Part shown: piece by piece, positions 1 through 32,000 of the stretch
Layout: each line of letters begins with the position of its first letter
How positions within the stretch are numbered: position 1 is the first letter of the stretch
Assembly: GCA_005191425.1 (NCBI GenBank)
Contig: SUPR01000003.1
Coordinates: forward strand, 30,001 to 62,000
Direction of reading: 5' to 3'
Length of the DNA stretch: 32,000 nt
From: Candidatus Helarchaeota ASGARD archaeon Hel_GB_B
GTDB lineage: Archaea; Asgardarchaeota; Lokiarchaeia; Helarchaeales; HEL-GB-B
The notes under the pieces: generated by a model
Told to the model about the DNA's origin: nothing
What the model saw: the letters and a program-made list of their open reading frames with translations, nothing else
Database searches by the model: none
Translations under genes and position numbers: made by a program

Positions 1-1774
1 AGATGGAGTCAAGGAAATGAAGACTCCCGAGGAGGATCGCCAGAAATTTGTGTTGTCTGATGAGCAAATTTTAGAGTTAGCTGAATATGTAATACGTATT
101 GAAGATCATTATAAAAAACCAATGGATATTGAATGGGGTTTGGACGGGCTATCGAATAAAATATTTATTCTTCAAGCTCGGCCAGAAACAGTTCATTCCC
201 AGAGAAAAAATTTCATTGAACTTTATAAATTACAAGAACATGGTAAAATTTTAGTTACAGGAGAAGCAGTTGGCTCTAAAATAGGCGAAGGAGCAGTAAA
301 CATAATTCCATCAGTTAAAGATATTGGAAAGTTCAAAAAAGGACAAGTTCTTGTAACTGAAATGACCAATCCTGATTTTGAACCAATTATGAAAATTGCC
401 GCTGGAATAGTCACGGATCGTGGTGGAAGGACCTGTCATGCTGCGATAGTATCAAGAGAACTAGGTATTCCATGTGTTATCGGCACAGAAAATGCAACTG
501 AAATTTTAAAAGCTGGTCAGAATATAACAGTTGATTGTAGTGAAGGTCGCGGAATTGTTTATGAAGGGCTATTAAAATTCGAATTATCAAAAGTTGAACT
601 CGATAAAATTCCAGAAACAAAAACTCAAATAATGATGAATGTTGGTATTCCAGAAAAAGCTTTTATTTTAGGTCAATTACCCCATAAAGGTGTTGGACTA
701 GCAAGACTTGAATTTATAATAAATTCACATATACAAATTCACCCCACATTCCTTTTAAAATATTCTAATATAAAAGATTGGGTAACTGGTAAATCCAAAA
801 ACTTAGATCTAGATAAAGAATTTGCTGATGTGATACGGTCTGATGAAGAATTAAAGGAAATGAAAAAATATTATGAAGATCTATTACCAACAGTCAAAAA
901 ATTAACGAGAGGTTATGAGGACAAATCAAAATATTTTATAGATATTCTAGCTCAAGGAATTGGAAAAATCGCTGCTGCATTTCACCCTTACCCTGTCATC
1001 GTCAGATTATCTGACTTCAAAACTAATGAATATGCTAATTTAATTGGTGGGAAATATTTTGAGCCTGAAGAAAATAACCCCATGATCGGGTGGCGAGGAG
1101 CTTCCAGATATTATAGTGAAAAATATAGAGAATCGTTCAGGTTAGAATGCTTGGCACTTAAAAAAGTTAGAGATGAAATGAAACTTACCAATGTAAAAGT
1201 GATGATCCCATTCTGTAGAACACCAGAAGAAGGCGAAAAAGTTATAAATATCATGAAAGATTTCGGACTTGTTCAAGGTGAAAACGGACTTGAAGTTTAT
1301 GTAATGTGTGAAATTCCCAGTAATGTAATTTTAGCTGATGTATACTCTAAAATCTTCGATGGTTTCTCAATTGGTAGCAATGATTTAACACAATTAACTT
1401 TAGGACTGGACCGAGATAGTGAACTAGTACAATCATTATTTAATGAGCGCCATGAAGCAGTTAAAAAGATGTTGAAAATGGTAATTGAAATAGCAAACAA
1501 AAATAATAAAAAGATCGGTATATGTGGACAAGGCCCAAGCGATTTTCCAAGTTTAGCTGCATTTCTTGTGGAATGTGGGATCAATTCAATGTCTTTAAAT
1601 TCGGATGTAGTTGTTCAGACTATTGGTCTAGTAAAAATTCTTGAGCATGCCATGTCTGAAGGTAAAACTTTTTCAGACCTAACTCCTGACTACATAAAAT
1701 CCGTCCCCAATGTAGATAAAAATTTAAAACAATTAGCAATCGCAATGATTGAAAATGAAAATAAAAACTCGTAA
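1..1774 (+). CDS. ppsA: Phosphoenolpyruvate synthase (pyruvate, water dikinase), 5'-truncated by the window edge
   Basis: Motifs PMDIEW, ILQARPETV, phospho-His TCHAAIVSRE, GLARLEF, NPMIGWRGA, MCEIPSN, FSIGSNDLTQL and GICGQGPS. The frame is open from base 2 (DGVKE-M), so the real start lies upstream of the window. Confidence 0.97.
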   Translation, partial: DGVKEMKTPEEDRQKFVLSDEQILELAEYVIRIEDHYKKPMDIEWGLDGLSNKIFILQARPETVHSQRKNFIELYKLQEHGKILVTGEAVGSKIGEGAVNIIPSVKDIGKFKKGQVLVTEMTNPDFEPIMKIAAGIVTDRGGRTCHAAIVSRELGIPCVIGTENATEILKAGQNITVDCSEGRGIVYEGLLKFELSKVELDKIPETKTQIMMNVGIPEKAFILGQLPHKGVGLARLEFIINSHIQIHPTFLLKYSNIKDWVTGKSKNLDLDKEFADVIRSDEELKEMKKYYEDLLPTVKKLTRGYEDKSKYFIDILAQGIGKIAAAFHPYPVIVRLSDFKTNEYANLIGGKYFEPEENNPMIGWRGASRYYSEKYRESFRLECLALKKVRDEMKLTNVKVMIPFCRTPEEGEKVINIMKDFGLVQGENGLEVYVMCEIPSNVILADVYSKIFDGFSIGSNDLTQLTLGLDRDSELVQSLFNERHEAVKKMLKMVIEIANKNNKKIGICGQGPSDFPSLAAFLVECGINSMSLNSDVVVQTIGLVKILEHAMSEGKTFSDLTPDYIKSVPNVDKNLKQLAIAMIENENKNS

Positions 1775-2140
1775 TTAACTTTCCATTTTATTTAATTTTT
1801 TTTCTTCGTTAGTTAGGTCAATCAAGACATTTCTTACTATTTTTCTCCATTTAAGCACCTGGGGAATAATTGACTTAACATTATTGAATTCTATCTTTTT
1901 ATCTTGTTCTATCCTCGTTAATCTATTTAACCAGACATTCATCTGTAAAAGAACTGGTACCAATTCATTTACCTTCTTTTTACTTAAAAATTGTATCAAA
2001 CGTTCTCGTGAATCTGCTAGAGCAAAATATATTGTCCTGACACTTTTGGTCAAAATTATTTTATTTAGAGCATCGTCTAATGGATTTAATAATTGAATTA
2101 CATGTAATATAAATTCATCTTTATCTTCATTTTCGCCCAT
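1775..2140 (-). CDS. Small helical hypothetical protein (121 aa)
   Basis: ATG-started ORF with normal protein composition that fills the gap convergent to ppsA; the two stop codons abut. No family recognised. Confidence 0.75.
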   Translation of the reverse strand: MGENEDKDEFILHVIQLLNPLDDALNKIILTKSVRTIYFALADSRERLIQFLSKKKVNELVPVLLQMNVWLNRLTRIEQDKKIEFNNVKSIIPQVLKWRKIVRNVLIDLTNEEKKLNKMES

Positions 2141-2428
2141 AATGAGCCGTCCTTTATCATCAATGTTTTAAAGTAGATAGTCGTAAGTTTTTTATGTAAA
2201 TTATCAATTATTTTCAAAACCTTATAGTATATACTTAAACTTTTTTTACTTATTTATTATATTAGTTTCTATTATCAACATTCCATCTTTTAAAATATTT
2301 AATGGTTTTTTTATTAAAATGCATAAAATTTTTAAAATGTTATCGATATCTGAAATTATTACTCAAACAAAAAACATATTTATTTATAAAAATAATTCCA
2401 ACATCCACTTAAAAAAGGTGCTTAAAAA

Positions 2429-2992
2429 ATGCCAAGAAGACCATGGAAATGTTATAGAGAATTGTCTAAAAAGGCATATGTCTTAAAACAGAAAAAAACT
2501 AAAAAAATGCGAAGAATGTATGTTAGAGGTGTCCCTGACCCTAAAATAAGAATTTTTACCATGGGTAAAAGAGACCCAGAATTCGATTACGTCGTCAAAT
2601 TAACAATTACTGAATTAGGCAATATTAACAACCTCTCATTAGAAGCTGCCAGAATAGCAGCTAACCGGTACATGCGAAAAATGGTCGGCACTTCAAATTA
2701 TTATCTAAAAATTTTGTTATACCCGTTCCACGTAATCCGAGAACACAAGATGATGGCATTTGCAGGTGCTGACCGTCTTCAAGATGGTATGCGAAAAGCA
2801 TTTGGTAAAGCCTGTGGGACAGCAGTTAGAATTAACCGCAAAAATAAAGATATTATGCTTATTAGAGTTAAAAAACAGAACATAAATTTTGCTAAAGAAG
2901 CACTAAGACGGGCAAAAATGAAATATCCCTTAAAAAGTGTCATCTCAGTTCTATCTTACCAAGAATATAAAGATCAAGGCGGAGTATTTTAA
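2429..2992 (+). CDS. rpl10e: 50S ribosomal protein L10e (uL16)
   Basis: MPRRPWKCYR start, GVPDPKIRIF, LEAARIAANRY, YPFHVIREHKM, GADRLQDGMRKAFGK and ALRRAKMKYP. SD-like AAGGTG upstream. Confidence 0.97.
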   Translation: MPRRPWKCYRELSKKAYVLKQKKTKKMRRMYVRGVPDPKIRIFTMGKRDPEFDYVVKLTITELGNINNLSLEAARIAANRYMRKMVGTSNYYLKILLYPFHVIREHKMMAFAGADRLQDGMRKAFGKACGTAVRINRKNKDIMLIRVKKQNINFAKEALRRAKMKYPLKSVISVLSYQEYKDQGGVF

Positions 2993-3138
2993 TAAACAAA
3001 TTTTTAATTATTCCTGTTATCATCTAATTTTGTTTATCATCATTATCATATACTCTTTATTTTAAAAATAACTTTTAATAATTGTTTTAAGATTTATAAT
3101 TGTTATAATTTTTTAAAAATTTTAATTGTGGTTATATA

Positions 3139-3723
3139 ATGGAAAAATTCTTAAATAAATATGCAGGTTATTTGGTCAATGGGGAAGGTATTAACTATCT
3201 AATAAATAACAAATGCGATTGTTGCCCTGATAATAACAGATATCTAGAAATTAATCCATTTAACAAAGATAATATCTCGTCTGTGAGTCTAGACATATGT
3301 ATTGGACGGTATTTATGGGAATTTATAGATAAAAAAATCACGCATTTCGACAATGCGAATGATGATATTAAAGAATTTTTGGACAAATATACCAGACGTT
3401 ATGACTTGGTTAAGGATTTGGGTGGAAAATTGGTAATCCATAAAGACCAATTTTTTTTATTGGAGATTTTTGAAGCCATCAAATTTAATAGACATGTAAG
3501 TGGCCAAATTTTGGGAAAATCTTCTATTGCTAGACTAGGTCTGATCATTCAAACAGCAAGTATAATAAATCCAATGCAAAAACAAAAATTAATTTTAGAA
3601 ATCAAAAATATCTCGCCAATAACTCTAACTTTTAATTATAAAGACCCTATTGCTCAGATTCAATTTTACTATTTTCCAACTCCAATAGAAAAACATTATC
3701 AAAAATATGGTAGGTTTAAATAA
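3139..3723 (+). CDS. dcd: dCTP deaminase / trimeric dUTPase-fold protein
   Basis: SSVSLDICIG, GKSSIARLGL (GRSSLARLG motif), LILEIKN with the catalytic Glu, and PIAQIQF. Confidence 0.8.
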   Translation: MEKFLNKYAGYLVNGEGINYLINNKCDCCPDNNRYLEINPFNKDNISSVSLDICIGRYLWEFIDKKITHFDNANDDIKEFLDKYTRRYDLVKDLGGKLVIHKDQFFLLEIFEAIKFNRHVSGQILGKSSIARLGLIIQTASIINPMQKQKLILEIKNISPITLTFNYKDPIAQIQFYYFPTPIEKHYQKYGRFK

Positions 3724-3944
3724 TCTTCTAATCTAATCATGCACTTTTTATTTATCAAGAACTTTTTCAATTTAGATAAAAATTTGGGAATTTTTGACTA
3801 TTTGATTAGTAGATTAAATAAAATTACTATCATTTAGTTTCAAATTTACGTCTAGTATTAAAAGAATTATTTTTAAAATGGATAGAAATATAAAAAATCT
3901 ATTAAATTTAGTTAAAAATATATGTTTTTATAATTTTTTGAATT

Positions 3945-5111
3945 TTAAAAAGAAACAGGTCTACACCGTGCTGTCCACGAACTATTAAGTAAACTTGCGA
4001 AAAAGTCAATTTGATTTTCAGACTGTACTATTAACCCAGATACGCTCTTATTACTTCCAATTGGCGCAAACATTAAAATCTCCAAATCTTTATTGATAGC
4101 CCATAGGTCTTTTTCTGGATATAATTTAATCTCGATATTGTTCATAGAATTATATTTATTGAATAATTCTACGTGTTTTGAATTAGTTCGGTCAATGAAA
4201 GTCGCTAATTTAATGCGAATAGTACTTTTTAAGTTTTCTAAATTTAACTCTTCAATAAAATCAATGGTAGGAATAAAAATCATACCAGTCGATTTCAAAT
4301 CTTCAATCAGTCTTTTAATCCCTTCTATAGCACTAGCTTCTGTAAGTATTATATTTCCGCTATTTCCAGCAGGTATTACTTCCGCTTTTTCTCCTTCATA
4401 TTGTTGTAGTCTTTTTTCAAGTTCTGCAATTTTTATCTCTTTAATTTTAAGTTCTGTTTTTAAATTAACATCACCGTCAGCCAATTTTTCTTCTAAATCC
4501 CTAATAATCTTATCTTTTTCAAAGATTATTTTTTCTAATTCCTTAATTTTTTCTTTAAGTTCATCTAAAGCTGATCTTGAAATTAAATCTGAAGTTTGGG
4601 ACTTAACTTTACCTAATTCTATTTCTAAATCTCTAATTTTATTTGTCAATTCCTTGATTTTTTCTTCTCGCTCATTAATTATACTTTCAAATTTCTTCTC
4701 TTTTTCCGAAATCTCGTTTTTCATATCATAGATTTTATTTTTCAATAAAGAAGTCTGATTTTCCCATTCAGTATTAATTCTTAAAAGTTGCTCATTTTTA
4801 TCATTAATTTCCTGATTTGCAGATGTTAACTCTTTTTGTTGCGATATAATTGATACTTGTTGATCCCTTATGACACTATCTTGTTCAGTAATTGTAGATT
4901 GCTGCTCAGCAATTGTACTCTGTTGTTGCGTAATTATTTTTTGCTTTTCCTCATTTAATGCCTGTTCCTTCTTTAGAAGTTCCTCTAAATTCTGGACAGA
5001 ACTTTTTAAAGATGTGATAATTTCTTTTTGATCCTTTAATAATTTTTCCTGAATTAAAACTCTCTGTTTTATAGGTAAATTTTCAGTTGGGTCTGCCATT
5101 TTGAACACCAT
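3945..5111 (-). CDS. Long coiled-coil protein with a C-terminal globular (TrmB-effector/PLD-like?) domain
   Basis: About 240 aa of E/K/Q-rich heptads followed by a ~135-aa alpha/beta domain ending ...FFASLLNSSW. The fold assignment is from memory and tentative. Confidence 0.75.
   Translation of the reverse strand: MVFKMADPTENLPIKQRVLIQEKLLKDQKEIITSLKSSVQNLEELLKKEQALNEEKQKIITQQQSTIAEQQSTITEQDSVIRDQQVSIISQQKELTSANQEINDKNEQLLRINTEWENQTSLLKNKIYDMKNEISEKEKKFESIINEREEKIKELTNKIRDLEIELGKVKSQTSDLISRSALDELKEKIKELEKIIFEKDKIIRDLEEKLADGDVNLKTELKIKEIKIAELEKRLQQYEGEKAEVIPAGNSGNIILTEASAIEGIKRLIEDLKSTGMIFIPTIDFIEELNLENLKSTIRIKLATFIDRTNSKHVELFNKYNSMNNIEIKLYPEKDLWAINKDLEILMFAPIGSNKSVSGLIVQSENQIDFFASLLNSSWTARCRPVSF
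4862..4945. repeat. Imperfect 21-nt tandem repeat inside the coiled-coil gene (heptads QQSTIAE/QQSTITE/QDSVIRD/QQVSIIS)
   Basis: Units such as TCAGTAATTGTAGATTGCTGC and TCAGCAATTGTACTCTGTTGT recur at 21-nt spacing. Confidence 0.65.
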
Positions 5112-6518
5112 TTAATAATTATCCTATCTACTATATTAGTTTTCCAATATTAATAACAAAATAGATTTTAATTGAAATTTTTTAAAACTATTTACTATTG
5201 ATAATTAATATTTTAATACTTAAATTAATGAATTTTAAAAGTTGTTTTGAAACTATTATAAAATTATTATCTGTATTTTTCTATAAATTTTCTATGTTCT
5301 TTTTAATGATTTTTTATATTATATACTTTATTTTGTTATCAATAATTGATTTTTTTAATAATAAATAATAGTCATTAATTTGAAACCAACAATTTAAAGA
5401 ATAATACCACTTTAAAAATTAATGTTTTAAATTTTATTTTGGAAATTATCATTCATATTATAAATAATAAGGTAAAATAATTGTTGTATTTTACTAATAT
5501 TAAACTAAAAGTAATATTTTTTATTCCAAATACTATAACCCATCATTCTTCAATTGTAAATTATTATTTTCCAAAAATCTTTTCATTTCGTTAATTGTCT
5601 ATCGATTAAAATTCTTAATATAATAATTTACCTTGAATTTTGAATTAACGTGCGTTTTTTATATGTTCAAATTTATTTAATATTTTATATTCTTAAATGT
5701 ATTAAATAGCGCCTCTTTATTTTATTTCTAAAGTTTTTAACCATTAATTTAATAAAATTTTTCAAGATATTGTTCATACTACTATTTTTTTACTTTATTT
5801 AAATAGTATATTTATCCAACTATGAATTTTTTTGTTTAGTTTTTTAATAAATTTGAAAAATTGGAAGTTAAATTCTGATTGATAAGTAATTTTTGTTTTA
5901 AAAATCTGTTAATTAAATTTTTTTTATTCCGTACTAATGTCAAATTTTTAAAAAATTCTAATTATATTGCTTTCAAACTTTTTTCCAGCATATTATCATT
6001 TAGTTTAATAAATTTCATATTAAAATTTTAAGGATTTAATAAAAAATATTAATTTTTATTGTTGATAACATTATTCCCCTTTTAAATTTAATCAGGAAAG
6101 TCTAATTAAAACTTTTTAATTAACTTGATTTCTCATGAAAATTTTAAATAATCTACTCAATTACAAGAGATTTGGATAAATATGAAAAAAATATGTTATA
6201 TAATTGTATTTCAGATAAATTATTGTTAATAAAAAATAATAACCATTTTATGATGATATTAAAGATTTTATAATATTAATAATTTACCTTTACATGTCAA
6301 ATATAAATGGTATTAATATTTCATAAATTGAGATCTTTTAAAACAATCAAGCAATATGTTTGAAAAGGTATTATTTATATACATTAATGGATAAAGAATC
6401 TTAAAAAAATTCAATGAAAAAAATAAAAAATAATGTTTAAATTTAAAAACTAATGAATTGAATTTAAAATATTATTAAAAAGCTAAAATTAGAACAAAAA
6501 ACCATCGGTGAGACTATT

Positions 6519-6863
6519 ATGGTAGATATAGATTTCTTAGAAGAAAAAATTGGTAAAAAATTAAAAGGGAAACCAACATTAGTTGACATTTGGGCGCAGT
6601 GGTGTGGTCCATGTCTGTATTTATCTCCATATATCGACGAAATACACAAAAAATATGAAGATAAATTGAATATCGTTAGAGTTAATACAGAAGAGGGACC
6701 TGGTCGCGAAATTTTTATGCATTACGCACAACCACTCGGAGTGAACGGTATTCCATTCATATTGTTTTTTGATAAAGATGGCAATTTGAAAGAACACGTC
6801 CTAGGTGCATATATTGAAAAAATTCAAGAAACAGCTGATAAAATAGTAAGTGCTTCAGGTTAA
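6519..6863 (+). CDS. trxA: Thioredoxin
   Basis: LVDIWAQWCGPC active site and the cis-Pro GIPF motif. SD GGTGA upstream of the ATG. Confidence 0.93.
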   Translation: MVDIDFLEEKIGKKLKGKPTLVDIWAQWCGPCLYLSPYIDEIHKKYEDKLNIVRVNTEEGPGREIFMHYAQPLGVNGIPFILFFDKDGNLKEHVLGAYIEKIQETADKIVSASG

Positions 6864-6932
6864 AAACAATAGAAAAGATATAGATATAATACCTTCTAAT
6901 TTTCAAATTTAAATAATAAATTTTAAATCATT

Positions 6933-8390
6933 TTATTCTTCAATTTTTTTTCCGAGTTGTTCTCTATATTTTTTATACCAATAAAGGTGCGATAATGCTC
7001 TTGCAGCTGAAGCTACATCATGAAATGCTGGAATATGCTTTTTAATAAATCTAAGTCTGTCCCAAATACGTTCTTCTTCAAATGTTGTTGGTGGGAATGC
7101 GACTAAAATTGGTTTTTTAAACTGAGATTCTTTTCTTAATTTTCTTATTTCTCCCAGAATTGTTTTATAAAAAACTTCATGAAAATCTTCGATCCCAAAT
7201 CTGTTTGTCATATAAATATATTGAATTGCAACTTCGATAATAATTGAATCAATATTTTCATCTTCTCCTAATGTGGACAGTGCCGATCTTAGTGATCTTA
7301 AGTCGAAATAAGAGCCAGCCAAATCTAATGGATTTGTAATATTAATACCAACAGATTGAACTGTTTGTTTAAGTTTTTCAATAGATTTGGTAGAAAGCTT
7401 GGGTATATTCAGACCAAATTTAGCACAAGCATCTGTATTTATAACCGAACTTCCACCGCTTACTGCCATTAGTCCCACATTATTTCCTCGCGGATATCGG
7501 CAATAATGAAAAATGAGTAAAGATTCTACAAGTTCGTCAAAACTGTAAACTGGTATTGCTCCTGATTGGTGTATCATCGAATCCCAAATTTTAATAGAAG
7601 TTGAAATTGCCCCTGTATGTGATTGGGCTGCCTTTGCACCACTCTCTGTTAACCCTCCTTTCAATATAATTACAGGTTTAACTGGAGTTGTTTTCCTTAT
7701 AGCTTCAAAAAATTCATGTCCATTACGTGGCCCTTCAATATACATTCCAATATATTTTGTTTTTTTGTCCATTCTGAAATAATTTATAAAATCTGCTGCT
7801 GTCAGATCAACGGCATTTCCAAAACTTACCATTTTAGAAAAATACAATCTAAAAGTAGAACATCGTAGTCCTAAAGAAATGGCATTTCCACCACTCTGCG
7901 ATATAAATCCTACATCTCCACTATTACTAGGAAAATCAGGTCTAAATGAAATTCCACTTTCAGGGCAATAAAAACCAAGACAATTAGGCCCTACTATTCT
8001 TGTTTTTGTGCCTTTTATTAGTTCTTTAAGTTCATTCTCTAATCTAATTCCTTCGGCGGTACCTGTTTCAGAAAATCCTGATGAAAAAATTATACAGACA
8101 TTTACTTCTTTATCTATGCACTGTTCAACTGTTTTCAATACCAATTTTCTGGGAACAGCAATAATCGCATTATCAATTTTGTCTGGTACATCTAAAATTG
8201 AAGGAAAAAACTTGATACCCAATGCGGACTTATATTTTGGATTAATAGGAAAAATTTTACCCATATAATTTATTGATATCATATTTCTAATCCAAAAGAA
8301 TCCTGAACGACTTGTTTCTCCTATAATTGCTACCGAATCTGGATGAAAATACTTATTTATTGTTTCATATAATTTTTTGTCGTCATTCAT
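6933..8390 (-). CDS. acdA: ADP-forming acetate/acyl-CoA synthetase, alpha subunit (CoA-binding plus ligase domains)
   Basis: FHPDSVAIIG, PINPK, IIFSSGFSE, RIVGPNCLG, SQSGG, VSFGNAVDL, phospho-His AAQSHTGA, SGGSSV and NPLDL. No ATP-grasp domain. Confidence 0.9.
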   Translation of the reverse strand: MNDDKKLYETINKYFHPDSVAIIGETSRSGFFWIRNMISINYMGKIFPINPKYKSALGIKFFPSILDVPDKIDNAIIAVPRKLVLKTVEQCIDKEVNVCIIFSSGFSETGTAEGIRLENELKELIKGTKTRIVGPNCLGFYCPESGISFRPDFPSNSGDVGFISQSGGNAISLGLRCSTFRLYFSKMVSFGNAVDLTAADFINYFRMDKKTKYIGMYIEGPRNGHEFFEAIRKTTPVKPVIILKGGLTESGAKAAQSHTGAISTSIKIWDSMIHQSGAIPVYSFDELVESLLIFHYCRYPRGNNVGLMAVSGGSSVINTDACAKFGLNIPKLSTKSIEKLKQTVQSVGINITNPLDLAGSYFDLRSLRSALSTLGEDENIDSIIIEVAIQYIYMTNRFGIEDFHEVFYKTILGEIRKLRKESQFKKPILVAFPPTTFEEERIWDRLRFIKKHIPAFHDVASAARALSHLYWYKKYREQLGKKIEE

Positions 8391-8506
8391 TTAGGTTCAC
8401 ATTTGAATAACTTTAAAATATAATTTTTAAAAGATATTATAAAGATTTTTAAATAAACTTCGGGATATCCTAACTTCTAAGATTTATATTTTTTTTAAAT
8501 AATAAT

Positions 8507-9163
8507 TTATTTTTCATGAGGTGGTCTAATAAAAATATAATATTTATCAGTATTTTTTAGTTCTATTAGAACTCGTTTCATAATCATAATATCTGGCTCT
8601 CCTATTTTTGAAACTCTTTCAGTTAAATCCTTGAAATTTTTAAATTTCGCTTTTTTGCGTTCATTAATAATATCCCACATTAATTTTTTACCAATACCTG
8701 GAAGTAGTTCTAATTGGTGTTTTCTAGTGGTGATAGGGCGTGAATTATTAAAAAAATTCACAAACTGTTCTTCATTATCTCTAATTATATTTAAAATAGT
8801 ATCTTCTAGTTCAAATTTAGCGTTAGCAGTTAATTCATCATATGAAATCCTTCCTTTAATATGGTCTATAATGTCTCTTTGTCCAGAACCAATATATAAT
8901 TTATCTCGTATTTTAATTTGGGATTTATATGACTTTCTTGGGACTAATTCTAGCAATGTAAAATAATTAATGCCGATAGACTGAATTATCGGTTCTGTTT
9001 TAAAAGATTTAGCACGAGATTCAGCATGACCGCGAGGTAAATAATCCAGTACAATGACATAATCTTCAAATTTTTTCATAGGTTGCTGTCGAAGTTGTTT
9101 ATTACCAATATATGTTTTATTATTCTTCTTGTGATTAAAATTATCTAAATTCTTACCCATCAT
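8507..9163 (-). CDS. DUF655 family putative nucleic-acid-binding protein
   Basis: EDYVIVLDYLP.G, Q.IG..YFTLLEL, ITTRKHQLELLPGIGKKLMW.I and F..F.DL.ERV. Conserved position after rpo4. The start could be the later Met (MKKFEDY). Confidence 0.92.
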   Translation of the reverse strand: MMGKNLDNFNHKKNNKTYIGNKQLRQQPMKKFEDYVIVLDYLPRGHAESRAKSFKTEPIIQSIGINYFTLLELVPRKSYKSQIKIRDKLYIGSGQRDIIDHIKGRISYDELTANAKFELEDTILNIIRDNEEQFVNFFNNSRPITTRKHQLELLPGIGKKLMWDIINERKKAKFKNFKDLTERVSKIGEPDIMIMKRVLIELKNTDKYYIFIRPPHEK

Positions 9164-9502
9164 CTCACCACTTGTTCATTTTAATCTAAAAAATTAGTTA
9201 TCTGTTCATCTTTTTTTTTGTAATTTTATCCTTTTCCCCTATATACATTTGTAGACCTATTTATCACTAAATCTATTAATTCATTTATATTTTCATTTAT
9301 GTTTTTTATTAATTTATTTAAAAATTTGATATTCATTGTGCATCAATTAATATTTTACACCAAATGATATAAAAATTTTTTATTAATAAAAAAATTATAA
9401 AAATAAATTTAACGAAGAACTATAATATTATTACTTTTTAAAAACTAGTGTATTAATTTAAGACCTATTTAGAGTTTTGTATTGACGCAAAAAATAAGTC
9501 TT

Positions 9503-9874
9503 TTATTCGTTCTCAATTTTTTCTTTATAAATTTGTATTAAATTTAGTAATTCCTCTTTTTGTTCATCTGAGAGTTTTATGGGGTCTTTTTTTAGAAATA
9601 TTTCTAATTCATCCACTAAACTGGGAAGGTATCTTAAATTAACAATTTGTGTCGCTGTATTAATTGACAGACCGAATCGTTGAACAATTTCATTTCTAAA
9701 TTTCAATGCATCTTCAAGTGATAATTTGCAAAATTCATTTACATAGTTATATGTCATTTTTTGAAGGTATGATAATTCTTCTGGATTATTTTTTGAACGA
9801 TTTTTTAATATTTCCTTTACTTCAGCTAAAGTTAATATCTCCTCACTAATAATTTTTTTACGAAAATTAATCAC
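9503..9874 (-). CDS. rpo4: RNA polymerase subunit Rpo4 (RpoF, Rpb4 homologue)
   Basis: KIISEEILTLAEVKEIL and ELSYLQK.T..Y...F.KLS.E.A. Located between rpl21e and DUF655. GTG start. Confidence 0.9.
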   Translation of the reverse strand: MINFRKKIISEEILTLAEVKEILKNRSKNNPEELSYLQKMTYNYVNEFCKLSLEDALKFRNEIVQRFGLSINTATQIVNLRYLPSLVDELEIFLKKDPIKLSDEQKEELLNLIQIYKEKIENE

Positions 9875-9911
9875 GACCTTTTTTTTAATTAAATTAGGAA
9901 TATTTTAAATC

Positions 9912-10226
9912 TTACAATTTTTGCAAGCGGAAATGTTCGGGCCGAATAATCAATGTTTTTACCCTGTTTCCATCTTTGACATTAATAACGTAAGCTCGAC
10001 CTCGTTGCCCGACTATAGTACCTGTTCTACCGTGGAATCTATAAAATGGTTGACCTTTATGTTGGCTTGGGTCAATAATTATATCTACTTTAGTACCAGG
10101 TGTATATTTATCGCGTAGTAATAAATACCGTAAACTTCGCACTTGGCCTTTTTGACGTACTTTTTTCTTATGAATTGTCCTAGTGTGTCTTGCTTTAAAT
10201 CCGTTTGATTTTTTCATGTAGACCAC
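9912..10226 (-). CDS. rpl21e: 50S ribosomal protein L21e
   Basis: KSNGFKARHTR, G.KVDIIIDPS.HKGQPF.RFHGRTGTIVGQRGRAY and LIIRPEHF. The true start is probably the ATG at 10217. Confidence 0.97.
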   Translation of the reverse strand: MVYMKKSNGFKARHTRTIHKKKVRQKGQVRSLRYLLLRDKYTPGTKVDIIIDPSQHKGQPFYRFHGRTGTIVGQRGRAYVINVKDGNRVKTLIIRPEHFRLQKL

Positions 10227-10364
10227 ACAATACCGAATTTATTTTTAATATTAAAGGATTATTTTTAAATCTTTTTTCATTATGAATTTTTTTATAAAAC
10301 ATTAATTCATTTTAAATTAATCCAAAATAAATCAATTGAAACTAAACTATTTATTCAAAAAAGA

Positions 10365-11738
10365 CTAGTCTATACTGATCGTATCAACAATTATAACATC
10401 TAATTCTAAGACATTACATTCAATATTCCCTAAACTCTCACTAACACTTGGGCGGGTTCTTCCATTGTCTCCAGAAATTAACTCTTTGATATAAGTACCT
10501 CCTTGAGATGTAATAATTGCAATAAACCCATAATCTGTAATTTCATCAATTTTAAATGAGTAAATTCTTTTTTTCCGAATTTTATTAACGCGTCTATGTA
10601 AAACTCGAAGTGGAGTCCTCTGTTCAATGATCACATTGGAAAATTTTTTTTCTAATTCATAAATTTGCTCGGGGTCTACTTTAGATTTAATTTCAATTTT
10701 AGCTCTATATGTTTTATTAACTAATTGAGAATTAGCTTTGATTTTTCTGACTCTATATTTATCAGAAAATTCTAAGTCTTTAATTATAATTTTATTTTCG
10801 GCGTATTCATTGACAACTTTTTCTACTTTTTTAAGGTCTATGAAACGTTTTTTAGGGGCTCTAATTTCTATAACAAATGGTCTACCTGTTCCTAGCATTA
10901 AAGCGTCAATATCTTCTCTACCTGCACCATGAAACTTAGCATCTGTGCCCTCACATATTTCAATTACTTTTTTTGTAATTAATTCTTCTATTGAAGTTTC
11001 ATATTTATAGCCTTTATAATTACATTCTTCACAACCTAGACCGTTACAATTTTTACAAATCCAATGTGTCTGTGGAATTCCTCGTATTAACTTTAAATAT
11101 CTTCCATATATAAATAATGGATTGATATTTAGTTCTATTTCGTCTTTAATAGTATTAACTACAGCTACTACTTCCGGATTATTAAATTCAACGAATTTTC
11201 CTTTTAAACCTTTTAAAACAATTTTTCCTACTTCTCTATTAAATTCTCCTTTAATAGTTTCTCCCCATTTTAATTGATATTTTGCTCTTAGCCTATCTTC
11301 ATTTTCGATTATTTCAGAGTTAAATTTACTACCAACTAAAAAATTATTAAATTGAACGGTTTCTAATTTTTCCTTAACCTTATCTGCATAATATGGGATC
11401 TTATTCATTATTCCTTTACAGATAGTACACCCCTTTTTAATTTCAATATTTATCCCAAATTTCTCAAGGGTTGTAACCGCGGGCTGAAACATTCCATTTT
11501 CTGCAATTTTCTTTATAATATCTATATTTTCATCTTGATCGCCTATATTATTTAGAATTTTACTATGCGTTTCCATTAAAAGATAAGATTTTAGTGATAG
11601 CCCTCTATCATAATTTGTAATCTTTCCACCTGTAATTAAAAGCGCAAATTGTCTACCAAGACAATTATTACATATAATGTTTTCTTGTAAAATCTTTTTA
11701 ACTGTTTCTATAATCATTAGGTGCACCAAATTATCCAA
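10365..11738 (-). CDS. pus10: tRNA pseudouridine(54/55) synthase Pus10
   Basis: N-terminal CxxCLGRQF, THUMP-like region, GRYLKL.RGIPQT, catalytic HGAGREDIDA and GGTYIKELISGD.GRT. The start may be the Met at codon 8. Confidence 0.96.
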   Translation of the reverse strand: MDNLVHLMIIETVKKILQENIICNNCLGRQFALLITGGKITNYDRGLSLKSYLLMETHSKILNNIGDQDENIDIIKKIAENGMFQPAVTTLEKFGINIEIKKGCTICKGIMNKIPYYADKVKEKLETVQFNNFLVGSKFNSEIIENEDRLRAKYQLKWGETIKGEFNREVGKIVLKGLKGKFVEFNNPEVVAVVNTIKDEIELNINPLFIYGRYLKLIRGIPQTHWICKNCNGLGCEECNYKGYKYETSIEELITKKVIEICEGTDAKFHGAGREDIDALMLGTGRPFVIEIRAPKKRFIDLKKVEKVVNEYAENKIIIKDLEFSDKYRVRKIKANSQLVNKTYRAKIEIKSKVDPEQIYELEKKFSNVIIEQRTPLRVLHRRVNKIRKKRIYSFKIDEITDYGFIAIITSQGGTYIKELISGDNGRTRPSVSESLGNIECNVLELDVIIVDTISID

Positions 11739-12054
11739 ATTTCGAAAATCCTTTTTGAAATTTATTTTTTACTATAACCTTTTAATTTTTTTTTATAAAT
11801 TTTATTATATTATTTTTGTTTAGAATCCAAAATTTATAAAACTAGGGAACTTTTATCTACATTGATTATTTTTCCAAAATCTATTTTTCATATTAGGAAT
11901 AGTTTATAATTTTTATAACATATTGAATTATTGTAAATTTTATTATTGAAAAAATAAGATAATAAAAATCTTTAAAAATATTGATTATTTTAAAAATGAT
12001 TAATACATAAATCAATCAATTTAATTTTTTAAAATTTATTTTTGTGAGATTAAA

Positions 12055-12627
12055 GTGATTAAAGAACTTATTAAAAATGTTAAAAATTTACTAAAAGAAC
12101 GTGGATTTGAGAATATTAAATCTGAAGAATCTTCAGATAAAGGCAAAATAATAATTAGGGCCGAATATAATCCATCTAAAAGCAGTAAACCAGAAAGTGT
12201 AATGGTCTATGTTTGGGACCCCGAAGAATCTGTCGGAGTTCAAGATGCAAGGGAAATCGTTAAAATATTTAAAAACACAAAAATAAAAAGACGATTTCTT
12301 GTTGGAGGTTCAAAATTCACTAGGATGGCTAGGATGCACTTAGAAGAAAATAAAGTGGAATATATTCCAACTGAATTAGTAATGTTAAATGTGTTAGAAC
12401 ATGAATTGGTCCCAAAACACAGAATTTTAGATAAAGAAGAGGCTGAAAAGTTATTATCAAAGCTAAAAATAGACAAATCTCAATTACCAAGTATTCTAGT
12501 TAATGATCCTGTTGCAAAAATAATTGGTGCGCGTGAAGGCGATATTATAGAAATAATTAGAGAAAGTAAAACTGCTGGAACATCAATAGCTTACAGACAT
12601 GTGATAAGAAATATAGAAGGAATTTAG
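12055..12627 (+). CDS. rpo5: RNA polymerase subunit Rpo5/Rpb5, full-length two-domain eukaryote-type form (190 aa)
   Basis: C-terminal HELVPKHRIL...QLP.I...DPVA...GA..GD.I.I.R.S.TAG...AYR.V (RpoH signature) preceded by ~110 aa matching the Rpb5 N-terminal jaw domain pattern (LLKERGF, ESVGVQD, RFLVGG.KFT..AR). Confidence 0.93.
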   Translation: MIKELIKNVKNLLKERGFENIKSEESSDKGKIIIRAEYNPSKSSKPESVMVYVWDPEESVGVQDAREIVKIFKNTKIKRRFLVGGSKFTRMARMHLEENKVEYIPTELVMLNVLEHELVPKHRILDKEEAEKLLSKLKIDKSQLPSILVNDPVAKIIGAREGDIIEIIRESKTAGTSIAYRHVIRNIEGI

Positions 12628-12672
12628 ACCTGGATATAATAAAATAAAATTATTTTTAATTTATTTATATTT

Positions 12673-13554
12673 TTATTTAAATTCGTCTGCTATTAATGGC
12701 GCTACACTAACTTTAGAGCATTCATTGGGTATTGTATCTGTCCCTATAACTTCTTTGGCGCCAGTTTTGTAAAGTTTAAGTTTTGAATTACCAATAAGTA
12801 AAGTGTGAGTAGCACAAATATAAATATCTAAAGCACCTTGTGACTTTAAAATCTCGATTGCTTTGACCATAGTACCACCAGTAGAAATAATATCATCAAT
12901 TATTATTATATTTTTATTTTTTACATTTAAATCTTTTATTTTAGTCGTAACTTCACCGGTTGTCAAATCTCTAACTTTTTCTAAATATGAAAAATTACAA
13001 TTTAAAATATCTGCAATAATCTTAGCTCTTGGAGTCGCTGATTTATCAGGTGCGAGACAAAATACATTCTCAATCTTCATTTTTCTAAAGTAATCTCCAA
13101 ATAACTTCATAGCGCTTATACTTTTTGCATTTCCATCAAAAAAATCGAGAATAATTTCTGAATGTATGTCCAATGTTAACACCTTTTTTAGTAGATTTCC
13201 GCAGATACTTTTAATAACTGTTGCAATTACTTTTGCACTCAATGCTTCTCCTACTTTAAATCTCTTATCTTGTCTGCTATAGGCAAAATAAGGGATGACT
13301 ATAGAAATACTTTTAGGTTTTAACTCCTTTAAAGCATCTAAGATTAAAAATAGTTGAATAATACGCTGATTCTGGTCAGGAAAAGTTGTCTGAATGACTA
13401 ATACATCTTCATCTTTTACTTCGCCATCAATTTTTATATATTCTTCTCCGTCTGGAAATTTTTTAAAAAAAACATCAACAATTTTTGAATTTTTAATTAA
13501 ATTCGCCACTTTTACTCCAAGAATTTGAGATGCTGGTCCTGGTATTACAATCAT
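12673..13554 (-). CDS. prs: Ribose-phosphate pyrophosphokinase
   Basis: FPDGE, IPYFAYSRQDK, LDIHS and the PRPP-binding motif IIDDIISTGGT. Confidence 0.96.
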   Translation of the reverse strand: MIVIPGPASQILGVKVANLIKNSKIVDVFFKKFPDGEEYIKIDGEVKDEDVLVIQTTFPDQNQRIIQLFLILDALKELKPKSISIVIPYFAYSRQDKRFKVGEALSAKVIATVIKSICGNLLKKVLTLDIHSEIILDFFDGNAKSISAMKLFGDYFRKMKIENVFCLAPDKSATPRAKIIADILNCNFSYLEKVRDLTTGEVTTKIKDLNVKNKNIIIIDDIISTGGTMVKAIEILKSQGALDIYICATHTLLIGNSKLKLYKTGAKEVIGTDTIPNECSKVSVAPLIADEFK

Positions 13555-13693
13555 TTTATCTCATACTCATATGTTTTTTTTAATATTACCCAATTCTATT
13601 GAACTAATAATCTTATTTATAAATTTAATATTTATATTTACTTTAAAATATTTCAATCTTGAATACAATCAATCAAAATTTGATGTTAACTTA

Positions 13694-14089
13694 TTATTTT
13701 ATTTTACCTAAAAATAACCGAGAAAGTTCTTTGAGAAAATTTTTTGCGCGATCTCTAATATTTTTCATTACTGTCTGATAAAATTCTTCTATCTGCTTAA
13801 AAAACAGATTTATGAGCTCTTCTATTTCCATTACCATTATTGCTTCAGGATCTCCATAGTATTTTGAGAAAATATCTTGGTCTTTAATTCCATATTGAAG
13901 CATAAAATCATATTTTCGCCTTTTATCTGGGTCCTTTAAAATACCATACGCGACATTAATTTGTTTAAACATTTCTTCTCCCGATGGATTTTTATCTGGA
14001 TGATATTTAAATGCAAGTTTTCTGTAAGCAATTTTAATTTCTTCAATAGTCGCATTTTTAGGGACACCAAGAATTTCATAAAGATCCAT
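13694..14089 (-). CDS. Small J-domain protein (class C DnaJ, 131 aa)
   Basis: [11 protein letters not shown]...EIK.AYRKLA.KYHPDKN...FKQIN.AY.IL.D..KR..YD. No G/F region, zinc finger or substrate-binding domain. Confidence 0.92.
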
Positions 14090-14213
14090 AAAATCAATTC
14101 CGTTTAATTAATCATTTTGTAATTTTAGAAGTTTATCAATAAAAACATTTTTTTAACTATATTTGTTAAATTCAAAATGAATAATAAATATAATGTAACA
14201 TGAGGATTTGTAG

Positions 14214-14765
14214 ATGTCCGAGATTTTTTTTGCTAAATATTATAAGTTTTATCGGTATAGAAAAGAATTGAAGGAAATTGATTCTAAATTTACAGTACCT
14301 AATGGATTTAAAATTAAAGAACTGAATCCGAATGAAGATTATGAAAAATTTAAATCAGCATGGCTAAAAATTTATTCCAAAATTCTACCTGAACCTTATA
14401 TTAAATTCAAAAAAGAAGATCTTCTAAAATATCCAAAGACTTTTGTTCTCGAAAATTCAAATGATGAAATAGTCGGTTTTATTGTCTGTTATATAAAGGA
14501 AAAAGAAAAAATGGGTAAAATTCTTAGAATTGGAGTGCAAGAAAATTACAGAAAAAAAGGATTTGGTCTATTATTATATCACAAAGGTTGCGAGTACTTC
14601 CTTCAAAACAAAATTACTAATATTTATTTTGATGTTTATGAAGACGACCTTGGATTATCTAAGCTTGCAAAAAAGGCTGGCTTTGAAAAAGAAGAAGAAT
14701 TCTTTATAACAATCGATGACCCAGTTGAAAATTTTATAAATTTAAGTACCATAATGTCATTATAA
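14214..14765 (+). CDS. GNAT family N-acetyltransferase
   Basis: Acetyl-CoA motif A (IGVQENYRKKGFG) and motif B-like ..KKAGF.. Confidence 0.85.
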   Translation: MSEIFFAKYYKFYRYRKELKEIDSKFTVPNGFKIKELNPNEDYEKFKSAWLKIYSKILPEPYIKFKKEDLLKYPKTFVLENSNDEIVGFIVCYIKEKEKMGKILRIGVQENYRKKGFGLLLYHKGCEYFLQNKITNIYFDVYEDDLGLSKLAKKAGFEKEEEFFITIDDPVENFINLSTIMSL

Positions 14766-14771
14766 AGGTCG

Positions 14772-15548
14772 ATGGATTTGAAAATAGTCTTCCATAAAAA
14801 ATTTTTTAATGTCTATACAAATGATCCAGCAGCAAAATCTGGAAGATTGGAACCAATTATAAAAGAATTAAAAAGGCACCCTTCTGAATATGAAATTATC
14901 GAGCCAAAACCTGCTACTAAGGAAGATATTCTTCGCGCTCATACATTAGGACATTACAATGACATTAAAACAACTGATAATATTCTTGACTATGCACTGC
15001 TCGCAGCTGGTGGTGCAATAGCCGCTGCTGAACTTGCTTATGAAAATTACCCTACATTTGCTGTAATTAGACCTCCTGGGCACCATGCTTCATCAGATAG
15101 TTGTTGGGGCTTTTGTTGGTTTAATAATATGTCTATTTCTCTCTTAAAATTACATTCAGAAAATAAAATCAAATCTGCTTTTATATTAGATTTTGATATG
15201 CATTTCGGAGATGGGAATGTCAATATTCTTAGAGAGAATAAGCATCTAATAAAAACTGAAATTCTCAATCCAATAAGTCAAACCGAACAAGATTATCTGG
15301 AAGAAATAAATAATGCCTTTAACAACGCTGGAAAATATGATATCCTAGCAGCATCTGCAGGATTTGATGAGTATATTAAAGATTGGGGCGGAAAATTAAG
15401 TACTAATGCATACAATCAAATTGGGAAGCTAATGAAAGATTTTGCAGAAGATAAATGTAATGGTAAAAGATTTGGGATATTAGAAGGTGGATATTATACA
15501 AAAGATCTTGGAATAAATGTTAATTCTTTTTGTCAAGGTTTTAAATGA
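14772..15548 (+). CDS. Zn-dependent histone-deacetylase-family (AcuC/APAH-like) deacetylase
   Basis: RPPGHHA, GFCWFNN, DFDMHFGDG, SAGFD and LEGGY. Starts 6 nt after the GNAT stop. Confidence 0.93.
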   Translation: MDLKIVFHKKFFNVYTNDPAAKSGRLEPIIKELKRHPSEYEIIEPKPATKEDILRAHTLGHYNDIKTTDNILDYALLAAGGAIAAAELAYENYPTFAVIRPPGHHASSDSCWGFCWFNNMSISLLKLHSENKIKSAFILDFDMHFGDGNVNILRENKHLIKTEILNPISQTEQDYLEEINNAFNNAGKYDILAASAGFDEYIKDWGGKLSTNAYNQIGKLMKDFAEDKCNGKRFGILEGGYYTKDLGINVNSFCQGFK

Positions 15549-15733
15549 TAAAAAAAATCATTGAATATAAAATTACTTTTTTTTATTTTACTCAATTTTT
15601 CTAATAATTTTAAATTAAAAAATTAAATTCTAAAAAATATATAAATGTAAAATTTTAAAAATCAATTAAAATATAGATAAACAATGAATTTAACTAATAT
15701 GGTCAATATATATCGGATTGTGAAGGATTTAAA

Positions 15734-16432
15734 ATGGATTTTAATGATGAATATATCGAAATAATTAATGATTTTATTAAAAAATTAAATAATGATTATA
15801 ATAAAAAAAATCTTTCAAAATATAAGGAAGATTTTGAAGAATTAAAAAATATTATAGAAACTTACCCAGGAAAAATCTCTATTTTATATCCATATTTAAA
15901 TAATATTTTCCAATTTGCATATGCAAATTACCAAAATAATCCATCAGAATTTAATTCAAAGATTTTGAGTATATGTGGATCATATATTGGCGAAATATTT
16001 GAATTTTGGAAGGATTATAAATCAGCAATTCATGCTTATTCTTATAGTTTTTTTGTTGATGGCGAATTACAATCAATTTCTAAATTAATATCCGTTCAGA
16101 TATTCCAGTTAATATTAAATAATCGACAATTAGGAGACGAAATTTATCATATAATTTCTGAATTATCTAATGAATTAAAAAATTCAAAATTACATAAAAA
16201 CTGCTATATTAATGGAAATAAAATCACTAATGATGAAGCAATGGAGATAATAAATTTATACACAAAATTATCAAAATTTATATTAGAGCGAGCTAATTAT
16301 AATTTAACTAATGAAGACAAAAAGTTTTTTACTAATAGAATAAAGTTTTTTCAAAAAGAATTAATGCTAAAAGGGATAAAAATGTACAATATAATGAAAA
16401 ATATCGACAATTTATTAAATAAATTTGAATAA
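15734..16432 (+). CDS. Hypothetical alpha-helical protein (232 aa), possibly with one TPR-like hairpin
   Basis: Long ATG ORF in very AT-rich DNA. YIGEIFEFWKDYKSAIHAYSYSF resembles a TPR. No family recognised. Confidence 0.65.
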   Translation: MDFNDEYIEIINDFIKKLNNDYNKKNLSKYKEDFEELKNIIETYPGKISILYPYLNNIFQFAYANYQNNPSEFNSKILSICGSYIGEIFEFWKDYKSAIHAYSYSFFVDGELQSISKLISVQIFQLILNNRQLGDEIYHIISELSNELKNSKLHKNCYINGNKITNDEAMEIINLYTKLSKFILERANYNLTNEDKKFFTNRIKFFQKELMLKGIKMYNIMKNIDNLLNKFE

Positions 16433-16531
16433 CTTCTTTTTATTATTTGAATAAATATTTTAATGAAAAAACTTAATTTATTATTAATTTTTATAATTAT
16501 AAAATATGAAATAAAAATGAATGTGAATAAA

Positions 16532-16771
16532 ATGGCTAATAAAAATTCTGGGACCAAATATGTTGATATTTCAATTCCGGCACCATTAGCAGAGAAAATT
16601 AAAAAGCGAATGGAAGGTACTGGTTTTACTTCAATCTCAAGTTATGTGGTTTATATTTTAAGAGAAGTATTGTCCAGTATTGAAGCTGAAGAGCAAGAAA
16701 GGGAAGCTTTTAGTAAAGAAGAAGAGAAAAAAGTTAAAGAAAGATTACGAAATCTCGGATATATTGATTAA
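16532..16771 (+). CDS. CopG/ribbon-helix-helix protein with an acidic C-terminal helix
   Basis: YVDISIPAPLAEKIKKR...GFTSISSYVVYILREVL (RHH pattern) and tail EEEKKVKERLRNLGYID. I moved the start from the track's 16463 to the ATG at 16532 because the extra N-terminal residues look like translated AT-rich intergenic DNA. Confidence 0.85.
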   Translation: MANKNSGTKYVDISIPAPLAEKIKKRMEGTGFTSISSYVVYILREVLSSIEAEEQEREAFSKEEEKKVKERLRNLGYID

Positions 16772-16792
16772 ATAAATAATAGAGGCTTTTTA

Positions 16793-17941
16793 ATGATCGC
16801 ACCTCATGGTGGAAGATTAATAAATCGAATTTTAGGTAAAAAAGTTTGTAAAGGATTAGAAACTCAAAAGGATGAATTTCCAAAACTCGTGTTAAATGAA
16901 GATAGAATAAAAGAAGTAAGAAACATTGCAAATGGTGTATTTAGTCCATTAGAAGGTTTTTTAACCCAAAATGATTTTTTATCAGTATTAGAATATGGTC
17001 GCTTATCTTCTGATGTTCCTTGGACAATTCCTATTGTTTTAGACATTGATATTGAGAAAAATGACAAATTTTCAGCCGGAGACGAGGTATTATTAATTGA
17101 CAAAGATGAAAAAATAATTGCTATTTTAGAATGCGAGGAATTATATCAATATGACAAAAAAAAGATGGCAGAAAGTGTGTTTGGAACTAACGATTTAGAC
17201 CACCCAGGAGTACGCCAAGTCTATTCCATGAACGATTATTTAATAGGTGGAAAGGTTTCAATGATAGAATGTACACCTACTGTTTTTCCGCAATTAAATT
17301 TAACACCAAAAGAAACACGCGTCCTTTTTAAGGCGAAGGGATGGAAGAAAGTTGTAGCATTTCAAACTAGAAATCCACCCCACATAGGGCATGAATATGT
17401 ACAAAAAACAGCATTAACATTTATGGACGGAATTTTTATTAATCCAGTGGTCGGAAACAAAAAGCCGGGCGATTTTAAGGACGAAATTATAATTGCATGC
17501 TATCAAGAACTAATTAAACAATATTATTTAAAAAATTCTGCGGTATTATCTATTTTTGAGACGCCTATGCGATATGCTGGACCAAAAGAGGCAATATATC
17601 ATGCAATTGCTCGAAAAAATTTTGGGTGCACTCATATAATTATTGGTAGAGATCATGCTGGAGTAGGCAATTATTATGGCTCTTATGACGCCCATAAAAT
17701 ATTTGATGAATACCCTGATCTAAAAATTGAGCCTCTTTTTTTCAGGTCATTTTTTAGGTGTACCAAATGTGGTACAGTTGTAAATGAAAAAATCTGTCCC
17801 CATGATGAGAAATTTCACATAAATTTTAGTGGTACCAAAATACGTAAAATGATCCAAAATAAAGTACTTATTCCAAATGACTTGATGAGACCTGAAATTG
17901 CAAAAATAATTTTAAATACAAAGAATCCCTTTGTTGAATAA
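16793..17941 (+). CDS. sat: Sulfate adenylyltransferase (ATP sulfurylase)
   Basis: PHGG.L, SPLEGF, HPGV, AFQTRNPPHIGHEY, MRYAGPKEA, H.IIGRDHAGVG and Zn site C..C...CPH. Confidence 0.97.
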   Translation: MIAPHGGRLINRILGKKVCKGLETQKDEFPKLVLNEDRIKEVRNIANGVFSPLEGFLTQNDFLSVLEYGRLSSDVPWTIPIVLDIDIEKNDKFSAGDEVLLIDKDEKIIAILECEELYQYDKKKMAESVFGTNDLDHPGVRQVYSMNDYLIGGKVSMIECTPTVFPQLNLTPKETRVLFKAKGWKKVVAFQTRNPPHIGHEYVQKTALTFMDGIFINPVVGNKKPGDFKDEIIIACYQELIKQYYLKNSAVLSIFETPMRYAGPKEAIYHAIARKNFGCTHIIIGRDHAGVGNYYGSYDAHKIFDEYPDLKIEPLFFRSFFRCTKCGTVVNEKICPHDEKFHINFSGTKIRKMIQNKVLIPNDLMRPEIAKIILNTKNPFVE

Positions 17942-17959
17942 ATAATTGGAGAACAAATA

Positions 17960-19357
17960 ATGTCTAATAAACTTATTGTTATTGGTTTAGATTGTGCTGT
18001 CCCTGATTTAGTTTTCAATAAATTCATTAATGACCTACCAAATTTAAGATATTTAATTGACCATGGCATTTCAGCTCCTATGCGGTCGTCTGACCCACCA
18101 ATTACTATTCCTGCATGGTTGATTATGTGTACTGGTGTTGATGCAGGATTTCTTGGACTTTATGGTTTTAGACATCGTTTAAATAATTCATATACAGACA
18201 TCTGGATAGCTAATACTCAAAAGGTAAAAATGCAGAAGGTATGGGATATTTTAGGCGACTTCGGATTAAAAAGCTGTCTAATAGGTATTCCCCCATCTTA
18301 TCCAATTAAAAGAAATGAAGGATGGACAATTTCTTGTTTTATTACCCCCGATACAACAAAGCAATATACTCATCCAAAAGAGTTGAAACAAGAAATTGAA
18401 GCATTAGTCGGCGAATATATGTTCGACGTTGAATTCAGGACTGATTTAAAGGACAAATTGATAAAAGGCTTATTTGAAATGACTAAAAGGAGACATAAGG
18501 TGATCAAATATCTTTTAAAAGAAAAACCTTGGGACTTTTTCATGTTTGTGGAGATAGGACTTGATAGAGTTCAACACGCGTTTTGGAAATTTTTTGACGA
18601 AAAACACATTAGACATAAACCTGGTAAATATTCTAAAGTAATTCCGGACTATTATCGCCTGTTGGACAAACAAATAGGTGAAATTCTTGATTTAATAGAT
18701 GATGATACAAAAGTTTTAGTAGTATCCGACCATGGTGGAAAAGCAATGAGTGGGTGCTTCTGTATAAATGAATGGTTGATAAAAGAAGGCTACTTAGTAC
18801 TAAGAAATTACCCACAGAAAATGACCCGTCTCGAAGAATGTGATATTGATTGGAGTAAGACTAAAGCTTGGGGCTGGGGCGGATATTATGCAAGGATATT
18901 TTTCAACGTTAAAGGTAGAGAGCCACAAGGTATTATTGATCCGGAAAATCTAGAGCAAGAAAAAATGGAATTGATTGAAAAAATTATGCAGATAAAAGAC
19001 CCTAATGGTCGAATAATGAAAAATAAAGTCTACGAGCCTAAAGATTTATACAAAATAGTTAAGGGCGATCCTCCCGACCTAATGGTCTATTTTGATGATT
19101 TATATTGGCGTTCCGCTGGGACTATTGGTCATAATAAATTATTTTTAGAAGAAAATGATACTGGACCCGATGACTTAGTCCATGATTATTATGGAATTTT
19201 TATCCTATATGACCCCAAAATTAAGAAAAAAATACGTCTCGATAATGTTTCAATATTTGATATATCTCCTACAATCTTAAATATCTTTGATTTAGATGTC
19301 CCCGGATACATGAAGGGAAACATAATAGGTTATGGGAAAAATAATGGTCAAGTATAA
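17960..19357 (+). CDS. Alkaline-phosphatase-superfamily (nucleotide pyrophosphatase/phosphodiesterase-like) enzyme
   Basis: VIGLDC metal site, PPITIPAW (Thr nucleophile position), DRVQHAFW, VVSDHG and final SIFDISPTIL. Confidence 0.9.
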   Translation: MSNKLIVIGLDCAVPDLVFNKFINDLPNLRYLIDHGISAPMRSSDPPITIPAWLIMCTGVDAGFLGLYGFRHRLNNSYTDIWIANTQKVKMQKVWDILGDFGLKSCLIGIPPSYPIKRNEGWTISCFITPDTTKQYTHPKELKQEIEALVGEYMFDVEFRTDLKDKLIKGLFEMTKRRHKVIKYLLKEKPWDFFMFVEIGLDRVQHAFWKFFDEKHIRHKPGKYSKVIPDYYRLLDKQIGEILDLIDDDTKVLVVSDHGGKAMSGCFCINEWLIKEGYLVLRNYPQKMTRLEECDIDWSKTKAWGWGGYYARIFFNVKGREPQGIIDPENLEQEKMELIEKIMQIKDPNGRIMKNKVYEPKDLYKIVKGDPPDLMVYFDDLYWRSAGTIGHNKLFLEENDTGPDDLVHDYYGIFILYDPKIKKKIRLDNVSIFDISPTILNIFDLDVPGYMKGNIIGYGKNNGQV

Positions 19358-19883
19358 AGGAGTTACCGTCTGGTTTACTGGACTATCTGGGTCTGGAAAG
19401 TCTACAATTGCGGACTCTTTAAAGGAAAAACTTAAATCTATGGGAATTAAAAGGGTTGAAAGAATTGACGGCGATGTTCTTAGAAAAACTTTATGCAAAG
19501 ATCTTGGCTTTACAAAAGAAGACCGCAATACGAACATTGAAAGAGTTATTTTTATTGCTAAATTATTGACTAGAAATGATGTTATTGTATTAACAAGCTT
19601 TATTTCTCCTTATAGAAAATTGAGAAATATTGGAAAAAAGGAAATCAAAAATTTCATCGAAGTTTACGTGAAGTGCCCTTTAGAAGAATGTATTAAACGC
19701 GACCCAAAAGGACTATATAAAAAGGCATTAAACAATGAGATCCAAAATTTTACTGGGATATCTGACCCCTATGAAGAACCAAAAAATCCAGACCTAATTT
19801 TATATACTGATAAAGAAACCGTTGATGAAAGCGTACAAAAAGTTCTCAACATAATCATAGAAAAAGGTTATATCGAAATTTAA
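19332..19883 (+). CDS. cysC: Adenylyl-sulfate (APS) kinase
   Basis: VWFTGLSGSGKST P-loop, DGD.LR, LGF..EDR..NI.R, FISPY, RDPKGLYKKA and FTGISDPYEEP. Overlaps the upstream gene; alternative ATG at 19344. Confidence 0.97.
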   Translation: MGKIMVKYKGVTVWFTGLSGSGKSTIADSLKEKLKSMGIKRVERIDGDVLRKTLCKDLGFTKEDRNTNIERVIFIAKLLTRNDVIVLTSFISPYRKLRNIGKKEIKNFIEVYVKCPLEECIKRDPKGLYKKALNNEIQNFTGISDPYEEPKNPDLILYTDKETVDESVQKVLNIIIEKGYIEI

Positions 19884-19968
19884 TATAAAATTTATTCAAT
19901 AAAGCAAAAATAATTTATTTGAAGCTATGTAATTTGTAATATCTTTTATTATATTTTAAAAAATAAAT

Positions 19969-21489
19969 TTAAATTTTTATTCTTCTTATAGCTTGCGTGA
20001 TTTTCTTTTTTTCAGTTAAATCTTTAAGATTTCTTTCGGAAATCTCCTTTTCTTTAAGGTGCATTACTATCTTATTTCTAAAGATGCGATTTAATTTTGG
20101 ATATTCCTTAATTACATTAATTTTTTCTTCAGGGTCGTTTTCTAAATCATACAATTCTTCATTCATAGTTTCTTCGTTTATAATATATTTCCATTTAGAA
20201 GTTCGATATGAAATTATCCTTTTAATGGATGGGTCGTGCAAATTTGAAAATCTTGTAATACCTTCTTTATGAAATGTTTCACTAAATACTCCTTTATGGA
20301 TTGGGTCATCTTGAATTTCCTGGTCGTAATAAATTAAGTCAGCAAAACTTTTTCCAGTGAAACTTGGCTCCGGAGGTAATCCTAACAATTTTAATATTGT
20401 AGGTGCAAGATCTCTCATATCTATGATATTTTTAATATCTTTTTGCTTTATTTTTTTAAGCTTTTTTAATTCATTACTAATGAAAATTAATGGAACTCTT
20501 AGTATTTCGTCATGTAATTGTGCATTATGCCCATATGCTCCTCTTTCATAGAATTCTTCTCCATGGTCTGCAGTGATAACTGTAAGCGTATTTTTTAACC
20601 AATTTCTATTTTTTCGATTTAATTTCTTAAAAAATCTCCTGATTTTTGCATCCGCATATCTAATTTCCGCATCATACAAATTTAATAACTTATCTGTCAT
20701 TTTATATTCGCGTAATATTTCCATATATTCAGGGTGTTCTCGTATATATTTTATTTCTTTTAATGTTAATTTGTCTGCTTTTATCTTTTTAAGAAATCTT
20801 TTATAAGGAAAATACGGATCATGGGGTTCCATTAAGTGAACCCATAAAAAATATGGTTTTTTCTGTCTATTTTCTCCCATATTGTATTTTTTTAACCATA
20901 CAAATGCTTTATGGAGTAGTATTTTTGCGTTTTCATAGTATTCTTTTCTCCCAATAAATTTCGTATAAAACGCAACTTGAAAATAATATTGAAACTTTTT
21001 GGGAATTTTTATACTTTGGAAAAAATTCATGATATTATTTAATAATGACCCTTTCGTCATAAACTTGCTTAATAAACTATTTTTAATTGTGCTATCGCTA
21101 TTAGTTAACATGGCATCATAAAATATATCAAATCCTCTATCATATCCATAAAATCTTGATAATAATGGCGTAGAGTGAATAGCAACTGTTATATATCCAC
21201 GACTCTGTAGAACTTCTGCTAATGTCGTCTTATTCTCAGGTAATGGTGAATATCCCCCTTGATGGAATGGATAAGTCGAAGTAAATATAGAAGAAAATGA
21301 TGGTGGAGTACAAGGACCATTTGAAATAACTTGTCGGAAAAAGAAACCCTTCCTAGCTAGTTTATCAAGATATGGTGTAGTCTTTTTTTCATAACCCATA
21401 ATACTTAGGTGATCTAACCTTAAGGCATCAATTGTAATTAATAACAAATTCATTTTTCGTTTATTCATTTTTTTACCCTTATCTTTCAT
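19969..21489 (-). CDS. Sulfatase-like hydrolase/transferase (AlkP superfamily) lacking the formylglycine motif
   Basis: LLITIDALR.DHL...GY, CTPPSFSSIFT, HLMEPHDPY, LYDAEI.Y.D, TADHGEEF.E.G..GH, LRVPL, ELYDL..DP.E..N. Confidence 0.9.
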   Translation of the reverse strand: MKDKGKKMNKRKMNLLLITIDALRLDHLSIMGYEKKTTPYLDKLARKGFFFRQVISNGPCTPPSFSSIFTSTYPFHQGGYSPLPENKTTLAEVLQSRGYITVAIHSTPLLSRFYGYDRGFDIFYDAMLTNSDSTIKNSLLSKFMTKGSLLNNIMNFFQSIKIPKKFQYYFQVAFYTKFIGRKEYYENAKILLHKAFVWLKKYNMGENRQKKPYFLWVHLMEPHDPYFPYKRFLKKIKADKLTLKEIKYIREHPEYMEILREYKMTDKLLNLYDAEIRYADAKIRRFFKKLNRKNRNWLKNTLTVITADHGEEFYERGAYGHNAQLHDEILRVPLIFISNELKKLKKIKQKDIKNIIDMRDLAPTILKLLGLPPEPSFTGKSFADLIYYDQEIQDDPIHKGVFSETFHKEGITRFSNLHDPSIKRIISYRTSKWKYIINEETMNEELYDLENDPEEKINVIKEYPKLNRIFRNKIVMHLKEKEISERNLKDLTEKKKITQAIRRIKI

Positions 21490-21688
21490 TGTGGTTTTCT
21501 GTTTTTGGTTTAAATTATTTCAATGATTAATCAATCAAATATTATAATTTTATGTCTATATAGAGTAAGAAAAATAATAATTTACTTGAATTTAAAGTTT
21601 ACATATCTCTATAATTATTTTTTTTTTAAATTGCAAATCTGCTCCTATCAAACGCAAAAAATTCTAAATAATATTTACTTTTTTTTAT

Positions 21689-22546
21689 TCAAATAAAATT
21701 AACTGGGACTCTATTCAAATCAAACCCAAGCAATTCTGGATTTATTCCTAAAGCTAATCCTAATAATTGTGTATAATAAAGTACTGGGATTTCATATTTT
21801 TCATTATATTTTTGTTCAACCTTCATTTGCATCACGTCTAATTGAACCGCGCAAAAAGGACAAATTGTAATAAAGCAGTCTGCACCGGCTTCTTTTGCAC
21901 CAATAAATTTATTGCGGACCATTTTTAAACTCAAATCTTCATTAATTCCCAAAATAGGCCCACCACAACATTGATCTTTAAATCTCCATTCTATTGGTTT
22001 TGCTCCGGTTATTATTGTTAAATTCTCAAGTATCTTAGGATTTTCCGGGTCATCTAAATTTGCAACATCTGATGGCCGTATTGCATGACATCCATAATGT
22101 ATTGCAACTTTTAAATTGTCCAATGGATTAACTATTTTATTTTTTATAAAATCAATACCAAGATCTGTATATAAAACTTCTATAAAGTGTTTTACCTTAA
22201 TTGTACCATTATATATTAAATTGGTCTCACTCAATATTTCATTAATTTCATTTTTTAAATTTGATTTTGAGTCAAGAATATGTTTTGAATCTTTAAGGGT
22301 AGAAAAGCAACCATTACACAAAGTTACTAAGTCCATATCATCTTTTTCAGCAAGAGCTAAATTATATGCTCCTAATGACAGCCATGTTTTAATATCTACA
22401 GATTTTATATTTACTGTTCCACAACAAACTGCGTTTTGTAATTCTATAAGTTCTATATTTAATGCTTTAGCTACCTGTCTTGCCGAAGCATCATAATTAT
22501 TCATTCTTGCAGGTATTGTACACCCTGTATAGTATAAATATCGCAT
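21689..22546 (-). CDS. hdrB: Heterodisulfide reductase subunit B
   Basis: YYTGC, CCG, TLCNGCF, HYGCH, CCGG and TICPFC (two CCG domains). ATG directly follows the hdrC stop. Confidence 0.95.
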   Translation of the reverse strand: MRYLYYTGCTIPARMNNYDASARQVAKALNIELIELQNAVCCGTVNIKSVDIKTWLSLGAYNLALAEKDDMDLVTLCNGCFSTLKDSKHILDSKSNLKNEINEILSETNLIYNGTIKVKHFIEVLYTDLGIDFIKNKIVNPLDNLKVAIHYGCHAIRPSDVANLDDPENPKILENLTIITGAKPIEWRFKDQCCGGPILGINEDLSLKMVRNKFIGAKEAGADCFITICPFCAVQLDVMQMKVEQKYNEKYEIPVLYYTQLLGLALGINPELLGFDLNRVPVNFI

Positions 22547-23092
22547 CTAATCTCCTTTATCATTAGATTTAAATAATTTCATTATTCCTATTTTATTAAA
22601 AATCTTCTTAATTGCATTTTTATCAAAAGGACTTACTTCTGGTAATCCTAAATCTTCTCTTTCTTCTTCTTGGAAATCAGTAACTTCAATAGCCCTTCCA
22701 TTTTCATAAATTGCTGCTGTGAATAACTTAATACTTTTCGGATATAATCCATGTGATGTAGCAATATTCTTTAAACCAAAAAAAATATCAGTAATTTTAA
22801 CATTCTGAGGGCATCGTTCTTGACAAATATAACATGTCAAACATAACCATATCGCATTACAATTAATTACTTTATTTATTAATGATAATGAAATCATCTG
22901 CATTATTTGATGTGGCATTAGATCAAAAGCATTAGAAATTGGACAAGAGGCAGTACATGTTGTACATTGAAAACAGTATTTTAAACTTTTAATATCAATA
23001 TCTGGTAATTTAAAAAGTTTCTCTTTAAATTCTAAATCTGTTGCGCCCAAATCAAATATTTCATTTGTTGTTATTTCAATATTTCTTACCAA
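22547..23092 (-). CDS. hdrC: Heterodisulfide reductase subunit C
   Basis: CFQCTTCTASCP and WLCLTCYICQERCPQ.V. TTG start. Confidence 0.95.
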   Translation of the reverse strand: MVRNIEITTNEIFDLGATDLEFKEKLFKLPDIDIKSLKYCFQCTTCTASCPISNAFDLMPHQIMQMISLSLINKVINCNAIWLCLTCYICQERCPQNVKITDIFFGLKNIATSHGLYPKSIKLFTAAIYENGRAIEVTDFQEEEREDLGLPEVSPFDKNAIKKIFNKIGIMKLFKSNDKGD

Positions 23093-23129
23093 TTTGATTC
23101 AAATCCCAAAAAATTTAGATTTATTTAGA
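22857..23129. repeat. Direct repeat copy 1 (~270 bp): intact 5' half of hdrC plus a remnant of the 3' end of the 747-aa ferredoxin gene
   Basis: 22890-22932 matches 24525-24567 at 42/43 nt. 23054-23078 is identical to 24687-24711. The remnant reads LNKSKFFGI* against the real LNKFEFLGS*. Confidence 0.92.
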
Positions 23130-23402
23130 ACAAAAACAAATAAATTAATGAATATTTGCAATATATCTATTTTTAAAGATTTACTGAAACTCCTAATCTT
23201 TACTAAATTTTTCTCGGAAACCATTATCCCGTTAATATAATTAATATTTGTTTTTAGATATCAATAGGATTTACTATTAATCATTTAATAAATTTATTAT
23301 ATTTATTATTTCTAACACCTTTATTTATAAATAATAGATAAATATTCAAAATTTCGATTAATACATTTGTAATATATCTATTTCCTCTTATAATAAAAAA
23401 AA

Positions 23403-23792
23403 TCAATATTTTTCAATTTTTAAGTTTTTTATTCTATTAAAGTGTTTAATATTTTTAGTTACCAAATCTAAATTATTTGACAAACAAATACCTGCAATGA
23501 ATAAATCTCTTATATCAATTAATTTTCCAGATTTTTTTAGAGATGCCAGAATAATGCTGGATTCCGTGGCAGCTTTCTCATTAAAATTAAAAATTTCTAG
23601 ATTTGATAGTAATTTTTTTACTTCATTGACATTATTTTCTTTATTTACTGATATATTTGCACCATATAATAATTCAAAAATATTAATAGCCGTTGTAGAT
23701 AAAGGCTCGTGTTCCAGTTCTTTCAATTTTTTTAAAGCTTCAATTTTTCCTCTCAAAAAATCGATTAACAGGTTTGTATCAAGACATTTCAT
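23403..23792 (-). CDS. vapC: VapC PIN-domain toxin
   Basis: CLDTNLLID, STTAINIFEL..G, RDLFIAGI and LVTKNIKHF.RI..L. Confidence 0.93.
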   Translation of the reverse strand: MKCLDTNLLIDFLRGKIEALKKLKELEHEPLSTTAINIFELLYGANISVNKENNVNEVKKLLSNLEIFNFNEKAATESSIILASLKKSGKLIDIRDLFIAGICLSNNLDLVTKNIKHFNRIKNLKIEKY

Positions 23793-23823
23793 TAATATCC
23801 CATATTAAAATTCATAAATACAA

Positions 23824-24042
23824 TTAAACATTTATTTTCCAACTATCCCATAAATTTTTAAGATCTTTTTCTATTTCAAGGTATTCGTCATCATTCATTT
23901 GAAATTTACCAAAACTTTCCATTATACGACCAAATCTTTTAGTTAATCTAAGAATAACATCTGAAAAGCTTTCATTTTTTAGTTTTTCTTTTAACAAAGC
24001 ATTGTATGCCTCTTCAGAAATAGTTATTGTTTTAGAACCCAT
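23824..24042 (-). CDS. vapB: VapB antitoxin (DUF217-type)
   Basis: KTITISEEAY..L...K...ESFSDVILRL, directly upstream of vapC. I chose the ATG at 24042 (MGSKTI); the track starts at 24063. Confidence 0.9.
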   Translation of the reverse strand: MGSKTITISEEAYNALLKEKLKNESFSDVILRLTKRFGRIMESFGKFQMNDDEYLEIEKDLKNLWDSWKINV

Positions 24043-24490
24043 ATGTATATATTTAAATAACATTTATTTATAAAATTTTTTCTGTTTAAATGTATGTTTA
24101 TGGATTGTTAAATGTTGTAGATAAACGAATACAACATAATTATTGTTAATAAGAGACTAAAAAGCAGCTTCAACAAATTTTAATTGATTTTCCATGGTAA
24201 TTATCCAATATTTGAATAAGCTTATAAATTATAGATATATTTATCCAATCATTTTATTTAATTTCAATGTATTTACTTAATTAAATGAATAAAAAATGAA
24301 TTTTAAGTTATATTTTCCTTTTTGAGATAATTGAACATAGTAATCAAAAACATTTTAAGAGCAATAAAGAGTTTAGACAAGGAAATTCTGTTATCAAAAA
24401 ATATATGGGCAAATGAAAAAATATGTTATTCAAGAAAATTAGTTTTTTTTAATCTTTAACACGACAAGGATCATGAACCTTCATATTAAA

Positions 24491-24725
24491 TTACAATTAA
24501 TAAACTTTATTTATTACTAATAGCGAAATCATCTGCATTATTTGATGCGGCATTAGATCAAAAGCATGAGAAAATGGAAAAAATATAGTATATATAGTGT
24601 ATTGAAAACAGTATTTTTTACTTTTAATATTAATACTTAGCAATTCAAAAGTTCATCTTTAAATTTTAAATCTATTGTGCCCGAATAAATATTTCATTTG
24701 TTGTTATTTCAGTATTTCTTATCAA
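24491..24725 (-). pseudogene. hdrC: Truncated, frameshifted hdrC copy
   Basis: Starts TTG ATA AGA AAT ACT GAA (MIRNTEITTNEIF), then frameshifts to a TAG. Downstream it reads YCFQYTIYTIFFPFSHAFDLMPHQIMQMIS, where hdrC has YCFQCTTCTASCPISNAFDLMPHQIMQMIS. Similarity ends after about 78 codons. Confidence 0.9.
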
Positions 24726-24762
24726 TTTGATTTAGCTCCCAAGAAATTCAAATTTATTTAGA
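24491..24762. repeat. Direct repeat copy 2 (~270 bp): true 3' end of the 747-aa gene plus a decayed hdrC 5' half
   Basis: Colinear with 22857-23129 at an offset of about 1633-1635 nt. Confidence 0.92.
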
Positions 24763-26975
24763 TACTCACTAACAATTTCTGGTAAATCCCAAACTTTTTT
24801 AAATTCAATTGCACCATTTGGGCATCGTTCTACGCATTTTTGGCAAGCAATACACTTTATTGGTGTTATATTAATAGTACCAAGTCCCAAAAAATTTTCA
24901 GGCAATTTTATTGGCTTGCTAGGTATTTTTAAAGCTATATTTTTTATTATATTAATAATCATTTTCTTGTTTATCGGTAATTCATCAAGTTCTTCTTTAG
25001 ATAATTTAAAAATCTCTTGAATATCCCACTCATTTACCAAGTTTAATGCTGATTCTGGGCAAACTTCTTCACAGCTTTTACATGCTATACATTTCTTAAT
25101 ATCCCAATATATTTTTCCAAAACCGACTATATATTGTTCATAATCAAATTCAGTTTCATATTTTATTTTTGGAATTTTTATTGGAATAAGATTTTCAATA
25201 TTGATATCAATTTCTTTTTTACCTAAATTTCTAGATATTGAATCAAAAGTTCTTAAAAGTCTGTGATAATCTTTAAGAATATTATTTAAATCTGTCCTAA
25301 TAACTTTATTTGAATTATATTTGATATTACTTAAATTAGTTAATTCTTCGTCTATTTTCAATAAAGTTTCAAAAACAATTTGAAAATTTTCCCCGTTAAT
25401 TTCGCTTATTTTCAACAAAAAGTCTAAATCATTTAAAATTACATATATATTATCAAATAATGTATCCAAAAATTTTTCTGCTTGGCTTAAAACATGTGGG
25501 ACATCATATATGAAATAATCTTTTTTTTCGTCAACAATATCTATTTGTTTATCATTTAACATAGTAAGAAGTAGCTCAATTATTTCTTTTTGCTCAATTT
25601 TTGTGATATTGGATAGATCAAAAGGTGTCATAGGGCCATAATTTTTTAAAGATACAATTATTAGAGCTTTATTGAATTCTGTTAATAAGTTTTGATCCAA
25701 AAAATTAGCCAAATTAAAATTATCTTCTGTATTTTCTGTCTGTAAGAATTGACCTTTTTCAAAAACCAATGGGATTTTTTTCATATTAAATAATTCAATT
25801 CCAGCTAAAACCCTCAAATTAAGTCTATTGACTTGTCCTTGCTTTTCAAATTCAATAATCTTATCATTAAATAATTGAATTTCATCATTTATTAATTTTA
25901 AATATTTTAAAATATTTTCTTCATTCATTATTTCCGAATTTTTTGAAATAATGTTTTTAATTTTATCTATTTTTATAAAAAAGTAATTTACTACTTGAAA
26001 TTCTCTTAATTTATTAAAATTCTTGCTTAAATCAATTATATTTTTTAGTATTTTACTTACAGGGGGTATATCACAAATTAATTTGTAGTTAATTGTATTA
26101 TCTTTTATAATAACATCCAATAATCTTCTATCCATTAATAAAAAAATAGCTTTTATTATTATATCACTTGATAAATTACTGATTTTAATCAAATCATCAA
26201 AATCAAATTCTATTTGGCTATTTAAAAGGAAGATAATTAATGATGCGACTAATTCTACCAGTAATGTATTTTGAATATACTTTACTGTTTCTGCTTCATT
26301 TATTTTTTTTGTTGTAAAAGCTTTTTTAATTTGTATAAACGAGAATGTCAATTTTTTATTTTTTAAAATTCCAATTAATTTATCATTTACATATTTAAAA
26401 AAAGAATTTATGACCTGTTCTTCAGGTATTAATTTTAGATTATTAAAATAAATAAATAAATTGCGTAATTCATCCATTGATCCAATATGTTGTAATTCTT
26501 TTAAATTTGGATTCGGTATTATCTTATTTATTATATTTTCTATATTATCTAAGTAATTATTAATCTTATTAAAAGTATTATTGATTAATTTTTCATCATA
26601 ACTCTTTTTTATTCTATATAGTTGTTCCTTTTTATCTCGAACTTTCAAATTTTGAATATCTTTAATTTTTTTAATATCAATTGATATTTCTTCAAATATA
26701 TTTAATAGATGTTTTTTTAAATTAAAATCTCTGACGTTATAAAGGATATTGTTAGAGTTAAGAAAAGATATTAAATCATTTTTTATGATGTTTTTTACTT
26801 TTTTTATTGAACCCTTAAATTCATTAAATTTACTAATAATTTCGTTAAATTCCTTCTTAATACCTGTATTTACATTAAAAGTTCTCTTTTTTATTGTTAA
26901 TAATTTTAATATTTGTTCTAAAAACTCCAATCTTTTTGATGGTATCTGAATATTTTCGATCAATAACCTACTCAC
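24732..26975 (-). CDS. 747-aa protein: long helical N-terminus, winged-helix-like middle and two C-terminal 4Fe-4S motifs
   Basis: CIACKSCEEVCP and CIACQKCVERCP near the C-terminus; LKNYGPMTPFDLSNITKIEQKEIIELL..M is HTH-like. GTG start overlaps the upstream gene by 8 nt. Confidence 0.85.
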   Translation of the reverse strand: MSRLLIENIQIPSKRLEFLEQILKLLTIKKRTFNVNTGIKKEFNEIISKFNEFKGSIKKVKNIIKNDLISFLNSNNILYNVRDFNLKKHLLNIFEEISIDIKKIKDIQNLKVRDKKEQLYRIKKSYDEKLINNTFNKINNYLDNIENIINKIIPNPNLKELQHIGSMDELRNLFIYFNNLKLIPEEQVINSFFKYVNDKLIGILKNKKLTFSFIQIKKAFTTKKINEAETVKYIQNTLLVELVASLIIFLLNSQIEFDFDDLIKISNLSSDIIIKAIFLLMDRRLLDVIIKDNTINYKLICDIPPVSKILKNIIDLSKNFNKLREFQVVNYFFIKIDKIKNIISKNSEIMNEENILKYLKLINDEIQLFNDKIIEFEKQGQVNRLNLRVLAGIELFNMKKIPLVFEKGQFLQTENTEDNFNLANFLDQNLLTEFNKALIIVSLKNYGPMTPFDLSNITKIEQKEIIELLLTMLNDKQIDIVDEKKDYFIYDVPHVLSQAEKFLDTLFDNIYVILNDLDFLLKISEINGENFQIVFETLLKIDEELTNLSNIKYNSNKVIRTDLNNILKDYHRLLRTFDSISRNLGKKEIDINIENLIPIKIPKIKYETEFDYEQYIVGFGKIYWDIKKCIACKSCEEVCPESALNLVNEWDIQEIFKLSKEELDELPINKKMIINIIKNIALKIPSKPIKLPENFLGLGTINITPIKCIACQKCVERCPNGAIEFKKVWDLPEIVSEYLNKFEFLGS

Positions 26976-29142
26976 TTTTTAATTTAAATTTTGGTAATTT
27001 ATCGAATTCATTTATTCTTTTTACAAAATCTTTAATTTTCAAGTATAATTTATTATTATCAGCTGCAAATGAAGTAAAGAATTCTATTCTATTTTTTTCC
27101 CAACCAATTGCCTCTAATATTTCCTTAGCAGCTTCTATTTGCATTTTTGCTTTAGAATTTCCATCAATATAATGGCATTTACCTTCATCACAAGCAATTA
27201 AAAAAACGCCATTAGCTCCTTCGTTAAAACATTTAAGAATATCTAATAATGACAATCTGCCACCACATGGTAAACGAATTAACCTGATATTATCTGAATA
27301 GCTTTTTCTTAATAATCCAAGCATATCTACCGAGGCATATGCACATTCATTACATACAAATCCTAGAATAATTGGTTTTTCAAATGTATGGGAATCTTTT
27401 AAAATAGATTCTATTTGAGCAAAAATCTCTTTGGGAGAATAATTATTTAATTTTGCTGCTCCAGTTGGGCAAACTGCATTACAAACTCCACATCCACGAC
27501 AAGAATATGGATCAATTAAAGCAAGGTATCTTACATCAGTTGAAGTTTCATTTTCCTTTTGTACCATATATGGGACTGAAAACGGGCATATCCTAACGCA
27601 TAGTTCACAGCCATTGCATAGTTCAGGATCTACAATCGTAAAATTCTGAGTATTAAAGATTTCAGGGAATTCAAATAATTTAATTATTTCCATCGACACT
27701 GAGTTTGCTTCTTTTAATGTTTCATCAATTAATTTAGGGCCCAAAACTGTTCCGCACGCAAAAATTCCATTTCGTGAAGTTTCAATATTATTTTGTTTTG
27801 GATATTTTCCTTGAATAAATCCTTTATTCCATGTTTTAATATTGATTTGATTTAATAACTTTATATTCTCCTTATTAGGGATAATTGCTGTGGATAAAAC
27901 AATTAAATCTGGATGAATTATTAAGACTTTTTGTAATAATGAGTCGTAAATTGTTACTGACAACTTATTCTGTATTTTTTCAATTTTTCCCAATTCTCCT
28001 CTTATAAAATTTATTCCTAAAGACCTGGCTTTTTGATAATCATATTCTGCTTTCCAAGGTGTCCTAATATCTATGTAAAGAATTGTAATTTCAAATTTTG
28101 GGAAATTGTTAAGAATTTCAATAGAATAATTAATAGCTGTTATACAACAATATTTACTACAATAATCATAATACTTTTTATTTCTTGAACCAACACATTG
28201 GACTATTAAAATTCGCTTTTTTAACTTGTTATCGCTAAATATTTTCATTAAATCTTTATCAGCATTATTTATATTATGATTTTTTAAAAAATTAAAAAAT
28301 TCTCCTAACTCAGATAAGGTAATTACATTTTTTTCTTCATCATATTTGTAAAAATCATTTAATTTTGGCCGAAAAATATCATGGCCCGTGGCTAATACTA
28401 GAACGGACGCATTTAATGTTTTTTCATTTAATTTATTATCGTGTTCTACGATTTTAACGGTATAATTCCCCAAATTTCCTATTATCCATTCAACATTCCA
28501 ATTAGTTAATATTCTAATTTTTTGAAAGTTTAATGATTTTACAATTTTTTCTATGAAATCTTTTCCTGATGTATTATATGGATGAATAAATGGTAATTTA
28601 TTGATAAATCCACCCAAGTAATTTTCTTTTTCTATAATTGTTATTTCATAACCAAGATCTTGTAAATTTTTTGCTATCTGTAATCCTGCTATTCCCCCCC
28701 CAATAATAACTAACTTCTTTTCTAATTCTTTGACCTCATTTGTTTTATATTCTTTAGTAAATAATTTATCAATGTGCGATTTTATTAATATTGTAGCCTT
28801 GTAAGTAGCTTTATTAGATTCATGAACCCAAGCACATTGTTCGCGTATATTTGCGACTTCAAATAAGATATTTTGTAGATTATATTTTTTTAACTCAAGC
28901 TTAAGTTTCATTTCTATTATCTGTGGTGTACAACCTCCAAATACAATACCTTTAATATTTTTTGTTTCCAAGATTTTAATTAGTTTTTGAAATCCTTCAG
29001 TTGAGCATAAATGGTCAAAAATATAGATGGAAGAGAGGGGAAATTCTTTTTTTAAATCAGATTCTATTAATTTAAAATTTAATTCCATTGTATTTCCGCA
29101 AGTACAAAGGCAAATTAAAACTTGATCTTGGTTAAGAAATAT
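26968..29142 (-). CDS. hdrA: HdrA-like flavoprotein fused to a C-terminal MvhD domain (QmoB-like architecture)
   Basis: N-terminal domain (GGCTP, ANIREQCAWVH), IIGGGIAG FAD site, VQCVGSR..YCSKYCC, GIFACG, ferredoxin CNGCELCVRICP / CRGCGVCNAVCP, and MvhD part FVCNECAY...RLPCGG...ACDEGKCHY. The first ATG is at 29088, but the conserved VLICLCTCG motif lies upstream in frame, so I extended the start to the ATA at 29142 (uncertain). Confidence 0.9.
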   Translation of the reverse strand: MFLNQDQVLICLCTCGNTMELNFKLIESDLKKEFPLSSIYIFDHLCSTEGFQKLIKILETKNIKGIVFGGCTPQIIEMKLKLELKKYNLQNILFEVANIREQCAWVHESNKATYKATILIKSHIDKLFTKEYKTNEVKELEKKLVIIGGGIAGLQIAKNLQDLGYEITIIEKENYLGGFINKLPFIHPYNTSGKDFIEKIVKSLNFQKIRILTNWNVEWIIGNLGNYTVKIVEHDNKLNEKTLNASVLVLATGHDIFRPKLNDFYKYDEEKNVITLSELGEFFNFLKNHNINNADKDLMKIFSDNKLKKRILIVQCVGSRNKKYYDYCSKYCCITAINYSIEILNNFPKFEITILYIDIRTPWKAEYDYQKARSLGINFIRGELGKIEKIQNKLSVTIYDSLLQKVLIIHPDLIVLSTAIIPNKENIKLLNQINIKTWNKGFIQGKYPKQNNIETSRNGIFACGTVLGPKLIDETLKEANSVSMEIIKLFEFPEIFNTQNFTIVDPELCNGCELCVRICPFSVPYMVQKENETSTDVRYLALIDPYSCRGCGVCNAVCPTGAAKLNNYSPKEIFAQIESILKDSHTFEKPIILGFVCNECAYASVDMLGLLRKSYSDNIRLIRLPCGGRLSLLDILKCFNEGANGVFLIACDEGKCHYIDGNSKAKMQIEAAKEILEAIGWEKNRIEFFTSFAADNNKLYLKIKDFVKRINEFDKLPKFKLKSE

Positions 29143-30478
29143 TATCCCTCCTAAAATTGTTAATTTCTTTAAAAATTTTTAGTGCAATACTTTTTGAAGA
29201 TGTTATTGTATCAACAATATCCATTGGACTTATAACAGACCCACAAGCATAAATTCCTTCTATATTGGTGGTAATTTGATCTTCTTTTACATTAATAAAA
29301 CCTTCAGAAGTTAATTCTAAATTTAATTTTCTGGATAATTCTATACTATCCTTAGACATAATAATTGCTGTACTTAATACTAATAAATCAGCTTGAATAA
29401 TAAGTACCGCATTCAATAGAGCATCATATATTTTTAAAGTTAATTTATTATCATTTTCTTTATTTTCTGATTGTTTAATATCTATTAATCTTCCCTTGAT
29501 AAATTTCACATCATTTTCTCGAGCTTGGGTATAATATTTTTCTAAAAACCCCATTGTCCTAATATCTATGTAAACGATATAAACTTCAGGGGGTGGGTCA
29601 TAATTTTCTTTTAGTATTTTTGCATTTTTGATAGCATATTCACAACAAAGTACACTACAATATCTATTATATTTTTCATCTCTAGACCCTACACATTGCA
29701 CTATAACTATTGATTTAACTTCTTTTTGATTTGATGGACGTATTAATTTTCCTTGAGTTGGTCCGTTTGGGTCTATCATTAATACTAATTGATATTGTGT
29801 TATTACATCTTTATATATTCCATATTTGTAGTCGTTCATTAATTTTGGGATATATTCATCAAAACCTGTTGCTAATATTATATCTGCACATGAAATATTT
29901 ATATGGATGTCTTTTTCGTTTAGATTAATTGCATTGACCGGACATGATTTTTCACATAAATTACACCCAAATTTGCATTTATCTTGATTAATAATAAAAT
30001 AGTTAGATATACATTGTGGATAATGGCTTGATATAATCGGAAGATCTGGATTTCCTTTAAAAACCTCATTTAAATCGTTAATTTTTGGGCACACTACTAA
30101 ACATTTTCCACAATTAATACAATCTTGGTTAACATATGTAGCGTGTTTTATTAATTTAATTTTAAAATTTCCTTTTTTACCAGAGCAAGATTCAAGTTCT
30201 GTATTATTAAGTAGAACAATATTTGGATGAAAATTTATCCCAGATCGATAAAAGCATTTTCTTATGCCATCCTTATATTTGGTGGAAAGGAGACAAAAAA
30301 AACAATCATCTGTGGGAAATGCTTTATAGAGGTGGCCGGCATGCCCTCCAAAAAAGGGTTTTTTCTCAATTAAGTATATTTTAAAACCCAAATCTGCCAA
30401 TTGTATTGCCATATTTAGGCCAGCAATACCGCCACCAAAAATACTTATCGTTTTTTCTGTTTCCAAATTTTTACTCAT
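29132..30478 (-). CDS. hdrA: HdrA-like flavoprotein lacking the N-terminal and C-terminal ferredoxin domains (QmoA-like length, with inserted ferredoxin)
   Basis: IFGGGIAG, KAFPTDDCFFC, CINCGKCLVVCP, CKFGCNLCEKSCP, ILATGF, VQCVGSRD..YCSVLCC, DIRT.G and GIYACG...P.DI. Confidence 0.92.
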   Translation of the reverse strand: MSKNLETEKTISIFGGGIAGLNMAIQLADLGFKIYLIEKKPFFGGHAGHLYKAFPTDDCFFCLLSTKYKDGIRKCFYRSGINFHPNIVLLNNTELESCSGKKGNFKIKLIKHATYVNQDCINCGKCLVVCPKINDLNEVFKGNPDLPIISSHYPQCISNYFIINQDKCKFGCNLCEKSCPVNAINLNEKDIHINISCADIILATGFDEYIPKLMNDYKYGIYKDVITQYQLVLMIDPNGPTQGKLIRPSNQKEVKSIVIVQCVGSRDEKYNRYCSVLCCEYAIKNAKILKENYDPPPEVYIVYIDIRTMGFLEKYYTQARENDVKFIKGRLIDIKQSENKENDNKLTLKIYDALLNAVLIIQADLLVLSTAIIMSKDSIELSRKLNLELTSEGFINVKEDQITTNIEGIYACGSVISPMDIVDTITSSKSIALKIFKEINNFRRDNIS

Positions 30479-30776
30479 CTTTTACATACCAATGATGTTT
30501 TAATCGTAATTTATATATTTCAAATTCCAAATTTGTTAATTCATTTTGTAGGGCTTTTATTTCAATATTAAATTTCTCTTGGGATATTTCTCCAATTTGC
30601 TTTTGGACGACCAAATTCTTTAATTCTAATTGTTTTAATTTTATTGATTTTTTAATCTCTTCAAATTTATCTCTATTTTCTGAGATTATTTGTTTCCATT
30701 TATTACTAGATTTGTTTGTCTTATCTAATTGGTCGATAATTTCCATTAATTTTTTTCTTTTTTCTTCATCAATCAC
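30471..30776 (-). CDS. Small coiled-coil hypothetical protein (101 aa)
   Basis: GTG start; overlaps hdrA by 8 nt. The QIGEISQEKF..EIKAL...L motif resembles SHOCT/CdvA-type coiled-coil ends. Confidence 0.7.
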   Translation of the reverse strand: MIDEEKRKKLMEIIDQLDKTNKSSNKWKQIISENRDKFEEIKKSIKLKQLELKNLVVQKQIGEISQEKFNIEIKALQNELTNLEFEIYKLRLKHHWYVKDE

Positions 30777-30811
30777 TTTTCAAACAACTTTATATTATTT
30801 CTACACACTAT

Positions 30812-30880
30812 AATCGATCCCTGTGCAAGGGTGTCCTATTCAGAGCAGCTCTTTAAGTCTGAACAGTCATTCTATCGATT
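30812..30880 (-). promoter_or_regulatory. Eukaryote-type (Lokiarchaeota-like) SECIS element
   Basis: Minus strand: AAUCGAU-AGA-AUGA-CUGUUCAGA-CUUAAAGAGCUGC-UCUGAAUAG-GA-CA-CCCU(UGCAC)AGGG-AUCGAUU. It shows an AUGA/GA core, a 9-bp helix II (one G-U), AAA in the apical loop and a 7-bp helix I, directly after a UGA-containing vhuD. Confidence 0.88.
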
Positions 30881-31307
30881 TTTGCTTTTTTAATGGGTTA
30901 AGTCCCATTTTTTCCACATCTGCTGCGACTTTTTCAATGATATCTTTCAGTTTGTCAGCTTCGGCAGCTGATACAAAATGCATTTGTACCCGGTCTTCAT
31001 TAATTCCAATGTCTTTCAATAATTCTCTAACAAATTTAACTCGTCTGGCGCATGCTAAATTCCCTACTTTATATTCGCAATCTCCGGGATGTCAACCAAC
31101 GCTAATCACTGCATCTGCGCCATCTACTAGTCCCCGTAAGATGTGATTGACATCTACTCGACCTGTACATGGTAACCTAAGAATTCTTACTATCGGATTA
31201 TATTGTAGCTTAAGAGTCCCTGCTAAATCTGCAGCAGAATAGGAACACCTCATACATGCAAACATTAATACGACAGGTTGTTGCTCTTTAATTTTACATC
31301 ACTCCAT
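30867..31307 (-). CDS. vhuD: Selenocysteine-containing MvhD/VhuD (hydrogenase/Hdr 2Fe-2S delta subunit), 146 codons; absent from the ORF track
   Basis: Hand translation: ME(U)CKIKEQQPVVLMFACMRCSYSAADLAGTLKLQYNPIVRILRLPCTGRVDVNHILRGLVDGADAVISVG(U)HPGDCEYKVGNLACARRVKFVRELLKDIGINEDRVQMHFVSAAEADKLKDIIEKVAADVEKMGLNPLKKQKSIE*. TGA at 31094-31092 (codon 72) sits at a conserved Cys/Sec ligand position and family similarity continues past it. Confidence 0.95.
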
Positions 31308-32000
31308 TTAATTATTTTCTTTTAAAATTGCATCTATTTGATTTAATATTTGGACATCTTTCCACCATCTTAAATCTCGAGCTCCAATTGGACAAGATGC
31401 TACACAGATCCCACATCCTTTACATTTCATTTCATCTGTTGTTGAAATCATTTTAAAAGGGCTAATATCTTTAATTGATATTGCATCATATGGACATACA
31501 ACTTCACATAGACCACATCCAACGCATTTTTCTATATCAACATCAGCTCTGATCATCTCAATTTCGATTCCTTTATGTTTAATTGCTGAAATACTTGCTG
31601 CCCCACGGGCAAGTGCAATGGTATCTGAAATATCTTTTGGAAAGGTAGACGCAGTATAAATTCCTGGAACTTTTGTCTCAACAGGTTTAAATTTTAAGTG
31701 AAGTTCTTCGATAAACCCATCTTCCGATCTAGTGATACCAAGTATTTTGCATAAATTTTCTATATCATCTGGTGCTTCTTGTCCAACAGCTAAAATCACA
31801 TAATCTATTTTTAATTCTAATTCTTTTTTTAATAATGTATCAAATATTTTTACTATAATCTTATCAGAATCTATTGCTTTGCTAACTTTTGGTGGAAAAT
31901 TCGGTTCCCACCTTATATAATTGACTCCCATTAATTGAGATGTGATATAATTTTCTTCCATATATCTACCAAATGCCCTAATAGATTCTTTATAAAGTAC
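31308..32000 (-). CDS. hdrA: Heterodisulfide reductase subunit A, C-terminal part (5'-truncated by the window edge)
   Basis: Frame open to the window end (VLYKESIRAFGRYMEENY, the LY.DIR..G motif). Also DYVILAVG, DGFIEELHLKFKPVET.VPGIY, PKDISDT, CVGCGLCEVVCPY and CKGCGICVASCP. Confidence 0.95.
   Translation of the reverse strand, partial: VLYKESIRAFGRYMEENYITSQLMGVNYIRWEPNFPPKVSKAIDSDKIIVKIFDTLLKKELELKIDYVILAVGQEAPDDIENLCKILGITRSEDGFIEELHLKFKPVETKVPGIYTASTFPKDISDTIALARGAASISAIKHKGIEIEMIRADVDIEKCVGCGLCEVVCPYDAISIKDISPFKMISTTDEMKCKGCGICVASCPIGARDLRWWKDVQILNQIDAILKENN

Follow-up and report, generated by a model that had tools for sequence, protein, structure and literature searches.

The eukaryotic RNA polymerase subunit Rpb5 (RPABC1; POLR2E, yeast ABC27; PDB 1dzf, 7vba_E, 8uhd_E, 7eu0_E) is shared by Pol I, II, and III and joins an N-terminal module (Pfam RNA_pol_Rpb5_N, PF03871) to a C-terminal globe (Pfam RNA_pol_Rpb5_C, PF01191). 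The N-terminal module belongs to the PD-(D/E)XK nuclease-fold family but lacks an active site, a placement also found in SCOP, and the survey that describes it assigns the module to Eukaryota (PMC3424549). In yeast Rpb5, helix alpha-1 ends in an invariant DRGY motif whose R26 is essential (R26E is lethal), while H147, P151, D182, R200, and R212 of the C-terminal domain contact Rpb1 (PMC1802627). The N-module has been described as eukaryotic, and archaeal RpoH as a C-terminal domain only, without an N-terminal extension (PMC1802627, PMC3906176). Canonical archaeal Rpo5 (i.e., RpoH) is accordingly short (77–84 aa in PDB 1hmj, 4qiw_H, 7ok0_H, and 8cro_H), and its gene lies directly upstream of rpoB. 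In a 2026 survey covering the small subunits of archaeal polymerases, which modelled Asgard Rpo5, the Rpo5/Rpb5 passages describe no long form (PMC13257274), and we found no report of a two-domain archaeal Rpo5 in the open full-text literature (subscription journals were outside the scope of this search). Rpo13 of Sulfolobales, another archaeal polymerase protein, is described as small, unrelated, and the product of its own gene.

Here, we analyzed a 32,000-nucleotide stretch of DNA (the window; ~27% G+C) from contig C118 of a Helarchaeales (Asgard) genome, a 3.54-Mb metagenome-assembled genome (MAG) of 182 contigs that is 93.7% complete with 4.9% contamination. The window holds an intact 190-aa open reading frame that had been predicted from the DNA letters to encode a two-domain, eukaryote-style Rpb5, and the frame lies where it was predicted:

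12055..12627, plus strand: rpo5/rpoH gene, 190 aa, GTG start, stop codon included
12055..12378, plus strand: predicted N-terminal jaw-like domain (residues 1–108), putatively an inactivated Mrr_cat / PD-(D/E)XK fold
12388..12603, plus strand: Rpb5_C / RpoH globular domain (residues 112–183), PF01191 and NF007129
11739..12054, no strand assigned: very AT-rich 316-bp intergenic region between the divergent pus10 and rpo5 genes, presumed promoter region

The evidence below makes it very probable that the product of this gene is the cell's Rpo5 (RpoH), in a long form resembling Rpb5 whose C-terminal globe sits on Rpo1 and whose dead-nuclease domain sits at the lower jaw. On sequence grounds, we regard the protein as a new archaeal variant of Rpb5 and as a real RNA polymerase subunit.

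The C-terminal half of the protein is readily recognized. Residues 112–183 match Pfam PF01191 far above the model's cut-off (E = 3.1e-31; 107.4 bits, cut-off 23.5), and the protein also passes the NCBIfam RpoH equivalog model NF007129 (108.5 bits, cut-off 83). This domain is 50–58% identical to the canonical archaeal subunits of known structure and superposes on them with an rmsd of 1.3–1.5 Å. The five residues that contact Rpb1 in yeast Rpb5 correspond here to H116, P120, D151, R169, and R181 (an offset of 31 to yeast numbering, which agrees with the alignment to 1dzf, where 181 aligns with 212), and none of the five varies in any archaeal or eukaryotic row of our alignment (A1). These data suggest that the C-terminal globe binds the large subunit Rpo1, like its counterparts in all archaeal and eukaryotic enzymes. 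Unlike the canonical archaeal subunit, the Helarchaeales protein has an N-terminal domain and its gene lies away from rpoB. The original prediction was right that canonical Rpo5 is short and lacks the jaw domain: measured against the solved chains of 77–84 aa, ~108 extra N-terminal residues are present here.

We examined those extra residues in profile searches. Pfam Rpb5_N (PF03871), the model by which the predicted jaw domain was to be recognized, failed to match the protein at E ≤ 1, the gene in a genome-wide search, or any of seven Helarchaeales N-domains. Instead, the N-domain passes the Pfam model Mrr_cat (PF04471) with 24.6–26.5 bits (cut-off 21). This model matches the N-domains of all seven Helarchaeales proteins (best E = 6.5e-8) and reaches 50 bits in other Asgard Rpo5 proteins. 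By contrast, direct alignment to eukaryotic proteins bore out the similarity to Rpb5. Phmmer alignments to human and Arabidopsis RPB5 run from residue 45–50 to residue 183, across both domains, with a single gap of 4–5 residues, and the four motif pairs listed in the original prediction all recur in the phmmer alignment to human/plant RPB5 and in alignment A1. One of these, ERGF at residues 15–18, corresponds to yeast DRGY, so that R16 is the counterpart of R26. R16 is invariant in A1 and in a second alignment of 17 archaeal N-domains (A4), and G17 is nearly so in A1. Conservation among archaeal N-domains falls on R16-G17, where the first helix ends, and on G61-V62 and T89.

The predicted fold of the N-domain is likewise that of both Rpb5 and Mrr-type nucleases. 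We modelled the N-domain alone with AF2 from alignment A4, which contains no eukaryotic rows (pLDDT 83), and compared the model with 48,161 representative chains using VIA-align. The leading matches were as follows:

1y88, AF1548 (an Mrr_cat protein): Z 10.8, rmsd 3.2 Å, 100 residues
2vld_B, NucS: Z 9.4, rmsd 3.3 Å, 97 residues
8q3b_E, ASFV RPB5 (rank 3): Z 9.2, rmsd 2.6 Å, 100 residues
7eu0_E, Arabidopsis NRPB5 (rank 4): Z 9.0, rmsd 3.0 Å, 99 residues

The modelled N-domain thus superposes on Rpb5 N-domains over ~100 residues at Z ~9, in line with the eukaryote-type jaw that had been proposed. Foldseek searches with the isolated N-domain ranked nucleases first (EndoMS, MspJI, and AF1548), with Rpb5 chains from rank 15. 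A full-length model (pLDDT 83) matched eukaryotic Rpb5 chains with TM scores of 0.73–0.79 over ~205 columns, a comparison to be read in light of the three eukaryotic rows in its input alignment and the Rpb5 structures in AlphaFold's training set. The original prediction had treated an Rpb5 N-domain and a generic Mrr-type nuclease as exclusive outcomes. The N-domain superposes on Rpb5-N, yet scores with Mrr_cat and not with Rpb5_N; this choice is a false dichotomy because Rpb5-N is itself a PD-(D/E)XK fold (PMC3424549).

Profile-profile comparisons placed the archaeal domain between these two families. With hhalign, archaeal N-domains matched free Mrr_cat proteins (i.e., those outside polymerase subunits) with a probability of 97.5% and E = 4.9e-12, and matched eukaryotic Rpb5 with a probability of 93% and E = 3.5e-7 over 85 columns, while eukaryotic Rpb5 and Mrr_cat proteins barely matched each other (probability 7%, E = 0.005). 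All three alignments share one register, and the archaeal N-domain is thus a sequence intermediate between Mrr_cat and Rpb5-N. We also searched 1.84 billion representative proteins with a profile of the Helarchaeales N-domain. This search returned only 38 proteins at E ≤ 0.001. Rpb5_C is present in 19 of them and Pfam Rpb5_N in three, and a few are true Mrr_cat proteins. Two of the proteins gathered in this work, P0031 (349 aa) and P0035 (456 aa), have three separate N-domain profile matches each, which represent repeated jaw-type domains; P0035 looks eukaryotic.

The shared fold raises the question of whether archaea and eukaryotes acquired this domain once or twice. A separate fusion of an Mrr-type domain to RpoH in archaea, with convergent use of a common fold, would account for the fact that the archaeal N-domain is nearer to Mrr_cat than to Rpb5-N by hhalign, that it passes the Mrr_cat model and not Rpb5_N, and that AF1548 and NucS match its fold at least as closely as Rpb5. 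Several results argue against two fusions, however. The order of the two domains and the junction between them are the same in both groups, as reflected in the single phmmer alignment that crosses both domains with a gap of only a few residues. Both groups keep the arginine of the (D/E)RG(Y/F) motif without exception, and the eukaryotic domain is far nearer to the archaeal one than to Mrr proteins. Furthermore, in an N-domain tree built by maximum likelihood (LG+C20, 107 columns, long branches, without an independent root) and comprising 34 archaeal rows, 9 eukaryotic rows, and 13 free Mrr_cat rows (5 metagenomic and 8 from Asgard genomes), one branch (95/89) separates the 43 Rpo5-N/Rpb5-N rows from the 13 free Mrr_cat rows, a split that is drawn from 107 columns and a narrow sampling of Mrr proteins. 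The tree favours a single recruitment of the N-domain on data that are thin (few columns, long branches, narrow Mrr sampling). Weighing these points, we consider an independent archaeal fusion unlikely.

The eukaryotic N-domains form one clade in this tree (98/86), which the tree places beside no particular archaeal group save for one protein, P0028. This protein adjoins the eukaryotic N-domains in both trees that we built (96/82 and 91/81), a position to which long-branch effects may contribute. P0028 (178 aa, from a 90.5-kb contig) is a two-domain Rpo5 with an archaeal-type C-domain, and the closest match to it in 400 Asgard genomes shares only 39% identity.

We favour, with reasonable though not strong confidence, a history in which the Rpb5 jaw has an archaeal origin that predates eukaryotes. 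RpoH would have captured an Mrr-type nuclease domain whose active site was then lost, and a less-diverged, basic version would persist in Helarchaeales, many other Asgard lineages, and Bathyarchaeia. We infer that a single fusion predating eukaryotes was the source of both archaeal and eukaryotic N-domains. If so, eukaryotes inherited a two-domain subunit, and lineages with a short rpoH (such as a sister family described below) either lost the N-domain or never had it. This part of Pol I, II, and III would then have originated in archaea, with the archaeal N-domain as the sequence link that has been missing between Rpb5-N and Mrr nucleases.

The match to Mrr_cat could also mean that the N-domain is still an active nuclease, whether tethered to the polymerase or acting independently (e.g., in defence or repair), and the scores above the cut-off here and of 50 bits in other Asgard Rpo5 proteins are what such an enzyme would give. 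The active site argues otherwise. Where Mrr proteins have the signature DGGxD...VQCK, this protein has DKGKII...VYVW, and the columns of the second block vary among orthologues (VLIL, VHCT, VAW, and VVWI). Because these catalytic-block columns vary freely, no acidic/lysine set is conserved, and the metal-binding residues D...(D/E/Q)xK are absent from the N-domain in alignments to Mrr proteins and orthologues. The positions that are conserved are structural and common to Rpb5. Thus, like Mrr_cat endonucleases, NucS/EndoMS, and MspJI, the domain has the fold and a recognizable profile, but unlike Mrr_cat nucleases it lacks the catalytic residues, is fused to a polymerase subunit, and falls apart from them in the tree. 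An active nuclease is highly improbable, and the N-domain is instead predicted to be an Mrr-type nuclease fold without catalytic activity, with homology to the jaw half of eukaryotic Rpb5.

By this account, residues 1–108 would derive from a restriction-endonuclease domain of the Mrr type whose catalytic residues have been lost, and they most likely lengthen the lower jaw beside downstream DNA, by analogy with the Rpb5 N-module in Pol I, II, and III. We infer from these comparisons that the protein assembles into the polymerase, that its N-domain takes this position, and that it may bind DNA or factors. The protein resembles eukaryotic Rpb5 in having the same two-domain order, an apparently inactive PD-(D/E)XK N-domain, an Rpb5_C globe, the (D/E)RG(Y/F) arginine, and the five Rpb1-contact residues. 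It differs in length (190 aa versus 205–215 aa), being shorter because its N-domain lacks the eukaryotic insertions, in missing Pfam Rpb5_N while passing Mrr_cat, and in its host, an archaeon with a single polymerase. It also differs in charge: Helarchaeales N-domains are basic (net charge +5 to +10, pI 9.5–10.0; 9.5 for the protein in the window), whereas the sampled eukaryotic domains have a median pI of 5.9. This basic character fits contact with DNA but may in part reflect the lysine-rich proteome of an AT-rich genome. The jaw role (i.e., downstream DNA and factor docking) could become testable in a one-polymerase system.

We then considered how widely the long form is distributed. It is present at 184–190 aa in all seven Helarchaeales genomes searched. 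Across 400 Asgard genomes, the Helarchaeales N-profile matched 175, nearly all in open frames of ~185–230 aa. At the loci that we opened in other Asgard families, Rpb5_C lay in the same frame in nine of nine cases, some as tandem pairs, and none of the nine was beside rpoB. In the sister families within this class, only the C-domain was matched. One such family carries a short rpoH (~88–104 codons by the stop-to-stop frame) directly upstream of rpoB at five of five loci. Clusters named Bathyarchaeia contain forms of 182–191 aa.

Additional copies and an unexpected host name also came to light. One Helarchaeales genome (G005) has two long rpo5 genes ~104 kb apart on contig C1 (149786–150331 and 253845–254387), and tandem pairs of long copies occur in several genomes of another Asgard family (L040 and L042). 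A Helarchaeales-type two-domain rpo5 is also found in DATKTP010000124.1, a record titled with a bacterial name (Candidatus Deferrimicrobium sp.) that is probably mis-binned.

This distribution bears on whether the gene could have been transferred into archaea from a eukaryote or a giant virus. Giant viruses do have two-domain Rpb5 homologues, as the match to ASFV (Z 9.2) illustrates, and several of the homologues look viral or protist. Transfer is nevertheless very hard to credit: the C-domain scores as an archaeal RpoH equivalog, the N-domain retains more Mrr_cat sequence than any eukaryotic copy, the long form is widespread in Asgard families and Bathyarchaeia, and the eukaryotic rows form one derived clade that does not enclose the archaeal rows.

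The long form is probably under-annotated, because clusters at 90% identity mix proteins of 182–191 aa with NCBI products of 81–91 aa, one of which starts at an internal Met. The public "subunit H" products that share clusters with long forms are P0093, P0080, P0081, P0089, and P0092. Of these, P0093 (81 aa) starts at the Met matching Met110, which opens the C-domain. The short products are likely shortened gene calls that hide an N-domain. A search for short RpoH relatives returned only three proteins.

For the gene in the window, the reading frame itself is well supported. It is uninterrupted, and identity is 39–76% across the seven genomes of the order and metagenome proteins. The orthologue of a congener (i.e., from the same genus) begins with ATG at the matching place, one codon further in, and there is no ATG, GTG, or TTG among the 10 in-frame codons before the GTG start. 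Compared with the congener, the N-domain has a dN of 0.207 and the C-domain a dN of 0.201 (dS was saturated, so only dN values were used), and these near-equal values indicate similar purifying selection on both halves. Hence, although the start is a GTG and some public records give only the short product, a mis-called start or a chimeric assembly joining an unrelated frame to a short rpoH has next to no chance of explaining one unbroken, conserved frame with a matching congener start and an N-domain as constrained as its partner.

We also asked whether the gene is the only Rpo5 of its genome, which the original prediction had left open alongside the option of a paralogue. It is the sole Rpb5_C match in this 93.7% complete MAG, which bears out a sole copy and leaves no paralogue; the same gene is also the sole Mrr_cat match. 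The original prediction had further stressed its position outside the rpoH-rpoB-rpoA operon. It is true that rpo5 is not beside rpoB, which lies on another contig; this says little, however, in a genome where rpoB and rpoA are likewise isolated. The rpoB gene is unsplit (1121 aa) and lies alone on contig C131 (4941–8306). The slot upstream of it holds no rpoH, and an ISL3-type transposase-like fragment that scores below the Pfam cut-off is found there (4050–4559); downstream are an RFC small subunit gene, an AIR-synthase-like gene, and cdc6/orc1. A short rpoH before rpoB was found in the sister family but not in this genome. The rpoA gene occupies one open frame (2317 aa; contig C111, minus strand, ~10.8–17.5 kb). 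This frame contains Rpb1_1 and Rpb1_5 together, with the Rpb1_5 match in two pieces ~1.5 kb apart, and it appears to encode A' and A'' fused into an Rpb1-like subunit, probably interrupted by at least one intein. The classical rpoH-rpoB-rpoA operon is absent (dissolved) in this genome.

The gene after rpo5 is, as had been predicted, a convergent prs (ribose-phosphate pyrophosphokinase, 12673–13554, minus strand). Upstream and divergent from rpo5, a minus-strand group at 8507–11738 comprises pus10 together with rpl21e, rpo4/rpoF, and a DUF655 gene, the last three of which make up a conserved archaeal cluster. Within this group, rpo4/rpoF is a second polymerase subunit gene and lies 2.2 kb from rpo5. 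The intergenic region between pus10 and rpo5 is ~85% A+T, a base composition at which TATA-like strings occur everywhere. The flanking genes for Pus10, Prs, and DnaJ are shared only within the genus and are found at none of the other Helarchaeales loci; since flanking genes are conserved only within the genus, there is no operon logic for rpo5. Further along the plus strand (14214–15548), a GNAT acetyltransferase gene is followed after 7 bp by a histone-deacetylase-family gene, and the two may form an acetylation/deacetylation pair.

Follow-up and report, generated by a model that had tools for sequence, protein, structure and literature searches.

A vhuD with a predicted selenocysteine, and its neighbours

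The window, that is, the whole 32,000-nt stretch of DNA analysed here, carries on its minus strand a vhuD/mvhD gene that can be followed, as far as homologues align, from 31265 to 30867, where it closes with a TGA stop codon (30869–30867); its true start lies further upstream. The product matches the Pfam family FlpD (PF02662) at 1.7e-42 over residues 1–121. Within this reading frame lies a UGA triplet (31094–31092, minus strand), in the motif VG-U-HPGDC, which we read as selenocysteine (Sec): it occupies the position of a cluster-ligand Cys, and 74 more conserved codons follow it in frame.

Several start codons can be considered for vhuD. The ATG at 31307 adjoins the hdrA stop codon but would place a UGA at codon 3 (ME-U-C), and its equivalent in the orthologue from the same genus is AAG. 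The Met of the sequence MFAC, at 31265, is Leu in that orthologue. An in-frame ATT (AUU in the mRNA) at 31292, behind a GGAG-like motif, is kept in both same-genus vhuD loci.

Upstream of vhuD is the 3′ part of an HdrA-like gene (31308–32000, minus strand) with Pfam 4Fe-4S domains, which continues past the edge of the window. Its full frame, read from the contig, contains no in-frame UGA in 720 residues; the selenocysteine insertion sequence (SECIS) described below, at 30880–30812, would therefore serve vhuD only, that is, a single codon 224 nt upstream of its AUGA core.

Three genes lie 3′ of this element on the same strand, at 30471–30776 and 26968–30478: a coiled-coil open reading frame, an HdrA-like gene and an HdrA–MvhD fusion. 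The coiled-coil frame, of 101 aa, belongs to no Pfam family and is conserved beside vhuD in orthologous loci. The HdrA-like gene encodes 448 aa and the fusion 706 aa; the fusion has Cys (IACDEGKCHY) at the position where the free-standing vhuD has Sec. Metagenome runs classed as hydrothermal-vent, marine or marine-sediment include contigs with DNA nearly identical to window positions 30400–31400; in seven metagenome entries at least half of the sampled words are present, one of these entries may be the source sample, and none is on record as RNA.

A three-way junction at the vhuD stop codon

Directly 3′ of the UGA-containing vhuD lies an element of 69 nt (30880–30812, minus strand), in the order AAUCGAU-AGA-AUGA-CUGUUCAGA-CUUAAAGAGCUGC-UCUGAAUAG-GA-CA-CCCU-UGCAC-AGGG-AUCGAUU. 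The 5′ strand of its lower (C) helix, AAUCGAU (30880–30874), is drawn from the last vhuD codons and pairs, in both the RNAfold minimum free energy (MFE) structure and the centroid, with AUCGAUU (30818–30812), a 3′ strand that is also supported by comparison of orthologues. The bulged 5′ junction strand, AGA (30873–30871) followed by AUGA (30870–30867), holds the SECIS core. Above it, RNAfold forms an upper (NC) helix of 9 bp between CUGUUCAGA (30866–30858) and UCUGAAUAG (30844–30836), with no mismatch and one G-U pair, which closes a 13-nt apical loop, CUUAAAGAGCUGC (30857–30845), bearing AAA at loop positions 4–6. On the non-bulged strand, the 3′ core GA (30835–30834) and a connector CA (30833–30832) lead into a side hairpin, the third (T) helix of the junction, in which CCCU (30831–30828) and AGGG (30822–30819) form 4 bp around the loop UGCAC (30827–30823). 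There is no spacer (0 nt) between this hairpin and the lower helix. The UGA of the AUGA core (30869–30867) is itself the vhuD stop codon, the frame ending AUA GAA UGA.

Unconstrained RNAfold returns this three-way junction as the MFE structure (−19.3 kcal/mol) and also as the centroid, and both agree with the original prediction in its AUGA, 9-bp upper helix, GA, AAA loop, 7-bp lower helix and side hairpin. The prediction had also offered an alternative apical pairing, a form-II mini-stem GAG-CUG-CUC; this is absent from the MFE and centroid folds, and the same-genus orthologue has only a single base between GAG and CUC, which rules the pairing out there; we have dropped it. The stability of the single fold is not significant, with z = −1.30 and 24 of 200 shuffled sequences folding equally well; the case for the element therefore rests on comparison.

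Searches with Rfam found no family at gathering score in the whole window and, in the surroundings of the element, no SECIS family at E ≤ 10 either. A covariance model of the three-helix structure, in which the element was itself one of 46 training rows, finds it in the 32-kb window at 44.2 bits (E 3.7e-10), the next match having 13 bits. The element is low-scoring for its family (40–44 bits, against 60–80).

The element accompanies the in-frame UGA in vhuD orthologues

UGA is found at the Sec position of vhuD in five orthologues: those of this genome, of a congener (G001) and of three members of a sister family (G002, G004 and G006). The element follows the stop codon in all five of these and is absent from both orthologues that have Cys (G005 and G003), where the conserved downstream coiled-coil gene begins within about 20 nt of vhuD.

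All three helices are kept in the congener, and compensatory substitutions are seen in two of them: the lower helix has AAUCGAA/UUCGAUU in place of AAUCGAU/AUCGAUU, and the upper helix has A-U in place of C-G. The congener's element has an 11-bp stem and a 10-nt apical loop whose end is GAG, and there, as in many related loci, the UGA of the core is again the stop codon.

The core itself varies in the sister family. In G002 (locus L029) and G006 (locus L031) it reads AUGC rather than AUGA and lies just after the vhuD stop, with the Sec UGA retained; in the third member, G004, the core is AUGA_AA.

The side hairpin covaries among hdrA and vhuD elements

For a wider comparison, we assembled 3′ regions from 40 other Sec-vhuD genes of the class, Lokiarchaeia, and six additional SECIS candidates of this genome. 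When the upper stem alone was constrained, 31 of 38 elements had an MFE structure with both lower helix and side hairpin, compared with 15.7% of 1520 dinucleotide-shuffled 3′ tails. Among 37 segmented elements, the third-helix stem takes 28 different forms and the lower helix 31, and 22 of these elements have 0 nt between side hairpin and lower helix; the 3′ core commonly takes the trinucleotide form GAC in these relatives. The loop of the side hairpin carries the motif GC[AG] in 32 of the 37 hdrA/vhuD elements, as against 7.4% of random loops, the exceptions being GU[GA].

Plain MAFFT alignment followed by RNAalifold recovered the upper stem alone, the other helices varying in length; because these variable-length helices were lost, a hand-annotated covariance model was used instead. 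An alignment of the 46 elements that this three-helix model matched at E ≤ 0.01 (A4) is paired in 80% of cells, compared with 62% for shuffled sequences and 44–52% when pairing partners are slid out of register. Two-sided changes occur in all 20 pairs of A4, among them the five of the third helix and the nine of the upper helix, counts that overstate independence, as the sequences are kin and model-fitted alignments lean towards the hand-annotated structure. Third-helix pairing reaches only 57–70% in these model-fitted alignments, from varying stem length and register. The upper helix is paired in 90% of A4 and in 95% of an independent set (A5, described below), and alignments A1 and A4 show no variation in AUGA. 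Counts from the genome-wide search with the RNA model are left out here, as that search scored 150 of about 10,400 candidates and missed the element at 30880–30812; an initial whole-genome pattern search was too loose to inform.

Some hdrA genes of this genome have a three-helix SECIS of their own right after the stop codon, with a second one after the downstream vhuD, at C41:5764 and C41:6360, at C167:2158 and C167:2660–2728, and at C122:8612. This differs from the published arrangement for Lokiarchaeota, in which one element follows each hdrA–vhuD pair (PMC4989117); here, some hdrA and vhuD genes each have their own.

The same junction recurs in other gene families and Asgard lineages

A model trained on hdrA/vhuD elements only gave full-length matches after vhuA/vhuU in 20 relatives. 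The resulting vhuU set (A5) is paired in 82% of cells, compared with 65% for shuffled sequences and 27–43% with partners slid. The vhuU element of this genome, for example, has lower-helix strands AUCGGGU and ACCCGAU and a side hairpin AGCUCU-UGCA-AGAGCU.

The hairpin is likewise placed between GA and the lower helix in selD elements, which entered no model and are mostly type II. An initial, loose three-way-junction descriptor matched 55–67% of shuffled tails and was replaced by a strict one with a side stem of at least 4 bp, a lower helix of at least 5 bp and a spacer of at most 2 nt. The strict layout is present in 81% of selD elements, against 13% of their shuffled tails, and in 71% of vhuD elements, against 9.7%; with a G[CU][AG] loop added, the figures become 68–75% for native sequences and about 2% for shuffles (75% and 2.0% for selD). 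Elements of vhuU often have stems of 3 bp and weaker loop conservation, and 31% of them have the strict layout with the motif. In a plain MFE test on 150-nt selD windows, the junction appeared in only 7 of 20, because the flanks compete. Related loops, UGCGA, UGCAA, GUAAGCG and AGAAUGCA, are found in selD elements and in other Asgard families.

Outside the class, the three-helix layout is found in Sec-vhuD genes of three families (f11, f19 and f21) and in a single-contig genome from a fourth lineage (G054), for whose element no RNA dataset is listed.

By these sequence comparisons, the side hairpin is a covarying and conserved part of the element across hdrA, vhuD, vhuU and selD and across several Asgard lineages. 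The three-way junction proposed from the original sequence thus stands as real and conserved, on the evidence of covariation in all three helices, shuffle controls and the strict descriptor. What does not stand is the view of the extra hairpin as a peculiarity of this locus: Asgard SECIS elements normally take this form.

The genome encodes a selenocysteine machinery

We searched the assembly of this Helarchaeales host (3.54 Mb, 28% G+C, 93.7% completeness; the window is C118:30001–62000) for the components of Sec synthesis and decoding, a check that the original prediction had called for. The genome encodes aSelB with the archaeal domain III (aSelB_III), in a gene that overlaps the start of SepSecS; SepSecS (380 bits) and a PSTK/KTI12-type kinase (115 bits); and, at a contig end, a SelD gene that itself has an in-frame UGA. 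For tRNA-Sec, neither Rfam (RF01852) nor ARAGORN gave a match in this genome; the Rfam model matched in four of five relatives, and gave no match in the genome of the congener. A search by nhmmer with a relative's tRNA-Sec located the gene at C9:14936–15125 (plus strand), between selB/SepSecS and PSTK. Three insertions interrupt it: one of about 47 nt behind the 5′ acceptor strand, a second of 24 nt within the anticodon loop and a third, in the T loop, of 27 nt. With these taken out, the sequence has the 9/4 fold and an encoded G-CCA end, and ARAGORN calls it tRNA-SeC(UCA); the insertions are read as introns and were removed by hand, at inferred splice sites. With this gene the set is complete: aSelB, SepSecS, PSTK, Sec-containing SelD and tRNA-Sec are all present. 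The original prediction had named a genome without Sec machinery, and helices without covariation, as grounds for rejecting it; neither applies here.

ARAGORN reports only 6–8 tRNA genes in the 3.5 Mb, with or without intron search, and several tRNAs detected by Rfam are at least 100 nt long, which suggests that most tRNA genes here have non-canonical or multiple introns.

Genes of the L7Ae family number only two in this genome, both small (119 and 114 aa). According to the literature, no SBP2 has been found in Asgard archaea.

Relation to known SECIS elements

Eukaryotic SECIS elements are bound by SBP2, an L7Ae-domain protein, and by L30. The type I form (Rfam SECIS_1) shares with the present element its unpaired apical adenines, a lower helix below the internal loop and a position 3′ of the coding sequence. 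The element described here differs in having no Rfam match, a shorter upper stem of 9 bp, a third helix within the 3′ side of the internal loop and a place that overlaps the stop codon rather than far out in the 3′ UTR, in a genome without SBP2.

With Methanococcales and Methanopyrus elements it shares the gene, vhuD, the 3′ position and AUGA opposite GAC between a basal and a main stem; in a methanococcal vhuD variant, AUGA and GAC/AAC flank an extra stem (PMC4989117). Those archaeal elements are otherwise marked by a GAA_A bulge with G-C clamps, which is absent here in both sequence and fold, whereas AUGA…GA is present; the assignment to the eukaryote-type architecture, and not to that of Methanococcales, is thus confirmed.

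Elements of this kind have indeed been reported from Lokiarchaeota (PMC4989117) and since then from more than 400 Asgard genomes (PMC11227280). In the description by Mariotti et al. (2016), lokiSECIS has AUGA before and GA after a 9-bp stem with an A-rich loop of 11 nt, near the stop codon, and the Loki elements, like the present one, match no Rfam SECIS model (PMC4989117). Huang, Xiao and Zhang (2024) introduced type I and type II ‘eSECIS-like’ models; type I is defined by a core 5′-GA_[G/A]A-3′, usually AUGA_GA, an upper stem of 7–15 bp with at most 2 mismatches, and an apical loop of 8–20 nt with no ministem and with unpaired adenines near its 5′ side (PMC11227280). The element at 30880–30812 has every one of these features, from the AUGA/GA core and 9-bp stem to the 13-nt loop with AAA, together with the position and the Sec machinery. 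It resembles lokiSECIS and Asgard type I elements in the AUGA before a 9-bp stem, the early loop adenines, the GA(C) that follows and the abutment on the vhuD stop of an hdrA–vhuD pair, as well as in its Asgard host, with Sec machinery of the archaeal/eukaryotic type and no SBP2. It departs from lokiSECIS in the strict sense in that its loop has 13 nt and ends in CUGC, where the lokiSECIS loop has 11 nt and an ultraconserved last G, usually after A; it also serves vhuD alone, the hdrA-like gene having no UGA.

The third helix is harder to find in these accounts. In the text of Mariotti et al., the words hairpin, junction and lower stem are not used in this sense (PMC4989117); in that of Huang et al., the region goes under ‘internal loop and lower stem’, and the one use made of the k-junction paper is as a reference for GA_AA kinks (PMC11227280); and a 2026 review adds nothing further on the hairpin. 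The suggestion that the side hairpin is missing from canonical SECIS models thus agrees with the accessible text of these SECIS papers. The SECIS type is already known and the present element is an ordinary member of it; the published description, in the parts available, appears incomplete as to the third helix.

A likeness to k-junctions

The three-helix layout resembles that of k-junctions, known from the TPP riboswitches of Arabidopsis and Escherichia coli and from DUF-3268 (PMC4005666, PMC10573300), in which the third and C helices share one axis and the NC helix makes an acute angle (PMC10573300). In common with these, the non-bulged strand of the element has a short connector, CA, and a third helix that adjoins the C helix without a spacer, as coaxial stacking would require; A-A core variants occur in both. 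GA is present on both strands beside the NC helix, so that the sequence would allow the tandem G-A/A-G pairs of a k-junction. The bulged strand has 5 nt before the GA, compared with 3 nt in a classical k-turn. The element differs from the known k-junctions in that it is a recoding signal and not a riboswitch scaffold, and in that the loop of its third helix is conserved. The likeness is one of primary and predicted secondary structure, whereas k-junctions are defined by three-dimensional features that include cross-strand hydrogen bonds from 2′-OH groups to adenine, and we put the chance that the element has k-junction geometry at a little less than even.

The comparison bears on the proteins that might bind here. 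Archaeal L7Ae does not fold k-junctions, as the third helix blocks its site (PMC10573300). By analogy, such a block would fit the absence of SBP2 from Asgard archaea, and a genome such as this one, with just two L7Ae-family genes, both small. The original prediction of a core bound by SBP2/L30-type proteins is accordingly left without support, both from this gene count and from the position of the third helix on the non-bulged strand, where it blocks L7Ae in k-junctions.

Interpretation

We interpret 30880–30812 as the SECIS of this vhuD mRNA, an Asgard eSECIS-like element of type I built as a three-way junction, with a probability of roughly 0.85. By analogy with known systems, it would recruit Sec-tRNASec and aSelB to a ribosome paused at the UGA at 31094–31092. 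A ribosome at the core UGA stop would already have melted the lower helix and the core, so the stop codon itself would not be recoded. With no need of an L7Ae/SBP2-type protein, the third helix may form a coaxial stack with the lower helix and keep the upper helix sharply bent; its conserved G-C/U-A/G loop would then be exposed as a contact point for a partner.

One alternative is that the RNA is no SECIS at all. AUGA…GA is also the signature of other kink-turns, such as an L7Ae/L30e regulatory site or a C/D-box-like RNA, and the lack of an Rfam SECIS match would sit well with such an RNA; the in-frame UGA would then be a real stop codon or a sequencing error. Against this, the UGA stands at a conserved Cys position in five orthologues with 74 conserved codons beyond it, the element accompanies Sec and is missing where the orthologue has Cys, the Sec machinery is complete, and the same element follows hdrA, vhuU and selD genes with in-frame UGA. 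There is, moreover, no guide region and there are no D′/C′ boxes, and we consider this reading extremely improbable. A second possibility concerns the side hairpin alone, which might be dispensable for recoding and be a by-product of, or a signal for, mRNA 3′-end formation or stability. U-rich tracts, the usual archaeal termination signal, do follow many elements, and published SECIS models work as search tools without the side hairpin. Yet the hairpin lies inside the lower helix and not after it; its position in the junction is constant across four gene families and several Asgard lineages, where its stem covaries and its loop is conserved; and in tandem arrangements of the form hdrA-SECIS-vhuD-SECIS the internal element keeps it although transcription must run on. 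We regard a hairpin dispensable for recoding as improbable.

The main rival to the k-junction reading takes the third hairpin to be chiefly a sequence-specific docking site, its loop being read by a lineage-specific protein, by aSelB or by the ribosome in the role of SBP2. Judged from the alignments, the conserved loop is not explained by a purely architectural role and argues for contact with a protein, aSelB or the ribosome: the loop motif persists on stems of freely varying sequence, the GC[AG] frequency (32 of 37) is far from the 7.4% of random loops, and related loops recur in selD and other Asgard families. No SBP2 homologue is known in Asgard archaea, and Huang et al. point to an Asgard-only hypothetical protein near Sec genes (PMC11227280). 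Docking would also be in keeping with the one experiment on a Lokiarchaeal SECIS that we found, that of Peiter et al. (2025), in which the Loki vhuU.2 SECIS gave 21 mU/mg in Methanococcus maripaludis, at background, compared with 22 for the control with no SECIS (PMC11881835). The construct seemingly lacked the lower and third helices. The predicted MFE of that construct is −6.9 kcal/mol (PMC11881835), too weak for three helices, and it was therefore probably a bare hairpin. The vhuU elements weigh the other way, with stems often of 3 bp, a weaker loop and only 31% having the strict layout with the motif. Docking and k-junction geometry are compatible and not exclusive; we regard a mainly docking role as a credible minority reading.

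A broader proposal would combine the two: all Asgard SECIS elements would be k-junctions that fold their core without, and sterically against, L7Ae/SBP2, their loop docking a reader (aSelB, the ribosome or the Asgard-only protein near Sec genes), and eukaryotic SECIS elements would have arisen by loss of this helix as SBP2 took over. As a whole this is tentative, and we think it rather unlikely to hold in every part.

As a locus, this is an ordinary case of a vhuD with Sec and a SECIS. The third helix allows searches for Asgard selenoprotein genes to use a more specific descriptor, and it may explain why a Loki SECIS construct, seemingly a bare hairpin, was inactive in Methanococcus. It also provides a testable structural hypothesis, the k-junction, and its loop could serve as bait for a SECIS-binding factor. 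Asgard SECIS elements are cited as a bridge from archaeal to eukaryotic Sec decoding on account of a core that resembles the SBP2-binding kink-turn. If the reading of all these elements as k-junctions is true, a ‘eukaryote-like’ core would not imply eukaryote-like recognition.

Follow-up and report, generated by a model that had tools for sequence, protein, structure and literature searches.

How can a single UGA end a selenoprotein gene and, at the same time, belong to the very element through which another UGA is read as Sec? This question is raised by the vhuD/mvhD gene of an Asgard (Lokiarchaeia) archaeon, located on the minus strand of the 32,000-nucleotide stretch of DNA analyzed here (the window, whose coordinates are used throughout). 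A first-pass annotation of this stretch had placed the stop codon of vhuD inside the core of a SECIS element and had seen in this arrangement a possibly undescribed design.

Anatomy of the vhuD gene and of the element at its 3' end

The translated vhuD product matched the Pfam family FlpD (PF02662) with 144.7 bits (curated cut-off, 22.3), residues 1-121 corresponding to positions 3-123 of the 123-position profile. The site of its single Sec codon is occupied in orthologues by TGA or by a codon for Cys. The 3' end of the gene reads ...AAA AAG CAA AAA UCG AUA GAA UGA (K K Q K S I E stop), and the SECIS element starts within the last four codons. The geometry described by the first-pass annotation was confirmed: together with the A at 30870 before it, the stop codon forms the AUGA of the SECIS core, coding sequence makes up the 5' strand of the lower helix, and one triplet serves both as terminator of the reading frame and as part of the SECIS core. 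The features of the locus are as follows:

30867-31265, minus strand: vhuD/mvhD coding sequence, translated from the ATG at 31265 to the stop UGA at 30869-30867
31092-31094, minus strand: in-frame UGA read as Sec within G-U-H-P-G-D-C, the one Sec codon of vhuD, 224 nt 5' of the SECIS core
31308-31310, minus strand: UAA stop of the double-HdrA gene upstream of vhuD (HdrA of 1024 aa, without in-frame UGA)
30812-30880, minus strand: whole SECIS element, Loki-type and eukaryote-like, adjoining and overlapping the 3' end of vhuD
30874-30880, minus strand: 5' strand of the SECIS lower helix, AAUCGAU, inside the codons K-S-I (MFE fold)
30871-30873, minus strand: internal loop AGA, between lower helix and core
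30867-30870, minus strand: SECIS core AUGA, whose UGA (30869-30867) is the vhuD stop codon
30866-30858 with 30844-30836, minus strand: perfect upper stem of 9 bp (9/9 standard pairs)
30845-30857, minus strand: apical loop of 13 nt, CUUAAAGAGCUGC, with AAA at loop positions 4-6 and no terminal G
30834-30835, minus strand: 3' core GA, the expected G.A/A.G tandem partner of the UGA, with CA next to it
30819-30831, minus strand: 3' side hairpin CCCU-UGCAC-AGGG, between the GA and the 3' strand of the lower helix
30812-30818, minus strand: 3' strand of the lower helix, AUCGAUU, pairing with AAUCGAU at 30880-30874

The unconstrained MFE fold of the element consisted of exactly three helices, namely the lower helix, the upper stem and the side hairpin. 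The apical loops of all four vhuD SECIS elements of this genome measure 12-14 nt, apparently a lineage-specific variant of the sort that PMC11227280 describes.

Several lines of evidence point to this element being a Loki-type SECIS, predicted to serve the UGA at 31094-31092. Within the 44 loci first fetched, the combination of AUGA, 9 bp and GA was found beside 15/15 Sec-type vhuD genes and beside 0/29 Cys-type genes, the latter including the genome's own seven Cys-type copies as well as the orthologues L017 and L021. Pairing in the upper stem amounts to 92% across 34 elements taken from other genomes, where all nine pairs covary on both sides and 0/500 shuffles matched this level. The lower helix of these relatives occurs in 34 distinct, mutually complementary versions, and an equivalent of the 3' side hairpin is present, its loop being of the GCA/GCAA type and its stems covarying; both helices were assessed by own-versus-cross complementarity and by unconstrained folding, as MAFFT could not align the 3' half column-wise. 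Without any constraint, 31/46 relatives fold into the three-helix layout. The AUG of the core is invariant, its fourth base is A in 33/34 aligned relatives, and GA or AA follows 3' of the main stem in all of them.

With R1, a core-only covariance model built from the 34 other-genome elements, the window element reached a marginal 15.5 bits (E of 0.078 in the window), a score tied by one spurious window match. An R1 search of the whole genome recovered one known element, with 150 of about 14,790 candidates scored, and the genome-wide listing of SECIS elements is that of a pattern scan. No SECIS family was found in an Rfam scan of positions 26000-32000 with E values up to 10, which gave one chance snoRNA-like match. 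Regarding the Sec machinery, the genome encodes SepSecS (379.7 bits). The failure to detect a tRNA-Sec says little, since Aragorn predicts only 6-7 tRNAs in total for this assembly; the sole match of an RF01852 search of the assembly was a tRNA-Cys (33 bits). A search of the genome for a Sec-type VhuU motif (DP-U-xx-C-xx-H) gave no match.

At the 5' end of vhuD, the gap to the HdrA stop (31310-31308) amounts to 0-42 nt, depending on the vhuD start codon. The conserved N-terminal strand QPVVLMFAC is encoded 5' of the ATG at 31265, which places the start further 5', and orthologues start 9-12 codons before the MFAC motif. The true start is probably either the ATT at 31292-31290 or the ATG at 31307-31305 followed by an in-frame TGA. 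This ATG is the sole one upstream of the ATG at 31265, and it is followed by GAG UGA. In the same-genus orthologue L016, the in-frame TGA and the AGTGAT motif are kept with no preceding ATG (AAG AAG TGA), and the ATT is kept three to four codons after this TGA. Judged from these sequences, an SD-like GGAGUGAU together with a non-AUG (ATT) start is favoured over Sec at codon 3.

Directly 3' of the SECIS element, the minus strand holds a further ORF (30471-30776) coding for 101 aa, which is rich in Lys and Glu, has no Pfam match and probably forms a coiled coil. The same ORF also stands 3' of the Cys-type orthologues L017 and L021.

Stop codon positions among lokiarchaeial relatives

The distance from the first base of the stop codon to the U of the core UGA (offset) was determined for 46 Sec-type vhuD genes of the class Lokiarchaeia. 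The counts do not include L045 and L046 (short AUGA-AGG-GA remnant), L057, L062 (UUGA-type core) or L077 (GUGA core), for which the simple pattern detected no standard SECIS element. The offsets were distributed as follows:

Offset 0 nt: 9 genes, stop UGA
Offset 4 nt: 5 genes, all stops UGA
Offset 5 nt: 9 genes, all stops UAG
Offset 6-7 nt: 3 genes, stop UAA
Offset 10-19 nt: 19 genes, mostly UAA, with two UGA at 16 nt
Offset 30 nt: 1 gene, stop UAA

Stop codon and core UGA coincide in 9 of the 46 genes, and the arrangement of the window thus recurs among Lokiarchaeia; another 17 stops are located 4-7 nt and the remaining 20 stops 10-30 nt upstream. The vhuD stop is nearly always found within or directly 5' of the SECIS element, and the offsets form a continuum that includes exact overlap. 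Across these 46 relatives, the identity of the stop codon also follows its position: a stop 5 nt before the core reads UAG-R-AUGA, and one 4 nt before it reads UGA-AUGA. The stop codons seem to be drawn from the consensus of the SECIS internal loop, U-A/G-G/A-R.

The core UGA is in frame with vhuD in 15/46 genes (33%), where chance predicts one third; this statistic has low power, the 46 genes being phylogenetically clustered and mostly from two genera. The overlap is thus real, yet no commoner than expected by chance. On a tree of the protein without its C-terminal tail, the overlap state changed at least four times, and it differs between close relatives (L001/L016, L055/L056, and L080 versus L052, L058, L061 and L067). 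Even within the genome studied here, only one of four Sec-type vhuD genes ends at the core UGA, and the other three carry UAA at 6, 10 and 14 nt before it. Together with the UAA of the sister orthologue L016, these observations show an overlap that is largely incidental among homologues. In one clade of another family, 7/8 sampled genes keep the overlap; the state is thus capable of persisting and might bring a benefit.

These data also bear on the idea that the overlap is a selected regulatory device. Terminating ribosomes would then unfold the SECIS element, or displace its binding protein, and thereby pace Sec insertion by the ribosomes behind them, much as the first-pass annotation had suggested; alternatively, occupancy by the SECIS-binding protein would tune termination. 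The geometry indeed makes unfolding at termination unavoidable, and the overlap is found in at least three lineages, with the retention in 7/8 genes of one clade speaking in the same direction. However, the same unfolding is to be expected in nearly all relatives, their stops lying 4-19 nt from the core, and therefore does not single out zero spacing. The state switches freely between sister taxa, the in-frame rate shows no bias, and the three other Sec-type vhuD genes of this genome manage without the overlap. We therefore consider a regulatory device unlikely. A shade more doubtful still is a more specific version, in which the core UGA was selected as a fail-safe or pacing terminator and displacement of a kink-turn protein couples the rate at which VhuD is completed to the availability of the SECIS element for ribosomes that are still at the Sec codon upstream. 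If this were true, genes with the stop in the core would be regulated differently from paralogues with an upstream stop.

Probable origin of the overlap and predicted termination at the core UGA

In the sister orthologue L016 (84% identical), the coding sequence closes with ...PLKK UAA; this stop is in frame with the core UGA and precedes it by 15 nt. At the corresponding position, the window has a sense codon:

30882-30884, minus strand: CAA (Gln), likely stop-loss site, aligned with the UAA of L016 in the same frame

More distant orthologues end near ...PLKK, ...PFRKK or ...PFRTK. Because L016 and these orthologues end earlier, the five extra codons of the window (QKSIE) look derived, the polarity of the UAA/CAA change resting on few outgroups. 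Most likely, loss of the ordinary stop codon lengthened the gene by five codons, up to the UGA that is the next stop in this frame.

A trivial explanation would be an assembly or sequencing artefact, with a UAA as the real stop in place of CAA. The sequence stems from a metagenome-assembled genome, and CAA is one base away from the UAA of the sister. Against this, contigs from three other metagenome runs or studies (X3, X5 and X7) showed zero differences over positions 30775-30948, and the G at 30884 of the plus strand was reproduced in these independent contigs. Because three independent contig sets agree over this region, the overlap and the CAA are not assembly errors, and an artefact is the least probable of all readings considered here.

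How, then, might the core UGA end translation? The vhuD mRNA is predicted to contain a single Sec codon, the UGA at 31094-31092, which would be decoded with the help of a Loki-type SECIS element with a kink-turn core. Judging from ribosome footprints in general, a ribosome with this UGA in its A site would cover the core together with some 9-12 nt of mRNA beyond it, which amounts to the entire 5' strand of the upper stem. When the core UGA reaches the A site, the lower helix would already be unwound, the ribosome would sit on the core, and the 5' strand of the upper stem would lie in the mRNA channel. With no folded SECIS element present at that moment, Sec-tRNA would not be delivered and the release factor would act. 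Because the element could not be folded at this stage, it would be unable to promote Sec insertion at its own UGA.

The position of this UGA may be explained by the compactness of the gene end. The SECIS elements of lokiarchaeial vhuD genes all adjoin or overlap the end of the gene, and their structurally fixed core UGA is in frame by chance in about one third of cases. Loss of the ordinary stop, located a few codons upstream, would let translation continue to this fixed UGA, a next stop that cannot drift because the SECIS element needs it. Compared with the sister species, the window would have gained QKSIE through a change from UAA to CAA. Taken as a whole, we are fairly confident in the account that the core UGA terminates translation and that the overlap is a by-product of a compact gene end, with no dedicated design behind it.

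Zero spacing had been proposed as the feature that keeps the SECIS element from recoding its own UGA and so separates stop from Sec. One half of this proposal stands: a UGA this close would go unserved, in line with the published structural-constraint or minimal-distance argument by which nearby UGA stops escape recoding (PMC4989117). The other half does not, as zero spacing is not needed, given the UGA stops at 4 and 16 nt. UGA is in any case common as a stop in Loki selenoprotein genes (PMC4989117).

The same argument weighs on the reading in which the core UGA is sometimes decoded as Sec, giving a C-terminally extended VhuD (U-LFRLKELL-U-...). The peptide sequence given in the first-pass annotation is correct by translation, the codon is a UGA in a Sec-decoding organism, and the downstream frame continues through 9 codons before another UGA and through 12 more before a UAG. 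However, this extension crosses the SECIS stems and is unconserved, the UAA of the sister orthologue lies five codons earlier, and relatives have UAG or UAA stops at nearby positions. Moreover, recoding presupposes a minimal distance between UGA and SECIS element, both in the published model and in its eukaryotic precedent (PMC4989117). Altogether, Sec read-through is highly improbable, and termination at the core UGA as outlined above is the reading we prefer.

Comparison with known SECIS elements

With eukaryotic SECIS elements, the element of the window shares the AUGA/GA quartet, the apical adenines, the succession of helix I and helix II and the kink-turn core. In contrast, eukaryotic elements occupy positions deep in the 3'UTR, their helix II is longer, and their binding protein is SBP2, which was not detected in Lokiarchaeota. 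To our knowledge, no overlap of a eukaryotic SECIS element with a stop codon has been described. A eukaryotic UGA too near the SECIS element goes unrecoded, according to the work of Martin et al. (1996) as it is cited in PMC4989117. Bacterial SECIS elements resemble the window element in that they overlap coding sequence, are unfolded by each ribosome and refold in each round (PMC13188914). They differ in being located immediately 3' of the Sec UGA, in forming a hairpin that binds SelB and lacks a kink-turn core, and in acting on the adjacent codon only.

The three-helix layout was seen in all vhuD SECIS elements examined (window, L004, L006, L009, L016 and about 40 others): the lower helix closes a junction of the AUGA/GA core with the 9-bp stem and a small 3' hairpin. 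The side hairpin is absent from the main texts of PMC4989117 and PMC11227280, although both mention lower stems, and the literature searched did not contain Asgard SECIS elements paired with a three-way junction. Core variants were observed as well. AUGA_AA cores occur in Helarchaeales (PMC11227280), and L019 (family f2) shows AUGA...AA. In L018 and L020, which belong to the same order and family f2, AUGC instead of AUGA precedes the stem and AA stands on the 3' side; with C as the fourth core base, the sheared A.G pair expected there would be disrupted. Furthermore, L045 (G003:C59) and L046 (G001:C57) are vhuD genes with two in-frame UGAs, downstream of which the lower helix and the side hairpin are kept and AUGA-AGG-GA takes the place of the 9-bp stem and loop. 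These may represent a collapsed SECIS element, or the functional element may be located elsewhere.

Within Asgard archaea, close counterparts include the eSECIS-like type I elements of hdrA/frhD, which likewise have an AUGA_GA core and are located 3' of frhD/vhuD (PMC11227280). According to the survey of Huang et al. (2024), a single element nearly always serves hdrA and frhD together (PMC11227280), whereas the HdrA of the window lacks Sec and the SECIS element would serve a single UGA. As a separate observation, three hdrA genes of the genome studied here (C41 at about 5749-5860, C167 at about 2125-2250 and C122 at about 8609-8700) contain two in-frame UGAs each and have a complete SECIS element of their own right after the stop (UAA, UAA and UAG, respectively). 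On C41 and C167, the vhuD gene following hdrA carries a second SECIS element of its own. These hdrA-owned elements depart from the published rule of one shared element 3' of vhuD.

The overlap of stop codon and core is itself documented. Mariotti et al. (2016) described the AUGA of the lokiSECIS doubling as the stop codon in VhuU.1 of Lokiarchaeum (PMC4989117), and Huang et al. (2024) reported that UGA stops of Lokiarchaeia often overlap the AUGA motif (PMC11227280). The earlier view of an undescribed design is contradicted by these two publications. The lokiSECIS of VhuU.1 shares with the window element the AUGA, the 9-bp stem, the A-rich loop and the GA, its location at the gene end and the use of AUGA as stop (PMC4989117). 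It differs in belonging to a VhuU gene and in having a canonical 11-nt loop that begins with adenines and ends in (A)G, where the VhuD element of the window has 13 nt and no G.

Consequently, the overlap in the window is a further instance of an already known arrangement, in another member of the gene family and another lineage, and by itself it adds little beyond one more well-documented case. Of wider use is the natural series of stop-to-core distances (0, 4, 5, 6-7, 10-19 and 30 nt), in which all three stop codons are present. In combination with sister pairs that differ only in the overlap, this series could guide work on the minimal distance between UGA and SECIS element in the Asgard Sec system.

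Follow-up and report, generated by a model that had tools for sequence, protein, structure and literature searches.

The locus described here lies on the minus strand of a window of 32,000 nucleotides (the whole stretch of DNA that was analysed) from the Asgard archaeon Candidatus Helarchaeota Hel_GB_B, and its features are collected in Table 1. When the segment 31307-30867 is translated with the TGA at 31094-31092 read as selenocysteine (Sec, U), the result is a continuous, MvhD-like sequence of 146 residues. The Pfam family FlpD (PF02662), named “methyl-viologen-reducing hydrogenase, delta subunit”, matches residues 13-135 of this reading over profile positions 1-123 of 123, with E 2.9e-43 and 147 bits against a cut-off of 22.3. 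Solved MvhD/VhuD chains in the PDB match at E 3.2e-35 to 2.5e-30, and the closest named homolog, from Candidatus Helarchaeota, shows 70% identity. The cysteine set of the family (CxxC, PC(T/S)G, and GCHxGDC) is present as C13, C16, C42, U67, and C72, numbered from the ATT start discussed below. The N-terminal motif is C-M-R-C, so that site 1 is Cys and the second Sec of a C-x-x-U motif is missing. A preliminary description of this DNA had placed an in-frame TGA within an MvhD-like protein, with Sec at the G-U-H-x-G-x-C site and Cys in the first CxxC, and the profile match and alignments bear out all three points. It had also called the gene hidden, which holds for ORF callers: standard ORF calling yields fragments only, 31092-31265 (57 aa) and 30867-31019, and standard callers break vhuD into 57-aa and 38-aa pieces. 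The gene is not hidden altogether, however, as two NCBI assemblies of near-identical genomes already hold a 132-residue product that spans the TGA.

Table 1. Features at the vhuD locus, in window coordinates.
Feature	Position	Strand	Basis or remark
hdrA, 3′ end (upstream gene)	31308..32000	-	runs past the window, contig C118:61308-64382
Shine-Dalgarno-like GGAGTGAT	31298..31305	-	contains the “codon 3” TGA; GTGAT at -10 of ATT
Probable start codon ATT	31290..31292	-	12 codons before the first Cys; aligned with six ortholog starts
MvhD/VhuD coding sequence	30867..31292	-	from the probable ATT start, 141 codons, stop TGA; Pfam FlpD, PDB chains, ortholog start alignment
Predicted Sec codon UGA	31092..31094	-	residue 67 from the ATT start, in G-U-H-P-G-D-C; invariant Cys column
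SECIS, three-way junction	30812..30880	-	MFE fold; same architecture in 5 orthologs; pattern rare genome-wide
SECIS closing helix	30880-30874 with 30818-30812	-	MFE fold
SECIS AUGA core	30870-30867	-	begins 224 nt 3′ of the Sec codon
Stop UGA	30867..30869	-	last three letters of the SECIS AUGA core
SECIS stem	30866-30858 with 30844-30836	-	9/9 pairs, one G-U; sequence and fold
SECIS apical loop, 13 nt (CUUAAAGAGCUGC)	30857-30845	-	AAA inside, last base C
SECIS GA	30835-30834	-	after the stem
SECIS side hairpin	30831-30819	-	MFE fold
Coiled-coil ORF, 101 aa	30471..30776	-	Lys/Glu-rich; no Pfam match; follows vhuD in G001, G003, G005

The gene upstream encodes a tandem double HdrA of 1024 aa that has no in-frame TGA and carries Cys at the canonical Sec site in both halves. 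A separate Cys-type mvhD precedes it (C118:61308-64810). In four orthologous loci (G001, G002, G005, and G006), that mvhD is fused to the double HdrA in one ORF of ~1150 aa. With an mvhD before it and vhuD after it, the double HdrA has an MvhD module on either side, one of the Cys type and the other with Sec. Downstream of vhuD, the order is the 101-aa ORF, which shares its last 8 nt with the start of the next hdrA-like gene, then a 448-aa HdrA-like protein, a 706-aa HdrA-MvhD fusion, and a 747-aa ferredoxin-domain protein, with HdrC-like and HdrB-like (CCG) genes farther on. Possibly the 101-aa ORF encodes a small subunit of the Hdr cluster that has escaped recognition. No hydrogenase genes are found in the hdr cluster, so that “MvhD-type adaptor of an Hdr complex” describes the product more safely than “hydrogenase subunit”. 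Genes for sulfate activation and a sulfatase lie beside the cluster (window positions 16793-21489): an ATP sulfurylase (16793-17941), then a phosphodiesterase-family protein, an APS kinase (19332-19883), and, on the minus strand, the sulfatase (19969-21489). Elsewhere in the genome there are further relatives, some 11 FlpD homologs in all. At least two of these carry two Sec residues and a third, on C167, shows Sec at site 1; the motif C-N-K-U occurs in the paralogs on C26, C41, and C167. The vhuD at 31292-30867 is the only copy seen in the genome that combines Cys at site 1 with Sec at site 2.

We propose that translation probably starts at AUU 31292, to judge from sequence comparison, so that the gene would span 31292-30867 and encode 141 residues, as long as the MvhD proteins of known structure. 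Against this, AUU seldom serves as a start codon, and the NCBI call is ATG 31265. In the alignment, six orthologs start at the same position, 12 codons before the first Cys, with ATG in G002 and G003, TTG in G004, G006, and the metagenome contig L066, and GTG in the metagenome contig L065; a purine-rich ribosome-binding motif precedes each of these starts. The ortholog of the same genus, G001, has ATT at this aligned position and no canonical start from the upstream stop to the first Cys, and it retains GTGAT at -10 of the ATT. In such cases automatic annotation either settles on an ATG farther downstream or finds no start. Genome-wide, GTGAT occurs 96 times in the 30 nt before the ATGs of long ORFs, and 74 of the 96 occurrences are at -11 to -8, a pile-up that marks this as the local Shine-Dalgarno position. 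Across the nine codons that follow the ATT, comparison with G001 gives ~4 synonymous changes on ~5 sites and 4 non-synonymous changes on 19.

The same selenoprotein might instead start at ATG 31265, with the N-terminus M-F-A-C-M-R-C and 132 residues. This ATG is the sole canonical start that gives an open frame, it is the one used in the NCBI gene call, and MFAC is the N-terminus of some annotated Helarchaeota homologs (P0006 and P0007). We nevertheless consider it an unlikely start. A protein begun there would lack positions 1 and 2 of the Pfam profile and the larger part of the first strand, and solved homologs have at least eight residues ahead of the first Cys. G001 has TTA at this codon, which therefore is not the start there. 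The nine codons upstream of ATG 31265 evolve like coding sequence, and the ATG itself is not preceded by a Shine-Dalgarno-like motif, the GTGAT being placed at -10 of the ATT instead.

Another start was implied by the preliminary description, which had given the gene the boundaries 30867-31307, had noted that the hdrA stop abuts an ATG, and had seen no other lesion in the frame. The left end stands, and the hdrA stop TAA (31310-31308) does directly adjoin ATG 31307. The frame from this ATG, however, meets a second TGA at codon 3 (31301-31299), contrary to the absence of other lesions, and ATG 31307 is thus very probably not the start. For it to be so, translation would be coupled to hdrA termination and the codon-3 UGA would be a second Sec, in M-E-U-C. 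The abutting of TAA and ATG fits this proposal, Mariotti et al. (PMC4989117) argue that recoding by a lokiSECIS can extend to UGAs far upstream, and the codon-3 TGA is conserved in G001. Yet G001 has no start codon from the upstream TAA to the codon-3 TGA, which consequently cannot be coding there; in both genomes this TGA falls within the GTGAT that starts 10 nt ahead of the ATT, where Shine-Dalgarno motifs usually lie, and in the alignment the other orthologs have no residue opposite it. A start at ATG 31307 is thus a far-fetched proposal, and we retain AUU 31292 as the probable start.

The UGA at codon 67 lies in the peptide GADAVISVGUHPGDCEYK, that is, in the context V-G-U-H-P-G-D-C. In an alignment of 22-23 homologs, C16, C42, C67 (the UGA position), and C72 are invariant. 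The solved VhuD chain 9sfi_K has X, a non-standard residue, at the second Cys of the CxxC and at the column aligned with the UGA. Judging from this conservation, U67 would be a direct ligand of a [2Fe-2S] cluster. As for the codon itself, the preliminary description had named TGT or TGC in the reads as the result that would speak against Sec; independent assemblies and run contigs all have TGA. The DNA, including the TGA, is identical in one ENA and two NCBI assemblies, and Logan contigs from four metagenome runs of four studies (hydrothermal vent and marine sediment, with the possible source run excluded) cover the codon with zero differences. No RNA data set stood among the public runs listed for this DNA. 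This uniformity across assemblies and run contigs excludes a sequencing error.

Could the TGA be a nonsense mutation, leaving a pseudogene or split gene of which only the 57-residue fragment is made? The 57-aa and 38-aa fragments returned by standard ORF callers are what such a gene would give, and comparison with relatives makes this scarcely credible. TGA occupies the aligned codon in G001, in three genomes of the same order (G002, G004, and G006), and in L065 and L066. These six copies, from four genomes and two metagenome contigs, all have a SECIS as well, of the form AUG(A/C)-stem-loop-(G/A)A; the orthologs G003 and G005 have TGT at the position of the Sec codon and no SECIS, so that the SECIS goes with TGA and is missing with TGT. 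The genome of our gene has the full Sec machinery. The conserved H-x-G-D-C part is such that no start codon could recover it. On the 3′ side of the UGA, our gene and that of G001 differ by ~33 synonymous and 19 non-synonymous changes (pN ~0.12, pS ~0.78); on the 5′ side, there are 31 synonymous and 15 non-synonymous differences, with dN/dS 0.07. The signal of purifying selection after the UGA argues that the downstream part is translated, and thus against a pseudogene. Among 41 related genomes, the form with one TGA is confined to this orthologous group. A search of genome contigs for relatives gave one Bathyarchaeia match only, and a search of metagenomes gave two loci.

A SECIS about 220 nt downstream of the UGA had been predicted, and the AUGA that begins at 30870 is 224 nt after it. 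The published lokiSECIS, or eSECIS-like type I element, has AUGA, a 9-bp stem, an A-rich loop, and GA or AA, and lies near the end of vhuD (PMC4989117, PMC11227280); its apical loop is 11 nt long, starts with adenines, and ends in G. A strict Loki-SECIS pattern has eight matches on both strands of the 3.5 Mb genome, against none in a reversed control and two in a shuffled one, and one of the eight sits exactly on the vhuD stop codon. Two further strict matches, at C41:5764 and C41:6360, flank a two-Sec vhuD paralog, one on each side, a layout in which hdrA and vhuD would each have an element of their own instead of sharing one. Another, at C167:2158, lies 5′ of the vhuD copy on C167.

Unconstrained single-sequence folds of all five UGA orthologs give the same three-way junction with differing helix and side-hairpin sequences. 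Compared with G001, the stem has one pair changed on both sides and one pair changed on one side, and the closing helix has one pair changed on both sides. G001 has a TAA stop five codons earlier and keeps the AUGA. The apical loop of G004 has 11 nt, running from AAAAA to G, an exact fit to the published loop. In the copies of G002 (L034), G006 (L036), and L065, the core is AUGC...AA in place of AUGA...GA/AA, with stem, loop, and side hairpin kept; this core is either a tolerated variant or a sign of weaker Sec decoding in these copies. In the Cys orthologs, G003 and G005, there is no SECIS-like element and the next gene directly adjoins.

Fold stability is not distinctive, the z values against shuffles being -1.26 for the three-way element and -0.46 for a shorter piece, neither of them significant. 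Rfam gave nothing at gathering score over the window. RNAalifold on a MAFFT alignment of five SECIS regions returned 0 pairs, since two subgroups are misaligned, and the single-sequence folds were used in its place. SECIS types of other lineages were considered as well. A bacterial SECIS would be a hairpin directly 3′ of the UGA within the coding sequence; none stands there, and the stretch of 68 nt that begins at the UGA is less stable when folded than its shuffled versions (z +0.76). For a euryarchaeal one, the fold does not contain the GAA/A asymmetric bulge between 10-bp and 3-bp GC stems.

The preliminary description had made its reading depend on tRNA-Sec and SelB in the genome, and both are present. 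EFSec (SelB) is encoded on contig C9 with 276 bits and is adjoined by SepSecS with 482 bits, both above the curated cut-offs. A PSTK-like gene on C9 scores 156 bits, below the equivalog cut-off, and SelD, with an in-frame TGA, is at the end of contig C31. BLAST searches with tRNA-Sec sequences from relatives located the tRNA-Sec gene at C9:14937-15125, at a distance of ~7 kb each from EFSec/SepSecS and the PSTK-like gene. Three introns split it (14955-15000, 15024-15047, and 15082-15106, in the D arm, anticodon loop, and T loop). Its acceptor stem is 9 bp and its T stem 4 bp long, the anticodon is UCA, the variable arm is long, and the discriminator is G; after splicing by hand, aragorn calls it tRNA-SeC. 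Other searches for this tRNA gave less. The Rfam tRNA-Sec model, run over the whole genome, gave only a 33-bit tRNA-Cys, and Rfam with E up to 1 gave nothing relevant in 40 kb of C9; aragorn on unspliced DNA missed the tRNA-Sec whether or not its intron mode was on. A strict structural scan for tRNA-Sec returned false matches only, and a list of GC islands was too unspecific.

That the UGA is read by a near-cognate tRNA (Cys or Trp), or under a reassigned code, without Sec, is highly improbable. Suppression is known in general, and nothing specific favours it here. TGA terminates 253 of the 1572 long ORFs of the genome (16%) and therefore is not reassigned; dedicated Sec machinery and a SECIS are at hand, and the UGA falls in a Cys column, as expected of Sec/Cys exchange.

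We conclude that the locus is very probably a functional gene for an MvhD/VhuD-type Fe-S electron-transfer protein of an Asgard archaeon, with UGA 31094-31092 decoded as Sec. In the mechanism that we envisage, translation would most likely begin at AUU 31292 behind the Shine-Dalgarno-like GGAGUGAU. The mRNA just past the coding sequence would form a lokiSECIS, with an AUGA...GA kink-turn core, a 9-bp stem, an A-containing loop, and a three-way junction. Together with EFSec and Sec-tRNA(Sec), this element would recode the UGA 224 nt upstream, and the terminal UGA inside the SECIS core would still act as a stop. Selenium would thereby replace sulfur in one of the four invariant Cys residues, which presumably hold a [2Fe-2S] cluster. 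Homology and the gene order beside hdrA suggest that MvhD/VhuD would bind this cluster and hand electrons to HdrA, with the FAD of the adjoining HdrA-type flavoprotein, here a Cys-only double HdrA, as acceptor.

The main importance of the finding is for the annotation of such genomes. Since ORF callers split the gene and miss the tRNA-Sec, both the selenoproteome and the capacity for Hdr-type electron bifurcation are undercounted. The Asgard HdrA-VhuD genes and their lokiSECIS are of interest as a link between archaeal and eukaryotic Sec decoding, and the present gene adds one further instance. From the one-Sec form, the three-way SECIS, and the probable AUU start one could learn more about the requirements of an Asgard SECIS and about start selection in these genomes.

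Among known systems, the VhuD proteins of the Methanococcales (M. jannaschii, M. voltae, and M. maripaludis; 9sfi_K) share with our protein the family, the length, the Sec at the second site in G-U-x-x-x-x-C, and, as predicted from sequence, the role of a [2Fe-2S] adaptor that feeds HdrA. They differ in having a second Sec, in C-x-x-U, and a SECIS of the euryarchaeal GAA_A type with an AUGA; moreover, the hdr cluster of our window is without adjoining hydrogenase genes. The Cys-type MvhD proteins of methanogens (5odc_D and 7bkb_F) belong to the same family (E 2.5e-30 to 3.2e-35) and match at all conserved Cys positions; in contrast to the gene described here, they have Cys throughout and no SECIS.

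The closest resemblance is to the HdrA-VhuD selenoprotein pairs of the Asgard archaea, which share a lokiSECIS. In Lokiarchaeota, Mariotti et al. described in 2016 (PMC4989117) a Sec-VhuD gene that follows hdrA directly and has one eukaryote-like SECIS at its end, and a 2024 survey of Asgard archaea (PMC11227280) covers 227 Sec-using genomes, with FrhD/MvhD/VhuD in 57%. As in these pairs, there is a single eukaryote-like SECIS at the end of vhuD, with the stop UGA beside or inside it, hdrA ends with UAA, and the lineage is the same (Lokiarchaeia/Helarchaeales). Unlike in these pairs, our VhuD has one Sec, at site 2, with Cys at site 1; its partner is the 1024-aa tandem double HdrA without Sec, so that the SECIS serves the vhuD UGA alone; and the start is probably AUU. 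The SECIS departs from the lokiSECIS of the two papers in its loop of 13 rather than 11 nt, and in its closing helix and side hairpin, which are not described in PMC4989117 or PMC11227280. Whether the one-Sec VhuD variant, the Cys-only double HdrA, the conserved AUU/Shine-Dalgarno start, and the covarying three-way SECIS together form a lineage-specific combination is, in our judgement, an evenly balanced matter. The finding is correct but ordinary, an arrangement already published for Lokiarchaeia/Helarchaeales (PMC4989117, PMC11227280). Its local peculiarities, namely the site-2-only Sec, the Cys-only double HdrA, the probable AUU start, and the three-way SECIS, are of modest interest and leave the overall picture unchanged.

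Follow-up and report, generated by a model that had tools for sequence, protein, structure and literature searches.

Selenocysteine or ribosome-binding site: the question at the 5' end of vhuD

The window analysed here, a 32,000-nucleotide stretch of an Asgard archaeal contig, carries on its minus strand a vhuD/mvhD gene in front of which an ATG is followed by GAG, an in-frame TGA and TGT. This arrangement raises the question of whether translation begins at the ATG and reads the TGA as a second selenocysteine (Sec), or whether the TGA belongs to a ribosome-binding site and translation begins downstream of it at a codon that is not a canonical start. A preliminary description of the locus had put forward the first reading (M-E-U-C, as a redox motif or a selenium gate) and named the second, with GGAGTGA as a Shine-Dalgarno (SD) sequence and ATT as the start, as its competitor. 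Taken together, the comparisons below make it very probable that vhuD is translated from the AUU at 31292, led by the SD sequence, as a 141-residue MvhD protein with a single Sec at codon 67. The ATG-GAG-TGA-TGT run is most likely a chance by-product of the ribosome-binding site and not a second Sec.

Structure of the locus and of the predicted VhuD protein

All features described here lie on the minus strand, where the letters on which both readings depend (ATG 31307, GAG TGA TGT, GGAGTGA, ATT 31292 and the adjoining HdrA stop) were confirmed. The gene upstream of vhuD encodes a 1024-aa double-HdrA module with zero in-frame TGA codons (contig C118, 61308-64382; window 31308 to beyond 32000), and its TAA stop (31310-31308) adjoins the ATG (31307-31305) to form UAAAUG. 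This ATG is the sole in-frame ATG, GTG or TTG between the upstream stop and the conserved N-terminal strand of VhuD; with GAG and the TGA (31301-31299) it makes up a mini-ORF of two codons in the vhuD frame (31299-31307), which we judged incidental and which is followed by TGT (31298-31296) and AAA. The mini-ORF overlaps the SD sequence GGAGTGAT (31298-31305, with its core GTGAT at 31302-31298), in which GGAGTGA occupies 31305-31299. Next comes the ATT (31292-31290), which aligns with the starts of most orthologues and is regarded here as the putative initiation codon; after it the frame reads AAA GAG CAA CAA CCT GTC GTA TTA ATG TTT GCA TGT, the conserved strand that ends in FAC. The strand itself thus contains an ATG (Met10, 31263-31265), which the preliminary description had not weighed and whose role as a start is rejected below. 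Counted from the ATT, the coding sequence (30867-31292) has 141 codons and a TGA stop (30869-30867).

The 141-aa product matches the Pfam family PF02662 (MvhD/FlpD) with 147.4 bits (cut-off 22.3; E 2.5e-43); with the ATT as codon 1, profile positions 1-123 of 123 fall on residues 8-130, and the conserved positions of the family are present: C13 and C16 of the N-terminal CxxC, C42 (PCTG), U67 (G-C/U-H) and C72 (GDC). It is collinear with the solved chains 7bkb_F, 9sfi_K and 5odc_D of the PDB. Solved MvhD chains are 134-141 aa long, and from their residues 2-5 onward they align to VhuD from residues 2-6 through to the end; the alignments to 7bkb_F and 9sfi_K cover residues 4-138 and 5-135. The window VhuD shares family, length and the Sec at G-U/C-H with the methanogen MvhD/VhuD proteins (5odc_D, 7bkb_F and the Sec-containing 9sfi_K), whereas VhuD of the Methanococcales type has a second Sec in an N-terminal CxxU, where the window protein has Cys, its Sec being a single one.

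Selenocysteine 67 and the lokiSECIS element

A whole-genome search of relatives yielded the congener (L002, 81% identical) and five orthologues of the same order (L003-L007, 57-71%), and a metagenome scan added only two more (L062 and L063). At codon 67, which is TGA in the window (31092-31094, in G-U-H-x-G-D-C), seven of the nine orthologues have TGA and two (L003 and L006) have Cys, and the Sec-containing chain 9sfi_K has its X at the aligned position; the true Sec of the gene is, by prediction, this codon. A lokiSECIS-type element (30819-30870) begins at the end of the gene and folds with an AUGA whose UGA is the vhuD stop, a 9-bp stem, a 13-nt loop, a GAC and a side hairpin. The same layout was found in all TGA-bearing orthologues, with stem sequences that differ by group and with pairing kept, and it is absent from the two Cys orthologues (L003 and L006); this comparison was made on sequences read by eye, as MAFFT with RNAalifold put two SECIS groups out of register. 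An Rfam search of 30600-31400 at a permissive E-value gave no match to a SECIS model and one meaningless lncRNA match.

The features of lokiSECIS elements, among them an AUGA that also supplies the stop codon, have been described from Lokiarchaeota (Mariotti et al. 2016, PMC4989117), where a single element was proposed to serve UGA codons of the HdrA-VhuD message as far as ~2 kb upstream of it. The window resembles these HdrA-VhuD tandems in having HdrA upstream on the same strand, a very short spacer, an HdrA stop other than UGA, and an AUGA-led SECIS with a 9-bp stem at the VhuD stop; it differs from them in its HdrA, a 1024-aa double module without Sec, in its SECIS loop of 13 nt instead of 11, and in the ATT start of its VhuD (PMC4989117). 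Because the upstream HdrA has no Sec codon, the SECIS element would serve codon 67 of vhuD alone within the HdrA-VhuD pair.

As to the Sec machinery, SepSecS was found in the genome (E 1.2e-113), and no tRNA-Sec scored above the cut-off in the 94%-complete assembly, in which ARAGORN, run without intron search, reported 8 tRNAs only. Three vhuD paralogues of the genome (L036, L038 and L039, on contigs C167, C26 and C41) each contain two in-frame TGA codons, one in CxxU and one in G-U, the classical Sec positions, neither of which is near the N-terminus.

Downstream of vhuD lies a 101-aa ORF (30471-30776, minus strand) without a Pfam match, whose charged, repetitive sequence has a coiled-coil appearance; the congener (L002, 2017-2325) and both Cys orthologues (L003, L006) have similar ORFs downstream of vhuD.

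Comparison of orthologous 5' ends

The nine orthologous 5' ends were anchored at the first Cys codon. In eight of them the start codons line up at one position, with ATT in the congener as in the window, ATG in L004 and L006, GTG in L062, and TTG in L005, L063 and L007. The ninth (L003) starts with an ATG four codons earlier than the aligned position. The ATT of the window therefore matches, codon for codon, the canonical starts of six orthologues as well as the ATT of the congener, and every orthologue start is preceded by a purine-rich ribosome-binding site. Only the two genomes of the genus have ATT as such, which is therefore conserved within a single close pair.

In the congener, 46 nt separate the end of the HdrA gene from this region, which reads TAA-AAG-AAG-TGA-TCC-GAA-ATT, with a stop two codons before the TGA and with Ser (TCC) replacing the Cys codon (TGT). 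The congener contains no ATG, GTG or TTG from its in-frame TGA up to the codon for the first Cys; it has TTA at the position of ATG 31265, and its next ATG comes after the first Cys ligand. When the two sequences were aligned pairwise, AGTGAT and AAATTAA alone stood out upstream of the coding part, the rest, spacer included, being diverged, and from the ATT onward the differences were synonymous or conservative. The AGTGAT block and the ATT were thus both kept while the ATG..TGA..TGT arrangement is absent, so this arrangement looks like chance. In the other orthologues the HdrA-vhuD spacers measure 1-11 nt and contain no mini-ORF, and a set of 42 further loci with an MvhD domain, taken from this genome and its class, showed no Cys or Sec in the short stretch before the first strand.

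The ribosome-binding site and its in-frame TGA

Since the 16S gene is missing from this assembly and from that of the congener, the 3' tail of the 16S rRNA (GGATCACCTCCT) was read from two relatives of the same order. The duplex of GGAGTGAT with this tail before ATT 31292 has an energy of -9.8 kcal/mol, which places it in the top 5% of the ATG starts of the genome (1132 starts; median -4.0, 5th percentile -9.7 kcal/mol), and before the ATT of the congener the value is -13.3 kcal/mol. The five-mers of GGAGGTGAT, plus AGTGA, are 4.5- to 5.9-fold enriched upstream of first canonical starts in this genome, and starts most often lie 4-7 nt from the A of GGTGA; the aligned spacing at the ATT is 6 nt, the modal value.

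A GTGA core at a spacing of 6 nt necessarily has its TGA in frame with the start. Such in-frame TGA codons from the SD core also occur at several other SD-led genes of this genome, and the paralogue L039 (contig C41) reads TAA-ATG-TGA-ATT-AAA, with a start and a stop inside the SD sequence, before its true ATG; the in-frame TGA can therefore be regarded as a routine by-product of the SD sequence. The mini-ORFs of the window and of L039 both follow from an AT dinucleotide before a G-rich SD core in a genome of 28% GC. This constitutes a recurring trap, because an SD sequence of the GGTGA type at 6-nt spacing always puts a TGA in frame two codons ahead of the start, and in an organism that uses Sec this TGA may be misread as encoding Sec.

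On the model that we favour, the small ribosomal subunit would bind GGAGUGAU (31305-31298) through the 3' tail of the 16S rRNA, and this binding would bring the AUU, which lies six bases further 3', into the P site, for the initiator tRNA to read as Met despite the mismatch at the third position. The product would be the 141-residue MvhD with one Sec, inserted at codon 67 with the help of the lokiSECIS element that begins at the stop codon. The UGA at 31301-31299 would be the GUGA core of the ribosome-binding site, and the flanking AUG and UGU would be incidental. We infer both the initiation at the AUU and the N-terminal Met from sequence comparison.

The competing reading in the preliminary description, GGAGTGA as an SD sequence with the start at ATT 31292, is accordingly the one upheld, by the alignment of starts, the strength and spacing of the SD sequence, the congener, the collinearity with solved MvhD proteins and the near-cognate starts found elsewhere in the genome. 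The vhuD model to be annotated is 31292-30867 with Met1 at the ATT and Sec67, a gene on which gene callers err twice, at the ATT start and at the Sec codon.

Alternative starts

Were the internal AUG 31265 used instead, the protein would begin M-F-A-C and be shortened by the first half of the N-terminal strand. No canonical start lies between the in-frame TGA and this AUG, which is the one picked by gene callers and costs only two positions of the Pfam profile. We consider it quite improbable, however, because this AUG has no SD sequence (-2.7 kcal/mol), its position is not a start codon in the congener, and all orthologues and solved structures have a longer N-terminus. In addition, the nine codons 5' of it, with three synonymous and four conservative changes relative to the congener, evolve as coding sequence.

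AUG 31307 abuts the HdrA stop in a layout that favours reinitiation, and some ribosomes may start there. Ribosomes leaving HdrA might then translate M-E, stop at the UGA and reinitiate at the AUU six bases on, in which case the mini-ORF would feed or throttle the AUU. The geometry permits this, and L039 shows a similar start-stop inside its SD sequence, but the mini-ORF is unconserved, neither the 46-nt spacer of the congener (without ATG) nor the spacers of the other orthologues containing one, and we hold such a coupling to be unlikely to a similarly marked degree.

The start at AUG 31307 that the preliminary description proposed, coupled to HdrA, with the UGA of codon 3 read as Sec and an M-E-U-C-K extension acting as a redox motif or selenium gate, has hardly any probability left. 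In its favour are the position of the AUG directly after the HdrA stop and the distance of this UGA from the SECIS element, ~430 nt, which on the model of action up to ~2 kb upstream (PMC4989117) would make it recodable. Against it, the congener has no ATG there, a TAA two codons before the TGA and TCC instead of TGT; the seven other orthologues all start downstream of this position, at canonical codons and with no Cys or Sec there; the 42 further MvhD loci agree in lacking Cys or Sec before the strand; AUG 31307 has no SD sequence (-0.1 kcal/mol); the extension has no counterpart in solved MvhD proteins; and, with Sec already at codon 67, a selenium gate would be superfluous. The alignment of orthologous 5' ends, which had been named beforehand as the place to look for UGA/Cys exchange at codon 3, revealed no exchange; instead, the orthologues keep a purine-rich SD sequence and a downstream start, with no Cys, the outcome by which the preliminary description had itself proposed to reject the Sec reading.

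A conserved second Sec, or a vicinal Sec-Cys pair, at the N-terminus of VhuD is refuted, as no orthologue has an upstream start or a Cys there; the apparent second Sec and selenium gate are thereby removed as a new motif. That a minor VhuD isoform with M-E-U-C-K is made in this one species, by reinitiation after HdrA and with the distant lokiSECIS, beside the main AUU product, is exceedingly unlikely.

Near-cognate starts across the genome

Start at an AUU is known from the bacterial genes infC and pcnB of E. coli, both initiated behind a Shine-Dalgarno site. The vhuD gene shares with them the near-cognate AUU at a normal distance from a good SD sequence, the lack of a usable canonical start, and a position fixed by homologues; it differs from them in that its host is an archaeon with initiation of the aIF1/aIF2 type. 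Unlike infC and pcnB, vhuD would need no autoregulation to account for its start, because many near-cognate starts occur in the genome.

The latter statement derives from a genome-wide test on long open frames, in which codons five or more positions 5' of the first canonical start were scored for an exact SD five-mer at a spacing of 4-7. Near-cognate codons had such a five-mer at twice the frequency of other codons (OR 2.1, p 4e-6), whereas a control spacing of 12-23 gave no such enrichment (OR 0.84); for codons no more than six from the upstream stop the OR was 2.8. Twenty candidates were checked against Pfam, and in seven of them the domain begins at or beside the near-cognate codon, far 5' of the first canonical start.

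In these seven cases the Pfam domains start 26-160 codons before the first canonical start, beside an SD-led ACG, ATA, ATT or ATC. They comprise the FolD catalytic domain (L042, contig C45; profile position 1 on residue 4; 82 codons to the first canonical start; ACG or ATA), the DKCLD domain of Cbf5 (L048, C99; from residue 6; 108 codons; ATT), the editing domain of ThrRS (L057, C126; from residue 2; 93 codons; ATT), a GH2 N-terminal domain (L050, C19; from residue 3; 160 codons; ATC), the TIR domain of a TIR-LRR protein (L047, C73; from residue 7; 77 codons; ATT), a small GTPase (L043, C178; from residue 13; 30 codons; ATC) and a DNA methylase (L052, C96; from residue 20; 68 codons; ATA).

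The sole aIF1 (SUI1) gene of the genome (L067; contig C107, 21861, minus strand) has an ATA start four bases after GGTGAT, its first canonical codon being 34 codons downstream, inside the SUI1 domain. Near-cognate starts are, as predicted from these sequences, common in this genome, and the ATT of vhuD is ordinary there: vhuD would be a further case of a genome-wide habit that includes aIF1, the proofreader of start codons. A literature search brought up no publication that describes near-cognate starts for Asgard archaea.

Several further frames bear on start-codon usage in this genome. A GTG that is first in frame has an SD five-mer at the right spacing in only 2.1% of cases, compared with 10.5% for ATG and 7.4% for TTG, and genuine GTG starts may thus be rare in this genome (28% GC). 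A Sec-free MvhD paralogue (L032; contig C122, ~19300-19345) lacks a canonical start ahead of its first strand and reads AAGGTGAT, then CTG at spacing 6, then ATA. Within the window, the gene for a 706-aa HdrA-MvhD fusion (minus strand) has its CxCxCG motif 5' of the first ATG (29088), and in the region 29131-29150 its frame opens with ATA-ATA (29145-29140) right after AGGAGGG, at a spacing shorter than the genome norm, which suggests another non-canonical start; this may be the ATA case in the same operon to which the preliminary description had referred. Finally, in the region 23086-23101 (minus strand) the hdrC frame opens with TGA-ATC-AAA-TTG, its start being either the TTG at 23092 or the ATC two codons earlier.
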